From: Dehalococcoidia bacterium
GTDB lineage: Bacteria; Chloroflexota; Dehalococcoidia; Lucifugimonadales; UBA6952
Direction: 5' to 3'
Length of the DNA stretch: 64,000 nt
NCBI GenBank assembly: GCA_045562575.1
Contig: JBJKVQ010000040.1
Span: forward strand, 3,791 to 67,790
Shown here: piece by piece, positions 1-64,000 of the stretch
Numbering within the stretch: the first letter of the stretch is position 1
Layout: each line of letters begins with the position of its first letter
Notes under the pieces: generated by a model
Told to the model about the DNA's origin: nothing
Database searches by the model: none
The model's input: the letters and a program-made list of their open reading frames with translations, nothing else
Made by a program: the position numbers and the translations under genes

Positions 1-201
1 CGATTAACTGAACCAACTCTTAATGCTTGGGGAATACAATATTATCTCGTTGAACACGATGGAGACGCTGATCGAATCACTCTTGCATTTCAAACTGCTG
101 CAGCAACCCAAAAACCTGTAGCTGTTCTTGTAGGAGATGAATATCATGGATTTAATAGAATGAATTTGGATGAAGAAAGAAAAATAATCAAAGAAGGATA
201 A
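1..201 (+). CDS. 3' end of a TPP-enzyme alpha (PYR-domain) subunit, partial (5' end off-window)
   Basis: Frame 1 is open from the window edge to TAA 199-201 (...KPVAVLVGDEYHGFNRMNLDEERKIIKEG*). It lies directly 5' of two TPP-binding beta-type ORFs, as in split sulfopyruvate/phosphonopyruvate decarboxylases. Confidence 0.4.
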   Translation, partial: RLTEPTLNAWGIQYYLVEHDGDADRITLAFQTAAATQKPVAVLVGDEYHGFNRMNLDEERKIIKEG

Positions 202-253
202 TTTATTCTTTCATCAGACAAATGTTTATAAAATATTAGTATCGAGGTCAACT

Positions 254-841
254 ATGATAAATAACGATGATTTAATGGCAGAAATAAAAAAATTTAGAGG
301 TAAAGCAATTGCGATTCCTACAATGACTGGATCCCGTGGTTGGCTAGATTCTAGTGACAAACCATCTAGAGACGTAAGTGTTGGTGGAGCAATGGGTAAA
401 GCATCAAACTTTGCAATGGGATTAGCATTAGCACAACCTGACACAAAGGTAGTCTGTTTCGATGGTGACGGTAGTCTTAATATGAATCTTGGTACAATGA
501 TGACTATCGCTGGAGCAAAACCTAAAAATCTGATTCATTTTGTACTTAATAATGGATACTTTTCAGTAACTGGAGGCCAACCAATTGCTGCAGCTGATGA
601 TGCTAATTTTTCACAAATGGCTGCTGGAGCTGGGTATGCTGCTTCATACGAATTTGATAATATTGAGGATTTTGCTGGAAAAGTAGAAGAAATTTTTACT
701 GCTGAAGGTCCGATTTTTGTTCATATACACTCTGTCCCTGAAATACAAAATGAGCCTATTGGAAGAAGAACTAGAGACCCTAGAAATCGTTCAACCAATG
801 AAGCGATAAAAGATCTTCGAGAAGAACTCGGCACACTTTAA
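254..841 (+). CDS. TPP-binding (PP-domain) beta subunit of a split 2-oxoacid decarboxylase (sulfopyruvate/phosphonopyruvate decarboxylase beta-like), copy 1
   Basis: 195-aa ORF with thiamine-diphosphate motif GDGSLNMNLG...HFVLNNG (GDG-x25-NN). GAGG lies 7 nt upstream of the ATG. Confidence 0.7.
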   Translation: MINNDDLMAEIKKFRGKAIAIPTMTGSRGWLDSSDKPSRDVSVGGAMGKASNFAMGLALAQPDTKVVCFDGDGSLNMNLGTMMTIAGAKPKNLIHFVLNNGYFSVTGGQPIAAADDANFSQMAAGAGYAASYEFDNIEDFAGKVEEIFTAEGPIFVHIHSVPEIQNEPIGRRTRDPRNRSTNEAIKDLREELGTL

Positions 842-856
842 TTCTAGATATAACGT

Positions 857-1423
857 ATGTTGCTTGAAAATTGTCTTACTGAACTTGGAAAATACCGCAA
901 GAACGAAGTTGTCGTTGCTTGTGAGTCAAGTAGCCATGTATGGAATTCTGTAAGCAATAACCGTAATCTGGATATATATTTCGAAGATTGCATGGGTAAA
1001 GGTTCATCTCTAGGACTAGGTATTGCATTAGCTAAACCAACAAGTAAAGTCATTGTTTTAGATGGCGATGGTAGTTTATTGATGAATTTAGGATCCTTAG
1101 CCACAGTTAGTGAAGTTCAGCCTGAGAATTTTATTCATTTTGTTGTACAAAACGGTTCATACGCAGGATCAGGCAATCAACCTATACCTTCAAGTAGTCA
1201 ACTTTCTTTTTCGAAAATGGCTGATGCTGTTGGGTACGTAAAAACTTTTGAATTTGACAATATTGAAGACTTTACTCTGGATATTGAAACGATATTAAAC
1301 ACTCCAGGACCAATATTTGTGACTTTAAAAGTAGCAATTGATCCTAATTATATTGCTCCCACAACAAAGCACGAGTTAAAAGACAGTATTAAACTAGTTA
1401 AATTAAATCTAACAGATTCTTAA
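857..1423 (+). CDS. TPP-binding beta subunit paralog, copy 2
   Basis: 188-aa ORF clearly paralogous to 254-841 (shared GDGSL.MNLG, FEFDNIEDF and GPIFV blocks). Its TPP motif ends QN rather than NN. Confidence 0.65.
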   Translation: MLLENCLTELGKYRKNEVVVACESSSHVWNSVSNNRNLDIYFEDCMGKGSSLGLGIALAKPTSKVIVLDGDGSLLMNLGSLATVSEVQPENFIHFVVQNGSYAGSGNQPIPSSSQLSFSKMADAVGYVKTFEFDNIEDFTLDIETILNTPGPIFVTLKVAIDPNYIAPTTKHELKDSIKLVKLNLTDS

Positions 1424-2061
1424 GATTTATTTAGTGTCACAACTACTTTACGATTATATCCGGAACCAAAACTTTCTGTTTTAACACCTGGGTGATCTGC
1501 AAGAGCGGTATGAATAACTCTTCGTTCCGAAGCTGTCATTGGCTCTAAAGTTATTGATCGTTTATTATTCATTACTCTATCAGCAACTTTAGCAGCTAGG
1601 GTATTTAATGATTGCGATCTTCTTTCCTTATATTGTTCAATATCTAATGTAACGAATGAATCGACACTATTAGATCTTAATATTCTATTTAATATAAACT
1701 GAAGTGCGCTAAGGTTTTCACCTTTTTTCCCAATAAGTAAACCTGCATCTTCGCCCTGTATATCAATAACTGGTCCTTTATTTTTACTATTATTAACAGT
1801 TCTAATCGTTGCCAAAGCATCAACATCTAAGAAAGATAATATTTCATTTAAATATGTTATAGCGGTACCAGAAGTTGCAGATGCATCTCCTAATCTAGTG
1901 ACCTTCACAGTAGCTTCAGTAGCACCAATACCAAAAAGACCTGATTTACCTTCTGATATTATATCTATCGATACTTCATCTCTGCTTGCGTCGAGCTCTA
2001 TTAGAGCTATTTCTATTGCGTCTTCTACCGTCTTGCCGCTTATTTTTATATTGTCTCTCAT
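1420..2061 (-). CDS. khpB: Jag/KhpB RNA-binding protein (Jag_N + KH + R3H)
   Basis: N-terminal GKTVEDAIEIALIELDASRDEV block and C-terminal R3H-like MTASERRVIHTALADHPGVKTES. AGGAGG lies 7 nt upstream of the ATG at 2061. It holds the conserved position downstream of yidC. Confidence 0.85.
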   Translation of the reverse strand: MRDNIKISGKTVEDAIEIALIELDASRDEVSIDIISEGKSGLFGIGATEATVKVTRLGDASATSGTAITYLNEILSFLDVDALATIRTVNNSKNKGPVIDIQGEDAGLLIGKKGENLSALQFILNRILRSNSVDSFVTLDIEQYKERRSQSLNTLAAKVADRVMNNKRSITLEPMTASERRVIHTALADHPGVKTESFGSGYNRKVVVTLNKS

Positions 2062-2854
2062 CTAAATCCTCCTCTTCTGAAGAAATATCTTCTTCATTTA
2101 TTTTTGATGGTTTTACTGGTGCAGTATTATTGGAATCTGCACTTGGTATTAACCCCCCCCAACCAGCTACTGTATATTGAATTGCTATACCTACTAAATT
2201 ACTTGTCATCCAATACATAGATAAACCAGAAGGAAATTGCAAACATAAAAATCCAAACATAAATGGCATCATCCACAACATCATTTTTTGTGTTTGTTGC
2301 TGTCTTGGATCTGTAGATTCCATAGTAGACATTTTTTGCAAAACCCACATTGATCCCCCTACTAGTAGTGCAAATAACGCTACAGGTTGTGCCAAATCTA
2401 ATCCTAAAAATGTACTATTCAATGGAACTGCAGTATCTAAAAATTCTAATGAATCATACATATGCGAAGTTAAACTTGCAAAATTTTCTGGGAAAGTCGG
2501 GATAAGTGCATATATACACCAATACAAACTTATCCATATAGGCATTTGAATTACCAATGGCCCCAAACAACCTAATGGACTAATTCCTTCCTCTTTATAG
2601 ATTCGCATAGTTTCTTGACCTCTTTTCTGCGAATCATTAGCATATTTCTTTTGAATTGCCTGCAATCTAGGCCCAAGTACCGCAAGTTTTTTTGTAGATC
2701 GTATTTGTTTAAGTCTTAAAGGTAACATTATTAGATTTACTATTAATGTAAATACAATAATTGTTAGGCCAAAACTATTACCTAAAAATGTATATAATAT
2801 TATTAAGCTATTTAGCATTGGATCAAATATTAATGAATTCCATAAATCTCCCAT
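1976..2854 (-). CDS. yidC: membrane protein insertase YidC (short form) with basic C-terminal tail
   Basis: 292 aa with multiple TM segments. YidC core blocks are present (LPLRLKQ, MRIYKEEGISPLGCLP..IQMPIWISLY, FPSGLSMYWMTSNLVGI), and it sits in the rnpA-yidD-yidC-jag context. Confidence 0.9.
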   Translation of the reverse strand: MGDLWNSLIFDPMLNSLIILYTFLGNSFGLTIIVFTLIVNLIMLPLRLKQIRSTKKLAVLGPRLQAIQKKYANDSQKRGQETMRIYKEEGISPLGCLGPLVIQMPIWISLYWCIYALIPTFPENFASLTSHMYDSLEFLDTAVPLNSTFLGLDLAQPVALFALLVGGSMWVLQKMSTMESTDPRQQQTQKMMLWMMPFMFGFLCLQFPSGLSMYWMTSNLVGIAIQYTVAGWGGLIPSADSNNTAPVKPSKINEEDISSEEEDLDERQYKNKRQDGRRRNRNSSNRARRKQR

Positions 2855-2861
2855 AATACCT

Positions 2862-4247
2862 CTATTTCTCAGTTACTGATAAACAGCCTATTGTATCTTT
2901 CTGTAAATCTTTTTTACATAAGAATTTTTTTTCACTCGAGTGAAAATACATGGTTCTGTCTATTACCAATGGTTCCGAAGGGATACCTTCCCATGCTTCA
3001 TCAGAGCCATGTTTAACAGGAGAAAGCTCCACAGTATTACCAGATTGGAAAGAACTTAAAGAAATTTCCCATATATTACCTGAAATGGAATCAACAATTA
3101 TCATTGTGTCGTCCATTAATACCGGAGAACTTGTGATTAAAATATCTTCGCCAGCTTTCTGACCTCTATTTTTCAATTGAACTGATGTCATATTTTTCTT
3201 CCGTCCAGAAGTATCTATTTCAAATTGATACAATCTACCATTTGTAGTAACAGTATATATCTTACTATCACTAATCAATGAACCTGCCCAAAACCTTCCA
3301 CTAGCTTTATTACTATCGTCAAATAACGTAGTAATAATTGATCCATCTTTTTTATTAATCACATAAATATTTCTATCAAGAGAAGTAACTATAAACATTC
3401 CAGATTGTACAGATGGTTTAGAAATTAAAGCGGATTTACTTTCTGTCTGAAAAAAATTGGCATTGGGTATTTTAGTACTCCCATCATAAACATCTAATGC
3501 ATATACCGAGCCATCTAATGAAGATAAATACACCTTACCAGAATCAACTAGAGGTGAATCATAGATTGAACCTAATACTGACTCAGGTTGGCATATTCCA
3601 GTCGTAACTTCTCCGTTATAACACCACTTTATATTTCCAGTATCAGTATTTATTGCAAGAATAAAACCTTTTGATGTCCCCATCAAAGCTAATCCATCAT
3701 GGACAGTAATATTGCCAATCAAAGTATCAGGCTGGTGTCTAGTTCCAAAACTTAAAAAACTAAAAAATCCACCACCAGAATTATCTTTAGATAATGGATC
3801 TATAAAATTACACCACTTCAAGCTTAAATCAGGATAGCTCAGTCCTACTACTAGGCCGGTATAATACCCAACAACTAATGTACTATTATTAACACTATAT
3901 GCAGGTGTGCTATAAATAGCATTTCCTGCCATATCTAAATAGTCAGAATTGCAATTCTGATGACTATCCTCAGGTGAAAATTTTGCAGCAGGTCTTTGAT
4001 TTTCAGATTCCCCACTAACTGGAAGTAAATTAGTATCAACAACAAAAACCATACCTTTTTCGGACATACTTATGATTGAGTCTTCTACTAAGATTGGGCT
4101 TGCCCAGCCATAATCTGCAGAGAATCTATCACTATCACAACCTGATAATACCACTAGTGAAATTATCATCAAATAGGTTAGTATTTGTTTCTTTTTGAGC
4201 ATAGTTGAGAGGTTTAAATTAATTGTGTTACTTCGGAATTGGGTCAT
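2862..4247 (-). CDS. PQQ-like beta-propeller lipoprotein (BamB/YfgL-type fold)
   Basis: Repeated blade motifs (DGSVYALDVYDG, GFILAINTDTGNIKW, RNIYVINKKDG, GRLYQFEIDTSG). Signal peptide with lipobox VVLSG|C. The alternative ATG at 4202 gives a canonical MLKKK.. signal peptide. Confidence 0.7.
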   Translation of the reverse strand: MTQFRSNTINLNLSTMLKKKQILTYLMIISLVVLSGCDSDRFSADYGWASPILVEDSIISMSEKGMVFVVDTNLLPVSGESENQRPAAKFSPEDSHQNCNSDYLDMAGNAIYSTPAYSVNNSTLVVGYYTGLVVGLSYPDLSLKWCNFIDPLSKDNSGGGFFSFLSFGTRHQPDTLIGNITVHDGLALMGTSKGFILAINTDTGNIKWCYNGEVTTGICQPESVLGSIYDSPLVDSGKVYLSSLDGSVYALDVYDGSTKIPNANFFQTESKSALISKPSVQSGMFIVTSLDRNIYVINKKDGSIITTLFDDSNKASGRFWAGSLISDSKIYTVTTNGRLYQFEIDTSGRKKNMTSVQLKNRGQKAGEDILITSSPVLMDDTMIIVDSISGNIWEISLSSFQSGNTVELSPVKHGSDEAWEGIPSEPLVIDRTMYFHSSEKKFLCKKDLQKDTIGCLSVTEK

Positions 4248-4440
4248 ATCCTTTTCCGCCTAATGGGTTACATCTTAGTAGTCTTTTCACTGTCAATAAA
4301 ATACCTTTAAATGCACCAAATTTTTTTATAGCTTCAATAGAATATTCAGAACATGTTGGTTCATATCTGCACACTGAAGGTAAATATGGCGATATTCCGT
4401 TTTGATATACCCTAATTATTTTTATTACTAATGATGCCAA
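4228..4440 (-). CDS. yidD: membrane protein insertion efficiency factor YidD
   Basis: 70 aa carrying the YidD signature ISPYLPSVCRYEPTCSEYSIEAIKKFG...RLLRCNPLGGKGYDP. Confidence 0.9.
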   Translation of the reverse strand: MASLVIKIIRVYQNGISPYLPSVCRYEPTCSEYSIEAIKKFGAFKGILLTVKRLLRCNPLGGKGYDPIPK

Positions 4441-4465
4441 TTTATTTCACTTATCATTTATAGGT

Positions 4466-4789
4466 TCACTGTAGTAATTCCAATTTACTACAAATTTTTT
4501 TAAGATCTTCCATTAATTCGTCATAACTAGTATTTTTTATACCTACTTTTGCTACGACAACTATGTCCCATCCTGGTTCCAATTTAAAATCACCAATTAT
4601 ATTTTTCAATCTTCTTTTTACCAAATTTCTAGAAACTGCAGTCCCGATCCTCTTGCTTATTGAATATCCGACCCTTGTAGTTGTTTGAGAATTTCTCTTA
4701 ATCTTTACTCTCATGTATCTACTAGAATAACCATAATTGAGACTATGGACAGATTTAAACTCCACCGTTTTTTTTATGGTCTTGTACAT
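4466..4789 (-). CDS. rnpA: ribonuclease P protein component
   Basis: 107-aa basic protein (VGYSISKRIGTAVSRNLVKRRLKNI) immediately downstream of rpmH. Confidence 0.85.
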   Translation of the reverse strand: MYKTIKKTVEFKSVHSLNYGYSSRYMRVKIKRNSQTTTRVGYSISKRIGTAVSRNLVKRRLKNIIGDFKLEPGWDIVVVAKVGIKNTSYDELMEDLKKICSKLELLQ

Positions 4790-4845
4790 AAAATACCAAT
4801 AAGTAAAATTATTATACGAAACAATACAGGATTGATTAAGTGGGG

Positions 4846-4983
4846 TTATACAGTAAGCGAATGACGACCCTTAGTGCGTCGACGACTCAATACAGCTCGA
4901 CCACCCTTAGTGCTCATTCTACTTCGAAAACCATGCACTCTAAGTCTTCTACGTTTTTTTGGTTGATAAGTTCTCTTTGGCAT
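4846..4983 (-). CDS. rpmH: 50S ribosomal protein L34
   Basis: 45-aa ORF absent from the supplied track: [45 protein letters not shown]. This matches the near-invariant L34 sequence. Confidence 0.95.
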
Positions 4984-5018
4984 AACAAAATAACAAAAAA
5001 TAAAAAATTTACCAACGA

Positions 5019-5048
5019 ATTATAGTTTCTATATATATATTATGTCAA
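5019..5048 (-). promoter_or_regulatory. sigma70-type promoter for rpmH-rnpA
   Basis: On the minus strand: TTGACA (5048-5043), 18 nt spacer, TATAAT (5024-5019), about 35 nt upstream of the rpmH ATG. Confidence 0.4.
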
Positions 5049-5107
5049 TTAATGTAACATAGTATCTCTTGTGAATTTCGAAATCATTTACATAAATATA
5101 AGTTGAA

Positions 5108-5866
5108 ATGGCATCAAAAAGAAAAAAAAGAATAGATTTTCTTATTCATGAATTGAATTTTGCAAATTCTAGATCTCACGCACAAGCTTTAATTATGGCA
5201 GGAAAAGTTTATGTTAATGATCAAAAAGTAACCAAACCAGGTACATTATTTGACCCTGATATTTCTACCATCAGAGTTAGTCAATCAAAAAAGTTTGTCA
5301 GTCGAGGGGGAGAGAAACTCCAACACGCCTTAGATGCATTTCATATAGATGCAACAGAAACTATAGCTCTTGATATTGGATCATCTACAGGAGGATTTAC
5401 TGATTGTTTACTGCAAAATGGATCATCTAGAGTTTATGCCGTAGATGTTGGTAAAAACCAGTTAGACTACAAACTACGAATAAATCCCAGAGTTGTAACG
5501 ATGGAAGGAATTAATGCAAGACACCCATTTGATTTAGGTGAAAAAGTAGATTTAATTACCATGGATGTTTCATTCATATCAGCGCGTCTATTATTAAAAA
5601 GTATTTCTTGCCATTTAAAAAATCAGGGTTCAATAATATGGCTTCTAAAACCTCAATTTGAAGCTAAAAAAGAAGAGGTTGGAAAAAAAGGACTTATAAA
5701 AAATTACCAAACACATTCACTAATTATTGGACGATTAACAAATTGGCTAGTAAATAATCAATTTACAATTAAAAATATCACCTCGTCCCCAATAAAAGGT
5801 CAAACTGGGAATAAAGAATTCTTGGTACATCTAAAACTTAATGAATACTTTCAATCCGATGTTTGA
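5108..5866 (+). CDS. tlyA: TlyA-family rRNA 2'-O-methyltransferase (S4 + FtsJ domains)
   Basis: N-terminal S4-like segment followed by SAM motif DIGSSTGGFTDCLLQNG and YAVDVG. Confidence 0.85.
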   Translation: MASKRKKRIDFLIHELNFANSRSHAQALIMAGKVYVNDQKVTKPGTLFDPDISTIRVSQSKKFVSRGGEKLQHALDAFHIDATETIALDIGSSTGGFTDCLLQNGSSRVYAVDVGKNQLDYKLRINPRVVTMEGINARHPFDLGEKVDLITMDVSFISARLLLKSISCHLKNQGSIIWLLKPQFEAKKEEVGKKGLIKNYQTHSLIIGRLTNWLVNNQFTIKNITSSPIKGQTGNKEFLVHLKLNEYFQSDV

Positions 5867-8800
5867 TTTCAAAAATAAAGTTAAATAATTTATCAAGAGT
5901 ATCTATATTTGTCTGATTATGAACCTTACAATTTAAACTCCTATTTTTAACACTAATATCAAGTTCTTCATTACTTTCCAATATATACTTTAAAGAGTTT
6001 ATTGTTTGGTCAAATCGAATATGATATGTATTTTTATTTAATATAATAGAATTAATTCCACACTGAAAACTCATTAATCGAAGACGTGCAACCGTAAATA
6101 AATTCTCGAATTCTGTAGGAATTTGACCATACTTATCAATAATTGAAACCTTAAGTTCATATAATTCTGAATTATTATCAACTTCTGCTAAATCATTATA
6201 AAGTGAAATACGTGTGGAAACTTCTGGAATAAATTCTGTAGGAATTAATGCATTTAAGTTTAACTTTAAATGTGGGCCTTGTTGTCCTGCATCTTCAAAT
6301 AATTTTGCGTCTTTACTATCAACTAGTTCTTGTCCTTTTACTTTTTTCATTGCATGAGAAATCATTTTCATATAAAGATCAAAACCTATTGTTGTAATAT
6401 GCCCACTCTGCTTCTTACCAAGAACTTGTCCTGCTCCACGGATTTCTAAATCTCTACTAGCTACTCGGTAACCAGAGCCTATGTCAGAAGATGCCAAAAT
6501 AGTATCAAGTCTTGCTTGTGCAGGTGGGGTAATGATTTTAAATTCTGGAATTGTAAAATATGCATATCCTTGTCTATAACTTCTGCCAATTCTACCCCTT
6601 AACTGATATAGTTGTGCAAGACCAAAACGGTCAGCATTATCTACAATTAATGTATTTACTGAGGGCAAATCTAAACCGGACTCTATTATTGTAGTACACA
6701 CTAATATATCGAATTTTTTGGCTACAAAATCAGTCATAACTTTATCTAAACTCTCTGGTAGCATTCTTCCATGAGCTACCCCAACTCGTAAATTTGGTAT
6801 TAATTTTTGTAACTTACTTGCAATCATTTGAATAGAGTGAACTCTATTATGCAAATAATACACTTGGCCTTGTCGAGATAATTCTCTATTTATTGCCTCT
6901 GTAATTAATTCATCATTCTCTTCTGATACAAAAGTTTTAACTGGTAATCTATATTCTGGTGCAGTATCTATCGTACTCATATCTTTCAAACCTGACATTG
7001 TCATACTCAGTGTTCTGGGTATAGGAGTTGCACTCATAGATAAATAGTCTACTCCCAAACGCATTTCCTTCAACCGATCTTTTTGAAATACTCCAAATCG
7101 ATGTTCTTCATCAACGATAACTAAACCTAAATTTTTTAATTTTATATCTTTTTGCAATAATCTATGAGTTCCTATACAAATATCAACTTGCCCATTTGAT
7201 AAATCATTAATTATTTGTTTTTGTTCACTTTTAGGAACTAATCTACTTAACATTTTGATCGCTATTGGATACGGCTTTAATCGATTTACAAATGTCTCAA
7301 AATGTTGTGTCGCTAATACAGTTGTTGGTACTAGAATTATAACTTGAGATCCCGAGTCTACAGCTTTAAATGCTGATCGCAGAGCTACTTCTGTTTTTCC
7401 AAACCCTACATCACCGCAAATTAATCTATCCATAGGAGTAGTAGATTCCATATCCGCTTTTACTTCATTAATAACTCTTACTTGATCTTCAGTTTCAATA
7501 TACGGAAAAGAATCTTCTAACTCACTTTGCCATAAACTATCACTGGGGAAACTTTTTCCTTTGGCTAAATTCCTCTGAGCATATAAATCTAGTAAATCTT
7601 TAGCGATCTCCATCGTATCTTCTTCTACTTGTGCTTTAGTTCTCTTCCATTCCATTGTTGATAATCTTGATAAAGATGGGTTTGCTCCATTGGATCCCTT
7701 ATATAAACTGACTCTGTGAGACATATGTGTTGGAACATAAATCTTTCCTTTATCTGCATACTGTAAAACCATATATTCTTCACCATCTCCATATTCACTC
7801 ATTACAGTAGTACCAATAAACTTTCCAATACCATGATCTATATGTACAACGAAAGAATTTATACTAAAATCGTCAAGAGATACTGAAGATACACCTCTAG
7901 TTTTATTTCCTCTAACTAATATATTTCTTTCTTTACTGTATCCAAAAATTACATCGTCACTAATTATTGATATTTGCTCTTCTTGCTCTATTACTAAACC
8001 ATCTTTTAAATTACCTTCAACTATTGTTACTATATTTTTTCTCAAAGAATTTGTTTGATCTGTTAATACTTCATAAGGAATTTCATATTCGTGAAATAAT
8101 TCTTTGATTCTATTCAAATAGGAGGATATAACAATCACTACACCAGATTTAATTTTTACCTTTATATCACGTATCAACCTATCAAATTGATTTTGATACG
8201 ATAAAATGGGCTTGATTGGAACATTAAATCCTCTTGATTGTATCTCTTTTATATCTATAACCTTACCAAGTCCTTCTACTTTTCTACTAAATTCAGTATG
8301 GGAAAAGTAAGGAGATTGAAAATTATCAGGTATACGGTTTGATTTTATGTAGGTATTTTGACGATTAAATATTTCTTCATATAATTCAAAATATTTCTCA
8401 AGTATTTTTTCTTTCCCATCAATAATTACCAAACCATCATCTGCAAAGTAATCTAACAGCGAACTATTATTGTATATACCTGCATAAAAATCTGGAAATT
8501 CAAAATTATTATTAAATACTTCACTTGGAACTTGTTTGATATTTTGAATTTCCTGCTTATATTCAATTTGACCACCAAAATATTCAATAGATTCCTTACT
8601 TGTTGGGAAAACCACTTCGCTTGTAGGATAAATTGTAATATCACTTAGAACTTCCAAAGAAGTTTGGGTATTGGTATCAAAACTACGCAAACTTACTACT
8701 TCATTACCCCAGAATTCAATACGAATAGGCTTTTGGTAGATAGGACAAAATATGTCTACAATTCCACCTCTTTGACTACATTGTCCTTCCATTTCAGTAA

Positions 8801-9311
8801 ACTTACTCAATTTATAACCAAATTGTAATAGTAGAAATAATAAATCTTTGATTGATAATGAAGTTCCTTCGGTTATAACTACACTTTTTTCTTTCATTTC
8901 AGAAGGACTGATTATTTTATTGGTAATAGCAGAAATTGGAGCAACAACTATAGGAGGATATTGATTTTTATTTGATGCAATGATTGCAGATAAAGCCTTA
9001 GATCTTTGTGTATAAGTCATAGAGTTAATATGTAAAAACTCGAATGGTATATTATCAAGCGGAGGATAATAAAATACATTGTTTTCAGAGCCTGTAATCA
9101 TTAATAAATCATTGACTAAGGTTTCTGCTCGATTTACATCACGAGTGATATACAAAATAGGTTTGTTAAATCTAACATTTAAGGAATTAAACAAAAGGGA
9201 TCTGCCACAATCAGGTACTGAGACCTCTGTGTAAAGATTGGTTTTTAATAAGTCGAGCAGACTTAAATACCAGTCAGAACTATTAAATAGTTCTAACAAT
9301 TTGTGAAACAC
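5838..9311 (-). CDS. mfd: transcription-repair coupling factor Mfd
   Basis: 1157 aa with a GTG start. Helicase motifs GDVGFGKTEVA, VDEEHRFG and QLRGRIGRS, plus UvrB-like N-terminal and TRCF C-terminal regions. Confidence 0.95.
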   Translation of the reverse strand: MFHKLLELFNSSDWYLSLLDLLKTNLYTEVSVPDCGRSLLFNSLNVRFNKPILYITRDVNRAETLVNDLLMITGSENNVFYYPPLDNIPFEFLHINSMTYTQRSKALSAIIASNKNQYPPIVVAPISAITNKIISPSEMKEKSVVITEGTSLSIKDLLFLLLQFGYKLSKFTEMEGQCSQRGGIVDIFCPIYQKPIRIEFWGNEVVSLRSFDTNTQTSLEVLSDITIYPTSEVVFPTSKESIEYFGGQIEYKQEIQNIKQVPSEVFNNNFEFPDFYAGIYNNSSLLDYFADDGLVIIDGKEKILEKYFELYEEIFNRQNTYIKSNRIPDNFQSPYFSHTEFSRKVEGLGKVIDIKEIQSRGFNVPIKPILSYQNQFDRLIRDIKVKIKSGVVIVISSYLNRIKELFHEYEIPYEVLTDQTNSLRKNIVTIVEGNLKDGLVIEQEEQISIISDDVIFGYSKERNILVRGNKTRGVSSVSLDDFSINSFVVHIDHGIGKFIGTTVMSEYGDGEEYMVLQYADKGKIYVPTHMSHRVSLYKGSNGANPSLSRLSTMEWKRTKAQVEEDTMEIAKDLLDLYAQRNLAKGKSFPSDSLWQSELEDSFPYIETEDQVRVINEVKADMESTTPMDRLICGDVGFGKTEVALRSAFKAVDSGSQVIILVPTTVLATQHFETFVNRLKPYPIAIKMLSRLVPKSEQKQIINDLSNGQVDICIGTHRLLQKDIKLKNLGLVIVDEEHRFGVFQKDRLKEMRLGVDYLSMSATPIPRTLSMTMSGLKDMSTIDTAPEYRLPVKTFVSEENDELITEAINRELSRQGQVYYLHNRVHSIQMIASKLQKLIPNLRVGVAHGRMLPESLDKVMTDFVAKKFDILVCTTIIESGLDLPSVNTLIVDNADRFGLAQLYQLRGRIGRSYRQGYAYFTIPEFKIITPPAQARLDTILASSDIGSGYRVASRDLEIRGAGQVLGKKQSGHITTIGFDLYMKMISHAMKKVKGQELVDSKDAKLFEDAGQQGPHLKLNLNALIPTEFIPEVSTRISLYNDLAEVDNNSELYELKVSIIDKYGQIPTEFENLFTVARLRLMSFQCGINSIILNKNTYHIRFDQTINSLKYILESNEELDISVKNRSLNCKVHNQTNIDTLDKLFNFIFEIKHRIESIH

Positions 9312-9324
9312 TATGTATCTCCTG

Positions 9325-9353
9325 TTGACTCGGTATTTACGTTGTTTTACAGT
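9325..9353 (+). promoter_or_regulatory. sigma70-type promoter for the 9405 dehydrogenase gene
   Basis: TTGACT (9325-9330), 17 nt spacer, TACAGT (9348-9353), in the divergent mfd intergenic region. Confidence 0.4.
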
Positions 9354-9404
9354 TTGTATTACTACTCTATACTAATGTCACAAATTTACCAAGAGGAACA
9401 AAAA

Positions 9405-10307
9405 ATGGACGTAAAAAAAGAAACTATCGGATTTATTGGATTAGGAATTATGGGACTACCAATGGCAAAAAATCTAATTAAAAGTAATTTTAACCTCATT
9501 GTGTATAACCGAACTCAATCAAAAACTAAGGAACTTGATGAATTGGGAGCTCGTATTGCTAAAAATCCACAAGAAGTTGCAGAAAATTCCAAATGTATAA
9601 TTACTATGCTTACAGACTCTCCAGATGTAGAACAAATAATTCTCGGAAAAAATGGAGTTATTCACGGTATACAATCAAACAGTATTGTTATTGATATGAG
9701 TACAATTTCCCCAAAGGTAACTCGAAATATTAACGAGGAATTAGGAAAACATCAAAGCTCATTATTAGATGCTCCAGTTAGTGGAGGTTCTTGGGGAGCT
9801 ATAGAAGGTACACTTTCAATAATGATCGGAGGCAGCGATGACGATTTTAAAACTTGTTTACCCGTATTTGAAGCAATGGGGAAAAATATAATACATACCG
9901 GCTCATCTGGTATGGGACAAACCACTAAGCTCGTAAATCAAATATTAGTAGCAGGTACTATGAATGCTGTTGCTGAAGCCATGGTTTTTGCTGCAAAATC
10001 AGGGGCAGATTTATCTACAACTATTCAAGCTGTCGGCGGTGGTGCTGCAGCTTCCTGGCAATTAAATACATTAGGACCTAAGCTCATAAACGGAGATTTT
10101 GATCCAGGATTTATGATCAAACTACAACAAAAAGACCTAAGATTAATTATAGAATCAGCTCAAGAATTAAACGTAGCAATACCTGGCACATCACTAGTTA
10201 GTCAACTATTTGCCGGACTTTTAAGTCAAGGCTTGGGAGACGAAGGTACACAGGCATTAGTAAAAGCACATGAACAACTTTCAAACGTCAAAGCACGAAT
10301 AAATTAA
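9405..10307 (+). CDS. beta-hydroxyacid dehydrogenase (3-hydroxyisobutyrate / 2-hydroxy-3-oxopropionate reductase family)
   Basis: Rossmann motif GFIGLGIMGLPMAKNL, then DAPVSGG and the family C-terminal domain. Start is moved from the track's GTG 9303 to ATG 9405, which has AAGAGGA 8 nt upstream. Confidence 0.8.
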   Translation: MDVKKETIGFIGLGIMGLPMAKNLIKSNFNLIVYNRTQSKTKELDELGARIAKNPQEVAENSKCIITMLTDSPDVEQIILGKNGVIHGIQSNSIVIDMSTISPKVTRNINEELGKHQSSLLDAPVSGGSWGAIEGTLSIMIGGSDDDFKTCLPVFEAMGKNIIHTGSSGMGQTTKLVNQILVAGTMNAVAEAMVFAAKSGADLSTTIQAVGGGAAASWQLNTLGPKLINGDFDPGFMIKLQQKDLRLIIESAQELNVAIPGTSLVSQLFAGLLSQGLGDEGTQALVKAHEQLSNVKARIN

Positions 10308-10315
10308 GGAGAATC

Positions 10316-11197
10316 TTGAACAACACTACCGTCGGAATAATTAGTCCTGGAGACATGGGACACGCTGTTGGAGCACAACTTATTAATAACAATGTAAATG
10401 TAATTACTGCGTTAGAAGGAAGAAGTGAAAGAACTAAGTCATTAGCTAAATATGCAAAAATACAAGATGTAGGAACCTTTACTAATTTAGTAAAAGATTC
10501 TGATTTGATTATATCTATATTAGTTCCTTCACAAGCTATACCTTTTGCTAAAACAATTTCAGATTCGATCAAATCCTTAGATAAATCAATTTATTTTGCA
10601 GATTGCAATGCTATAGCACCACAAACAACCAAAAAAATATCTGAATATTTTCAAGACACCTCTGCTATTTTTATTGATGGAGGTATTATTGGAGGTCCTC
10701 CAACAGAAAATTATCAACCAGTTTTTTATACTAGTGGACCAGATACAACACCTTTAGATAGCCTAAATGGTAAGGGTATCCGAGTAACTAACATAGGCTC
10801 AGAAATTGGACAAGCTTCTGCTATTAAAATGTGTTATGCCGGTATGACTAAGGGTACTATTGCTCTTAATATTTCTGTTTTATCTACAGCCAAAATTTTG
10901 GGAGTATATGACAGTCTTATTGCTGAGTTTAGTAAAAGTCAGTCTGAAATGTTAAAACGAATGAAAGGTATGAGTGAAGTTCATACTAAATCAAATAGAT
11001 GGATCGGTGAAATGTTAGAAATCAGTTCTACTTTTGAGTCTGCAAATCTGAGTGGAATGTTTCATAAAGCTGCAGCAGACACATATGACTTTGTAAGCAA
11101 AACTGAAATTGCACTCAATGAAACACCTGAAAATTACAAAGAAGATCGCTCATTAGAAGAATTGATTGATATTTTTTCAAAATATCTTCAAGAATAA
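10316..11197 (+). CDS. NAD(P)-binding dehydrogenase, 6PGDH-like N-domain with DUF1932-like C-terminus
   Basis: TTG start and GIISPGDMGHAVG dinucleotide motif. The call is at family level only. Confidence 0.55.
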   Translation: MNNTTVGIISPGDMGHAVGAQLINNNVNVITALEGRSERTKSLAKYAKIQDVGTFTNLVKDSDLIISILVPSQAIPFAKTISDSIKSLDKSIYFADCNAIAPQTTKKISEYFQDTSAIFIDGGIIGGPPTENYQPVFYTSGPDTTPLDSLNGKGIRVTNIGSEIGQASAIKMCYAGMTKGTIALNISVLSTAKILGVYDSLIAEFSKSQSEMLKRMKGMSEVHTKSNRWIGEMLEISSTFESANLSGMFHKAAADTYDFVSKTEIALNETPENYKEDRSLEELIDIFSKYLQE

Positions 11198-11198
11198 T

Positions 11199-11681
11199 TT
11201 ATCGTTCAGCCCATTCATGTATGATTTTTTTATCTCTCTTAAAAGCTAAAATAGGTAATTTGTCTAAGGGAAATGTTTGTATACTTTGAACCTCTAAATT
11301 ATCAGTTCTTTCTCCACCAACAGTATGACCACTATATACAATAAGTATGATGGGATCCGCTTCCTGGGAATATACTCCAACGAGTTTATCAAGTTCGACA
11401 ATATAGCCTGTCTCTTCAAAAACTTCACGTATTGCAGCATCTTCTACTTTTTCACCTCTATCAACAAAACCTGCTGGGAAAGTCCATTTACCTCTTTGGG
11501 GTTCCAAATTTCTCTTGATTAATAAGATTTCTGATTCAATAGTAAATAAAACACCAGTAACTACCTTTGGATCTATAAATTCCATACGATCACAATTAGT
11601 ACAAAAAAACCTATTGGTATTCTCAAAAGGTTTCAGTATCATTTCCTTAGCACATGAAGAACAATATTTTACCGTAGACAT
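11199..11681 (-). CDS. Nudix hydrolase with N-terminal zinc ribbon (NudC-like architecture)
   Basis: CSSC...CTNC zinc ribbon followed by the Nudix box GFVDRGEKVEDAAIREVFEETGY. Confidence 0.8.
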   Translation of the reverse strand: MSTVKYCSSCAKEMILKPFENTNRFFCTNCDRMEFIDPKVVTGVLFTIESEILLIKRNLEPQRGKWTFPAGFVDRGEKVEDAAIREVFEETGYIVELDKLVGVYSQEADPIILIVYSGHTVGGERTDNLEVQSIQTFPLDKLPILAFKRDKKIIHEWAER

Positions 11682-11767
11682 GAATTTAAATCTAATACAA
11701 TTTTTAGTTAAAATTTATATTACTCCTATCATATTATAAGAAGTTAGAAAAAACATCCTCTAGAGGT

Positions 11768-11797
11768 TTGACACCTTTATATTGAGATTGATACAAT
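11768..11797 (+). promoter_or_regulatory. nuo operon promoter with extended -10
   Basis: TTGACA (11768-11773), 18 nt spacer, TGaTACAAT (11789-11797), 24 nt upstream of the nuoA ATG. Confidence 0.45.
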
Positions 11798-11821
11798 TCA
11801 TACCTGCTGGACATTTTTTTC

Positions 11822-12259
11822 ATGAATTTCATTCAAAGGATTCTTGTGGGTAATGAAGTACAAATAATTCAAGACACTTGGATTGCTATTTTAGTAGCAA
11901 CATCATTTGGAGTTATATCTATTTTAGGTATGTTTATAGCATCATTCATATTATCACCCAAAAAAAAATCTATTGATAAACTAGTTACCTATGAAAACGG
12001 AATACGACCCACACCTTTTTCCTGGTCTCAAATCCATGTACGATACTACATATTTGGAATTTTATTTCTTATATTCGATGTCGAAGCAGTTTTTATATTT
12101 CCTTGGGCTGCAGTTTTCAATGAAATTAAAGAAAATGTTAATGGTGAATTTACAGTAGCATTAGCAAATTTAGTATTTTATGAAATGATGGTTTTCATTG
12201 GCATACTAATTCTTGGAATTATTTATGCTTGGAAAAAAGGAGTTCTACAATGGAAATAA
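11822..12259 (+). CDS. nuoA: NADH-quinone oxidoreductase subunit A
   Basis: 145 aa with three TM segments. Shows the YE.G and FLIFDVE..F.FPWA block and is first in the nuo gene order. Confidence 0.9.
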
Positions 12260-12861
12260 ATCGAATGAAACCCGAATCTTGGACTCCTAAAAGAGATCAT
12301 AAACTCTCAATTCCTCTTATACCAACAAGTAATGATAACTGGGAAACCCCTGAATCAATAAGTTCCGGCAATGTTCCAGCACAAAGTCTTCTTCAAAAAT
12401 CTGGAGCACCTGGTGTTATTACTGCAAAAATTGATCAATTATTAGCCCTCGCTAGGACATCTTCTTTATGGCCTTTAACGTTTGGACTAGCTTGTTGTGC
12501 AATTGAAATGATGAGTACATATATGGGGCACCATGATCTTGATAGATTTGGCGTAACGCCATGGCCTTCACCAAGGCAATCTGATGTAATGATTGTTGCT
12601 GGTACAGTGGTTAAAAAAATGGCAAAACCAATTCAACTACTTTATGAACAAATGCCTGAACCAAAATGGGTAATTGCAATGGGAAGTTGTGCAACAAATG
12701 GTGGACCTTATTACCGATCTTATTCCGTTGTTATGGGGGTAGATCATATTATCCCGGTGGACGTCTATGTTCCGGGTTGCCCGCCAAGACCAGAAGCATT
12801 AATGGAAGGAATACTAAGATTACAGGAAAAAATTAAACAGGACGCTAGAAGAAATGGCTGA
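12250..12861 (+). CDS. nuoB: NADH-quinone oxidoreductase subunit B
   Basis: N2-cluster cysteines ([29 protein letters not shown]). ATG 12250 has AAGGAG 7 nt upstream; the track's TTG 12229 is possible but less likely. Confidence 0.9.
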
Positions 12862-13372
12862 AGAAGAAATAACTGAATCAGTATCCGAAGAAGAAATTTC
12901 TGAAGAGTTAGATCCAATAATTGTGGAAAGAATATCTATACTCGAAAATATTCTTAGTTCATATGATATTAGTATTACTTCTTTTCTTGGTGAAATAAAC
13001 ATTCACATCGGAAGAACTGATATTATCGATATTCTTACAATTCTCAAAAATTCCCCTGAAACATTATGTAATTTATTCCTTTGTTTGAGTATTGTTGATT
13101 ACGAAGATAGATTTGAAGCTGTGTATCACCTGCAATCTACAACCCTTAACCATAGATATGTAATTAAATCCAGCTTAGATAAAGATAAGCCCTTAATTTC
13201 ATCATGCATAGGTTTGTGGAAGGGATCTGACTGGTATGAAAGAGAAGGACATGATTTATTCGGAGTTATTTTTGAGGGACACCCAAATTTGTCCCCTCTT
13301 CTTTTGTATGAAGAATTTGAAGGATATCCAGGAAGAAAAGACTTCCCTTTTAACGACTACAAAGAATGGTAA
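12854..13372 (+). CDS. nuoC: NADH-quinone oxidoreductase subunit C
   Basis: C-terminal [18 protein letters not shown] block. The N-terminus is acidic. Confidence 0.9.
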
Positions 13373-13375
13373 TGT

Positions 13376-14488
13376 ATGACTAATCAACAAAGCTTAAATA
13401 GTGTAGATATGCTACTGAATATGGGTCCGCAACACCCATCTACTCATGGAGTTTTTAGAATGGTCCTTCAAATAGATGGAGAACGTGTTATAGATGTGGA
13501 ACCCTATATAGGTTATCTACATCGTGGATCAGAAAAATTATCTGAAGGAGAACAATATGCACAAATCGTCACTCTTTTTGATCGATTAGACTATTTAGCT
13601 AATTTCAACAATGAGCTTGTTTTTTGTATGGCAGTTGAAAAATTAATGGGGGTTGAAATCCCTGAAAGAGCAGAATATATAAGAGTAATTTTATGTGAAC
13701 TCAATCGCATATCTAGCCATTTCCTTTTCTACGGCACTATGGGGATGGATGCTGGTGCAAGTACCCCAATATTATACGGATTCAGGGATAGGGAAAAAAT
13801 CCAATCTTTATTTGAGTCTGTAAGTGGTGCAAGAATGATGCATAATTACTTCAGGATAGGTGGAGTTAAAGAAGATTTACCTACTGATTTTTTTGAAAAT
13901 ATATATTGGTTATTAGAAGAAATAAAACAAGGGGTAGATCAAGCTGATAGTCTACTATCCTTCAATGAAATATTCCTAAATCGAACAAGAAATATTGGAT
14001 TAATAAACGCTGCAGATGCGATAGATTTTGGACTAACTGGACCAAACTTACGAGCATCAGGAGTTTCATATGATTTGAGAAAAAATGACCCTTATTCTAT
14101 TTATGACAGGTTTGATTTTGATATTCCAGTAGGTGACCGCGGAGATGTTTGGGATAGATATTTTGTGAGAATTCAAGAAATACGAGAATCAATTAAAATT
14201 ATTGAACAAGCCTTGAAGCAAATACCTGAAGGAGAAATTACAGCAAATGTCAGAAGAATAGCACGACCTCCAGAGGGTGATATTTTTGTGCATGCTGAAA
14301 ATCCCCGTGGTGACTTTGGTGTATATTTAGTTAGTGATGGTTCAGATAAACCTTACAGATTAAAAATTCGTCCTCCATCATTTTGCAACTTGATGGCCTT
14401 GAGGCATATGATGAGAAATGCCTATGTATCTGATTCTGTTATGATTTTAGGTTCAATAGATATTGTATTAGGTGAAGTAGACCGATGA
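13376..14488 (+). CDS. nuoD: NADH-quinone oxidoreductase subunit D
   Basis: NMGPQHPSTHGV and IGYLHRG blocks; C-terminal LGEVDR. Confidence 0.92.
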   Translation: MTNQQSLNSVDMLLNMGPQHPSTHGVFRMVLQIDGERVIDVEPYIGYLHRGSEKLSEGEQYAQIVTLFDRLDYLANFNNELVFCMAVEKLMGVEIPERAEYIRVILCELNRISSHFLFYGTMGMDAGASTPILYGFRDREKIQSLFESVSGARMMHNYFRIGGVKEDLPTDFFENIYWLLEEIKQGVDQADSLLSFNEIFLNRTRNIGLINAADAIDFGLTGPNLRASGVSYDLRKNDPYSIYDRFDFDIPVGDRGDVWDRYFVRIQEIRESIKIIEQALKQIPEGEITANVRRIARPPEGDIFVHAENPRGDFGVYLVSDGSDKPYRLKIRPPSFCNLMALRHMMRNAYVSDSVMILGSIDIVLGEVDR

Positions 14489-15618
14489 GTATTATGGACC
14501 TTTTCTTACTACAAGTAAAAATTATTGCACTTTTTGGTGGTCTGACAATCGTGGTTTTATCTATGGTGTGGCTCGAGCGCAGAGTCTTGGGTAAAATACA
14601 ACGAAGAATAGGCCCTAACCGTGTAGGACCACAAGGACTTTTACAACCACTTGCAGACGGTATAAAACTGTTAGTGAAAGAGGATATAATCCCAGAGTCT
14701 GCAGATAAATGGGTTTATTGGCTTGCCCCAATCATTGTTTTTGTCCCTCCATTTGTTATATGGGTCACAATACCTTTAGCTAGCGACAATTCTATACTAG
14801 CAGTAAATAATATGCATCTAGGTTTGCTTTTTGTAATAGCCTTAACAGTTGTTTCGATAACTGGATTAGTTATGGCAGGATGGGGATCTGCTAATAAATA
14901 TGCAATACTCGGAGGATTACGATCAACAGCACAGCTGATTAGTTATGAAATACCTATAATTATGGTCGCTATTTCTGTATTAATAATATGCCAAACTACT
15001 GATTTAAAAGAAATTGTAGATCAGCAAAATGTCATTCCATATGTAGTTTACCTTCCGTTAGGCCTTCTGCTTTTCTTTATAGCAGGCATTGCTGAGGTTG
15101 GGAGAATTCCTTTTGATATATATCATGCCGAATCAGAAATTGTAGGAGGCCCATTTGTAGAATATAGTGGAGCTCATTGGTCTGTTTTCTACTTGGCTGA
15201 ATACATCCAAACTTTTACTATCGCAGTTTTAATTACACTTCTATTCCTTGGTGGGTGGCATATACCATTTATATCATTTGAAGAAAACATAGTGTTAGGC
15301 TTCTTTGTAACAATTATAAAATCATATGCAGTTATATTAATCATATTTTGGTTTCGTGGTACTTTTCCAAGAATGAGAATAGACCAACTTATGTCTTTCG
15401 CCTGGAAAGTTTTGATACCTTTATCATTTGCAAATGTAATATTTTCTTCAATAGTTATTTTTTACGATATACCTCTTTTAGTATTGTCGATTATTAATAT
15501 TTTGATAACCATTCTTATGGGATATGTCTTGTACAACAAATTTACAACTCCTGCAAAAATAGATGCAGAAGAAATGTTACGTAAAGCTAGAAATTATAAA
15601 TTACCAGAGGGAATATAA
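14485..15618 (+). CDS. nuoH: NADH-quinone oxidoreductase subunit H
   Basis: Polytopic membrane protein with RRIGPNRVGPQGLLQPLADGIKL and AESEIVGG blocks. Confidence 0.92.
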   Translation: MSIMDLFLLQVKIIALFGGLTIVVLSMVWLERRVLGKIQRRIGPNRVGPQGLLQPLADGIKLLVKEDIIPESADKWVYWLAPIIVFVPPFVIWVTIPLASDNSILAVNNMHLGLLFVIALTVVSITGLVMAGWGSANKYAILGGLRSTAQLISYEIPIIMVAISVLIICQTTDLKEIVDQQNVIPYVVYLPLGLLLFFIAGIAEVGRIPFDIYHAESEIVGGPFVEYSGAHWSVFYLAEYIQTFTIAVLITLLFLGGWHIPFISFEENIVLGFFVTIIKSYAVILIIFWFRGTFPRMRIDQLMSFAWKVLIPLSFANVIFSSIVIFYDIPLLVLSIINILITILMGYVLYNKFTTPAKIDAEEMLRKARNYKLPEGI

Positions 15619-16104
15619 ATGTTAAGTAGTATAAAAGGTTTAATGACTACGATTTCGGAATTTTTCAGACCTATTGTGACAGCACAATATCCTGAAAAAC
15701 ATTTACCTATAGCGGATCGGTACATGGGATTCCCAGTTCTTATGTATGATGGTGCGGTAGATGAACCGTATTGTACCGGATGCATGGTATGTGTAAGAAA
15801 CTGTCCTACGGGATGCATGAGTGCGATAATGAAAGATAATCCAAAAAATGAATCTGGGGAAAGTAAACGAAGAAAAATAATTGATGAATTTGAAATCAAC
15901 TTAGGGCGCTGTATATTATGTGGAATTTGTGTAGATGTTTGTAATTTTGATGCAATTGAAATGAGTCATCAACACGAATTATCAGTCGTCAACCGAAATG
16001 GTAATAGGGCAAATTTACAACAACTTATAGAAATGGGTAAAAATTACCAAGAAGAAACGAACTGGGCCCCACCAGTTAAAGTAACAAAGGAATCTAAAGA
16101 ATAA
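15619..16104 (+). CDS. nuoI: NADH-quinone oxidoreductase subunit I (2x[4Fe-4S])
   Basis: Two ferredoxin-type motifs, CTGCMVCVRNCP and CILCGICVDVCN. Confidence 0.9.
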   Translation: MLSSIKGLMTTISEFFRPIVTAQYPEKHLPIADRYMGFPVLMYDGAVDEPYCTGCMVCVRNCPTGCMSAIMKDNPKNESGESKRRKIIDEFEINLGRCILCGICVDVCNFDAIEMSHQHELSVVNRNGNRANLQQLIEMGKNYQEETNWAPPVKVTKESKE

Positions 16105-16105
16105 G

Positions 16106-16597
16106 ATGAACAGCTTACTAGTTTTTTATATATTAAGTTCAATTATAACTGTTTCAGCAATTGGTGTGGTTACAAGTCGTCATGTTGTCCATGCGACATT
16201 TTATCTATTAATTAGCTTATTTGGTATAGCTGGAGTCTTTGTAGTTTTGCTTTCACAATTTTTGGCAATAGTACAAATTTTACTTTATGGCGGCGCGATA
16301 ATTATTGTTATACTTTTTGCATTAATGCTCACTAATATTTCTGATTTTAATTTTCAAGTTGAAAACAAACACTGGAAATATTCTCTTGTAGCTTCAATTT
16401 TATTTTTCATAACAGGGACTATTGCATTCATCACTACTGGTGGAAATACAGTAACTGGAACTCTAGGAACAGATATGAGAAATATTGGTATAGAACTTTT
16501 TTCATATTGGGGAATTCCTTTTGAAATTGTATCAGTTATTTTGTTAGTAGCTCTGATTGGAGCAATAGTTGTATCAAATACAGAAAGTAATAAATAA
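16106..16597 (+). CDS. nuoJ: NADH-quinone oxidoreductase subunit J
   Basis: 163-aa hydrophobic protein in the conserved operon position, with a ..LLYGGAIIIV.. block. Confidence 0.85.
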   Translation: MNSLLVFYILSSIITVSAIGVVTSRHVVHATFYLLISLFGIAGVFVVLLSQFLAIVQILLYGGAIIIVILFALMLTNISDFNFQVENKHWKYSLVASILFFITGTIAFITTGGNTVTGTLGTDMRNIGIELFSYWGIPFEIVSVILLVALIGAIVVSNTESNK

Positions 16598-16911
16598 TGG
16601 GTGAATTAAGTCTTATACACATTCAAATCACAAGTATTGTATTATTTTCCATCGGTATCTATGGAGTTCTTTCACGCAGAAATGCAGTACTGATTTTACT
16701 CGCAATAGAACTCATGCTTAATGCCGTAAATCTCAATTTGATTGGAGTTAGCGCATTTTTAGATCAATCAAGATATTTAGGGCATATCCTCATAATTTTT
16801 ATCATAACAATTGCTGCAGCAGAAGTAGGATTAGCTTTAGCTATTGTCTTAAAACTTTATAAAGAAAAACGAAATACTGATGTTGATAAACTCGATGTTT
16901 TGAAATGGTAA
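16597..16911 (+). CDS. nuoK: NADH-quinone oxidoreductase subunit K
   Basis: 104 aa with three TM segments and an LAIELMLNAVNL..AAAEVGLALAI block. Confidence 0.9.
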   Translation: MGELSLIHIQITSIVLFSIGIYGVLSRRNAVLILLAIELMLNAVNLNLIGVSAFLDQSRYLGHILIIFIITIAAAEVGLALAIVLKLYKEKRNTDVDKLDVLKW

Positions 16912-16935
16912 CAATCTATCAAAGGAAATGAATTA

Positions 16936-18921
16936 ATGGAAATAAATGAAGCAGCTTTACAAGCTCCAAGCAATCTGGGAATAGTATGGTGGGCACCTAT
17001 CCTCTATATAATCTCTTTTGTTATTTTAGGACTATTAAGTAGAACCAAAATTAAATATACCTATTTTATTCCAATTATAGTTTCATTTATTAGTATTGGA
17101 ATTTTCATAACTATTTTTCACACTTATGTAACAAATAATTGGGAACGTTATGGTTGTGACATTATAGGAGTTTGTTGGAATGGTATCGATCCTTGGTTTG
17201 TTATTGGTGATATAAAAATGCATTTTGGAGCAATCATTGATGGCCTTACAGTGACAATGTTGGGATTGATAAGTATTGTTGGTTCCTTGGTCATTATTTA
17301 TTCAGTATCATATATGCATGATGATCCAAGAAAAACCTGGTATTTTTCTTGTATATCATTTTTTATTGCAGCAATGTTATTCCTAGTTTTAGCAAACAAT
17401 CTACTTCTAATTTATGTGGCATGGGAATTAGTAGGTTTAGGATCATACCTCCTTATTGGGTTTTGGTACGGAAAACAAACTGCAGTCGATGCAGCAAAAA
17501 AAGCATTTATCACTACCCGAATAGGCGATGTTGGTTTAATGATTGGTATTTTAATTTTAGGCACTAGTTTTACAACCAGTAGTGGTTCAATTGGAACCTT
17601 CCATATTCCTGACATTATTAATGCAGCTCAACAAGGAATGTATAGCACGTCTGAACTTAATTGGGCTTGTCTGCTAATTTTCCTTGGCGCAATGGGTAAA
17701 TCAGCTCAATTTCCTCTACATATATGGCTACCAGACGCTATGGAGGGACCAACACCTGTCAGTGCATTAATTCATGCAGCCACAATGGTTACCGCAGGTA
17801 TCTATCTTACAGCTAGGTTATATCCCCTATATGAAATTTCTACTATAGCCCTTACTGTTGTGACAATTATAGGCCTCATTACTGCTATCATTGCTGCATC
17901 AATGGCATTAGTAATGAATGATCTGAAAAAAATTCTTGCTTATTCAACAGTTAGCCATTTAGGATTAATGATTTTTGGTATAGGAACAGGTGGATATGCA
18001 GCAGCTATGTTGCATCTAGTAGCTCATGGATTTTCAAAAGCCCTCTTATTTCTTTCTGCTGGTAATATTATGCATTCCTTGCACGAAGAAACAGACATAC
18101 GGAAAATGGGGAATCTTCGACATTATATGCCGATAACTACTATTTGTTTTCTTATTGGTGCACTTTCATTATCTGGTATTCCACCCCTTAGTGGCTACTT
18201 TAGTAAAGATATGCTACTTCATGGTGTAACACATGGAAAAATAGATTTTACAAATATTTATTTCATACTAAGTTTAGGATTTATTTTTCTAAGTTCCCTT
18301 TATATGACAAGGGTATTTATACTAGTATTTTGGTCTAAATCAACAACAGAATACAAAGATATTCATGAGGCACCAAAGACTATGAATATTCCTATCATAA
18401 TTCTTACATTTTTCAGTATAGTTTTTGGCATTATAACGTGTTTAATATATCAAGATACACTGTTTGATATTATGTATTTGGTTACATGGGGTTTTCTTGA
18501 TGATCCGCTTCATTTTGAATTTGATTTGATACTAACAATCCTTTCAGTTGGATTCGCACTAAGTGGTATTATTGCAGGATATTTTTTATATCAAGAAAAT
18601 TATGTAACCAAATCTGTATTCCATTCTGGATTATTTAAATCATTAAATAATCTTATTTCACGTAAATATTATTTGGATGATGCATATAATTGGATAGTTA
18701 CAAATATCGTCAACAAAATAACGGCTATTGTATCCTATGTTGATCGAGTATTTGTAAATGACATTGGAATAAATAGTCCTGGTGAAGCTATTCGAGCGAC
18801 TTCAAATAAATTACGGTATATTCAAACTGGAAAAGTATATAACTATGCCCTCTTTATTGTGCTGAGCATATCGGTAATTGTACTTATCTGGATATTTATT
18901 GAAACTGGTAAAATCTTATAG
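16936..18921 (+). CDS. nuoL: NADH-quinone oxidoreductase subunit L
   Basis: 661-aa antiporter-like subunit with WLPDAMEGPTPVSALIHAATMVTAG. Confidence 0.92.
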   Translation: MEINEAALQAPSNLGIVWWAPILYIISFVILGLLSRTKIKYTYFIPIIVSFISIGIFITIFHTYVTNNWERYGCDIIGVCWNGIDPWFVIGDIKMHFGAIIDGLTVTMLGLISIVGSLVIIYSVSYMHDDPRKTWYFSCISFFIAAMLFLVLANNLLLIYVAWELVGLGSYLLIGFWYGKQTAVDAAKKAFITTRIGDVGLMIGILILGTSFTTSSGSIGTFHIPDIINAAQQGMYSTSELNWACLLIFLGAMGKSAQFPLHIWLPDAMEGPTPVSALIHAATMVTAGIYLTARLYPLYEISTIALTVVTIIGLITAIIAASMALVMNDLKKILAYSTVSHLGLMIFGIGTGGYAAAMLHLVAHGFSKALLFLSAGNIMHSLHEETDIRKMGNLRHYMPITTICFLIGALSLSGIPPLSGYFSKDMLLHGVTHGKIDFTNIYFILSLGFIFLSSLYMTRVFILVFWSKSTTEYKDIHEAPKTMNIPIIILTFFSIVFGIITCLIYQDTLFDIMYLVTWGFLDDPLHFEFDLILTILSVGFALSGIIAGYFLYQENYVTKSVFHSGLFKSLNNLISRKYYLDDAYNWIVTNIVNKITAIVSYVDRVFVNDIGINSPGEAIRATSNKLRYIQTGKVYNYALFIVLSISVIVLIWIFIETGKIL

Positions 18922-18930
18922 GAGAACTCA

Positions 18931-20430
18931 TTGGATAGTTGGATATTACCTTTAATACTTATCGTACCCGTACTAACACTACTGGCTATATTGTTTATAC
19001 CCAAAAATAATGATGGAATTATAAAAAATATAACCATTTTTGGTTCAGCTATTTCTGGGATTCTTTCATTATACGTCTTTATGGCATATGCTCAAACCAG
19101 AGATCCAAATCAATTCGATTTTTCTATGGTTTGGTTTCGCAATTTATCTATTCGATTAGATTTTGGCGTAGATGGTATATCGGCATTAATGGTTTTATTA
19201 GTTGGAATTGTATATCTAACTGGGACTCTTATTTCTTGTAAAATAAATGAAAGAATAAAAGAGTTTTTTATTTTATATATCTTATTAATTATCGGCGTCT
19301 ATGGCGTATTTATCTCACAAGACCTCTTCTTCTTCTTCTTCTTCTATGAATTGGCAGTCGTCCCAATGTATTTACTAATTGCCGTTTGGGGTAGCAGTTC
19401 AGACTTTAAAACATTTACAAGAACAAAAGAATATGGGGCATTAAAATTAATGCTTGTCCTGGTAGCAAGTAGCGTACTTATTTGGATTGGAATTTTATCC
19501 ACATTCATTGTTGCTAATCAAAATAGCTTCTTATTTAAAGACTTAATAGATGCAAATATTGGAAAAGATTTCCAGATTTTTATTTTCCCATTCTTTTTAA
19601 TTGGTTTTGGAGTTTTGGCTGGGTTGTGGCCTTTTCACACATGGTCACCAGACGGACATGTTGCTGCGCCAACTTCTGTGAGTATGGTTCATGCAGGGAT
19701 ATTAATGAAATTGGGAGCATATGGAATTTTACGAAGTATAGAATTTTTACCGGCTGGTGCTCAAGAATGGATGTGGCTTTTACTAATTCTAGGTACAATA
19801 AACGTAGTGTATGGAGCATTGTCAGCAATGGCTCAAAGTGATCTTAAATATGTCATTGGATATAGTAGTGTAAGTCATATGGGCTATGTCTTGATGGGAC
19901 TAGCAACTTTGAATGTGATTGGTACAGCCGGAGCAGTATTACAAATGTTTTCTCATGGAATAATGACAGCATTATTTTTCGCATTAGTAGGAGTAATATA
20001 CGAACGAACGCATAGTAGGGATATAGAAACACTTGATGGTTTAATTAAACCTATGGGTATTGCCGGTACCTTGTTTGTTATTGCTGGATTAACGTCTCTT
20101 GGCCTACCGGGATTAAGCGGATTTGTTGCAGAATTATTCATATTTATTGGTGTATTTCAAACAAACCCTTTCATGGCAATATTAGGTGTCATAGGAGCCG
20201 CTATAACTGCTATATATATCCTACGATTAATTGCTAGAATATTTTTTGGTACTGTTTCCGAAAAATGGGCAAATTTACCTGACATTAGTAAATTTGAATT
20301 AATACCATCTGTAATTCTTGTATTCTTTATAATATTTATGGGTGTTTTACCAATCTATTTTATTGATGCTGTGGATGAATCAGTAAAACAATTAATTAAC
20401 TCATATTTGTCAAACTTTGTAGCTGGATAA
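18931..20430 (+). CDS. nuoM: NADH-quinone oxidoreductase subunit M
   Basis: TTG start with AGGAGA upstream. Antiporter-like subunit with HTWSPDGHVAAPTSVSMVHAGILMKLG. Confidence 0.9.
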   Translation: MDSWILPLILIVPVLTLLAILFIPKNNDGIIKNITIFGSAISGILSLYVFMAYAQTRDPNQFDFSMVWFRNLSIRLDFGVDGISALMVLLVGIVYLTGTLISCKINERIKEFFILYILLIIGVYGVFISQDLFFFFFFYELAVVPMYLLIAVWGSSSDFKTFTRTKEYGALKLMLVLVASSVLIWIGILSTFIVANQNSFLFKDLIDANIGKDFQIFIFPFFLIGFGVLAGLWPFHTWSPDGHVAAPTSVSMVHAGILMKLGAYGILRSIEFLPAGAQEWMWLLLILGTINVVYGALSAMAQSDLKYVIGYSSVSHMGYVLMGLATLNVIGTAGAVLQMFSHGIMTALFFALVGVIYERTHSRDIETLDGLIKPMGIAGTLFVIAGLTSLGLPGLSGFVAELFIFIGVFQTNPFMAILGVIGAAITAIYILRLIARIFFGTVSEKWANLPDISKFELIPSVILVFFIIFMGVLPIYFIDAVDESVKQLINSYLSNFVAG

Positions 20431-20433
20431 CAC

Positions 20434-21942
20434 ATGGAAAATATAACAAACAATTTATCATACCTTATACCTGAAATTATAATTACCGTACTTGGATTTA
20501 TAATAATAGGCATTGGAATTTTTACCCGTATAAGAAATAAATTTGTACTCCCTTTTGTTTCAATTAGTGGGCTGATTTTTACTGCGATTTATATTACATT
20601 CTTCTTTAATTTTGGCAATATTCATATACTATCAACAACAGATCACAACCAAATGAATGACTTGTTTATATACGGGGGTTTATTAAAATTAGACTCATTT
20701 TCCTTACTTTTTAAATTTATATTTATCATTCTTGGTATTTTCATAATCCTTATGTCAATCGATTATGTTGATAAATATGTAAACCATGAAGGTGAATTTT
20801 ATGGACTAATCATCCTTTCAATTGCCGGTATGATGATAATGTCTGCTGCAAATGAATTACTAACTGCCTACATTGGTCTAGAGTTACTAAGTTTTAGTTT
20901 ATATATATTAGTTTCGCTAGGAAATGACCCTGAAAAAACAAATGAATCGAGTATTAAATATATTTTACTCGGCGGATTTACTTCAGCATTAGTTCTTTAT
21001 GGTATAAGTCAAATTTATACAGAACTTGTTAAAAATGATATTGTTAACCCTACTTTCTTTTCATCAATAGGAATATATGCCACTCAATACGAAAACTTTC
21101 CGCCACTTTTCATTTTTGGACTATTCCTCTTAATCACAGGTCTCGGATTTAAAATTGCTGCGGTTCCATTTCACACATGGGCTCCGGATATTTATGAGGG
21201 TGCACCATTACCAATAGCAGGATATTTAGCTACTGCATCAAAACTTGCTGGAATAGCTTTGATCCTTAGAATTTTCGCTGAAATTTTTGAAGGTTCACAT
21301 TCAAGTCTCATTATAATTGTTGCCATTTTGGCAATTCTAACAATGTCCTTAGGTAACATTACAGCTATAGCCCAAACAAAATATCGAAGACTTATAGCAT
21401 ATTCAGGAATCAGCCATATGGGATATATTCTAGTTGGATTAGCTACAAATACAATAGATTCTTATAGTGCAGTAATACTACATTCAATAGGATATGCGTT
21501 TTCCGGGTTGCTGATATTTGGTGTTTTAATTTCTTTTTATAATAGAACTAATAAAGAAAATATTAGTGATTTATCAGGGTTATATAAAACAAATTCATTC
21601 CTTGCACTTTGTTTAACTATTGCGTTGTTATCAACAGCAGGTTTGCCATTTTTTGTAGGTTTTATATCCAAGTTTTATCTATTTTTGGCAGCCGTTGAAC
21701 AAGACTTATTATGGCTTGTAATCATTGCCTTAATAAATAGTCTGATTTCTCTCTATTACTATTTAATGGTAATAAAAGAAATGTATGTAAATGAACCTGA
21801 TGATATACAAGTAATCTCTACAAACAAGATAGAAAAATTAGTATTAATTACGTCATTAATTGGTGTAATTGGTCTAGGAATTTATCCTGAAATAATTATG
21901 GACGCAATTAACAGTGCTTCAATTTCAGTTTTTATACGATAA
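20434..21942 (+). CDS. nuoN: NADH-quinone oxidoreductase subunit N
   Basis: Antiporter-like subunit with PFHTWAPDIYEGAPLPIAGYLATASKLAG. It is last in the nuo order. Confidence 0.9.
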   Translation: MENITNNLSYLIPEIIITVLGFIIIGIGIFTRIRNKFVLPFVSISGLIFTAIYITFFFNFGNIHILSTTDHNQMNDLFIYGGLLKLDSFSLLFKFIFIILGIFIILMSIDYVDKYVNHEGEFYGLIILSIAGMMIMSAANELLTAYIGLELLSFSLYILVSLGNDPEKTNESSIKYILLGGFTSALVLYGISQIYTELVKNDIVNPTFFSSIGIYATQYENFPPLFIFGLFLLITGLGFKIAAVPFHTWAPDIYEGAPLPIAGYLATASKLAGIALILRIFAEIFEGSHSSLIIIVAILAILTMSLGNITAIAQTKYRRLIAYSGISHMGYILVGLATNTIDSYSAVILHSIGYAFSGLLIFGVLISFYNRTNKENISDLSGLYKTNSFLALCLTIALLSTAGLPFFVGFISKFYLFLAAVEQDLLWLVIIALINSLISLYYYLMVIKEMYVNEPDDIQVISTNKIEKLVLITSLIGVIGLGIYPEIIMDAINSASISVFIR

Positions 21943-21954
21943 ACAAGGGATAAT

Positions 21955-23253
21955 ATGTCAGATACCTTCCAGATAAAATCAATAATTGCTCACGAAATTT
22001 TAGATTCCAGGTCTAATCCAACTATAAAAGTATCAGTAACATTATCTGATAATACTGTGGGTACTGCTAATGTTCCTTCCGGAGCAAGTACTGGCGCACA
22101 TGAAGCAATTGAGTTGAGGGATAACGATAAGAATAGGTTTTCTGGTAAAGGAGTCTTAAAAGCAGTCTCTAATGTAAATAACATCATTGCAAATAAACTA
22201 AATGGTATGAATTTTTCAAACACTGAAGATATTGATAAAACACTCATCGATTTAGATGGAACCGAGAATAAAGCTAATTTGGGAGCAAATGCTATTTTAG
22301 GTGTATCACTTGCAACAATTCATGCAATTTCAAATTCAAGCAGTATTCCTCTCTATCAATACATTTCAAATATAACCAATAGTACTATGTCTCTTCCAGT
22401 GCCAATGTTCAATATTTTGAATGGAGGAAGTCATGCTTCTAACTCCACAGATATTCAGGAATTCATGATCATCCCTTCAGGATTAAACTCCTTCAGCGAA
22501 GCTCTACAATTCGGAGCAGAAACCTACCAATCACTCAAATCTTTACTTTCTCAAGAAGGTAAATCGACTAATGTAGGGGATGAAGGCGGATTTGCTCCAG
22601 AAATGAAATCTAATCAAGCCGCAATAGAAATTATTTTAAAAGCTGTAGAAAATGCTGGTTACAAAATAGGAAAAGATTGTTATTTAGGGCTAGACATCGC
22701 TGCTTCTGAATTCTATAAAGATCAAAAATATCACCTTAAAAAAGATAACTTAGATTTAGATAGTGATGAAATGGTCAACTACTTAATTAACTTAGTTAAT
22801 TTATATCCTATTTTAAGTATTGAAGATGGATTAGCAGAAGATGATTGGAACGGATGGGCTAATTTAACACATCAAATTGGAAGTAAAATCCAGTTAGTCG
22901 GGGATGACTTATATACTACTAATGTCGCGAGACTGACAAAAGGTATTAATGAAATGAGTAGTAATTCTATTCTTATCAAATTTAATCAAATTGGAAGTAT
23001 AACCGAAACTTTTAATACGATAGAATTAGCAAAAAATGCAAAATGGACTAATGTCATTAGTCATAGATCTGGTGAAACGGAAGATACAACTATTGCTGAT
23101 TTGTCAGTAGGAACTGGTGCTGGGCAAATAAAAACTGGAGCGCCAGCAAGAAGTGAAAGAGTTGCAAAATATAATCGATTATTAAGTATTGAAGACGAGT
23201 TAAAAGGAAGTGTATCATACGCAGGGAAGTCTGCGTTTCCTTTTTTATCATAA
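21955..23253 (+). CDS. eno: enolase
   Basis: [19 protein letters not shown], and the [15 protein letters not shown] and [16 protein letters not shown] signatures. Confidence 0.97.
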
Positions 23254-23269
23254 TAATAAGGATTAAAAC

Positions 23270-24277
23270 ATGGTAACAAAAATAGGTATTAATGGGTTTG
23301 GGAGGATTGGTAGACAAATACTTAGAGTTATAATGGAACAATACCAAAGTGACCTAGAGGTAGTATCTATCAACGACGGTGGGAGTATCGAAACCAATGC
23401 TCACTTATTCAAATATGACAGTACCTATGGGACTTATAATGGAACAGTTACCCATAACGAAAATATTCTCGAAATAGATGGTCATAAAATAACTAAAACA
23501 AGTGACCGTAACCCTATGAATTTAGATTGGTCTAAATATGGCGTTGACATAGTCGTAGAATCCACAGGAAACCTTACTGATAGAGAAAGTGCATCAACAC
23601 ATCTCAATAGTGGTGCGAAAACAGTATTAATTACCGCTCCTGCCTCTAATGCAGACCTGACAATGGTTTTAGGAGTAAATGAAAATGAGTATGATCCGAA
23701 AAAACATAAAATATTATCTAATGCATCTTGTACTACAAATTGTGCAGCTCCATTAGTAAAAGTTCTTCATGATAATTTCAGTATCAACCAAGGTCTAATG
23801 ACAACAGTACATTCTTATACAAATGATCAAAAAGTACTCGATGGGAATCATAAAGATTTACGAAGGGCAAGAACAGCAGCAGGGAATATAATTCCAACCT
23901 CTACTGGCGCAGCCAAAACATGTGCGGTCGTCATGCCAGAATTGCAAGGTAAAGTACACGGTGTTGCACTACGAGTCCCTACACAAACAGTTTCAGTTGT
24001 CGATTTCGTAGCAACTTTAGAAAAAAAAGTAACCCCTGAGGATATAAACCAAGCTTATAAAAACGCTGCTAAAACTTCTATGGCTGGTATAATTGATTAC
24101 TGTGACGAACCATTAGTATCTAGTGACTTTCGAGGCAGCCCTTATAGTTGTATCTTTGATTCGTTATCTACAATGGTATTAGGTAATTCAATGGTTAAAA
24201 TATTAGGTTGGTATGATAATGAATGGGGATATTCATGCAGAACAGCTGAGATGTTAAAATTTATTGCTACTAAATAA
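23270..24277 (+). CDS. gap: glyceraldehyde-3-phosphate dehydrogenase
   Basis: INGFGRIGR, active-site SNASCTTNC, and WYDNEWGYS. Confidence 0.97.
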   Translation: MVTKIGINGFGRIGRQILRVIMEQYQSDLEVVSINDGGSIETNAHLFKYDSTYGTYNGTVTHNENILEIDGHKITKTSDRNPMNLDWSKYGVDIVVESTGNLTDRESASTHLNSGAKTVLITAPASNADLTMVLGVNENEYDPKKHKILSNASCTTNCAAPLVKVLHDNFSINQGLMTTVHSYTNDQKVLDGNHKDLRRARTAAGNIIPTSTGAAKTCAVVMPELQGKVHGVALRVPTQTVSVVDFVATLEKKVTPEDINQAYKNAAKTSMAGIIDYCDEPLVSSDFRGSPYSCIFDSLSTMVLGNSMVKILGWYDNEWGYSCRTAEMLKFIATK

Positions 24278-24306
24278 ACCAAATACCCTAGGCTTGATAA
24301 AACCTG

Positions 24307-27300
24307 GTGATTAACTGGAAAAATAAATCAATCAAAAATAATGCCGGATTCATAAATAAATCTATAATAATTACAATAATAATTATAGGTTTCCTAATAC
24401 GCTTGTATGGTTTGAATTGGGATAGTGGTTATTATTTCCATCCTGATGAACGGTCTATCTATATGCGCGTTGACTGTATGCATAAGGTTCTCATGAGTTC
24501 TTTGGGATATCTTGATTGTGTCAAATCAGCACCATTTGATTTAACAGAACCTGGTTTTCCTTCAATACAAACATTTTTTAGTAGCGATAAAAGTCCTTTA
24601 AATCCACATTGGTTTCCATTAGGAAGTGCAATAATTTACCTATTATTGATTTTTAAAATGCTTCTTTCACCTTTTATATCTCTCGGTGTTTATGACCTTT
24701 ATCTCATAGGTAGATCGCTTTCAATAATTGCCGATATAGGCTCCATGGTATTTATATATATAATTACAAAAAATATTTTTGGGGTTAGGGCCGCATTGTT
24801 ATCACTTGTACTATTTGCCTTCTTACCTACAAGCATACAACATAGTCACTACTATAGACCCGAACCTTTTTCCGTTCTATTTATTCTAGCCAGCTTTTGG
24901 TCTATGCTTAAGCTATATGATAAACAATCACTCAAACACTATTTTCTGGTTGGCCTTTGTATAGGTCTCGCCCTCTCTTTTAAAATCAGTGCCCTATCAT
25001 TAGGGATACCACTTTCAATTTTGTTTGTTATGTTTGTTGTCTCTAAAATTGATTCAGCATCAATTACGTTCCAATTACATCAAGTTAAGTTATTTACAAT
25101 AACAGGAATTGTCATTGCGTCTACCTATTTAGTTATAAATCCCTATGCAATATTGGATTTTGAAGAATTTTGGGAATGGAATACCAGAGAAATTAATATT
25201 ATAAATACGGCAGGTATCGTTCCATATACCATTCAATATTTGAATACACCAAATTTTATTTATGAATTTCTCCAAACAACTAAATGGAACATTGGCATAC
25301 TTACTGGTATTACCTTATGGGTATTATTTCTATCTGCAATAATTTATAACTTTAGATATCCAAAAATCACTGAAATACTTCTTTTAGTTTGGGGATTTGC
25401 TTATTTCATAACCATTGCAACAGTAGAAGTTAAATTTACTCGATATATGTATCCTCTTATACCCATAATGATAATTATAGGTTCAGGATATTTATTTAAA
25501 GTACAACATTATCTAAATCAAAAAAAGAATTTTTTACATGCAGTTTTTCCGATTGTAATTGCAATACTTGCTACATCATCAGTTTTATATGGCCTAGCAT
25601 ACACCAACATTTATACAAATGATCATAGTGCTGTTCAGGCAAGTAAATGGATTAATGAAAATATTCCAAAAGGAACGAAAATTATAAATGATAATCACTG
25701 GGATGAGTCAATCCCTGATATTTATGGTTATCAGATAAAACAAATACCTATATTCGAATCTGACACACAAGATAAAGGATTTAATATAGCAATGGATTTG
25801 TCATCGTCTGAGTATGTGATCTTTTACAGTAATAGAACCTATAATGCAATATTTAATAATTCATCCCAATATCCAATTAGTGCTTCATATTACAATAGCC
25901 TTTTTAATGGTGAGTTAGGATATTCACTAGTTAAATCAATTACTCAATACCCAGAAATTTTAGGTATTCATTTTCAACATGATACTTTTTCCATCAATAA
26001 CATACCTACACCTATTGGTTTCCCAACTGATGATGGTTCAGGTCTATATTTAAATCTTGGTTATGGTGACAACGACATTGTGAATTATGACCATCCAGTA
26101 GTACTAATTTTTGAAAATATCCAAAAATATAAACCAGATAGAATATATCAAACTATCTATAGTGGGCGAACCAATTACCCATCAGAACTAAGTTCTATGC
26201 TTACTACTGAAGACAGAATATCCAATAGTAACAGTGGAACTTGGGATACTATTTTTCCTAAAAATCTTTTAGTTGAAAAATTACCTGTTTTATCATGGTT
26301 TATCTTATTAGAAATTTTGACACTTCTTTTTTTACCTATATCTTTAATAATCTTTCGCGGTTTACCAGATAAAGGATTTGGAATCAATAAATTACTTTCA
26401 CTATTTGTAATCGCATACATTACATGGATATTTGTTTATTTAAATATCCTTACATTTACAATGTCCTCGATAGTATTAATCGTGGTTATACTAGGCGCTA
26501 TTTCGATAAGAGTTTTTTATAAAAACAAAAACTATATAGTCACAACAATTAAAAATAATATCAAAATATTTGTTATAGAAGATTTGATATTTCTTTCAGC
26601 CTTTGCATTATTTGTACTAATTCGATGGTTTAATCCCGATTTATGGCATCCATATTTAGGAGGGGAAAAACCAATGGATTTTGCCTATCTGAATGCAATT
26701 ATAAAATCTACAACAATGCCTCCATACGATCCATGGTTTGCAGGTGGTTATATCAATTATTATTATTTTGGACAGTTTTTTATAGCTGTATACATTGTCC
26801 TTTCTGGTATTGTTACAGAAATCGCGTACAATCTCGCTATCCCAACTTTGTATGCATTTACGGCAATTCTCTCGTTCTCAATTGGATATAATATTTATTC
26901 TCTTTACCGTGAAAAAATACATCTCAACAGATCATCTTTATTTGCAGGTTTTATTACTCTATTTCTCATAACATTATCAGGTAATTTTGGAATACTTTTT
27001 CAAATTATTGATAATCCAAGTTATCTTATGAACCCAACACGATTTGACTGGTGGGGACCAAGTAGAATGATGGAACCTCAGTTCAGTATCACAGAATTCC
27101 CTTTTTGGACATTTCTATTTGCTGATTTGCATGCTCACTTAATCGCTCTTCCGTTCACCATATTAACGATACTTCTAGGTTTGAATGTTTGCACTCACTT
27201 ACTAAAACAAGAGAAAATTTATACGAGACAATTTATTGCTAGTTTTTTATGTTTTGCATTAATATTAGGTTCACTTTCGGTTATTAACACCTGGGATTAT

Positions 27301-28593
27301 CCAATCTATTTAGTTATTTCCTTATTTTTTATATTCATCGGACTCTTTACTTCACTATCATTACTTCAACAAACAATCACAAAACTGATTTTAATATCAA
27401 TTACTCTCACTAGTATCTCTTACCTATTATATCTACCATATCATTTGGATAGTACAATCTACACGTCAGGATTCCACCTTAGTAATGAACAAACAAATAT
27501 TTCCGATTTTCTATCAATATATGGATTTTTTCTTTTCATATTTCTTTCATATTTTCTTCTGAAAACACTGAATTTTTACGTGTCTTTATCTATCCCCAAA
27601 AACCTCATTATCCCAATTAGTATTATTCTCATTTCGACAATTATTGTGATTCTCTCTTTTACACTTTATTTTGGATATTTTACTGTTGGAATTATTCTCA
27701 TTTTACTAATAATGCTTAAATTAATGATTCCAGATTTATATATGAATTCCTTAGGCAATCGATATTATTTATTTCCCTTATTTTTCATATTACTTTCATT
27801 AGGTATTTGTATTTTTGTAGATATATTTACTATCGATAATGATATTAATCGAATGAATACAGTCTTCAAGTTCTACAATCAAGCATGGATTCTCTTTTCA
27901 ATTGGATCTGCATTTTTACTCACTATACTACTGGAATCTATAAAATCTAAATTAATATTAAATAACCGAATCATTAGGTACTTTTGGATATTTTTATTTG
28001 GGTGTTTTGTTATAAATGCATCTTTGTTTGCAGTATTTGGTACAACATCCAGAGTAAACAACCGATTTACGACAGAATTTAAAAGTTTAAATGGTATGGA
28101 ATTTATGAAATATGCTACGTATACAGATACTAAAGCACCTCTCTGGGAATCTGAAATGGATGGATTGGATTTAAATAATGATTTAGAAGGCATCATGTGG
28201 ATCCGAGCCAACATTCCTGGATCACCTGTTATTGCAGAGGCTACTACCGAGCCTCATAGATATATGTGGGGTAACCGTATATCGATATATACTGGAAATC
28301 CTACAGTTATAGGTTGGGGATGGCACCAAACACAGCAAAGAACATCGAGGGAATCTATTGAAGAAATAAATACGAGAATCCAAGATGTAAAAGTTTTCTT
28401 TTCAACAGAAAATAAAAAGTTGGCACAAGATATTGCAGAAAAATATAATATTGAATATATATATGTTGGTGAATTAGAAAAAATTTATTACCCCAAAGAG
28501 GGTTTAGATAAATTTGATTTTATGATTCAGCAAGGATTCAAGAAAATTTATTATAAAAATGGTTTCTCAGTTTATAAAATCAAAAAACCATAA
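24307..28593 (+). CDS. giant polytopic membrane protein: N-terminal GT-C/PMT_2-like module plus C-terminal DUF2298 / Chlor_Arch_YYY-type module
   Basis: 1428 aa with a GTG start and dozens of TM segments. First-loop motif YFHPDERSIY in module 1. WHPYLGGEKPMDFAYLNA and GGYINYYYFGQFF (YYY codons 26758-26766) in module 2. Confidence 0.7.
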   Translation: MINWKNKSIKNNAGFINKSIIITIIIIGFLIRLYGLNWDSGYYFHPDERSIYMRVDCMHKVLMSSLGYLDCVKSAPFDLTEPGFPSIQTFFSSDKSPLNPHWFPLGSAIIYLLLIFKMLLSPFISLGVYDLYLIGRSLSIIADIGSMVFIYIITKNIFGVRAALLSLVLFAFLPTSIQHSHYYRPEPFSVLFILASFWSMLKLYDKQSLKHYFLVGLCIGLALSFKISALSLGIPLSILFVMFVVSKIDSASITFQLHQVKLFTITGIVIASTYLVINPYAILDFEEFWEWNTREINIINTAGIVPYTIQYLNTPNFIYEFLQTTKWNIGILTGITLWVLFLSAIIYNFRYPKITEILLLVWGFAYFITIATVEVKFTRYMYPLIPIMIIIGSGYLFKVQHYLNQKKNFLHAVFPIVIAILATSSVLYGLAYTNIYTNDHSAVQASKWINENIPKGTKIINDNHWDESIPDIYGYQIKQIPIFESDTQDKGFNIAMDLSSSEYVIFYSNRTYNAIFNNSSQYPISASYYNSLFNGELGYSLVKSITQYPEILGIHFQHDTFSINNIPTPIGFPTDDGSGLYLNLGYGDNDIVNYDHPVVLIFENIQKYKPDRIYQTIYSGRTNYPSELSSMLTTEDRISNSNSGTWDTIFPKNLLVEKLPVLSWFILLEILTLLFLPISLIIFRGLPDKGFGINKLLSLFVIAYITWIFVYLNILTFTMSSIVLIVVILGAISIRVFYKNKNYIVTTIKNNIKIFVIEDLIFLSAFALFVLIRWFNPDLWHPYLGGEKPMDFAYLNAIIKSTTMPPYDPWFAGGYINYYYFGQFFIAVYIVLSGIVTEIAYNLAIPTLYAFTAILSFSIGYNIYSLYREKIHLNRSSLFAGFITLFLITLSGNFGILFQIIDNPSYLMNPTRFDWWGPSRMMEPQFSITEFPFWTFLFADLHAHLIALPFTILTILLGLNVCTHLLKQEKIYTRQFIASFLCFALILGSLSVINTWDYPIYLVISLFFIFIGLFTSLSLLQQTITKLILISITLTSISYLLYLPYHLDSTIYTSGFHLSNEQTNISDFLSIYGFFLFIFLSYFLLKTLNFYVSLSIPKNLIIPISIILISTIIVILSFTLYFGYFTVGIILILLIMLKLMIPDLYMNSLGNRYYLFPLFFILLSLGICIFVDIFTIDNDINRMNTVFKFYNQAWILFSIGSAFLLTILLESIKSKLILNNRIIRYFWIFLFGCFVINASLFAVFGTTSRVNNRFTTEFKSLNGMEFMKYATYTDTKAPLWESEMDGLDLNNDLEGIMWIRANIPGSPVIAEATTEPHRYMWGNRISIYTGNPTVIGWGWHQTQQRTSRESIEEINTRIQDVKVFFSTENKKLAQDIAEKYNIEYIYVGELEKIYYPKEGLDKFDFMIQQGFKKIYYKNGFSVYKIKKP

Positions 28594-28596
28594 TTA

Positions 28597-30168
28597 TTAT
28601 TCATCTTCTTGTACTAAAGCTTTTTCCCATGTTAAGTATTTAAGCATAAGTTCTCGATTCCCCAGCGGGTGAACAAAAACATCATCTGGATAATTGTATT
28701 TTGTATTATCATCAGCGATTAGTGGAAAGTTTTTAGACTTCCAGTCCTCTAAACCACCACTTAAAACCACAGTATTACTATATCCTAAATCTTCTAATAT
28801 CTTTGTAGAAAAAGAAGATCGAAGTCCATCATTACAAACTAATATTATCTTCTCCGCTTTATTAGAGACCACAGTTTCTATATATAATTCTAACCAATCC
28901 TTTGGAAGCCAATACGAATTTTCAATATGGCCTTCATTATAATTTGTACTATTTCCCAAAAATAAAAGCGTCTGATTTTCATTGTTATTTATACTTTTAA
29001 GTAAGTCATTTGAACTAATAGATTTATAATCTGCAGGAAGATCTAAGTTAGGTTGTAAAAATCCTACACTATACTTGAATTCATCACTAGAGCATTCATT
29101 CATACCACCCAAAACCACTTGGATATTGTCATACCCCATTCTTTTTAACCAATATGCAGCAACTGTCGACCGAGTCATATCATTGCAAACTAGAATAACT
29201 TGTGCATTTTTCACACCGATAGTTTCATCAGTACGCTGAATTAACTGACCGCCTGCCATCCAATCGAATCCTGATAAATGAGACTGTTTATATTCAGATT
29301 CGGTTCTAACGTCAACAAAGTAGATATTATTTTCAATATTTGGATTAAAAAGATTTTTCAGGTCAACTTGATCAATGGTTTGTATCCCATTTTGTTTACG
29401 CATATTTTCAGCTAATTCTTGAGCAAGTTTCTTAAAATCCGCATTTGTATCAACAAAATCTTCTACATCATTATCATATTGAAGTTCGTACCCTGCTAAT
29501 AACCAGCCCATAGTGCCATCTTTTAAAGAAAGAATGTCCTTATAACCTAAAGAATGCATTAAGCTCGCCCCAATAATACTTCTTGTTCTACCACCACAAT
29601 GGATTACTATTTGCCCATCAAATTCTTTATCCAATTCTGGAACTCTATTTATTAGTTCTCCATTTGGAATACTTATACTATTTGGCATAGTTGCTCTTGA
29701 GTATTCTTCAGGAGTTCTCGTATCAATTAATAATAGCTTTTCTCCATTTTCTATCTTTTCAAAAAGTTCTTCCGGTGTTATTTCGGGAGGATCATCAGTA
29801 TGCAAAACTTGCTCACCAAAGACTTTACTTGGGACATTCATGCCTTCAGTATACGAATATCCTTCAGTTATCCATTTATCTAACCCACCCTCTAAAACTA
29901 ATACATTTGAATATCCCATATGGGAAAGTTGTGATACGGAATAAAAAGATCTTTTAGAATCACTATCATTTAATATAATTTTTGTATGTTTGTACGGGAT
30001 TAAACGTGGTAGTTCAAATTCAAGATCAGCCCTAGGAATAGAGCTTGAACCTAAAATATGTTTCTCGTTAAATTCTGCCTTTGAACGTACATCAAGTAAA
30101 CAAAAATCAGTACTTTTAATTATTAATTCCGATAAGTCTTCACAGCTTAAATAATTCACTTTATTCAT
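28597..30168 (-). CDS. four-domain rhodanese (sulfurtransferase-like) protein
   Basis: Four tandem rhodanese folds. The active-site loops read ILNDSDSKRS (no Cys), IHCGGRTRS, LVCNDMTRS and LVCNDGLRS. Confidence 0.8.
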   Translation of the reverse strand: MNKVNYLSCEDLSELIIKSTDFCLLDVRSKAEFNEKHILGSSSIPRADLEFELPRLIPYKHTKIILNDSDSKRSFYSVSQLSHMGYSNVLVLEGGLDKWITEGYSYTEGMNVPSKVFGEQVLHTDDPPEITPEELFEKIENGEKLLLIDTRTPEEYSRATMPNSISIPNGELINRVPELDKEFDGQIVIHCGGRTRSIIGASLMHSLGYKDILSLKDGTMGWLLAGYELQYDNDVEDFVDTNADFKKLAQELAENMRKQNGIQTIDQVDLKNLFNPNIENNIYFVDVRTESEYKQSHLSGFDWMAGGQLIQRTDETIGVKNAQVILVCNDMTRSTVAAYWLKRMGYDNIQVVLGGMNECSSDEFKYSVGFLQPNLDLPADYKSISSNDLLKSINNNENQTLLFLGNSTNYNEGHIENSYWLPKDWLELYIETVVSNKAEKIILVCNDGLRSSFSTKILEDLGYSNTVVLSGGLEDWKSKNFPLIADDNTKYNYPDDVFVHPLGNRELMLKYLTWEKALVQEDE

Positions 30169-30174
30169 AATAAT

Positions 30175-30999
30175 TTAGACCTCTTTAAACTTTGGATAGG
30201 AACCAAATACTCTTATCTGACTTGTTTGTTTTCTTAATTTCTCCATCACTGGTTTGATATTATCGTCATTTTGATGACCATCAAAATCAATTAAAAATAT
30301 ATATTGACCCAAACCTTCTCTGGAGGGTCGAGATTCGATTTTAATCAAATTGATATCATTAGATGCAAAAATACCTATAGTATCGTATAACTGTCCTGGT
30401 TTATCCACGTCATAACTAAAACATAGTGAAGTTTTATCTGAACCAGTTGAATCTGTAAAATCATTTCCCAAAACAACAAATCTAGTTACATTCGATGAAT
30501 TATCTTGAATACTTTTGTTTAAGATTTTCATGCCATAAAGTTCAGATGAACCTAAGTTTCCTATAGCTGCCCCATTAGAGTCACCTTTAATTTGTTCTAC
30601 AGCAGAAGCTGTGCTTAAAGAAGCTACTAAATTTGCATTTGGAAAATTAGCTTCAAGAAATACCCTACATTGTGCCAATGCTTGAGGATGAGAATATATA
30701 TTTTTTACATCATTAACATTAGTGTTTGGATCAATAATGAAATGATGCTCTATTTTAATTATCACTTCATCGCAAATAATTAATGATGGATCATGTATTA
30801 ATAAATCCAAAGTATCTACTACCGAACCATTTAAACTATTTTCAATAGGTAAAACAGCAAGATCACTATCGATATTCACCGAGTCATATACTGCACGAAA
30901 GCTAGGTTGTGGTATCAAATTAGCTTTGGAATCATACAATTGTGCAGCTAGTTCAGTAAAAGTTCCAGCTGGACCTAAATATGATATGTTTCGAACCAT
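30175..30999 (-). CDS. pheA: prephenate dehydratase (PDT + ACT)
   Basis: ISYLGPAGTFTE N-terminus and an IESRPSR motif in the ACT region. ATG 30999 (AGGAG 5 nt upstream) is preferred over the track start at 31023. Confidence 0.85.
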   Translation of the reverse strand: MVRNISYLGPAGTFTELAAQLYDSKANLIPQPSFRAVYDSVNIDSDLAVLPIENSLNGSVVDTLDLLIHDPSLIICDEVIIKIEHHFIIDPNTNVNDVKNIYSHPQALAQCRVFLEANFPNANLVASLSTASAVEQIKGDSNGAAIGNLGSSELYGMKILNKSIQDNSSNVTRFVVLGNDFTDSTGSDKTSLCFSYDVDKPGQLYDTIGIFASNDINLIKIESRPSREGLGQYIFLIDFDGHQNDDNIKPVMEKLRKQTSQIRVFGSYPKFKEV

Positions 31000-31007
31000 A
31001 AAATCTC

Positions 31008-31676
31008 CTACATTGTAAGCCAATTATTTAAAACTCTTATAGAGTCTTCATCTCCAATAAATACTAATTCATCTCCAATATCGATAGTTGTATTATCATC
31101 AATGTTTTTTGAATTTCCACGTCCATCTATCATCATTAAAATGGAGGTGTCTTGTGGCAATTGTATATCATTTATTTTAATACCAATAACATTACTTTCT
31201 AATTCAACGTGAACACGAAATATTTTACGTTGTGAATTTTCTGATAAAGGCATTTCAAAAAATGATGGTTTATGTGCATCAGGAATACTCTCTTCTAAAT
31301 CCTGGAGGATTACATCAGTATGGTTAATTATGACATCAACACCCAATTGTTTGAATAAGGTCTCATTTTCTGGATTATTTACTAGAGCTATGGTTTTAGG
31401 AATATTAAATGATAATTTTGCAACTTGGCACCCAATTAAATTAGAAGAGTCATCGCCTGTTACTGCAATTAATAAATCTGCTCTTCTAACTCCGGCTTTT
31501 TCTAAGCTAGCAGGGTTTGTCCCATCAGCCTGTAAGGCCACACTTCCAAAAGCATTAACTACTGAAGTATAACGAACTGCATCAGGTTCAAACACCAAAA
31601 CTTCATTACCGCTTGCTAAAAGCTCCGATACTAAGTTATATCCAATTGTTCCACATCCTAATATTAAGGCGTACAT
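31008..31676 (-). CDS. TrkA/KtrA-type RCK protein (TrkA_N + TrkA_C)
   Basis: ILGCGTIGYNL dinucleotide motif plus a C-terminal RCK_C-like domain. Confidence 0.8.
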   Translation of the reverse strand: MYALILGCGTIGYNLVSELLASGNEVLVFEPDAVRYTSVVNAFGSVALQADGTNPASLEKAGVRRADLLIAVTGDDSSNLIGCQVAKLSFNIPKTIALVNNPENETLFKQLGVDVIINHTDVILQDLEESIPDAHKPSFFEMPLSENSQRKIFRVHVELESNVIGIKINDIQLPQDTSILMMIDGRGNSKNIDDNTTIDIGDELVFIGDEDSIRVLNNWLTM

Positions 31677-31690
31677 ATATTTCCTTTACT

Positions 31691-32086
31691 TCATCTTATT
31701 GAATCCAGAACAATATCAGATATTAAGCTTGTGGTACTAATAACATTTAAACCTAACTTACGATATATTCCATCTTTTTTTGGATCAGAAACTAAACATA
31801 ATATGGTTTTCACGTTATATAATGACTTTACTTTTTGTGAAGCCAATATATTTCGATTGTCATTAGGTTCTAATGCTAAAAATATATCACTTTCTGTTAT
31901 GCCAACACTCTCTAAATCAGTCGAAACAGTGCCGTCTCCTATTATTGTTTTGATATTTTCGGTTTCATCAATGATTAAGAAATTATCTGCATGAACATCA
32001 ATAATAGATATATTATTTTCTTTATTTGCCATCTTTTCAGCTACATTAATAGCGATTCCATTGCAGCCCATGATAACAATATTCAT
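31691..32086 (-). CDS. TrkA_N-only RCK-like protein with degenerate glycine motif
   Basis: 131 aa. IMGCNGIAINV stands in place of GxGxxG, and there is no RCK_C domain. Confidence 0.6.
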   Translation of the reverse strand: MNIVIMGCNGIAINVAEKMANKENNISIIDVHADNFLIIDETENIKTIIGDGTVSTDLESVGITESDIFLALEPNDNRNILASQKVKSLYNVKTILCLVSDPKKDGIYRKLGLNVISTTSLISDIVLDSIR

Positions 32087-32098
32087 AAAACACCTTTG

Positions 32099-32524
32099 TT
32101 ACAATTTTTCATTTCTATATAATAACACCGGACAATGAGCATTTTCTAAAACGTATGGAACAGTATAACCTAATGTAAAAGAACCGTGTGCTCTTTTATA
32201 CTCTGATGACATAATAATCAAACTAGCATCTCGATCCACAGCTTCTTGTATAATAGCTAACCCAGCTTCTCTTGCTTGTAATAACTCAGCTTCAACTCGA
32301 AGATTAGTTTTTTTTGCTTGTGATTCAATTGTAGTTAAAATACTGTCTCCCACATTAAAATCTGGTGTTAGATCTGCATCTAATGGCAAATGACGACCAA
32401 CTTCAATAACATGAAAAATAAATACTTGTCCTTTATTTTGCTGAGCCATAAGCTTAGCTAGATTAATAGCATGATTATCGCTAGAATCTCCAATTACAGG
32501 TACCACTATAGTATATTTGCTCAT
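32099..32524 (-). CDS. universal stress protein (UspA family)
   Basis: 141 aa with the Usp fold pattern (IVVPVIGDS...; LIIMSS...HGSFTLGYTV..VLENAHCPVLL). Confidence 0.8.
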   Translation of the reverse strand: MSKYTIVVPVIGDSSDNHAINLAKLMAQQNKGQVFIFHVIEVGRHLPLDADLTPDFNVGDSILTTIESQAKKTNLRVEAELLQAREAGLAIIQEAVDRDASLIIMSSEYKRAHGSFTLGYTVPYVLENAHCPVLLYRNEKL

Positions 32525-32542
32525 ATATCACCCAATTGATAT

Positions 32543-33214
32543 CTAATTATTAATGTCTTCAGAGCGCATTCGGTCTAATAAATCATCTCTTCCTGCAATA
32601 AACAAAACATCATTTTCTCGTATTGATTCATCCTTTGCTGGAAATATTATCGGATCCTTTCCTCTGCGAATAGCTAAAACTGACACACCATATTTATCTC
32701 TAGTGCCACCTAATCCTGATTCTTCAATAGTTTTACCGACTACATTCGTAGGTGGTTTGACTCTACTAATACCAAACTTAGATGCTACAGATAGGTAATC
32801 TTGAACATCAGGATTGAACAATGTGTGAGCCATCCGAACACCTGCATCATGTTCAGGATTAACTACTTTATCTGCACCTACCCTTTCAAGAGTCTGCGAA
32901 TGTAACGTATTATTCGATCTAGCAATAACTTGTTTTACGCCAAGTGTTTTTAATAGGATTGTCGTCATGATGTTAGCTTGTATATCAGAGCCTATAGCAA
33001 CTATTCCTAAATCATAGTTTGCTATACCCAAATCACGTAATACAGCTTCACTTGTTGAGTCGCCTTTAACCATATAGGTTAATTGTCCTTGTAAGTTTTC
33101 AATTACATGGTCACTACTATCAAGCGCCAATACATCAAATCCAAGTGTATCTAATTCTTGTGCTAAACTTATTCCAAACCTTCCTAAACCAACTACTATA
33201 GCTTTTCTTGCCAT
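32543..33214 (-). CDS. KtrA/TrkA potassium-uptake regulatory subunit (RCK_N + RCK_C)
   Basis: IVVGLGRFGISLAQEL motif, a C-terminal RCK_C domain, and adjacency to trkH. Confidence 0.85.
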   Translation of the reverse strand: MARKAIVVGLGRFGISLAQELDTLGFDVLALDSSDHVIENLQGQLTYMVKGDSTSEAVLRDLGIANYDLGIVAIGSDIQANIMTTILLKTLGVKQVIARSNNTLHSQTLERVGADKVVNPEHDAGVRMAHTLFNPDVQDYLSVASKFGISRVKPPTNVVGKTIEESGLGGTRDKYGVSVLAIRRGKDPIIFPAKDESIRENDVLFIAGRDDLLDRMRSEDINN

Positions 33215-33236
33215 CTGAATTTCCTTTTCTTAGTAT

Positions 33237-34682
33237 TTATCCGATTCTAATTCTTTCTTCTGAATAGCGATATAATGCTGTATAACGACTCCTACCTAAT
33301 GCTAATGCGATTGTTAAGGGGCCAACTCGACCTATAAACATCGTAAAGATTATTAATAATTGGCCTATGTCAGATAAGGATGAAGTGATACCGGTTGATA
33401 GGCCTACAGTTCCAAATGCAGAAATCACTTCGAATAATACTTTGCTATAGGTAATATTTTCGGTAATAACTAATAAAATTGCAATTGTGAAAATAAACAT
33501 AATGGCAATAAATGAAAGAGAAAAAGCTCTTACTACTAATGAATTCGGAATTTCTCTGCCATAAGCCTCAACATAAGTTTTACCTTTACTAGCGGTCATT
33601 ATTGCTAGTACTATAACAGCAAAAGTAGTAACTTTTATTCCTCCTGCGACAGAACCAGAGGCACCTCCAATAAACATTAATCCTGCATACAAAATATTGG
33701 TATACTCTCTTGTTTCACTAAAATCTATTGATGAAAACCCAGCAGTTCTTCCACTTATCGATTGAAAAAGAGAAGTACTGATTTTTTCTAGAGTATTTTG
33801 ATCTTTAAACGTTTCTGGATTGCCTGATTCAGTTATAAGAAAAAACAATGTTCCTACCACTATTAAACTTAAGGTAGTTACAAGAACTAATTTTGTATCT
33901 AAAGATAATCGCTTAAATCGTTTGAATTTTAATAATTCGAGAATTACAGGATAACTTAAGCTTCCCAGAAAAATCGTAAAAGCTATAAATAGTAACGTTA
34001 TGTGATCTTGAAAAAAGAAAGTTAAGCTTGGACTATCAGGAATTATGGTAAAACCAGCATTATTATATGAAGATATCGATAAAAAAATAGATTGCCAGAT
34101 AACATCACCATTATTCTCAAATAAAGGCATGAAACGATAATAATAAAATATAGCAGCAGCTAACTGGATCATTATACCTAAAGCTGCAACTTGTATAGTA
34201 ATTCTTAATACGTTTGAAGAGCCAATCATCTCTTTAATTGGTTGATTTTCCCACAATACTAATTGATTACTTGAAGTAAATTGTTGAGCAACAACTACCA
34301 ACAAAAAGGTTGCAGTACTCATAAAAGTAGCACCACCTAGGAACATGAGAATTGATATTACTATCTCCCCGGAAAAACTCCAATATTCTGCAGTATTAAC
34401 AGTAACCAATCCAGTTAAAGTTGCTGCTGATGTAGATGTAAATAAAGCAGTTATAAATGGGGTAAATTCATTAGTATTGTTTGCAAATGGTAACCAGAGA
34501 AACAAAGTACCTAGAGAAATAATAAACCCAAAAACGTAAATGATAAGTAGTGGGGACTCTAATCTCCTCGATCCAACAGAAGTATTAGAATATGATTCTT
34601 GAATTATTTCAGTTTCAAATTCTTTAGTACGAGGTTTCCTAACAACCTTGTCACCAATTCTAATAATGCTGCTTTTTTGCAT
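33237..34682 (-). CDS. trkH: TrkH/KtrB-family potassium transporter
   Basis: 481-aa polytopic protein with repeated M1-P-M2 pore-loop glycine motifs (SAATLTGL, SSYNNAGF, SGRTAGF, SAFGTVGLS). Confidence 0.88.
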   Translation of the reverse strand: MQKSSIIRIGDKVVRKPRTKEFETEIIQESYSNTSVGSRRLESPLLIIYVFGFIISLGTLFLWLPFANNTNEFTPFITALFTSTSAATLTGLVTVNTAEYWSFSGEIVISILMFLGGATFMSTATFLLVVVAQQFTSSNQLVLWENQPIKEMIGSSNVLRITIQVAALGIMIQLAAAIFYYYRFMPLFENNGDVIWQSIFLSISSYNNAGFTIIPDSPSLTFFFQDHITLLFIAFTIFLGSLSYPVILELLKFKRFKRLSLDTKLVLVTTLSLIVVGTLFFLITESGNPETFKDQNTLEKISTSLFQSISGRTAGFSSIDFSETREYTNILYAGLMFIGGASGSVAGGIKVTTFAVIVLAIMTASKGKTYVEAYGREIPNSLVVRAFSLSFIAIMFIFTIAILLVITENITYSKVLFEVISAFGTVGLSTGITSSLSDIGQLLIIFTMFIGRVGPLTIALALGRSRYTALYRYSEERIRIG

Positions 34683-34833
34683 TAATTCTCCTATTGTAGG
34701 TTATTATACAAAACAAGATTTATTACCATTCAATTATCATACAAAATTATTATTATTATTTTACGAATGTGGCATTGTATTCTTTCTTGAATTTTCTGTC
34801 AATTAAAGTGCCATTTTCTAACCTAAGATGGTA

Positions 34834-34862
34834 TTGACTCTAATGTTAAGGTGCAGTATCAT
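34834..34862 (+). promoter_or_regulatory. sigma70-type promoter of the hot-dog hydratase operon
   Basis: TTGACT (34834-34839), 17 nt spacer, TATCAT (34857-34862). Confidence 0.5.
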
Positions 34863-34983
34863 CCCTCTACTAAGTAGCTTTTGGGGTAAATAAAGACAAG
34901 AAATAGGTCGTTTTCCGGAGTGTTTTTATTATCCTTTTTATGTCTCAAGAGAAGAAAATTCGACTATGAAGGAAGGAGAGGTC

Positions 34984-35544
34984 ATGACTTCAAATGGAGA
35001 AAGTAAATTAACTGATGAGATAAAAGCTCTAATAGGTGCTGAGGGTGAAGAACACGAAGTCACTGTCTGGGGGGTTGAAAAAGAAGGTTTGCGAAGATTT
35101 ACACAAGCCGTAATGGATCCAGATCCTAGACACTTTGATGAAAAATTTGCAAAATCCACAAAATTTGGAGAAACTACCACCCCTGGAATTTATGTAACCT
35201 ATCTTAATAGAACACATCCTCGTGAGGACGATCCTGTTACCAGAGCTTTTAGAGAAAATCCAGTCTCAGACGGTATTGGTGGTGTAAGAACCAGTAGTCG
35301 ACCTGGTGCTCTTCCAGATATACCAACAGATCTTGTTCGAGTATTAAATGCTGGAAACGAGATTGAAGTATATAAATACCCATCAATGGGCGATAGAGTA
35401 TATGCTAAAAATAAATACCATAATATAACAGAACGTGTAGGTCGAGACGGTTCTCATATGTTAATTATCACTATGGAAACAACATATAGAAATCAAGATG
35501 GTACATTACTGTGTATCACACGATCTTCAAGCTTTAGAAGATAA
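34984..35544 (+). CDS. MaoC_dehydrat_N-type hot-dog protein (non-catalytic-partner type), paralog 1
   Basis: Its N-terminus MTSNGESKLTDEIKALIG aligns with the paralog at 36408. AGGAG lies 5 nt upstream of ATG 34984, whereas the track start 34966 lacks an SD. Confidence 0.7.
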   Translation: MTSNGESKLTDEIKALIGAEGEEHEVTVWGVEKEGLRRFTQAVMDPDPRHFDEKFAKSTKFGETTTPGIYVTYLNRTHPREDDPVTRAFRENPVSDGIGGVRTSSRPGALPDIPTDLVRVLNAGNEIEVYKYPSMGDRVYAKNKYHNITERVGRDGSHMLIITMETTYRNQDGTLLCITRSSSFRR

Positions 35545-35571
35545 ATACATTTTTAAGAAAGGAGAATAGTT

Positions 35572-36072
35572 ATGCCTACTCAAGAAGAGTTAAGAAATAA
35601 AGAACAAACATATTACGACGATGTCGAAGTTGGCCAAGACTTACCACCATATATTATAGGCCCAATGACTCCGACTCATCTATTTAGATGGAGTGCTGCT
35701 ATAGAAAACTGGCACAGGATTCACTATGATCAGGACTTCAGTATTTATCACGATGGTCTCCCAAATATTTTGGCTCAAGGTTCATGGAAACAAAGTGTAA
35801 TGCCTCAATATTTAAAAGACCTCTGCCTGCCAAATGGTTGGGCTTGGAAAGTTCAATTTCAGCACAGAGCTATGATTGTCCCTGGAGACACGATTACAGT
35901 CTCAGCAAAAGTTACAAACAAATATGAAAAAGATGGATTAGGGTTTGTTGAAATAGAGACAGGAATGACAAACCAAGATGGTATTAATACATGTCCAGGA
36001 AATGGAACAATTGTATTACCAATAAAAGGTGGTAGAGAAATACCTTACCCTTTTGTTGCTCCACAAGAATAA
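35572..36072 (+). CDS. MaoC-like (R)-hydratase/dehydratase hot-dog subunit
   Basis: 166 aa. Hydratase-2-like segment FRWSAAIENWHRIHYDQDF with the His retained. AAGGAG SD present. Confidence 0.7.
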   Translation: MPTQEELRNKEQTYYDDVEVGQDLPPYIIGPMTPTHLFRWSAAIENWHRIHYDQDFSIYHDGLPNILAQGSWKQSVMPQYLKDLCLPNGWAWKVQFQHRAMIVPGDTITVSAKVTNKYEKDGLGFVEIETGMTNQDGINTCPGNGTIVLPIKGGREIPYPFVAPQE

Positions 36073-36109
36073 TTAACATTTAAACAAACTTTTTATTAAG
36101 GAGGCAATT

Positions 36110-36388
36110 ATGCCACGTTGGTTAGCAATAGGTACTGCTGATGGATGGGATAATCCAGAAAAATTTAGAGAACAAATGGCTGCTACAAAAAATTGGAGAC
36201 CAGATGCTCGTACAACAATTACTACAGTTCTACATTTAGGTGACGGTAAGTTACTTGCAGAGTGTCATGCACCTTCACAGGATGCATTCGATGCATGGTT
36301 AGAACAAAAGGGATGGAATATTGAAAGTATTACCCCTATACAACAAATCGCAAAAACTGGAAGTATTTGGGATGGTCAAAAACCATAA
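36110..36388 (+). CDS. small hypothetical protein (possibly DUF4242/DUF3303-like alpha+beta fold)
   Basis: 92-aa ORF with a strong TAAGGAGG SD. The only hint at a family is the pattern ...LAECHAPSQDAFDAWLEQKGW.IESITPI. Confidence 0.45.
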   Translation: MPRWLAIGTADGWDNPEKFREQMAATKNWRPDARTTITTVLHLGDGKLLAECHAPSQDAFDAWLEQKGWNIESITPIQQIAKTGSIWDGQKP

Positions 36389-36407
36389 CCCCTAAGGAGG
36401 CAATATT

Positions 36408-36962
36408 ATGACGACATCTGAAACTAAATTAACAGATGAAGTAAAAGCAATGATTGGTGTTGAGGGTGAATTAGCTGAGGCTTCTTGGTACTTGATCGAA
36501 AACGAAGGAGTACGTAGATTCACACAAGCTGTTATGGATCCAGATCCTAGATTTTGGGATGAAGAATACGCAAAAAATAGTAAATTTGGCAAATTAGTAA
36601 CACCTCCAATTTATGTTAGCTATCAAGCAAAAACCCCACCATGGGGCGGCGACCCAGTAACACAAGCTTTTAAAGAAAACCCTGTCGCGGATGGAGTAGC
36701 ACAACTCAAAGAAAGACCCAAGGGATCTTTACCTCGTGTTCCTACTGACTTAGTAAGAAACCTCAATGCAGGTAATGACTTGGAAATATTTCAATACCCG
36801 AGTCGAGGAGACAGAATCTACAAACAACAACGTTATGCAAATATTATTGAACGTGTTGGGCGGGATGGTTCACATATGTTGATTATTACAACAGAGGTAA
36901 ATTTCTATAATCAAAAGGGCGATAAACTTTGTACTACACGCGCTTCAGGATTTAGAAGATAG
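36408..36962 (+). CDS. MaoC_dehydrat_N-type hot-dog protein, paralog 2
   Basis: 184 aa, collinear with 34984-35544 and sharing long identical blocks (RRFTQAVMDPDPR, ERVGRDGSHMLIIT). TAAGGAGG SD. Confidence 0.7.
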   Translation: MTTSETKLTDEVKAMIGVEGELAEASWYLIENEGVRRFTQAVMDPDPRFWDEEYAKNSKFGKLVTPPIYVSYQAKTPPWGGDPVTQAFKENPVADGVAQLKERPKGSLPRVPTDLVRNLNAGNDLEIFQYPSRGDRIYKQQRYANIIERVGRDGSHMLIITTEVNFYNQKGDKLCTTRASGFRR

Positions 36963-36980
36963 TAATATCATACAAAGAAA

Positions 36981-37013
36981 GGGAAGAGGTTATCTCTTCC
37001 CTTTTTATTTTTT
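36981..37013 (+). terminator. rho-independent terminator of the hot-dog operon
   Basis: Stem GGGAAGAG (36981-36988) pairs with CTCTTCCC (36994-37001) around loop GTTAT, followed by TTTTTATTTTTT. Confidence 0.8.
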
Positions 37014-37041
37014 GATTCATTAAGTCAAGGAGTACTTTCTG

Positions 37042-37797
37042 ATGGATGATGTGATCTGTTTCATTACAGATAATAATGACCGTAAACCTCAGAAAATTTC
37101 TACGCGGCCACGTTTACCGCAAGCGTCTTTGCATTGCCCTCCGATTACTGCAGGTAATGAACTTGGACTTGTCGTATACCCAAATAGTAGTTCTAATTGG
37201 GAAATTCAAAGAGTACCAGAATATATTCAAATAACCTATACACCTGAAAATCCAGCAACAGATATACCCTTCATACTCTCAGTTGGTGAAGATGGTTCAC
37301 GAATGGTCCAACTAATCCCAAAAGATCCAAACGAACCAACAACCCAAGAAGATTATCAAAAAGCAATGAAAAATATTGATACTCTTTTTAATGATTTTCA
37401 TACTCCAGCAGGAGCAATTACCCTAAAAGCCAATTGCTGGTTTCAAACTCCTGAAAACTGGGATTCTGTCTGGATGGGAATAACCAATCAATTTGACCCT
37501 CCTTTTCCAGATACATATACTGTCAGAGTACAAACTGATTGGTACTCAGCCTCCACAACCGTTGAAATTCGTTATCAAATGAAAATAGGTCAAATTATAA
37601 AAGTATCCAAAGAAAATCCTATAGGTATGGTTACATTTTTAGAGCGTGAAAATATTAATATTAGGTATAGGGAATACTCTGACGAACTCATTACCAAACA
37701 AAATGAACAAAAAAATGAGAAACTAGATAAATCCTACATCATCACAGAAAAAAATCTCACACCTCATAATATTTGGTACCAGACAAATAAGAAATAA
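37042..37797 (+). CDS. hypothetical protein (pattern reminiscent of the DUF6065 family; unverified)
   Basis: 251-aa ORF with AAGGAG upstream. HCPPITAG...GLVVYP and ...TVRVQTDWYSASTTVEIRY blocks are recalled from DUF6065-type proteins. No catalytic motif was recognised. Confidence 0.5.
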   Translation: MDDVICFITDNNDRKPQKISTRPRLPQASLHCPPITAGNELGLVVYPNSSSNWEIQRVPEYIQITYTPENPATDIPFILSVGEDGSRMVQLIPKDPNEPTTQEDYQKAMKNIDTLFNDFHTPAGAITLKANCWFQTPENWDSVWMGITNQFDPPFPDTYTVRVQTDWYSASTTVEIRYQMKIGQIIKVSKENPIGMVTFLERENINIRYREYSDELITKQNEQKNEKLDKSYIITEKNLTPHNIWYQTNKK

Positions 37798-38595
37798 TTA
37801 TCCCATCTCTTGTATTTTTGCTACTAATAGAGGAAGAATATCTCCAGTTGCTCCAGCAATTTGAGTTGTAACAATATCTGATATTGGTGTTCTTTCTGGA
37901 TTAATTTCAACTATATACGCGCCATTCATGTAGGCCTCTGTAGGAAATGAGGCAGCAGGATAAACTGTACCTGATGTACCTAAGACTAACATTGCATCAC
38001 AATTTTGTGCTGCAGTAATACATCTAGCAAGAACATCTGATGGAATAGGTTCTCCAAACATTACTCCATCTCCCTTGATCATACCCTGACAATTTGGACA
38101 TTTAGGTGGAATATCTATAACCATAAATTCATCCCGTAAAAATCTACTCGAACAATCTAAACAACGATAATAATTCCTATTTCCATGAATTTCTGCAACA
38201 TTATTATTACCAGCTATTCTATGTAAACCATCAACATTTTGGGTAATTATTGTATCTAATTTACCTATTTTTTCTAATTCAACTAATGCAAAATGACCTG
38301 GGTTAGGTTTTGCTTCAGCCAATGCTTTTGTAAATTTTGCACGCTCAGGTGATTCTTCATTGACGCGATCAGGATTCAACATACGTTCCCACCATAATTT
38401 GGGATCATTCATAAAATTTTGAAAACTTCTGGGGTCTGGTTCGCCAATTTTGGTCCAAATACCACCTGATCCTCTATATGTCGGTATCCCACTTTCAGCG
38501 CTCATTCCGGCACCAACTAATGCAACAACATGACTAGCTTCATAAATTTTCTCTGCAGCTATATCAATTAACTTGTTTATTTTATCCGTAGTCAT
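37798..38595 (-). CDS. cobB: NAD-dependent protein deacylase (Sir2/CobB family)
   Basis: GAGMSAESGIPTYRG, QNVDGLH, catalytic HGN, and Zn ribbon CLDC...CPNC. Confidence 0.85.
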   Translation of the reverse strand: MTTDKINKLIDIAAEKIYEASHVVALVGAGMSAESGIPTYRGSGGIWTKIGEPDPRSFQNFMNDPKLWWERMLNPDRVNEESPERAKFTKALAEAKPNPGHFALVELEKIGKLDTIITQNVDGLHRIAGNNNVAEIHGNRNYYRCLDCSSRFLRDEFMVIDIPPKCPNCQGMIKGDGVMFGEPIPSDVLARCITAAQNCDAMLVLGTSGTVYPAASFPTEAYMNGAYIVEINPERTPISDIVTTQIAGATGDILPLLVAKIQEMG

Positions 38596-38598
38596 ACG

Positions 38599-40002
38599 TT
38601 ATAAATTAATAATACCTTTATCACCATCTATAGTAATCTTTGTACCAAATGGTTCTGAAAGTGATTGAAAACGTTCTAATACTTGTTTTGCTACTTGCCC
38701 CGAAGCTAATACAGGACGACCTCTCTGAGACCTTTCCTTTCCATACCCAAGATCTATTGGTAATAGTTCTAATTTTATCATTTCACCCTTTTCGAACTGA
38801 ACAGTAGCTACAGCACTTTCCCATCTAATTGGCTCAATTGTCTGGCCTCTATTAGCTATTTTATCAGCAGTATATGCGCTTCCATCACGAGCATCATAAA
38901 AATCAGCAGGTGTCCCTTCCCAACTCAAATTTTGTCGGATCAAGTTATCATGAGGCATAAGTTCAACAGTATCGTTTTGCAATATAAAATCACCCAGGCT
39001 ATAAAAAATTGGTTTTCCTTTATAAATTTCTATACCTCTATCTTGATGTGGGCCGTGACCTATAAACATATCAGCCCCAGCATCAATTACAGCATGTGCA
39101 AGAACTTTTATATGATCAGATGGTTCATTTTCTGTTGCGCCACCTTCATGATTATGTACGGTAAATAGTACCCAATCACTCATTCGTTTTGCATCAGATA
39201 CACGTTCTAAATTCCTTTTGAGATCCGATTCATTTATATAGGTACGTTTCTGAATTGAACTACCTTTTACAAATTTTGTATAAGATTCGTCTTGATAACT
39301 AGCATGGTCTAAGAAATACACTAAATCGTCAGAAGGAGGGCTTAATTTATCAGAATTATCTTCAAATTCAGCACCTTTTGCAGCTCGATTTTTCATGGTT
39401 TCGGACCAACCAAGTTTATCAGCAACTAGCTTTAGGCCTTTGATCATTTCTTCATCTACGTTCCATTCTGTCGTCCAACGAATATAATTTGGACCTGGTC
39501 GACCACGAACATCTCGTCTTTGATCTCCAGCTCTTCCTCCTGGAGGTCCACTAGTTGTAGCTGAAATCAATGCAACACGACCCGCATTGGTATCTAAATA
39601 CGTTGGTGCAGTTGCTGAAGCTAAATTATGACCAGTTCCAGCGTATGGCAGACCATATTTATCTAAATTTTCTATGTTGGTTAAAACACCATTTTCTCCA
39701 AAATCCCACGCATGGTTATTTGCAGTGGCAACAATATCAAAACCCATCCATTTTAAATCTTCTATATATTGAGGATCGCATCTCATATATGTCCCACCAG
39801 GAACAGTTGAAGGGGCATCTTCATAATTATGGAATAACATTTCTGCATTGGTAAATGAAACATCAGCATTAGTTATGACATCTTTCAACGCAAGAAATTG
39901 TTTTTCCGTAAAAACTTTCATCTGCCGAGAAATTAATGACTCTCCAGTGATCGCCATTGTTACATTTCTTTTTTCTGCATCATAAATCATAATTTCCCCC
40001 AT
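38599..40002 (-). CDS. CapA/PGA_cap-family metallophosphatase-like protein
   Basis: 467 aa. Motifs ATANNHAWDFG and VHNHEG...GHGPH are typical of CapA-like proteins. Confidence 0.65.
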   Translation of the reverse strand: MGEIMIYDAEKRNVTMAITGESLISRQMKVFTEKQFLALKDVITNADVSFTNAEMLFHNYEDAPSTVPGGTYMRCDPQYIEDLKWMGFDIVATANNHAWDFGENGVLTNIENLDKYGLPYAGTGHNLASATAPTYLDTNAGRVALISATTSGPPGGRAGDQRRDVRGRPGPNYIRWTTEWNVDEEMIKGLKLVADKLGWSETMKNRAAKGAEFEDNSDKLSPPSDDLVYFLDHASYQDESYTKFVKGSSIQKRTYINESDLKRNLERVSDAKRMSDWVLFTVHNHEGGATENEPSDHIKVLAHAVIDAGADMFIGHGPHQDRGIEIYKGKPIFYSLGDFILQNDTVELMPHDNLIRQNLSWEGTPADFYDARDGSAYTADKIANRGQTIEPIRWESAVATVQFEKGEMIKLELLPIDLGYGKERSQRGRPVLASGQVAKQVLERFQSLSEPFGTKITIDGDKGIINL

Positions 40003-40044
40003 TCGCTATTAACATACTTAATGAATTATCATACAAACAATAAA

Positions 40045-41265
40045 TTAAATAAACTCATTGTCTGAGGTTTTTAATACACCTTTTTCCTCTAAATCAATAA
40101 TTGTTTTATCATCATAATTTAACCATTCATTTAATATACTTTTTGTGTGTTCTCCAACAACAAATGCTCTCTTACTAACATCTGCAGGAGTTCTGGAAAG
40201 CCTGACAGGAGTATTTGACACCTTAACCTGTTGTTCCTTTTCACCGGGAACAGGTAACGAAACAATTGAATTTCGCGCTTTTATATGTGGATCTTCAATC
40301 ATATCTTCTAAATTATTTATAGGCCCAGAAACTGCTATGCCATCTAATACCTCTATCCAATGTTGGGTCGTTTGTTTTTTTAATGCCTTTGTCAATATTG
40401 GTTCCAAAACACCATGATTTTGTGTTCTTTTTTCTCCAGTATTAAATCGATCATCAGTTGCTAATTCTTCCAATCCCAAAATGAAACAAAATGCCTCCCA
40501 GTCTCTTAATCCTGCTATACATATATATCCGTTGGCTGTTTCAAACGTTTGAAAAGGAGTTATTAAAGGATGCCTTGTACCAATTCTTTGAGGTATCTGA
40601 CCTGTTATAGAATATCTAATAATTGCATTTTCTAAGTTGTAAATCACACTCTCAACCATACTTACATCTATTTTCTGACCTTTACCACTCCTATCTCTTT
40701 CATAAAGAGCAGATAGTATACCCAAAGCCATATATGTACCACCAAAAGTATCTCCAACTGAAGTACCGACACGCATAGGTCTGCCGTCTGGTTCTCCAGT
40801 TATACTCATTAGACCACTAAATCCTTGAGCAATAACATCAAATGCTCCTTGTTGAGCCCTTGGTCCAGTTTGACCATATCCTGAACATGAAGCATATATC
40901 AATCCTGGATTGGTACCCTCAAATTGTTCATACTCAAGCCCTAATTTTTCCATAACACCGACAGAAAAGTTTTCTGTAACAACATCTGCTTTATTTATTA
41001 AGTCTTTTACAATTTGTAAACCCTTGGGATCTTTCAAATCGACTTGTATGGATTTTTTACCTCGCTCTAAGGAATATCTATAGGAACTTATTCCATTAAC
41101 ATAGGGACCATCACCTCTATTACTATCTGTTGCAGTAATTCTTTCCACATGAATCACCTCAGCACCTAAGTCACACAAAATCATAGTCCCGAATGGTCCT
41201 GCTAACCAATGAGTGAAATCAATAATTTTCACTCCTTCTAATGGTCCTGCCATATTGCCCTCCAT
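40045..41265 (-). CDS. family III CoA-transferase (CaiB/BaiF type)
   Basis: GPLEGVKIIDFTHWLAGPFGTMILCDLGAEVIHVE N-terminal signature. Met5 (41253) is a possible alternative start. Confidence 0.85.
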   Translation of the reverse strand: MEGNMAGPLEGVKIIDFTHWLAGPFGTMILCDLGAEVIHVERITATDSNRGDGPYVNGISSYRYSLERGKKSIQVDLKDPKGLQIVKDLINKADVVTENFSVGVMEKLGLEYEQFEGTNPGLIYASCSGYGQTGPRAQQGAFDVIAQGFSGLMSITGEPDGRPMRVGTSVGDTFGGTYMALGILSALYERDRSGKGQKIDVSMVESVIYNLENAIIRYSITGQIPQRIGTRHPLITPFQTFETANGYICIAGLRDWEAFCFILGLEELATDDRFNTGEKRTQNHGVLEPILTKALKKQTTQHWIEVLDGIAVSGPINNLEDMIEDPHIKARNSIVSLPVPGEKEQQVKVSNTPVRLSRTPADVSKRAFVVGEHTKSILNEWLNYDDKTIIDLEEKGVLKTSDNEFI

Positions 41266-41355
41266 TTAAATTAAATATAATCTATTTTTCGTACTGAAAT
41301 ACTTAATGTAAACATATATAATCAAATAATATCGTATGAAAGAAAATACAATTCC

Positions 41356-42411
41356 ATGTATGAAAATATATTACGCCCAATACTATTTAAATTGCCTCCA
41401 GAAAAAGCGCAATCTTTTGCTGACTTTTTTTTGAAGCGACAGTTTATCTGGGAAGTATATCATTCATTTCAAAAAACGTCTGATCCACGCTTGCAAATTC
41501 CTTATACCAACAATCAGAATCTACCCTCTCCTTTAGGTTTTGCAGCTGGATATGATAAAGATTGTGAATTTTTAACACCATTACTTTTATTAGGATTTGG
41601 ATACGTAATTGGAGGAACTATTGTTAACTCCCCAAGATATGGTAATGAAAAACCTAGGATTGCTAGAAATATAAAAGAAGAGTCTTTAATTAATGCTTTA
41701 GGATTTCCTTCTAAAGGTAAACCTTATGTAACAAATTTGCTTCAAAAATATCAAAAGAAATTACCGAAAAGGTCAAATTTAGGCAAAATAATGCTAAGTA
41801 TATCAGGCCTAAATCATGAAGATTTATTATCATGCCATTCAGATATACAACCGTACACTGATTTTCTAGAAATAAATATTAGCTCACCAAATACAAGCAA
41901 TATAAAAATCTTTCAAGAACATGAGAATTTAGAAAAATTATTAAATGCACTCGACAAACAAAAACCTCTTTTTCTAAAACTTCCTCCGTATGCGTCAAAT
42001 GAAGAAAAAAAATTAGTTTTCACCCTAATTAAAACTGCTATTTCTTGCGGAATCGATGGGTTCACCATTGCAAATACAAAGCCCACTAATGATAATCGTC
42101 TCGCAGTGGGAAAAGGAGGCATGAGTGGAAAGCCTTTATTACCCCAAACTATTCACATGATCAAAGAAATCCGATCAGAGTTTGGATACGACTTCATCAT
42201 TAATGGATGTGGGGGTATTTCAAATGCTTATGATTTACTATCAGTGTTACATGCAGGAGCTAATACGGGTCAATTACTTACATCATTTATTTATAAAGGT
42301 CCGAATGTTGCCAATAATATAAATCGTAATCTAGTGAGATTAATTGAAAAAACTGGGTCTGAAAACATTACAGAACTAGTGCAACAATATTCTAAATTAG
42401 ATAAATTATAA
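41356..42411 (+). CDS. pyrD: dihydroorotate dehydrogenase (class 2-like)
   Basis: GFAAGYDKD, GGMSGKPL and NGCGGISNAYD blocks. Confidence 0.8.
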   Translation: MYENILRPILFKLPPEKAQSFADFFLKRQFIWEVYHSFQKTSDPRLQIPYTNNQNLPSPLGFAAGYDKDCEFLTPLLLLGFGYVIGGTIVNSPRYGNEKPRIARNIKEESLINALGFPSKGKPYVTNLLQKYQKKLPKRSNLGKIMLSISGLNHEDLLSCHSDIQPYTDFLEINISSPNTSNIKIFQEHENLEKLLNALDKQKPLFLKLPPYASNEEKKLVFTLIKTAISCGIDGFTIANTKPTNDNRLAVGKGGMSGKPLLPQTIHMIKEIRSEFGYDFIINGCGGISNAYDLLSVLHAGANTGQLLTSFIYKGPNVANNINRNLVRLIEKTGSENITELVQQYSKLDKL

Positions 42412-42440
42412 ATGACATAAAATTTAATATTTAGATTTAG

Positions 42441-42469
42441 TTGAATACAATCTTTTTGATTGTTACACT
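42441..42469 (+). promoter_or_regulatory. promoter of tRNA-Val(GAC) (and possibly dnaE)
   Basis: TTGAAT (42441-42446), 17 nt spacer, TGtTACACT (42461-42469), 11 nt upstream of the tRNA 5' end. Confidence 0.5.
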
Positions 42470-42480
42470 GTCGAGAAACC

Positions 42481-42554
42481 GGGCGGTTAGCTCAGTTGGT
42501 TAGAGCGTCGCGTTGACATCGCGGAGGTCAGTGGTTCGAGCCCACTACCGCCCA
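42481..42554 (+). tRNA. tRNA-Val (anticodon GAC)
   Basis: The cloverleaf was folded by hand. Acceptor GGGCGGT/ACCGCCC, D arm GCTC-AGTTGGTTA-GAGC, anticodon loop TTGACAT, T arm AGTGG-TTCGAGC-CCACT. No encoded CCA. Confidence 0.9.
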
Positions 42555-42575
42555 TTTAAATAATTTTTTTGAGTA

Positions 42576-45500
42576 ATGAAACCATTTAGTCACTTACACG
42601 TACATACTGAATATAGTTTATTAGACGGCTTAAGTCGTATAAAACCATTTAGTCACGGAACTTCCCTGATTGAAAAGGTAAAAAAAGAATCCATGGACCA
42701 TATTGCAATAACTGATCATGGGAATCTTTATGGAATTATCGACTTTTACAGAGAATCTATTCGAGAGAACATCAAACCAATTATTGGTTGTGAGGTATAT
42801 GTAGCCCGTGAAAGTATGCAAATAAAAAATGCTACAGAAAAAAGTCCTTACCACTTAACACTTCTTGCAAAAAATAATACCGGATATAAAAATCTCATAA
42901 AACTCGTATCTAAAGGGCATCTTGAAGGATTTTACTACAAACCTAGAGTAGATAAAAAACTTTTAGAAGAATTTGGAGAAGGTATTATCGCTCTTTCTGG
43001 CTGCCCAAACAGTCAGCTTTCTCAAGCAATTGTAGCGAATGATTTTGCACAAGCAAAAAATATTGCTGAATGGCATAATAACGTCTTTGACGACTTCTAT
43101 TTAGAACTACAAGATCATAGATTTGTAGACAATTTAGAATCTATCAACAAAGGTCTAATAAATTTGAATAAAGATTTAAATCTTCCTCTTGTTCTTACAA
43201 ATGATTCTCACTATGTTGAAAAAACAGATTCCGAAATTCAAGACCTTATGATTTGTATACAAACGAATACAAATATTATGGATGGCAAAAGGTTACGAAT
43301 GGAAGATCAGACATATCACATTCGTTCAAGTCAAGAAATGTCTACTTTATTTCCAGAATTCCCCCAAGCATATGAAAACACCTGGAAAATTGGTGAAATG
43401 TGTGATGTAACTATCGACTTTGATAAAGTTTATCTTCCTGAATTTCCAACACCAAACAAACAAGATGCTTTTGAATACTTAACTGAATTATGTATGGATG
43501 GTATTAATAGAAGAATACCAAATTACGATTCTACATATCGCGAGAGGTTAGAATATGAATTAAATGTTATTAAAACTGCACAATTTGCTAACTACTTTCT
43601 GGTTGTCTGGGATATTGCAAAAGAAACAAGAAGGAAGAATATACTTTTTGGAGTTCGTGGAAGTGCTGCTGCCAGTTTAGTTTTATATGTTTTAGGAATA
43701 ACAGATATTGACCCTATATCATACAGACTGGTGTTTGAACGTTTCTTAAATTACGAACGTAAGGAAATGCCTGATATTGATATGGATTTCCAAGATGATA
43801 GACGTGATGAAATATTACAATATGTATGTGAAAAATATGGCTCTGATCATGTAGCCCAAATAATTACCTTTGGAACACTTAGGGCCAAAGCTGCATTGCG
43901 TGATACAGGTAGAGCTTTAGGTATGCCCTACGGAGATGTTGATCAAGTAGCAAAATTAATTCCATTTGGTGTTAACTCTTTGGACGAAGCAGTATCTTCA
44001 ATCAAAGAAATCGAAATGTTGAAAGATTCAGATAATAATATAAAAAACCTTATCGAAAAAGCCCAAAAACTCGAAGGTGTTGTAAGAAATGCAGGTACGC
44101 ATGCAGCAGCAGTAGTTATCTCTAAAGAACCACTCACTGAAATAATTCCTCTACAAAATGCACCTCGTAAAACTGATACAGATGTTCCAGTTACACAATT
44201 TTCAATGGGACCAATCGGAGACCTAGGCCTTTTAAAAATGGATTTTTTGGGGCTAGGTAATCTTTCTATTTTAAGTAAAACAATCGAAATAATTAAAAAG
44301 ACTAAAGGTATCGATCTTTCTTTGCCAGCAATTGAAATAGATAATCAAGCTGCATTTGATTTATTAGGATCTGGAGAAACTACTGGAATATTCCAACTTG
44401 AAAGCTCGGGAATGAGGCGTTATATAAAAGACCTTAAACCTAATTCCATTGCAGAAATTTCTGCCATGATTGCTTTATATAGACCTGGTCCTATGGAACA
44501 TATAGAAACATTTATCAAAACTAAACATGGTGAAATAGAAGTACAGTATATTGATGAAATATTGAAAGATATTTTGGAGGAAACCTACGGGATTATTGTT
44601 TATCAAGATCAAGTACTCCTCATTGTGCAGGCTCTTGCAGGATATAGCCTTGGTGAAGCTGATATATTCAGAAAAGCCATGGGTAAAAAGGTACAAGAAA
44701 TTATGGTCTCCGAACGGGTAAAATTTATTGATGGTGCTTTGGCGAAAGGACATAATAAAGAATTAGCTGAAAAAGTTTTTGATTTAATTGAACCATTTGC
44801 AGGATATGCATTCAATAAAGCACACAGTGTAAGTTATGCAATGATTGCTTATTGGACAGCATATTTCAAAGCAAACTATCCAGTTGAGTATATGACCGCT
44901 CTTCTTAATTCTAATTTAGGTAATACTGAAAAGATATCAAACACCATCGACGAATGCGTTAGACTACGAATTCCTGTTCTTGCTCCTGATATCAATAAAA
45001 GTGGAGTTACCTTTCAAGTAGAGCATGATCAAAATAATATTCCATCTATTCGATTTGGTCTTGGCTCTATAAAAAATGTTGGATTTAAACCAGCAGAATC
45101 TTTGATTGAATGGCGAAATGAAAATCATGAATATGAAAATCTCGAAGAATTGTGTAAACACGGGAATGTTCATTCTATAAATAAAAGAATTTTAGAAAGC
45201 TTAGTCAAAGTAGGAACCTTCGACAACCTAGAAAAAAGAGAGTCAATACTTGCTAGTTTGGACAGAATTGTTTCAATGAGTCAAGAACAACATCGTCTAA
45301 ATGAATCTGGACAAACAACTATGTTTGATCTTTTTGAAACTGAAGTTGCACGCCCTTTAAATGCAATTTATTTAATTGAAGGAGAACCTATAAGCAATAC
45401 TGAAATTAATGAATGGGAGCAAGAATTACTTGGAAAAGTATTAACCAATAATCCATTACTAGAACTAGCTACTATGAATAATCATAGAATACATGTGTTT

Positions 45501-46241
45501 AAAGGTTACCTTGAAGGGAAAAATAATAAAACTCTTAGCATAGCTGGACAGATAAAGAGTATTACCTATCGGTTTAATAATTATGATCAGGAATATGCGT
45601 CATGCGAAATTAGTATGTTGGGTGGAGAGATAGAGGTATACATAAGTCAAAAACTTCTTGAAATATATAAACCTATCCTTGTGAATAATTCATATCTTTT
45701 AGTAACAGGGAAGCTAAGAGAAAGTGAACGAAGAGATGATTTTTATAGTATTAGAAGTAGTGATCTTCAATTGATTACCACTGTAGAAAATTTAAAAATA
45801 CCGCAATTATCTATTGATAAAACCACAAATAGTACTACAACAAAAACTAATGGAAACGGTACTAAAGAAATGGATGATACAGTACCTCACATAGCGATAT
45901 CTAATGGAAAAACACCTAAAGAAACGAATGGAACTATGAATCACCCTACAAATTCAAACGGAAATATACAAAAAGAAACAAATAATAACTCGTTTCTCGA
46001 AATTAATTTTACAGAATCTACTGATCCACATTTAGATAATAAAATACTAGAATCAATCAAAAATGTTTTACTTGAATCTCAGGGAGATCTGGACATTCAT
46101 TTTGCATTTACTTCCCAAAACAAAGTGACTAAAATCAAAATGCCTGAAGCTTTTTCAATTGAAAATAATGAAAATAACTTTGCAAAATTAAATGAAATAC
46201 TCACTCCATACGGAGGAACGATTAATTTGGTAAAAGCTTAA
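42576..46241 (+). CDS. dnaE: DNA polymerase III alpha subunit
   Basis: PHP motifs HLHVHTEYSLLDG and ITDHGNLYG, plus the polymerase core PDIDMDF. 1221 aa with a low-complexity N/T/K-rich C-terminal extension. Confidence 0.95.
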   Translation: MKPFSHLHVHTEYSLLDGLSRIKPFSHGTSLIEKVKKESMDHIAITDHGNLYGIIDFYRESIRENIKPIIGCEVYVARESMQIKNATEKSPYHLTLLAKNNTGYKNLIKLVSKGHLEGFYYKPRVDKKLLEEFGEGIIALSGCPNSQLSQAIVANDFAQAKNIAEWHNNVFDDFYLELQDHRFVDNLESINKGLINLNKDLNLPLVLTNDSHYVEKTDSEIQDLMICIQTNTNIMDGKRLRMEDQTYHIRSSQEMSTLFPEFPQAYENTWKIGEMCDVTIDFDKVYLPEFPTPNKQDAFEYLTELCMDGINRRIPNYDSTYRERLEYELNVIKTAQFANYFLVVWDIAKETRRKNILFGVRGSAAASLVLYVLGITDIDPISYRLVFERFLNYERKEMPDIDMDFQDDRRDEILQYVCEKYGSDHVAQIITFGTLRAKAALRDTGRALGMPYGDVDQVAKLIPFGVNSLDEAVSSIKEIEMLKDSDNNIKNLIEKAQKLEGVVRNAGTHAAAVVISKEPLTEIIPLQNAPRKTDTDVPVTQFSMGPIGDLGLLKMDFLGLGNLSILSKTIEIIKKTKGIDLSLPAIEIDNQAAFDLLGSGETTGIFQLESSGMRRYIKDLKPNSIAEISAMIALYRPGPMEHIETFIKTKHGEIEVQYIDEILKDILEETYGIIVYQDQVLLIVQALAGYSLGEADIFRKAMGKKVQEIMVSERVKFIDGALAKGHNKELAEKVFDLIEPFAGYAFNKAHSVSYAMIAYWTAYFKANYPVEYMTALLNSNLGNTEKISNTIDECVRLRIPVLAPDINKSGVTFQVEHDQNNIPSIRFGLGSIKNVGFKPAESLIEWRNENHEYENLEELCKHGNVHSINKRILESLVKVGTFDNLEKRESILASLDRIVSMSQEQHRLNESGQTTMFDLFETEVARPLNAIYLIEGEPISNTEINEWEQELLGKVLTNNPLLELATMNNHRIHVFKGYLEGKNNKTLSIAGQIKSITYRFNNYDQEYASCEISMLGGEIEVYISQKLLEIYKPILVNNSYLLVTGKLRESERRDDFYSIRSSDLQLITTVENLKIPQLSIDKTTNSTTTKTNGNGTKEMDDTVPHIAISNGKTPKETNGTMNHPTNSNGNIQKETNNNSFLEINFTESTDPHLDNKILESIKNVLLESQGDLDIHFAFTSQNKVTKIKMPEAFSIENNENNFAKLNEILTPYGGTINLVKA

Positions 46242-46274
46242 AATTTATTACTTACTTATAAAGGGGGGATTATT

Positions 46275-46934
46275 ATGATTTCAAAGTCATTAACGGGATG
46301 GATGTTAATTTTAGGACCTATAGCAGGAGTTATTTTAATTTTTCTTGAACCAAGTGCTGCAAGTGAAGATTTTGCTGTTAATATTCAAGCAAGTTTGGAC
46401 AATCCTACTTTAGCACGAGTAACTGCAATAGGAATTACCGTAGCAATATCAACCATTTTCATTGGTACTATATTTTTTGCACGTTCAATGGCAGAAGCTC
46501 AAAAGCCTGGGTCTAATCTCGCTGCAATTGGTTCTATTCTAGTTCTTTTTTCAGCAGTTGCATTTTCAATATCCTCCGCAATCCATTTGATGATATTACA
46601 ACCCTCGTTCGTAACAAATGGCGGAAATAGCGTTCAAGCGTATGCTATTGCCGAAGCTATCTTTAACGGAACATTTTTGATAAGCGGCTCATATTTATTA
46701 CTAATTGGAATTGCAATAGTCAAACAACAGAACCTAAACCAAATAGCAGGATGGATTGCTGCATTATTTGGAACATGCCTTTTAATAGGTACGATACTAC
46801 CTGCTGGAGATCCTGGTCTCGAATCAACAACAACTGTTGGTGCTGTAGCAGGAATGTTATGGTTTATTGGATTCCTTGGTTGGCCTATTATTACACTAGC
46901 GATAGGTATCCTAGTATTAAGATCAACTGATTAG
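46275..46934 (+). CDS. hypothetical integral membrane protein (about 6 TM)
   Basis: 219-aa hydrophobic ORF with a GGGGG-type SD upstream. Confidence 0.6.
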   Translation: MISKSLTGWMLILGPIAGVILIFLEPSAASEDFAVNIQASLDNPTLARVTAIGITVAISTIFIGTIFFARSMAEAQKPGSNLAAIGSILVLFSAVAFSISSAIHLMILQPSFVTNGGNSVQAYAIAEAIFNGTFLISGSYLLLIGIAIVKQQNLNQIAGWIAALFGTCLLIGTILPAGDPGLESTTTVGAVAGMLWFIGFLGWPIITLAIGILVLRSTD

Positions 46935-46993
46935 ATCAAACACTAATAAGATCATACTACATGTGAATCTTGCAAATTATATAGGAGGATATA

Positions 46994-48115
46994 ATGGCAA
47001 ATACAGGTTTATCAGCAGTTTGGCATGATGAGGGAAATAAGTTTGAGATTCGAGAATTTCCAGTACCGGAAATAGAAGACAATGGTGTGAGTATACGGGT
47101 ACAAGCAACTAGTGTATGTGGATCAGATTTGCACGTTTGGAGAGGTGATGGAAGAACTGCCCAAGATACTCCAAGAGATCCTTTTGTATTTGGACACGAA
47201 ATGATGGGATCTGTAGCAGGACTTGGTAAAAATATAACCACAGATTCTTTAAGAAATCCTCTCAAAGAAGGTGATAGGGTAGTATTCAGTTATTTCTTTC
47301 CTTGTATGCGTTGTTATAACTGCATTAGGGGGGAAATGGGAGCATGTAAATTTAGAATGGGAAGAATTCCTGTCAATGAATGGCCCGTATGTAATGGTGG
47401 ATTTGCTCAATACTATTACTTGAGAAGTCCTCAATTTCTGTTTAAACTTCCTGATGAAATAGATGACGCAACCGCTGCTCCTATCAATTGTGCGTTAGCC
47501 CAAGTTATGGAGGCTTTTCACATAGCAAAACCACGATTTGGAGACAATGTTGTTATACAAGGTGCTGGAGGATTAGGTGTTAATGCTACGGCAGTTGCGG
47601 CTGAAATGGGTGCAAACAAAATCATTGTCATAGATGGACAAAAACCACGATTAGATCTTGCAAAACAATGTGGCGCAACAGACATTATTAATCTTACTGA
47701 TTATCCGACAGTAGAGTCTAGAGTAGAAAGAGTTATGGAACTCACAAATGGTATAGGTGCAGATATTGTTATAGAACTTGTTGGTTTTCCTGCAGCAGTA
47801 GAAGAAGGTGTTCAAATGTGTAGAATGCGAGGAACTTACCTTGAAGTAGGTCATATTTCTCCAAATAGTATGGTATCTCTTGATGTTCAAAAATTAGTAG
47901 CAAATCAAATTAGATTTCATGCGATACAACATTATGATCCATGGATACTTCCAAATGCAGTAAACTTTGTTCAGAAAACCTTAGGTAAATATCCGTTGAC
48001 TGATGTAATATCTCATAAATTCCCGATCGAAGATATTGAAAATGCCTTTCGAACAGCAGAATGGTTAGGAACAGATAAAGGAAGTGTTGTTACGCGAGCA
48101 ATTGTAACACCATAA
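46994..48115 (+). CDS. zinc-dependent alcohol dehydrogenase (MDR superfamily)
   Basis: CGSDLH, GHEMMGSV, structural-Zn CMRCYNCIRGEMGAC, and NAD motif GAGGLG. Confidence 0.85.
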   Translation: MANTGLSAVWHDEGNKFEIREFPVPEIEDNGVSIRVQATSVCGSDLHVWRGDGRTAQDTPRDPFVFGHEMMGSVAGLGKNITTDSLRNPLKEGDRVVFSYFFPCMRCYNCIRGEMGACKFRMGRIPVNEWPVCNGGFAQYYYLRSPQFLFKLPDEIDDATAAPINCALAQVMEAFHIAKPRFGDNVVIQGAGGLGVNATAVAAEMGANKIIVIDGQKPRLDLAKQCGATDIINLTDYPTVESRVERVMELTNGIGADIVIELVGFPAAVEEGVQMCRMRGTYLEVGHISPNSMVSLDVQKLVANQIRFHAIQHYDPWILPNAVNFVQKTLGKYPLTDVISHKFPIEDIENAFRTAEWLGTDKGSVVTRAIVTP

Positions 48116-48119
48116 ATAT

Positions 48120-49136
48120 ATGAATACCGGTAAGTTACCAAATGACCTTATGAATAAACTGCTTGCCAAAATTCACTCAAATGACCCACGAGTTATTCTT
48201 GGTCCTGCCTTGGGTGAAGATGCAGCAATCATTTCGATGAAAAATCGAAACCTAGTTGTAAGTAGTGACCCAATAACGTTCACGACAGCCAATATAGGTT
48301 GGTACTCTGTTCATATCAATGCTAATGACATAGCTACAAGAGGAGCAAAACCCCTTTGGTTTTTATCAACTATATTAGCTCCTACAGATACAAATGAGTC
48401 AACTATTGAAAATGTGATTTCAGAAATTAAAGAAACCTGTAACGCATTAAATATCGAACTCGTTGGGGGTCACACTGAAATTACAGAAAGTGTTACTAAC
48501 CTAATTGTATCTGGGACCATGTTGGGAGAAACAATTAATGACACTATTCTTCGTACTTCTAATATTAATTCGGGTGATTCTATACTGATTACCAAGCAAA
48601 TTGGTATCGAAGGTACAGGTGTTTTAGCTCATGAATACGAAAACACATTACTAAAATCTGGAATGGATAAAACATTAATTCAGGAAGCTAAAAACTTTAT
48701 ATTTGACCCTGGTTTAAGCATAATTAATGAAGCTTTATTCTCCATGGAAAATTTCCAGATAAAATGTATGCATGATCCAACTGAAGGTGGTTTATCAACT
48801 GCACTTATAGAGCTAAGTGAGGCTATAAATAAAAAATTTATCCTTGATGAAAAAAATATCCCAATTTCATCAATAACCAAAGAAATATGTAACCTTCTGA
48901 ATATTAATCCTCTAGGAATCCTATCTTCAGGGTGTTTGCTCATTTTTTGTGAAAGTTCGAGTGCAATAACGTTACAACAATCATTAGAAACAAATAATAT
49001 TCCAACTTCTATAATAGGAAAAGTAGTAGAAGGGAATGGAGTGCATCTTATAGAAAATGAAGTAGAAACACCTATGCCAAAATTTGATAGAGATGAAATT
49101 GCACGATATATATCAGAAACTTCAACAGACATTTAA
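48120..49136 (+). CDS. AIR synthase-related (PurM/ThiL/HypE-superfamily) protein
   Basis: LGEDAAII..., SSDPITF and GGHTEIT blocks. It lacks the C-terminal Cys motif of true HypE. Confidence 0.65.
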   Translation: MNTGKLPNDLMNKLLAKIHSNDPRVILGPALGEDAAIISMKNRNLVVSSDPITFTTANIGWYSVHINANDIATRGAKPLWFLSTILAPTDTNESTIENVISEIKETCNALNIELVGGHTEITESVTNLIVSGTMLGETINDTILRTSNINSGDSILITKQIGIEGTGVLAHEYENTLLKSGMDKTLIQEAKNFIFDPGLSIINEALFSMENFQIKCMHDPTEGGLSTALIELSEAINKKFILDEKNIPISSITKEICNLLNINPLGILSSGCLLIFCESSSAITLQQSLETNNIPTSIIGKVVEGNGVHLIENEVETPMPKFDRDEIARYISETSTDI

Positions 49137-49148
49137 TTAAAGGAAATT

Positions 49149-49463
49149 ATGCCATATAGCTACTCAGATATTGTTTATATATTAAATATAATACCTAAAA
49201 GAGATAAACCTGAATTAATTAAATGTATCGTAGATATAAGTAATAATACGACAGATGATAAAGAAAAAAATTCTAATTATGTTTACGAGAATTGGAATGA
49301 ATTTATAAAAACCTTACATAAAAAACTTTATCAACCAGATCCCAATTTACGATCAAGTGTTCCATGGGGAGTTTTGCAAGAAGATGAAGTATTGATTGAA
49401 ATTGAAAAATTAATTGGCATGGAATTTACCCATAAACAAATAGGCGATTTACAAAATATCTAA
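49149..49463 (+). CDS. hypothetical protein
   Basis: 104-aa ORF with AAGGAA upstream. No motif recognised. Confidence 0.45.
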   Translation: MPYSYSDIVYILNIIPKRDKPELIKCIVDISNNTTDDKEKNSNYVYENWNEFIKTLHKKLYQPDPNLRSSVPWGVLQEDEVLIEIEKLIGMEFTHKQIGDLQNI

Positions 49464-49485
49464 ATAAATACGTTATAATAATTGT

Positions 49486-49656
49486 ATGAAAATAACTACA
49501 CCTTGCAGAAATGTATGTAAATATGACAAAACAGACACATATTGTATAGGTTGCTACAGAACAATTAATGAAATAGCTCAATGGATGATACTCTCTGAAG
49601 AAAAACGTATAGAGATTATGCGTCTATTGCCTAAAAGAAAAAAACAACTTAAGTAA
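49486..49656 (+). CDS. DUF1289-like small Cys-rich protein
   Basis: 56-aa ORF not in the track: MKITTPCRNVCKYDKTDTYCIGCYRTINEIAQWMILSEEKRIEIMRLLPKRKKQLK*. The C-x3-C-x8-C-x2-C...W pattern is typical of DUF1289. Confidence 0.65.
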   Translation: MKITTPCRNVCKYDKTDTYCIGCYRTINEIAQWMILSEEKRIEIMRLLPKRKKQLK

Positions 49657-49681
49657 TAAATAAGGTAATGGAGAATTAATT

Positions 49682-50395
49682 ATGAGCCAATTAGTTTTTA
49701 TTCATGGACCAGGAGCAGGGGGATGTTCTGCAGCTTACGAATATCAATTACGCCATTTCCCAAATAGTGTAGCTCCCGATTTACCCGGCCATTTAGAAGG
49801 CGAAAGATGCCTAACTGTAAAGAGTTATACAGATTGGGTACGAGGATGGTTATGGGCACAAAATATAAAAGAAAATCTTGTACTTGTCGGATATACACTT
49901 GGTGCGTCTATCGCGCTTCAATATGCCCTCGATTTTCCAGATGAAGTTGAAGGTATAGTTATTATGACAGTTGCAATGGAACCTAAAGTACGAGCTCCAG
50001 GAACATATGAAATGAGATTAAGGGCAGCAAAAGATCCTACAGTATATGAAGATGAATGGATCAAATTTCAAAGAGTAGCAATGGAATGGGTAGAACCTGA
50101 ATATCGTGAAAGATTAATGGAAAAACACAGAGAAGTTGGACCTATGTCTCAATATTATGATTTAAAAACCATAGATGAATTTGATGTCCGTGACAGAATT
50201 GACTCTTTCAAACCTAAATTACTGCTTTTACGAGGATTAGCAGATCATGGTAATCCTCCCAAGTATGAAGAAAAAATACACCAAGCAGTACCTGGTTCTG
50301 AATATATTGAATTTGATAACGCTGGACATTTCCCAGTAACTGAAATCCCAGATACAGTTAACCATTTAATAGAAAAATTTCTATCTGATATATAG
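49682..50395 (+). CDS. alpha/beta-fold hydrolase with Thr at the nucleophile elbow
   Basis: FIHGPGAGG, elbow VGYTLGAS (Thr codon ACA 49895-49897), D in RGLADHG, and H in NAGHFP. Confidence 0.7.
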   Translation: MSQLVFIHGPGAGGCSAAYEYQLRHFPNSVAPDLPGHLEGERCLTVKSYTDWVRGWLWAQNIKENLVLVGYTLGASIALQYALDFPDEVEGIVIMTVAMEPKVRAPGTYEMRLRAAKDPTVYEDEWIKFQRVAMEWVEPEYRERLMEKHREVGPMSQYYDLKTIDEFDVRDRIDSFKPKLLLLRGLADHGNPPKYEEKIHQAVPGSEYIEFDNAGHFPVTEIPDTVNHLIEKFLSDI

Positions 50396-50479
50396 ATTGC
50401 CAATTTAATCTATTGTAAACAAACAAGCGATTTTGTAGACTATCACAATACAATTTTTACCTACTATTACGAGGTTTTT

Positions 50480-51823
50480 ATGTCTAAAATCAATCAGAAC
50501 ACTTATTTTTTAATAATACTCACAACATTTTGTTTATTTTTATTTTCAAGCTGTGAAGTAGAAGTAGAAGAAATAAAAGACTCTGTAACCTCAAGAATTG
50601 CTGCAAACGAAACTCCTATAGCAACACAAGAAGATCTTACAAAAGATAGGACTACCAAACCAGAAAAAGAATTAACTAGTAAAGACAATACTAGTAATCC
50701 AGAACCAACTCCCACTCCTACGACCGAACCAACTCCTACTCCTACTTCAGAGCCCACTCCTACTCCTACTGCAGAACCCACTCCTACTCCTACACCACTA
50801 CCGCAAGCACCGATGCCACCTGGCTCTCCTTTAGCTTTAATTGCAACAGAATCAGTGTTAGGTATTGACGTAGACTGTGATGTTATGAGAGCTAATGGTG
50901 AATTTACTATTACTAATGATTTACGAGCGAGTGTCATTAACGGAACTGACGGGATTGATAAAATTGACGGTGGTACGGTTAATGTAACTATATATGGGGG
51001 AGACGGAAACGATATCATATGTGGAGGGTCTGGAAATAGTACAATATATGGTGGAAATGGCAATGATGTACTAATTGGAGAACAAGGAATGGATACATTA
51101 TATGGAGATTCCGGTGATGATACATTGATTGGCAGTGGTAATACGGTAGGCATAGAATTTCTCTGGGGAGGTACAGGTAATGATTGGCTAAATGGCGGAA
51201 CTGGTGTTGATTATTTGTATGGAGAATCAGGAAATGACACGCTCTGGGGAGGAGATCAAGACGACAAGCTCTACGGAGATGGTCAAAATGCAGATGTTAA
51301 AGATTGCCCAGACAACCTATCTTGTGATGACTGGTTGATTGGCGGATTAGGTTCAGACACTCTCAATGGTGGTCCCGGTGATGATTCAATTCAAGGAGAC
51401 TTGCTATTAAGTCAATTAAATGAATTAACAACCGAACCAGAATATGCAGATGGAGATATGTTTAGAGGAAATGGTGGAAATGATTATATGATTGACTTTG
51501 GAGGTAAAAATACTTTTTATGGTGGATCAGGTGATGATATTATTATTGGAGGAAAAAATGTTGACCATATAGAAGGTCAAGAAGGTACTGATCGTATCTG
51601 GGGAATGGACGGAGATGACCAACCATTAAGCGGTGATTTAACTTCGGACAAATATCAAACTGAAAATGATGAAGTATATGGCGGAAATGGCAATGATATT
51701 CTCAGTAAGGCAAAAATCAAACTTGGAGGTCCGGGTGAAGATGGATGTAGAGGAGTTCAACCTATAGAAGCATTCAAAGTCGCTTGTGATGATGCAGATT
51801 GGACAGGAGATAAACCCTTTTAG
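50480..51823 (+). CDS. lipoprotein with PT-rich linker and RTX-like Ca-binding beta-roll repeats
   Basis: Signal peptide plus LFSS|C, a (EPTPTPTx)4 linker, then at least 10 nonapeptide GGxGxD-type repeats ([29 protein letters not shown]...). Confidence 0.75.
50702..50797 (+). repeat. 4 x 24-nt in-frame tandem repeat encoding EPTPTPTx
   Basis: Units at 50702, 50726, 50750 and 50774: GA(A/G)CC(A/C)ACTCC(C/T)ACTCCTAC.... Confidence 0.9.
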
Positions 51824-51834
51824 GAGTATAAAAA

Positions 51835-52761
51835 ATGCCAAAACTCAACTTACATACAGCAATAGCCAACTACGGACATACAGCAGAAATAAAAAATGGG
51901 AATATAGGATCAGATAGATTTGAAATGGACCATGTCGATATTAGTCCAGTACCTATGATTTTCAGAAGAATGGTTAGGAATTTAGAATTTGATGTAGCCG
52001 AAATGGCTTTAGCAACCTACATATGCTCAAAACATTATAAAAAAGAGTTTACAGCACTCCCTATTTTCTTAACTAGAGGTTTTTATCATACAGGTATGAT
52101 TTATCGAAAAGGAGCTGAAATCCTTAGTCCAAAAGATTTAGAAGGTAAAAAAGTAGGAGTTAGGAGTTATACCTTCACTCCTGGAGTATGGAGTAGAGGT
52201 ATCCTCGCTAATTACCATGGGGTTGATCTTAACTCAATCACCTGGGTAATTGCTGGTGACGAGCACGTTGCAGAATTTGAATATCCAGAAAATGTTTTGA
52301 CATCTGCTACTAGCGATCTATACCAAATGTTATCTAATGGTGAAGTAGATGCTGTAATAGGAGCACCCACAAACGGATCACCAGATATATTGCCATTATT
52401 TACTAACCCGGAATCTTTGGATAAAGAATGGTATTCTCAAAATCAAATTTATCCAATAAGTCACGTTTTAGTAGTTAAAGACGAACTTCTTGATAGCAAT
52501 CCATGGCTTGGGCAAGAAATAGTTGATGTGTTTCATAAAGCCAGATCTGAATATCTAGAAACTTTCAATAAAAACAACTCCATACAAGATTCTGCTGATC
52601 ATTCGCAAATGGAATTTTCGAAGATTGTAGGAGAAAATCCTGTGAATTACAGTTTTCTCGAAACGCGTGAGGCAATTTCTGCATTTGTTGGTTATAACCT
52701 TGAACAAAAACTTATACCAGTAGCTCTAAGCCCAGAAGAGCTATTTTACGTTGAGAAATAG
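51835..52761 (+). CDS. 4,5-dihydroxyphthalate decarboxylase-like (PhtD family) protein
   Basis: The N-terminal two-thirds matches the recalled PhtD pattern (FRRMVRNLEFDV.EM, FTALPIFLTRGF.H, PKDLEGKKVGVRSYT.T.GVW.RGIL...GVDL..ITWV). Confidence 0.6.
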   Translation: MPKLNLHTAIANYGHTAEIKNGNIGSDRFEMDHVDISPVPMIFRRMVRNLEFDVAEMALATYICSKHYKKEFTALPIFLTRGFYHTGMIYRKGAEILSPKDLEGKKVGVRSYTFTPGVWSRGILANYHGVDLNSITWVIAGDEHVAEFEYPENVLTSATSDLYQMLSNGEVDAVIGAPTNGSPDILPLFTNPESLDKEWYSQNQIYPISHVLVVKDELLDSNPWLGQEIVDVFHKARSEYLETFNKNNSIQDSADHSQMEFSKIVGENPVNYSFLETREAISAFVGYNLEQKLIPVALSPEELFYVEK

Positions 52762-52781
52762 TATTTTTTACACACAAATCC

Positions 52782-52792
52782 TGTGATAGAAT
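52782..52792 (+). promoter_or_regulatory. extended -10 promoter element TGTGATAGAAT
   Basis: TRTGn-TAnAAT type, 26 nt upstream of GTG 52818, with a GGGGGTGG SD in between. Confidence 0.45.
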
Positions 52793-52817
52793 CCCTTAAA
52801 ATACTAGGGGGTGGATT

Positions 52818-54362
52818 GTGAAGAAGATTAATTTATACAAAGCATTTTTGTTATTAATTTCATTAAGTGTTATTGTAATTTCTTGTGGTTCATCTGATAC
52901 AGATACCACAGCCACAGAAATATCTACCAACAATATAATAGTTCCAACCCCAACTGCAGTACCCCCGCAACCTACAGCTACGCCTACTCAAACGCAAACT
53001 AAATCTACATCTGAATCTACAGATTCTAAAAACACTACAGTATCTGAACCTACTGCAACTGCTAAACCTAAACCTACTCCCCAACCTACAGCTGTACCTA
53101 CTGCTACTCCTATACCTCCAACGGCGACACCGACACCTACTGCTACTCCTGTACCTCCTACTCCTACTCCTACTCCTATACCATTACCTGCTAGTTCTCT
53201 TTTTACTAGCTTCTCGGTATGTGGATGGGAATCAAGCTATGCAATTGAGAACGGTGTAATATTTTTATCATCAGCCGAAACACCAGAAAGCAAGTCTGTT
53301 GGGAATTTAAATCTGGATTTTATGCCTGTGATGGTTGGGCAGACACATTCTAACCTTAAAAATCAATCTTTAGGCTTTGCTTACCATGAATATATAAGGG
53401 AAGAACTAGATACAAATAACGGAATACATGCAGTAACTATTCCTGCTGGAAAAACCCCATTCAAGTTGGATCTAAACATAGTTCTATCAGGGAAAGGATC
53501 AGATGGTAACTCATGTTCGACTACAATAACGGAACAATTTACCCGTAGCGATGATTTATATCCAAGTGCAAAACTGTCTATACCTAGCAACGGTATACCA
53601 GATCTAGACAAATACAAGCCATTTTCAATGCCAGCCCCTTCATATGAAGGATTATTCTTAGCTACAGCACAGAGTAACTATGATGACAATTATCAAAAAG
53701 TCCGTGTAAATAATATTGAAGGTAATTTTGTTAGAAAGCCCCCAAGTACTTTAAGAGTTGGTCTTTTTGGAGACGTCAAATCTGAAGACTATGAAACAAT
53801 TCGTGATTATATAGAAGTCCTAGCAGTCGTAGCTCCAGATTTAGATATAGCTTGGGCAAATGATATTTCAGAAGTCACGTTGCCTATACATTTACTTTCC
53901 TGTACTGAGCTCATAAATGAGACTGCTGACCAGTATTGCAATACTTCAGGCCCATCTGGTTCATTTTCAGATCAGTGGGGTTCTGGTAATCTTGCGACAG
54001 GGTGGGGTTTCATTAGGATATCTGATCAGCCTTATGGATCCAGACACACATTAACGCATGAATTTGGACATGCTATGGGTCTTTGGCATTCTGGAATTGC
54101 TAATACTAGTATGGGACCTCCTAATACCCAAGCAGGATACTGGGCTGCACATGATCTTATGTCTGTTGCCTTAATTCACAACCCTCTTATCACGTCAGGT
54201 CAATCACGTGAAGAAATTCAAACGGCACTTAATATGGAGGATAATAATGTATTGCAAGGATTCATTAGTAACCCCGAGACACTATCTAATACACCAGACT
54301 CGGCTTGGGTTGAAATGGGAGAAAAACTTAACAAACAATTCAATGATTCTCGCAATAGATAA
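52818..54362 (+). CDS. secreted/lipoprotein zinc metalloprotease (metzincin-type HExxHxxGxxH)
   Basis: Signal peptide plus VISC|G lipobox, a long P/T-rich linker, and the C-terminal HTLTHEFGHAMGLWH motif. Confidence 0.75.
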   Translation: MKKINLYKAFLLLISLSVIVISCGSSDTDTTATEISTNNIIVPTPTAVPPQPTATPTQTQTKSTSESTDSKNTTVSEPTATAKPKPTPQPTAVPTATPIPPTATPTPTATPVPPTPTPTPIPLPASSLFTSFSVCGWESSYAIENGVIFLSSAETPESKSVGNLNLDFMPVMVGQTHSNLKNQSLGFAYHEYIREELDTNNGIHAVTIPAGKTPFKLDLNIVLSGKGSDGNSCSTTITEQFTRSDDLYPSAKLSIPSNGIPDLDKYKPFSMPAPSYEGLFLATAQSNYDDNYQKVRVNNIEGNFVRKPPSTLRVGLFGDVKSEDYETIRDYIEVLAVVAPDLDIAWANDISEVTLPIHLLSCTELINETADQYCNTSGPSGSFSDQWGSGNLATGWGFIRISDQPYGSRHTLTHEFGHAMGLWHSGIANTSMGPPNTQAGYWAAHDLMSVALIHNPLITSGQSREEIQTALNMEDNNVLQGFISNPETLSNTPDSAWVEMGEKLNKQFNDSRNR

Positions 54363-54391
54363 ACTTTTGTTGGATAATTAAAATTCAAAGA

Positions 54392-54414
54392 GGATGTGGT
54401 CCATTACCACTTCC
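54392..54414 (+). terminator. weak hairpin downstream of the metzincin gene
   Basis: GGATGTGGT, loop CCATT, ACCACTTCC (one mismatch), followed by AT-rich sequence but no clean T-run. Confidence 0.25.
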
Positions 54415-54473
54415 ATATATATTTGTAGGTTTATCTAATGATTTGATAAGTACTGTGGTACAATCGTGGCATT

Positions 54474-54698
54474 ATGTCTGATTCATACATCAATAAATTG
54501 CTAATGGCTTTAATAGTAATATCCATTTTAGGGGTTTTATTACCGACAAAAATATTAAGTGGTATTTTCTTTGGGGTACTACTACCTCTTATCATTGTGT
54601 ATGTAATGTATCTTTGGCTACCAGCACGAATATCTCGTAAAGAGAAAGAAGAAGCAAACAATCCTTATACTAGAGATGGAGATATGAGCGAGAGATAA
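54474..54698 (+). CDS. small two-TM membrane protein
   Basis: 74-aa ORF. TGgTACAAT (54456-54464) ends 9 nt before the ATG, and there is no SD. Confidence 0.5.
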   Translation: MSDSYINKLLMALIVISILGVLLPTKILSGIFFGVLLPLIIVYVMYLWLPARISRKEKEEANNPYTRDGDMSER

Positions 54699-54882
54699 CT
54701 TCCTTTTATAATAGATCTAGTAAGGTATATGAGATAAGTGATTTCACATCTAATTTGCAGAACCAAAACCGAAAAGAAAACCACGTTAAAGTGGCTCTTT
54801 TTATTTAACCAACTACGCTATGATATAATCTCAATATAGTGTAGAATTTTACATATGAAATTCGGCATATGGGAGGTTAATT

Positions 54883-54990
54883 ATGAATACAAAGCATCAA
54901 ATTATATGGGGAGTTGTGTTAATTATATTAGTTGGCTATGCTTCATTAATAGGATACGGAATGTGTAATTCTGACGGTTTGTTCTGCTAA
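54883..54990 (+). CDS. 35-aa single-TM peptide with a Cys-containing tail
   Basis: Not in the track: MNTKHQIIWGVVLIILVGYASLIGYGMCNSDGLFC*. GGGAGG lies 6 nt upstream, and TGaTATAAT sits at 54821-54829. Confidence 0.4.
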   Translation: MNTKHQIIWGVVLIILVGYASLIGYGMCNSDGLFC

Positions 54991-55021
54991 ATATGTAGTA
55001 ATTTCTGCTATGCCGATTCCT

Positions 55022-56644
55022 CTATTCATATATGTTTCCCATATTCCAAGCATCTAATGAAAGTAATCTTGCTTCGGAGCCCTGTGCGCGCAGGGAAATT
55101 CCTAAGCTATCAGCCAATCCCGGATATACTCTTACAGCAACACAAGCTTTGTCATTCACAAAAACTTCAACAACGCTTCTATCTATGAATATTCTAAGTT
55201 GAAGAGGTTCGTTATGACCTAGAGTTATCGTAGTAGTTTCGGGAGCTCTTGATAATGCATCTGGTAGTATAGAGGAATAGGACGAATCTATCGATACAAC
55301 ACTCGCTCGATCCGCAACAGGACGTGCTGTGCCGAAAGGGGAAACTACCCTATTAGCAGATTGTAATAAAGCTCCGGCTTTATCACCCCAATCGGTAATT
55401 TTGAATCCTCTATCCTTAAAAAATGCTATCCGCGTGTATTCTTCTCTATTTTTTGACCTAAGTACATTCAACTCAACCATAGGAGAAGCTTTTGCGTCTA
55501 TCTCGGCAATTATCTCCATCGTATTACCCTCTATTCCATCGAGAACTACCTCTTCATTAGGGGGTAGCACTGTATCTCCTAGATGTTTGTGACCATATCG
55601 TAAAGATTCAATATCCCCAGCAGGTTTGATCTTTAACACAGAATCGTTTTCCAATGTAAGGAGTCTTGGTAGAGTCATGATCTGATTCCATCCCTTTGTG
55701 TCCATACCAGGGTTCATATTAAATATGGTCACCACACCTCCTAAACCATCGGGTGTAGCAGATGGGGCATGCACACCAGAAGGTGTAGATGCTCCGAAAT
55801 TGAATAAACCGCCAGAGAATACTGAGAATTTATCACGTTCTAGGTCGTAGTCCCCCAAAAGGTACTGTCCTCCACTCATATGACTGTAGAAAAGAAGTAT
55901 ATGTTTATCTCCAATAGGCCAAAAATAGGGGCACGCACCATCATCTCCAACCAGTGTAAACAAATCTCCCTCGGTAAAAGGGTGCAAAAATTCCCAGTGA
56001 ATCAGATCATTTGATCTGAAAAGAAAGTCAGCAGCCCTTCTGATTCCTTGTGGCTTTGTTTGTAATGTACCACCAGATAATGAATAATATTTTCCACCTT
56101 TACTCCAAATACAGGGGTCAAACACGGTATATTCCTGAGGAGATCCATCCTGTTCAAGAACAGGTATCACAGCTTTCCCAGTCAATTTTTCCCAATTCAA
56201 AAGGAGAGGATCTGTAGAAACTGCAACTATATTTCCAACTTCTGTACCGTGATACATAGCTATAACCCTATCTTCCTCTACTAACGTAGATCCAGAAAAA
56301 CAGCGACCTTCAGGATTGGGGTATATTGCATATGGTAGATCTTTCCAGTGTATCAAGTCTTCACTCACAGCATGCCCCCAATGTTGCCTAGGATCTTCTG
56401 GTGGATAGGCTTGGTAGAACAAATGCCAGCGACCTTGCCAATAACACAATCCATTTGGATCGTTTAGTGTATTTTCAGGATTAACATAGTGAAAGATTGG
56501 TCGATAAGGATCAGTACTCATATCTAGACGTGCTTTTAGCATCCTTTGCAACAATGGATTATCATTCAACTGCACTTTCTGCTCTTCCAAGGTATCAGCA
56601 AATTTATATTGGGGTGTTAATGATGTGAAGTCTGGGTTGTCCAT
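55022..56644 (-). CDS. glycoside hydrolase family 32-like protein (beta-fructosidase fold) with a divergent acid/base motif
   Basis: HYVNPENTLNDPNGLCYWQGRWHLFYQ, WGHAVSEDLIHW and CFSGS blocks. The RDP position reads FDP, and the ECP position reads ACP (Ala237, codon 55934-55936). Confidence 0.75.
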   Translation of the reverse strand: MDNPDFTSLTPQYKFADTLEEQKVQLNDNPLLQRMLKARLDMSTDPYRPIFHYVNPENTLNDPNGLCYWQGRWHLFYQAYPPEDPRQHWGHAVSEDLIHWKDLPYAIYPNPEGRCFSGSTLVEEDRVIAMYHGTEVGNIVAVSTDPLLLNWEKLTGKAVIPVLEQDGSPQEYTVFDPCIWSKGGKYYSLSGGTLQTKPQGIRRAADFLFRSNDLIHWEFLHPFTEGDLFTLVGDDGACPYFWPIGDKHILLFYSHMSGGQYLLGDYDLERDKFSVFSGGLFNFGASTPSGVHAPSATPDGLGGVVTIFNMNPGMDTKGWNQIMTLPRLLTLENDSVLKIKPAGDIESLRYGHKHLGDTVLPPNEEVVLDGIEGNTMEIIAEIDAKASPMVELNVLRSKNREEYTRIAFFKDRGFKITDWGDKAGALLQSANRVVSPFGTARPVADRASVVSIDSSYSSILPDALSRAPETTTITLGHNEPLQLRIFIDRSVVEVFVNDKACVAVRVYPGLADSLGISLRAQGSEARLLSLDAWNMGNIYE

Positions 56645-56693
56645 ATTTATCCTTTCTATACAAATGTCTGATAAATAACGATATTGTTAATCA

Positions 56694-57593
56694 TTACCAA
56701 AGCCAAGCGGCACCTCGTACTCCACTTGAATCCCCATACTTAGCTTGGCGAACTTCTGTTGCGCACTCTTTCCCAAACACCCAGTTAGACATTAATGGTT
56801 TGAGATCAGAATAAAGCCGATCAATATTAGACATGCCGCCGCCCAATACTATTACATCCGGATCCAATGTATTAATTAGACCAGCCAATGCTTTTCCGAG
56901 CCTTTGTTCGTACCTCAAAAGACATAACTCAGCATTCGGTTCACCTTTTTCAGCCAATTCAACAACTTGATAAGCTTCAAGTACGTGCCCTGTGTAAAAC
57001 TCATAATCTCTAGCGAATCCTGGCCCAGATAAGAAAGTTTCTACGCAGCCAGTTCGACTACAGTAGCAGGGGAACTTTTCTTGGTAATGAATATCCTCAT
57101 CATTGGGCCATGGTAAAGGGTTGTGTCCCCATTCTCCAGCGACTCCATTGCTCCCAATATGTGCTTTGCCATCGATGGCAATACCTCCGCCACAACCGGT
57201 ACCAATAATTACCGCAAAGACTACCTTGAATCCTGCGCCAGCTCCATCAATCGATTCGGAAACAGCAAGGCAATTTGCATCATTTGCTATTCGAACAGGT
57301 CTTCCTAAAATTCGTTGCAAATCCTCATCTAACGTTTGGTCATTGAGCCATGTAGAATTGGCATTCTTAACCTTATGTGTCACAGAAGATAACGTGCCAG
57401 GTATACCTACCCCTATGGAATCCACGACTCCAACATCAGTTTCTGCTTTGGAAACCAGCAATTCAATTGCTCGAAGTGTTGCAGGATAGTTATTTTTTGG
57501 GGTTAAAATCCTCTCCCTATATAACTCGTGACCTGAGTCAGATAGAACAATCGCTTCGATTTTGGTTCCACCAAGATCCACACCAATTCTCAT
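56694..57593 (-). CDS. ROK-family sugar kinase (fructokinase/glucokinase-like)
   Basis: [17 protein letters not shown], and Zn motif [13 protein letters not shown] 57593 (GGAAGGAAGGA upstream) is preferred over the track start at 57620. Confidence 0.85.
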
Positions 57594-57876
57594 ATGTCCT
57601 TCCTTCCAAAATGAGTACAATCATAGATTTCTATTTATTGATTGTAACTATTATAGTATTTTTTAGGTTATTTCGTAGGAAATCAACAAGTAACACTATA
57701 AGGACTCCATAGGAACAGAGTAATCCTTTTTTATAGTAACGTTACACTATTAAATCATTCCAACTAAAATTATTGCAAATAGACTTGCATAATATTTTGA
57801 TTGTTGTACACTATTCAAACAAATTATCAAAAGTAGTGTAATGGTAGAGCTTACCAACAGAAACGATTGATGCATA

Positions 57877-57910
57877 TTAGTGGGGAGTTGTGCAACCATA
57901 TCCCCACTAA
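57877..57910. repeat. perfect 10-bp inverted repeat (TTAGTGGGGA-N14-TCCCCACTAA)
   Basis: Arms at 57877-57886 and 57901-57910 in the divergent ROK/lipoprotein intergenic region. No T-run follows on either strand. Confidence 0.85.
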
Positions 57911-57940
57911 AGCCTTCTTGTGTTCATAGTAACAAAATTC

Positions 57941-57951
57941 TGTGATACAAT
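57941..57951 (+). promoter_or_regulatory. extended -10 promoter element TGTGATACAAT
   Basis: 22 nt upstream of ATG 57974, with a GAGGTG SD in between. Confidence 0.45.
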
Positions 57952-57973
57952 CTCTTACTGAAAGAGGTGAAAA

Positions 57974-58753
57974 ATGAAGAAGTTAATTGTTCCAATAGTA
58001 ATATTAATGACATTATCAGCATGTAGCCAACTTGGATTATCACCAACTGAATCCGCTGAACCTGTCGATTTGTCTGGAATTGAAACACAATTAGGTGCCT
58101 TAGATAGCCAATTAAGTGCCTTAGATAGCCAATTAAGTGACTTAGATAACCAATTAGATTCCTTAGATAAAAAGATAGAAAACCAGAATACTACTTTGCA
58201 ACAACAAAATAACAAACTGAATGCAATTGAATCTAAACTAGAAAAGCCTGTCGCCAAACCTGAACCCGAAAATAAAGATAAACCTAACAATACAGAAAAA
58301 CCTGATCCAAATTATGGTAGAACTAACACTAACCCAATGGTTCCTGGGAAACCAGCTACAATAAACATAGGATCAGATGCTATGGCTACTCTTGATGCAA
58401 ATTTAAAAGGTCAAATCTATGAACCTAAAATATACTATAGCATCCCTAACTCACCTGAATCTGAATGGGTTATATTCAACGGAAAACCACACGCTTCAGA
58501 AGGTAATATAGGAGTAGACTCTATTGGAATTCAATCAGCAATAGATGTGACAACATTAAACGATCTCGAAATTACTTTCCCTGCAGGCTCAGAAATTGAT
58601 CTTCCATTTAAAATAGACCCCCGAGAATCTCAGGCAAAGTTTTTGACTTTTGATTTTCAACTTGACTTAGAACCTGATAATCCCCATTATGAATCATCAA
58701 ATGGGTCAATGTTGTGGATGATGTATGAGTTAATACCAATCACGGCTTCATAA
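57974..58753 (+). CDS. lipoprotein with heptad coiled-coil segment
   Basis: Signal peptide plus LSAC|S lipobox, followed by QLGALDSQLSALDSQLSDLDNQLDSLDKKIE heptads and a C-terminal globular domain. Confidence 0.7.
   Translation: MKKLIVPIVILMTLSACSQLGLSPTESAEPVDLSGIETQLGALDSQLSALDSQLSDLDNQLDSLDKKIENQNTTLQQQNNKLNAIESKLEKPVAKPEPENKDKPNNTEKPDPNYGRTNTNPMVPGKPATINIGSDAMATLDANLKGQIYEPKIYYSIPNSPESEWVIFNGKPHASEGNIGVDSIGIQSAIDVTTLNDLEITFPAGSEIDLPFKIDPRESQAKFLTFDFQLDLEPDNPHYESSNGSMLWMMYELIPITAS
58088..58171 (+). repeat. 4 x 21-nt in-frame tandem repeat (heptad unit QLxxLDx)
   Basis: Units at 58088, 58109, 58130 and 58151: CAATTA(G/A)(G/A)T(G/T)(C/A)CTTAGATA(G/A)C. Confidence 0.9.
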
Positions 58754-58772
58754 TACAGGTGATTTCAAAAAC

Positions 58773-59606
58773 CTAAGTGATGTGTAAGGTTAAATATTTA
58801 TGAGTCAGAGAATGTTCAGTTACTTCCACATGTCTAATTCCAGATGGGTCGTCTCCAAGTGGAAACCCAACAGGACCGGTGGATACTAGTTCAGTGATTC
58901 CCACTTTTTGGTAATTATTCTTATGAAGATGACCTGTGAAAACAACATCCACATCATATTCAGTAATTAAATCGATTATTTTTGCACGCCTCTCTGAGGG
59001 AATAACCTGGTAACTATCATCTTCATTTGGGTCGTTTAGAAATAAAGGGTGGTGCATGAAAATAATCTTGTGTTTTTGGTGTGTTGATACAGCTATACGA
59101 AGTTCATATTCGAGAAAGGAAATCAGGGTATTCCACTCATCTGGAACTAGCCCGGGATCACAGCAAATACAACTGTTAAGAACTATAAAGTAGCAGTTTT
59201 TTTCTTGAAATGAATAATTATATTCTCCAAATTGTTTCTTATATTTATCTAGACTTGCTTGTGTTGGTTTATTACCAACATCATGATTCCCAGCTACCCA
59301 GTAAAGTTTGATGTCCTGATTTAGGAGTCGTGAAATTCTTATCAACTCCAGAAACTGTTCCTCGGAGTCGGAGTTATGGACCATGTCTCCACAAATTACA
59401 ACAAAGTCAGGGTTAATTTTGTTGGAAGTCTCGATAGCTTCGGTAAAAAGAGAAGTTTCTTTAGCGAACCCTTCTAAGACGGGGTTCATATATCCGATAT
59501 CTATACCTCTTTGAATACGGCTTTTGGTTATATCTGCATACATTCCAAATTGAGGATCGGCCATTACAACAAAAGAAAGATTTGTATTTTTCATTCTCTG
59601 ACTCAT
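58773..59606 (-). CDS. calcineurin-like metallophosphoesterase
   Basis: MADPQ, CGDMVH, GNHD, MHHP and GHLH motif series. Confidence 0.8.
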   Translation of the reverse strand: MSQRMKNTNLSFVVMADPQFGMYADITKSRIQRGIDIGYMNPVLEGFAKETSLFTEAIETSNKINPDFVVICGDMVHNSDSEEQFLELIRISRLLNQDIKLYWVAGNHDVGNKPTQASLDKYKKQFGEYNYSFQEKNCYFIVLNSCICCDPGLVPDEWNTLISFLEYELRIAVSTHQKHKIIFMHHPLFLNDPNEDDSYQVIPSERRAKIIDLITEYDVDVVFTGHLHKNNYQKVGITELVSTGPVGFPLGDDPSGIRHVEVTEHSLTHKYLTLHIT

Positions 59607-59733
59607 ATGTTATTGCGTTAATCGAAAAAATCTCGAGCTGAAGAGGCAACGTTGGTTTGTTTAATTTGAGTTTATTCTAATAAATTCCAACCACTTTTTC
59701 TACAGATTGCAGTACAAATACTTTTGTTTTCGT

Positions 59734-59744
59734 TGTGATATAAT
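59734..59744 (+). promoter_or_regulatory. extended -10 promoter element TGTGATATAAT
   Basis: Part of a 33-nt module (59712-59744) repeated at 61736-61767 (30/33 identical). Confidence 0.45.
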
Positions 59745-59758
59745 CCCTGTCACAAAAG

Positions 59759-59797
59759 GGGTGGGCGATAAAGAACTCAAACCTGTAACCCCTTGTG
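59759..59797 (-). pseudogene. degenerate tRNA-Val(TAC) 3'-half fragment (outermost copy)
   Basis: About 34/39 identical to 63473-63511. It has an eroded CCA end, an uncompensated T-stem change and a broken T-loop (TTTGAGT). Confidence 0.6.
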
Positions 59798-59824
59798 AAA
59801 ATATTGATTAATAAGAGGAATAAA

Positions 59825-60490
59825 ATGGGTAAAAAATTTATTGAGTATAAAGGAAATCCAAATATAGATTTTGAAAATATGGAATCAAAGTCTAAGGAAT
59901 TTTATGAAAATTTGAGACAAAGAAAAACTATAAGAGATTTCTCAGATAAAAATTTTCCAAAATCTATCATTGAAAATTGTATAAAAACTGCAGGGACTAG
60001 TCCTAGTGGAGCAAATATGCAACCTTGGCATTTCGGGATATCTACTAAAAATGAAGTAAGAAAACTACTTAGAAGAGAAGCAGAAAAGGAAGAAAAAAGT
60101 TTTTATGAAACAAAAGCACCCGAAGAATGGTTGAGAGCTCTTGAACCATTAGGAACCGATGCAAACAAACCTTTTTTAGAAATTGCACCATACATAATAG
60201 GAATTTTTGCTAAAAGTTACGGCGTTTTAGATGATGGTTCAAAAGTAAAACATTATTATGCTAAAGAATCAGTGGGTATAGCAACGGGAATTTTAATAAC
60301 AGCATTACATCTCGTTGGCCTTTCTACTCTTACTCATACTCCAAGTCCAATGGCATTTATGAACAAAATATTTAAAAGACCCAAAAATGAAAAGCCTTTT
60401 TTATTACTTGCAGTGGGATTTGCTAAAAAAGATGCACTAATTCCAGATATTAATAAATTACCTTTAGAAAATATTTCATCAACGATATAA
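59825..60490 (+). CDS. nitroreductase-family flavoprotein (iodotyrosine-deiodinase-like subgroup)
   Basis: RKTIRDFSDK...TAGTSPSGANMQPWHF block. ATG 59825 with AAGAGGA upstream is preferred over GTG 59795. Confidence 0.75.
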   Translation: MGKKFIEYKGNPNIDFENMESKSKEFYENLRQRKTIRDFSDKNFPKSIIENCIKTAGTSPSGANMQPWHFGISTKNEVRKLLRREAEKEEKSFYETKAPEEWLRALEPLGTDANKPFLEIAPYIIGIFAKSYGVLDDGSKVKHYYAKESVGIATGILITALHLVGLSTLTHTPSPMAFMNKIFKRPKNEKPFLLLAVGFAKKDALIPDINKLPLENISSTI

Positions 60491-60516
60491 ATAGGGCTTA
60501 TTTGAACCTAAAAGAG

Positions 60517-60555
60517 TGGTGGGCGATAGTGGACTTGAACCACTGACCCCTTGTG
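60517..60555 (-). pseudogene. tRNA-Val 3'-half fragment (middle copy)
   Basis: 34/39 identical to 63473-63511. Shares the AAAAGAG trailer (60510-60516). Its T-arm AGTGG-TTCAAGT-CCACT is fully paired. Confidence 0.75.
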
Positions 60556-60581
60556 GGTTGGTGTACTTGCCCTCGTGTGCG

Positions 60582-60592
60582 TGTGATATAAT
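60582..60592 (+). promoter_or_regulatory. extended -10 promoter element TGTGATATAAT
   Basis: 21 nt upstream of ATG 60614, with a GAGGTG SD in between. Confidence 0.45.
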
Positions 60593-60613
60593 CCTCCCAA
60601 AACGAGGTGCCCC

Positions 60614-61564
60614 ATGTATAAATTAGTTCTTATAACTACATTAACCATGGCACTGATTGCATGTGGTGGTGGGACTGATGACGATGAAATACAATCATCT
60701 GCCAAAACAAACTTAACTAGTGATGACAAAATATGGCTGAATGATGAACATCCTAATAGCAGCCCTAAATGGTCACCAGATGGTAATAACATTGCCTTTG
60801 TATCAAATAGAGATGGACAATCACAAATCTTTGTCATGAACTCCGATGGAACAAATGAGATACCTCTCACTGATAATGATGCACAAAATTATCAACCAAG
60901 CTGGTCGCCAGACGGAACAAAAATAGTGTTTTTATCAAATAGAGACGACCCTAATCGAGCAATAGATGATTATTTCCCTGCAGAAATATATATTATGAAT
61001 TCTGATGGATCAAATCAGATACGTCTTACTAATAATGATTTCCACGATTATGAACCTAGCTTGTCACCTGATGGAACAAAAATAGTGTTTGCATCAGACA
61101 GATATGACTACAATCCAGCTTATACTAACGGAGGAATCTATATAATAGATGGTGATGGATCAAATGAAAAAACTATAATAAATAGAGAATTTTACGAGGA
61201 AGGGTATCCATCTTGGTCTCCAAATGGAACAAAAATAGTATTTTGTTCATACTCTTATGTAAATGAAAACTATGATATCCATACAATGAATATTGATGGC
61301 AGTAATCTAGCTAATATAACCAATACTCAAAGTTATGATATGATGCCCTCTTGGTCCCCTGATGGAACAAAAATAGCTTTTTCATCTGATAGAGATTATA
61401 ACGGTGAAATATATATTATGGAGATTGACGGATCAAATCAACAAAATATTACAAATACAAACTATCTCGACGAAAGCGATCCTTCTTGGTCTCCTGACGG
61501 GACCAAGATTGCTCTAACCTCTATCGGAGAAGAAATGAAAATTCAAATTATAGAATTGAAGTAA
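60614..61564 (+). CDS. PD40/TolB-like beta-propeller lipoprotein
   Basis: LIAC|G lipobox and about 6 repeats of the [15 protein letters not shown]...IY.MN.DGSN...LT.N type. Confidence 0.8.
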
Positions 61565-61595
61565 ACAAAATAATCATTCCATTATGATAAAAGAG

Positions 61596-61644
61596 TGGTG
61601 GGCGATATAAGACTCGAACTTATGACCCCTTGTGTGTAAAACAA
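61596..61644 (-). pseudogene. tRNA-Val 3'-half fragment (inner copy), CCA end to anticodon stem
   Basis: 45/49 identical to 63473-63521. All 4 differences are compensatory T-stem changes (ATAAG/CTTAT). Similarity ends abruptly in the anticodon stem. Confidence 0.85.
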
Positions 61645-61756
61645 CTAGCCCCTGTATTCAAATGTATTCAATTATATATATAAGTTTATAAAGGGTTATT
61701 AATTATTATTAGCCACTAATGGGGTACAAAAGGGGGTACAAATACTCTTGTTTTGT

Positions 61757-61767
61757 TGTGATATACT
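61757..61767 (+). promoter_or_regulatory. extended -10 promoter element TGTGATATACT
   Basis: Ends 9 nt before ATG 61777, and there is no SD (CTCCTCATT). Confidence 0.4.
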
Positions 61768-61776
61768 CTCCTCATT

Positions 61777-63441
61777 ATGAAAAATGATCGAAAAAAACTA
61801 GAAGAAGAACGTCCACGCTTAGTTATTTTGCTTCTTCAATGGCTACTACCACCTTTCATTCTTACTAGGCTGGGGCTTAAGATTACACCTACACCTGAAT
61901 TCGAAGTTGATTCAGCAACAAAACAAGCAACCGAAGAATTAATATCTGAATATAAGAAAAACCCAAATAAACCCCCAATAAAAATCACTAAAAAACTTCC
62001 TAAATACGAACCTACCCCTGAAGAACTTAAATATGATCGTAAACAAGATGCCTTTGCGAAACGATTTGCAATACTTGTATGGATTTTTATATATGCTCTT
62101 GGAAACCTATGTCTAGCATGGGCGGTGGGTTTTGGAGCAGAAGTAAGTTTGATGGATATATTCATTAATGCTATTGCGAGTTTAATATTTTTAGCTATGT
62201 TTATGTCTGTATGGTACATGCCTAAAGGTGCAACAATCTTAGGTTGGAGGGTAGGATTATACCTACCGCCTATACACACTATTTTCCCTAAATCAGGTAA
62301 AGCAGAGTTGTATTTCAGATATACACAACCAAATAACACCATGCATAATCCTGCACCTTTTCTTATGGAGGATGGTTGGACTTGGTTGCTTATAGGTTCT
62401 AGTGTATGCTTACTTTTTGGGGTTTATTTTTCATGGTCTGCAGACAATGAAATACAATCATCTGCAGATACAGCTTCTGATGCAAAGGTTAATTGTGCTT
62501 TTTATACTGATGAAGTTGTTGCCCTTCTATTAAGATCGGAAATATCTTGTCTTGAAACAGCAGACAATGAAATACAATCAGCTGCCAAAACAAACTTAAC
62601 TAGTGATGACAAAATATGGCTGAATGAACAACATCCTAATAGCAACCCTGTATGGTCCCCTGATGGTACTGAAATAGTGTTTGTTTCTGATAGAGATGAA
62701 CATTTTATAAATGGAATAATACATACACAAATCTTTGTCATGAACTCCGATGGAACAAATGAGATACGTCTTACTGACAATAATGCACAAAATTATCAAC
62801 CAAGCTGGTCGCCAGACGGAACAAAAATTGTATTTGCGTCAAATAGAGACGGAAATTATGAAATCTATACCATGAATGCTGATGGTTCAAATCAGATACG
62901 TGTGACTAATAACGATTTCCACGATCATAAACCTAGCTTGTCACCTGATGGGACAAAAATTTTATTTGCCTCAAATAGAGACAGAAATTTTGACATCTAT
63001 ACCATCAATGCTGATGGTACGAACCAAACTCGTCTAACAACTCATGTTAATCCAGATAACTACCCTACATGGTCTCATGATGGAACTAAAATTGCATTCA
63101 CTAGCTGGAGAGATGGAAATCCTCAAGTCTATACCATGGATGCTGACGGGACTAATCAGACTAATATAACGAATACTCCAAGTTATGATATGGAACCCTC
63201 TTGGTCTCCTGACGGGACAAAAATAGCTTATTATGTGGCGGATAGAAATGATCTTGGTGAAATATATATCATGGAAATTGACGGATCAAATCAAAAAAAT
63301 ATTACAAATACAAGCAATTTCAGTGAAAGCGATCCTTCTTGGTCTCCTGATGGGACCAAGATTGCTTCTACCTCTATCAAATCACGCGGTGGATTATTAG
63401 TAAAAGAGAATATGAAAATTCAAATTATAGAATTGAAGTAA
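61777..63441 (+). CDS. membrane-anchored PD40/TolB-like beta-propeller protein
   Basis: The N-terminal ~220 aa carry TM segments, followed by about 7 PD40 repeats. The 3' end is near-identical to that of 60614-61564. Confidence 0.75.
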   Translation: MKNDRKKLEEERPRLVILLLQWLLPPFILTRLGLKITPTPEFEVDSATKQATEELISEYKKNPNKPPIKITKKLPKYEPTPEELKYDRKQDAFAKRFAILVWIFIYALGNLCLAWAVGFGAEVSLMDIFINAIASLIFLAMFMSVWYMPKGATILGWRVGLYLPPIHTIFPKSGKAELYFRYTQPNNTMHNPAPFLMEDGWTWLLIGSSVCLLFGVYFSWSADNEIQSSADTASDAKVNCAFYTDEVVALLLRSEISCLETADNEIQSAAKTNLTSDDKIWLNEQHPNSNPVWSPDGTEIVFVSDRDEHFINGIIHTQIFVMNSDGTNEIRLTDNNAQNYQPSWSPDGTKIVFASNRDGNYEIYTMNADGSNQIRVTNNDFHDHKPSLSPDGTKILFASNRDRNFDIYTINADGTNQTRLTTHVNPDNYPTWSHDGTKIAFTSWRDGNPQVYTMDADGTNQTNITNTPSYDMEPSWSPDGTKIAYYVADRNDLGEIYIMEIDGSNQKNITNTSNFSESDPSWSPDGTKIASTSIKSRGGLLVKENMKIQIIELK

Positions 63442-63472
63442 ACAAAATAATCATTTCATTACGATAAAAGAG

Positions 63473-63549
63473 TGGTGGGCGATAAAGGACTCGAACCTTT
63501 GACCCCTTGTGTGTAAAACAAGTGCTCTAACCAACTGAGCTAATCGCCC
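63473..63549 (-). tRNA. tRNA-Val (anticodon TAC), CCA encoded
   Basis: Hand-folded: GGGCGAT/ATCGCCC acceptor, GCTC-AGTTGGTTA-GAGC, anticodon loop TTTACAC, T arm AAAGG-TTCGAGT-CCTTT, ACCA end. Confidence 0.9.
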
Positions 63550-63566
63550 TCTTTTTTATATTAATC

Positions 63567-63639
63567 TGCGCTTGGAGGGATTCGAACCCTCGACCTCAGC
63601 CTCCGCAAGACCGCGCTCTATCCACTGAGCTACAAGCGC
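63567..63639 (-). tRNA. tRNA-Arg (anticodon GCG)
   Basis: Hand-folded: GCGCTTG/CAAGCGC acceptor, GCTC-AGTGGATA-GAGC, anticodon stem CGGTC/GGCTG, loop TTGCGGA, T arm GAGGG-TTCGAAT-CCCTC. Confidence 0.8.
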
Positions 63640-63658
63640 ACAGTAAGCTCACGCTCAA

Positions 63659-63741
63659 TGCCGAAGGGGAGATTTGAACTCCCACGCCCATAAGGACACT
63701 ACGCCCTGAACGTAGCGCGTCTACCGTTCCGCCACTTCGGC
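63659..63741 (-). tRNA. tRNA-Leu (anticodon CAG), long variable arm
   Basis: The sequence GCCGAAGTGGCGGAACGGTAGACGCGCTACGTTCAGGGCGTAGTGTCCTTATGGGCGTGGGAGTTCAAATCTCCCCTTCGGCA closely parallels known bacterial tRNA-Leu(CAG). Confidence 0.9.
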
Positions 63742-63789
63742 TCGTAGATGCCAATTATACACCATTGCACCTAAACGGATTCAACTCTA

Positions 63790-63864
63790 TGGTGGCTACG
63801 GATGGATTCGAACCAACGACCTAGCGCTTATGAAGCGCCCGCTCTGCCGCTGAGCTACGTAGCC
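63790..63864 (-). tRNA. tRNA with CAT anticodon (elongator Met or Ile2), CCA encoded
   Basis: GGCTACG/CGTAGCC acceptor with a G1-C72 pair (so not an initiator), loop TTCATAA, and T arm GTTGG-TTCGAAT-CCATC with one U-U mismatch. Confidence 0.8.
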
Positions 63865-63915
63865 ACCGAAAGAAACTACAGGCCAGTCGCCCGTCTGTTT
63901 CTACGCTAGACAATA

Positions 63916-63944
63916 AATATATATGTCATGTATATAAGTGTCAA
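63916..63944 (-). promoter_or_regulatory. sigma70-type promoter of the four-tRNA operon
   Basis: On the minus strand: TTGACA (63944-63939), 17 nt spacer, TATATT (63921-63916), about 50 nt upstream of the first tRNA. Confidence 0.55.
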
Positions 63945-63964
63945 TTCTGCTAGAATGATATATC

Positions 63965-64000
63965 ATGAACAGTTTATTTTCTGACAAATCTAATTTTTTA
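63965..64000 (+). CDS. 5' end of an unidentified ORF (runs off-window)
   Basis: ATG 63965 opens MNSLFSDKSNFL.... TGcTAGAAT (63948-63956) ends 8 nt upstream. Too short to assess. Confidence 0.2.
   Translation, partial: MNSLFSDKSNFL

Follow-up and report, generated by a model that had tools for sequence, protein, structure and literature searches.

The window, the whole 64,000-nucleotide stretch of DNA analysed here, contains an intact tRNA-Val(TAC) gene and three partial copies of its 3' part, which set apart three units of one gene each. What process left such an array, when no integrase lies within it? An earlier note on this DNA had read the locus as a serially reused tRNA-Val insertion hotspot or a cassette-accretion mechanism. 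We conclude that the region is, in all likelihood, the trail of site-specific integration events that recurred at tRNA-Val(TAC) in a marine SAR202 genome; relatives of the flanking phosphoesterase gene place the host in the marine SAR202/Dehalococcoidia. The hotspot reading is supported by unit variation among strains, by integrases at the same att site and by arm homology, and a separate integron-like cassette mechanism is not needed.

The tRNA-Val gene and its partial copies

Table 1. Features of the tRNA-Val(TAC) array, in positions of the window.
Feature	Position	Strand	Remark
Arm/promoter-like module GCAGTACAAA ... TTGTGATATAAT	59701-59745	+	homologous to 61725-61768
Copy 3, tRNA-Val 3' part, CCA end eroded	59759-59797	-	in nitroreductase 5' leader
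Unit 1, nitroreductase	59825-60490	+	Pfam PF00881, 1.1e-16
GGGCTTATTTGAACCTAAAAGAG	60494-60516	+	identical to L064 integrase-side arm adjoining core
Copy 2, tRNA-Val 3' part	60517-60555	-	T-loop variant ACTTGAA
Extended -10-like motif GTGTGATATAAT	60581-60592	+	putative unit 2 promoter
Unit 2, PD40 lipoprotein	60614-61564	+	Pfam PD40, 9.5e-58
Copy 1, tRNA-Val 3' part, CCA end into anticodon stem	61596-61644	-	attR-type remnant
Distal att arm of unit 3	61645-61711	+	~94% identical to arm of integrase-bearing L064
Two GGGGTACA motifs 12 nt apart, distal att arm	61721-61740	+	arm-type-site-like
Extended -10-like motif TTGTGATATACT	61756-61767	+	putative unit 3 promoter; within element-arm-derived sequence
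Unit 3, PD40 beta-propeller protein (PD40-TM), membrane N-terminus	61777-63441	+	Pfam PD40, 6.5e-56
Trailer AAAAGAG	63466-63472	.	also 61589-61595, 60510-60516; part of att identity block
Intact tRNA-Val(TAC)	63473-63549	-	ARAGORN tRNA-Val(tac); Rfam 73.8 bits

The intact tRNA-Val(TAC) gene, recognised in the earlier note and confirmed by both ARAGORN and Rfam, forms the array's attL-type end (Table 1). Exactly 4 sites in the 64 kb, all in one orientation, matched a degenerate pattern made from the 3' half, where 0 were expected. Against the 39-mer at 63473-63511, copies 1, 2 and 3 have 4, 5 and 5 mismatches, so that the identities first given for them (45/49, 34/39 and 34/39) are right; the best of 200 block shuffles had 14 mismatches to the same 39-mer. 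With 5 mismatches each versus at least 14 in the shuffles, the outer copies are significantly tRNA-derived, and the tRNA-like repeat, whose sole occurrences in the window are here, is confined to the locus and not genome-wide. The trailer that the gene shares with copies 1 and 2 was seen both in the sequence and in the alignment. Rfam recognises copy 1 alone as a 5'-truncated tRNA (29.6 bits, E=3e-5); the generic tRNA model makes no call for copies 2 and 3, and therefore a tRNA origin is judged for them from their identity to the gene nearby. In the alignment, the identity of every copy to the tRNA stops within the anticodon loop or directly beside it. Copy 1 is part of a 117-nt repeat of 92% identity (61528-61644 versus 63405-63521) that also spans the 3' ends of both PD40 genes. 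Copy 3 is probably the oldest remnant, and in L001 and contig Ga0114932_10000120 two deletions have degraded it further to ~12 nt.

Three T-stem alleles are found in the window: A (AAAGG/CCTTT on the + strand) in the intact gene, B (ATAAG/CTTAT) in copy 1 and C (AGTGG/CCACT) in copy 2. As had been proposed, every T-stem change in copy 1 and copy 2 is matched by a compensating one in its pairing partner, and those in copy 3 are without compensation. The suggested origin of the variant stems from once-functional alleles also holds, since B is carried by the intact tRNAs of L067 and L071 and the copy 2 allele is one compensated base pair away from the intact tRNA-Val(TAC) of L066, with an identical T-loop variant. 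Over the ~4.3 kb compared between L071 and the window (59652-64000), the sole differences are at 63485, 63487, 63497 and 63499. The T-arm variants are alleles that sibling strains use as their functional tRNA, and they are swapped as blocks among copies, via short conversion tracts or recombination at the cores.

Genes and promoter-like motifs of the units

The identities proposed for the three genes (a nitroreductase, a PD40 lipoprotein and a membrane-anchored PD40 protein) were confirmed by Pfam. PD40-TM is a fusion in which the unit 2 gene has a complete paralog, relic signal peptide included, with 62% protein identity over lipoprotein residues 6-316; the unit 3 gene is thus a paralog that was duplicated and fused. 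The earlier note had also given each interval its own promoter. The three -10-like motifs are present and, judged from their sequence, may be promoters, but the first, TGTGATATAAT (59733-59744), is outside its interval, copy 3 being placed between it and the nitroreductase start, and the promoter scan called none of the three, all of which are without a -35. The variable region starts at about 59701-59745, and the alignment with the MPE relative L002 stops at 59714.

Element arms in the window and integrases at its att site

The absence of an integrase, first noted for the 3.8-kb array, extends to the whole 64-kb window, where tblastn (E<=1) found no integrase relative. In the same population, small elements of ~5.4 kb with a tyrosine integrase and primase/helicase-like genes are found at the same att site. 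Tyrosine integrases (PF00589) are encoded at 74-1231 of L057 (1.8e-29), followed by a core at 1325-1362, and at 4109-5242 of L064 (2.4e-26), followed by a core at 5404-5441, the core being in both cases the same tRNA-Val half, which the integrase directly adjoins; each of these contigs also carries DUF3854 plus AAA_25 or DUF3631 genes (primase/helicase-like). The ends of L064, a 5.4-kb contig, overlap by 32 nt and close it on itself with an attP-type junction, a pattern that tandem copies could give as well as a circle. The sibling element L088 has an Xis-like HTH gene, and in other marine contigs integrases 41-46% identical adjoin tRNA-Ala and tRNA-Gly.

Intermediates of decay were found in two strains, where a truncated integrase adjoins the intact tRNA. 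One, L060, retains a 57-aa integrase stub adjoining the intact tRNA that is 100% identical to the L057 integrase; the other, L062, is an internally deleted L064-type element (integrase C-terminus 95% and a 146-aa gene 89% identical). PD40 or nitroreductase cargo is absent from the integrase-bearing elements seen (L064 and L057), and no intact element carrying these genes was found among the metagenome contigs compared.

Parts of the element arms are left in the window. By BLAST, window positions 61616-61711 align with L064 1-96 (93.75%), and L058, L059, L062, L063 and L064 match 60485-60558, where GGGCTTATTTGAACCTAAAAGAG stands directly after the nitroreductase stop codon. The GGGGTACA pair occurs on both sides of the inter-arm segment in L088 and L089, and L064, L057 and L062 have their own 12-nt-period motif pairs at equivalent positions. 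Since 61645-61740 and 60494-60516 match element att arms, the units of the window appear to be decayed or hitchhiking remnants. Two features that had been called unusual turn out to be ordinary: the lack of an integrase, given the same-att integrases in L057 and L064 and the decayed stubs in L060 and L062, and the single-gene units, which carry element arm sequences.

Variation among related strains

Among metagenome contigs that match the window at 90-99.8% identity, the locus varies by whole units, and the alignments break at the tRNA-half copies. In contig Ga0114932_10000120 (L067+L065, 95% identical), an additional unit encoding an ADP-ribosylglycohydrolase separates the nitroreductase from the copy 2 position. 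Between PD40-TM and the tRNA, additional units of 1.0 kb and 2.1 kb are found in L058 (alignment breaks at 63521 and 63467) and L062 (breaks at 63520 and 63465). In L068, a DNA-methylase unit replaces PD40-TM, with two C5 methylases past window position 61644. The presence or absence of cassettes among relatives is therefore not uniform and varies by unit. All comparison sequences are metagenome assemblies, in which chimeras are possible at repeats, and a chimeric copy in L083 has 3x coverage only. In all contigs with identical proteins the order of the three units is unchanged, so over very short times the units give no evidence of moving. The 5' region of PD40-TM differs in L058 and L062 with a breakpoint without a core, which indicates that not all rearrangement at the locus is site-specific.

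We propose that the crossover between element and tRNA gene falls within the anticodon loop or just beside it, and that each element brings its own copy of the tRNA, reaching from there through the CCA end and 7 nt beyond, by which the gene would be rebuilt. Each arrival would shove the old, displaced 3' half outward, so the oldest remnant would be the farthest from the tRNA. The window would then hold three units that have each lost, probably by deletion, their integrase and replication genes, unit 3 retaining the distal att arm with tandem arm-type repeats and unit 1 the integrase-side arm.

Alternative explanations

It is possible, though doubtful, that the integrase-less single-gene units are still mobile, leaving as circles and re-entering at the tRNA by means of an integrase that a 5.4-kb element, whether resident or visiting, provides in trans. 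The array would then be an integron-style cassette store or a set of cis-mobilizable elements, which would supplement the integration trail and not replace it. The tRNA-half cores that border every unit have their identity blocks intact to either side of the T arm, and parts of element arms and own promoter-like motifs are kept in the units; however, units 2 and 3 are without the integrase-side arm repeats, whereas the elements have repeats on both sides of the core, and copy 3 is decaying. Identical units have different neighbours across strains and near-identical strains differ in the core allele at the same position, but one master order plus tRNA-adjacent deletions and insertions fits all observed orders, and the order is fixed in strains with identical proteins. 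The assembly of one sample breaks at copy 1 (end of L072, start of L101); none of the contigs compared shows a circular junction for an integrase-less unit.

Tandem segmental duplication alone, in which the array grew by unequal crossing-over or slippage, the duplicated block being a gene together with the tRNA 3' half, and site-specific integration played no part, is very improbable. The 117-nt repeat shared by copy 1 and the PD40 3' end and the paralogy of the two PD40 genes over the entire lipoprotein length do show that duplication too shaped units 2 and 3. As sole explanation, it is contradicted by the sequence after copy 1, which is an element att arm and not a duplicate of what follows copy 2, by the unrelated units at cores (methylases, ADP-ribosylglycohydrolase, lipoprotein X1), and by integrases and decayed integrases at the same junctions in sibling strains; in addition, the nitroreductase has no relation to the PD40 genes, and the three T-arm alleles are different and of functional type.

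Nor is there much chance that the copies are kept as + strand RNA elements of the upstream genes (3' hairpins or terminators), with selection producing the compensated T stems: copies 1 and 2 begin 25-30 nt past a stop codon and have a fully paired 5-bp stem, but the terminator scan calls no copy, the hairpins are without a following T run, the copies of L059, L083 and L065 have unpaired T-stem positions, copy 3 is upstream of its gene and undergoing deletion, and whole-allele origin already explains the compensated stems, because the same alleles are working tRNAs elsewhere.

Comparison with known systems

An integration trail at tRNA-Val(TAC) has close counterparts. Classical islands of tRNA-targeting tyrosine integrases reportedly cross over in the anticodon loop. 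As here, they have a direct repeat that starts at the anticodon loop and extends to the 3' end, a replacement 3' half from the element and an integrase gene converging on the tRNA 3' end (here in L057, L064, L086 and L090); we see no essential difference, the window being a late, integrase-free stage.

The tycheposons of the tRNA-seeded genomic islands of Prochlorococcus combine a tyrosine recombinase with primase/helicase modules and target specific tRNAs; neighbouring ones are separated only by a partial tRNA, newcomers push older ones outward, and older events are recognised by broken integrases and dispersed partial tRNAs (Hackl et al., bioRxiv 10.1101/2020.12.28.424599). They resemble the present array in their streamlined marine host, tRNA targeting and partial-tRNA flanks. 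In contrast, the host here belongs to the Chloroflexota, while Hackl et al. describe related elements from Alpha-, Gamma- and Deltaproteobacteria and name no SAR202 or Chloroflexi (10.1101/2020.12.28.424599); tRNA-Val(TAC) is not among their seven tRNA sites, and the window has integrase-less single-gene units only.

According to the passages on CIMEs in PMC5704250 (Pavlovic 2004, Bellanger 2011), these have lost integration and transfer genes, are still bounded by att repeats and form by deletion plus accretion. The window units likewise are without integration genes and are bounded by att-type repeats, here putative sites; CIMEs, however, are defined for conjugative ICE/IME systems, and no conjugation genes were seen here.

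Dehalococcoides, likewise a member of the Dehalococcoidia, has multiple islands in tandem downstream of a single small-RNA gene, ssrA, and a direct repeat of that gene's 3' end bounds each island; only 16/31 have an integration module, and the authors suggest that some of the tandem ones may be cis-mobilizable elements (McMurdie et al. 2011, PMC3146451). Those islands have a tmRNA target, a 20-bp repeat, T-loop insertion and a CcrB-like serine recombinase (PMC3146451), whereas the present locus has a tRNA target, a repeat of 39-49 nt reaching the anticodon loop and a tyrosine recombinase. With integrons the array shares mostly single-gene units in one orientation, short site-like repeats and a fixed insertion point, but the window is without IntI, attI and Pc, its repeats are direct tRNA halves and not attC hairpin sites, and its units have their own promoter-like motifs.

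The array thus belongs to a known kind, that of tRNA-targeted islands, tycheposons and CIME accretion. Small integrase-carrying elements that insert at one tRNA and then decay are a well-known route to variable genomic islands.

The tRNA-Val Gene and Its Partial Copies

The intact tRNA-Val(TAC) gene, called by ARAGORN and scored at 73.8 bits by the Rfam model, stands last in a tRNA cluster with the order Met-Leu-Arg-Val. A degenerate pattern of its 3' part matched four sites in the 64 kb, all on the same strand, and no others (0 expected). Compared with the 39-mer at 63473-63511, the three partial copies have few mismatches (see the table of coordinates), whereas the best match in the control of 200 block shuffles had 14 mismatches in 39 nt; the gene and the fragments called in the earlier note are thus confirmed. 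Taken in isolation, copy 1 was recognized by Rfam as a 5'-truncated tRNA (29.6 bits, E=3e-5, model positions 27-71), and copies 2 and 3, too short or too altered, gave no call with the generic Rfam tRNA model. Sequence and alignment also bear out the earlier description of the trailer AAAAGAG, of the T stems, which are compensated in copies 1 and 2, and of copy 3 as having uncompensated changes. Copy 3 is the most distant and the most altered copy, and is cut to about 12 nt by two deletions in L001 (a contig with a relative of the flanking phosphoesterase) and in Ga0114932_10000120 (joined from L067 and L065), in agreement with the rule that remnants are older the farther out they lie. An intact tRNA at one end and direct repeats of its 3' part at the other is the arrangement of a tRNA-targeted integrative island. 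An assembly artefact was ruled out, since several independent assemblies contain an identical array.

Coordinates of features at and around the array (window positions)
Feature	Position	Strand	Remark
GH32 glycoside hydrolase and ROK kinase genes	55000-57600		GC 0.40-0.42, against about 0.33 for the whole window
Coiled-coil lipoprotein gene	57974-58753	+	just outside the array; 37%-identical paralog of lipoprotein X1
Strain differences in that gene	58095-58115; 58536-58694		21-nt indel (L071); clustered differences (L085)
Perfect 16-nt inverted repeat	58799-58814; 59592-59607		brackets the metallophosphoesterase ORF
Putative promoters	59701-59745; 61725-61768		homologous to each other, within arm-derived sequence
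Copy 3	59759-59797		5 mismatches
Integrase-side arm match	60494-60516		23 nt after the nitroreductase stop codon; identical to L064
Copy 2	60517-60555		5 mismatches
Copy 1	61596-61644		4 mismatches
Distal-arm match	61645-61711		directly after copy 1; about 94% identical to L064
GGGGTACA pair	61721; 61733		12 nt apart
26-nt repeat inside PD40-TM	62437-62462; 62557-62582
tRNA-Val(TAC)	63473-63549	minus	intact
Alignment breaks	60510-60522; 61644; 63465-63521		against L058, L062, L068 and Ga0114932_10000120

Cargo Genes

Pfam identified the three + strand genes as the earlier note had them, a nitroreductase, a PD40 lipoprotein (PD40-lipo) and a second PD40 protein, this one with a membrane N-terminus (PD40-TM), and each of the three units consists of one such cargo gene, with no recombinase, between two cores, as we call the tRNA-half segments. 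Copy 1 is part of a larger repeat of 117 nt (92%) that includes the 3' ends of both PD40 genes. The two PD40 genes are paralogs across the whole lipoprotein, with a relic signal peptide within the longer protein. Residues 247-265 of PD40-TM form this relic lipoprotein signal peptide or lipobox, and together with the internal 26-nt repeat they mark a fusion between a membrane N-terminus and a duplicated PD40 lipoprotein gene.

A TGTGATATAAT-like motif is present in each unit. The claim of one promoter motif per interval holds in part: the motifs are there, but the first TGTGATATAAT lies outside its interval, with copy 3 between the motif and the nitroreductase start. A promoter scan did not support the putative promoters. 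As a detail of modest interest, arms of integrative elements may have been re-used as putative promoters for single cargo genes.

The Flanks of the Array

The relatives of the flanking metallophosphoesterase were all from SAR202 or Dehalococcoidia MAGs. In five of these loci (L002-L006, about 80% protein identity) the sequence past the gene start is unrelated, so the variable region starts near 59700, and the tRNA cluster with the genes beyond it is conserved in all related contigs. Among the loci of phosphoesterase relatives (L001-L020) synteny past the gene was found in L001 only, no tRNA-Val half was found at up to 10 mismatches, and none offered an empty site in which the tRNA adjoins the phosphoesterase gene.

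The metallophosphoesterase gene is broken in L082 and L083 by deletions of 11 nt and 26 nt. X1, the paralog of the neighbouring strain-variable lipoprotein, is the unit beside tRNA-Val in L058, L059, L061 and L063. The GH32 and ROK kinase genes may have been acquired separately.

Strain Variation at the Locus

A metagenome scan with the tRNA-half pattern gave 13 loci, and all comparison sequences were metagenome assemblies. The related strains are not uniform, and since their alignments with the window break at the tRNA-half copies, the insertion hotspot proposed in the earlier note survived its main test. Units bounded by these repeats are present in some strains and absent from others, as in genomic islands. 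The variable units encode surface or exported proteins, namely PD40 propellers and a lipoprotein, as well as a nitroreductase, C5 DNA methylases and an ADP-ribosylglycohydrolase.

Order of units from the phosphoesterase side to the tRNA (A, A', B and C are T-stem alleles)
Sequence	Order
Window; L070	nitroreductase / C / PD40-lipo / B / PD40-TM / tRNA(A)
L071 (99.75% identical)	window order, but tRNA(B)
Ga0114932_10000120 (95%)	nitroreductase / 6-nt stub / ADP-ribosylglycohydrolase / A / PD40-lipo / A' / PD40-TM / tRNA(B)
L068	ADP-ribosylglycohydrolase / decayed A / PD40-lipo / A / two C5 methylases + two ORFs
L058	PD40-TM / B / lipoprotein X1 / tRNA(A)
L062	PD40-TM / B / 2.1-kb degraded element / tRNA(A)
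L059	ADP-ribosylglycohydrolase end / B-like / X1 / A
L060, L061, L063	other genes directly beside tRNA(A)

L070 is 99.993% identical to the window. Searches for exact matches to the three cargo proteins led back to the same strain, and all contigs encoding identical proteins have the window's order; there was no sign of recent movement among those contigs, and the array is therefore stable at the finest scale.

Two further observations concern single breakpoints. In sample ERZ978062 the assembly breaks exactly at copy 1, the flanks being separate contigs (the end of L072 and the start of L101), a hint that the strains in the sample differ at this core. The distal end of the ADP-ribosylglycohydrolase unit (L065, 2933-2945) is a tRNA remnant, TGGTGG plus trailer, with its breakpoint at the acceptor end and not in the anticodon loop.

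The T stems of the gene and its copies fall into alleles A (AAAGG/CCTTT), B (ATAAG/CTTAT) and C (AGTGG/CCACT), given for the + strand, and A', which is A with two mismatches. Allele B is carried by the intact tRNA of L067 and L071, and one compensated pair separates C from the intact tRNA-Val(TAC) of L066, the two having the T-loop variant ACTTGAA in common; this supports the idea that the copies derive from once-functional alleles. Between 59652 and 64000, L071 differs from the window only at 63485, 63487, 63497 and 63499, that is, in the T stem of the working gene. L077 matches the window up to 61607, except at 61498, and then switches to the allele and arm of another strain, and copy 2 of L083, in a contig with a coverage of only 3x, is a C/A chimera. 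In these alignments, T-arm alleles of an essential tRNA are swapped between positions as blocks. Because B follows PD40-TM in four of the five backgrounds, allele A at the gene of the window is probably derived.

Integrase-Bearing Sibling Elements

The absence of an integrase noted earlier holds for the window, where tblastn (E<=1) detected no integrase or tyrosine recombinase relative in the 64 kb, but not for the population, which has integrases at the same att site. In L057, a 385-aa tyrosine integrase (PF00589, 1.8e-29) ends 94 nt before a tRNA-Val half, followed by an arm, a 144-aa gene, an AAA_25 ATPase and a DUF3854 protein. In L064, a 377-aa integrase (2.4e-26) ends 160 nt before the tRNA-Val half, and the order is core, arm, 146-aa gene, DUF3631, DUF3854, 289-aa gene, integrase, core. 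The ends of this 5,454-nt contig overlap by 32 nt, running from the core into the element's own arm and not into the tRNA 5' half; it represents either a circle or tandem copies. L057 likewise has an integrase-core-distal-arm junction without the tRNA 5' half, and tandem copies would look alike. The tycheposon combination of a tRNA-specific recombinase and a replication module is found in these sibling elements only.

Degraded forms were also observed, with truncated integrases adjoining the intact tRNA. L060 has a 57-residue stub, 100% identical to the L057 integrase, and in L062 the 2.1-kb unit is what is left of an L064-type element, with only the last 116 integrase residues (95% identical) and the 146-aa gene (89% identical).

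The nearest named database matches of the integrases were a generic "site-specific integrase". In other marine contigs, integrases 41-46% identical converge on tRNA-Ala(TGC) and tRNA-Gly(CCC) (L086, 365-1668; L090, 15-1303), and the family may have diversified by tRNA target. The context of more distant integrases (P0004, P0009) led to other tRNA targets and to no cargo-carrying tRNA-Val elements. Viral contigs scanned with the tRNA-half pattern gave 0 matches, and their relatives of the L064 integrase, at 31% identity or less, were uninformative.

Pairs of motifs with a 12-nt period flank the core on both sides in the elements (TTGCCGTAGTAA in L064, GGCTGTAAA in L057, GCAGTACA in L062, GGGGTACA in L088/L089), which would be the layout expected of arm-type integrase sites. 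In the element of L088 (3412-3852) and L089 the integrase shares 74% identity with the L064 integrase and the arms are arranged alike (GGGGTACA x2 on each side), but the inter-arm segment does not correspond to a tRNA-Val half, which suggests that these arms are paired with another core or target. L088 also encodes an HTH_17 Xis-like gene.

Origin of the Array

The arm matches show that the window's units are related to these elements at their edges, and the integrase-side repeat pair is absent from units 2 and 3. In every case the identity between copy and gene stops within or adjoining the 7-nt anticodon loop. For tRNA-targeting tyrosine integrases, such a boundary reportedly (Williams, in 2002) indicates strand exchange there, which would put the crossover in the anticodon loop of tRNA-Val. 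Each element would insert next to the tRNA and bring a replacement 3' half, pushing the old half outward, and the insertion would be repeated. Internal deletion would then remove the integrase and replication genes, with at least one event of duplication and fusion in the PD40 genes and short gene conversions from core to core. Together these steps probably account for the window.

The integrase-less units might still be mobile, with an integrase acting in trans: their cores are intact and their neighbours differ between strains. Against this, no circular junction of a single unit was seen, the units have lost half of the arm sites, and a single master order with deletions fits every order observed. 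A bolder version, which we regard as unlikely, is that the units bounded by tRNA halves form a working cassette system, in which the tRNA-Val-specific integrase of the 5.4-kb self-replicating element excises, shuffles and reinserts promoter-plus-gene units between cores and also swaps the tRNA T arm among the alleles of the population. If true, a tRNA gene would be the base of an integron-like gene store in a marine bacterium with a streamlined genome. Tandem duplication is rejected as the sole cause of the array, since it does not account for the element arm that follows copy 1, for the presence of unrelated cargo genes or for integrases at these very junctions. An RNA role of the copies has no support, as a promoter and terminator scan found no terminator-like feature at them, some strains' copies have unpaired T-stem positions, and copy 3 is decaying.

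Relation to Known Systems and Significance

Insertion with subsequent deletion follows the same logic as the tycheposons of Prochlorococcus, where adjoining elements are parted by partial tRNAs, with fragmented integrases and scattered partial tRNAs (10.1101/2020.12.28.424599); that preprint does not mention SAR202 or Chloroflexi. CIME formation and accretion have been described for ICE/IME systems (PMC5704250), and the units here likewise are without integration or transfer genes and flanked by attL/attR-type cores. In Dehalococcoides, a host of the same class, tandem islands are bounded by ssrA 3'-end repeats and about half are without an integration module (PMC3146451). An integron was rejected: the 64-kb window has no IntI, the insertion point is a tRNA gene and not attI/Pc, the repeats are direct tRNA 3' halves and not attC, and the units, with their TGTGATATAAT-like motif, have putative promoters of their own, unlike the promoterless integron cassettes. 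We found no paper on such elements in SAR202. The kind of system is therefore already known, and its occurrence in SAR202 is new to the literature found.

SAR202, an abundant deep-ocean Chloroflexota lineage without cultured genetics, joins those marine bacteria in which small integrative elements that target tRNA genes shape the gene content of individual strains. As experimental material the locus offers an att core, putative arm-type repeats, two integrase variants and decay intermediates. Surface-protein and DNA-modification genes are of a kind that can be expected to play a part in interactions with phages and with the niche, and the four-base T-arm swap in otherwise identical strains shows that a portion of an essential tRNA gene can be rewritten by att remnants and by incoming elements.
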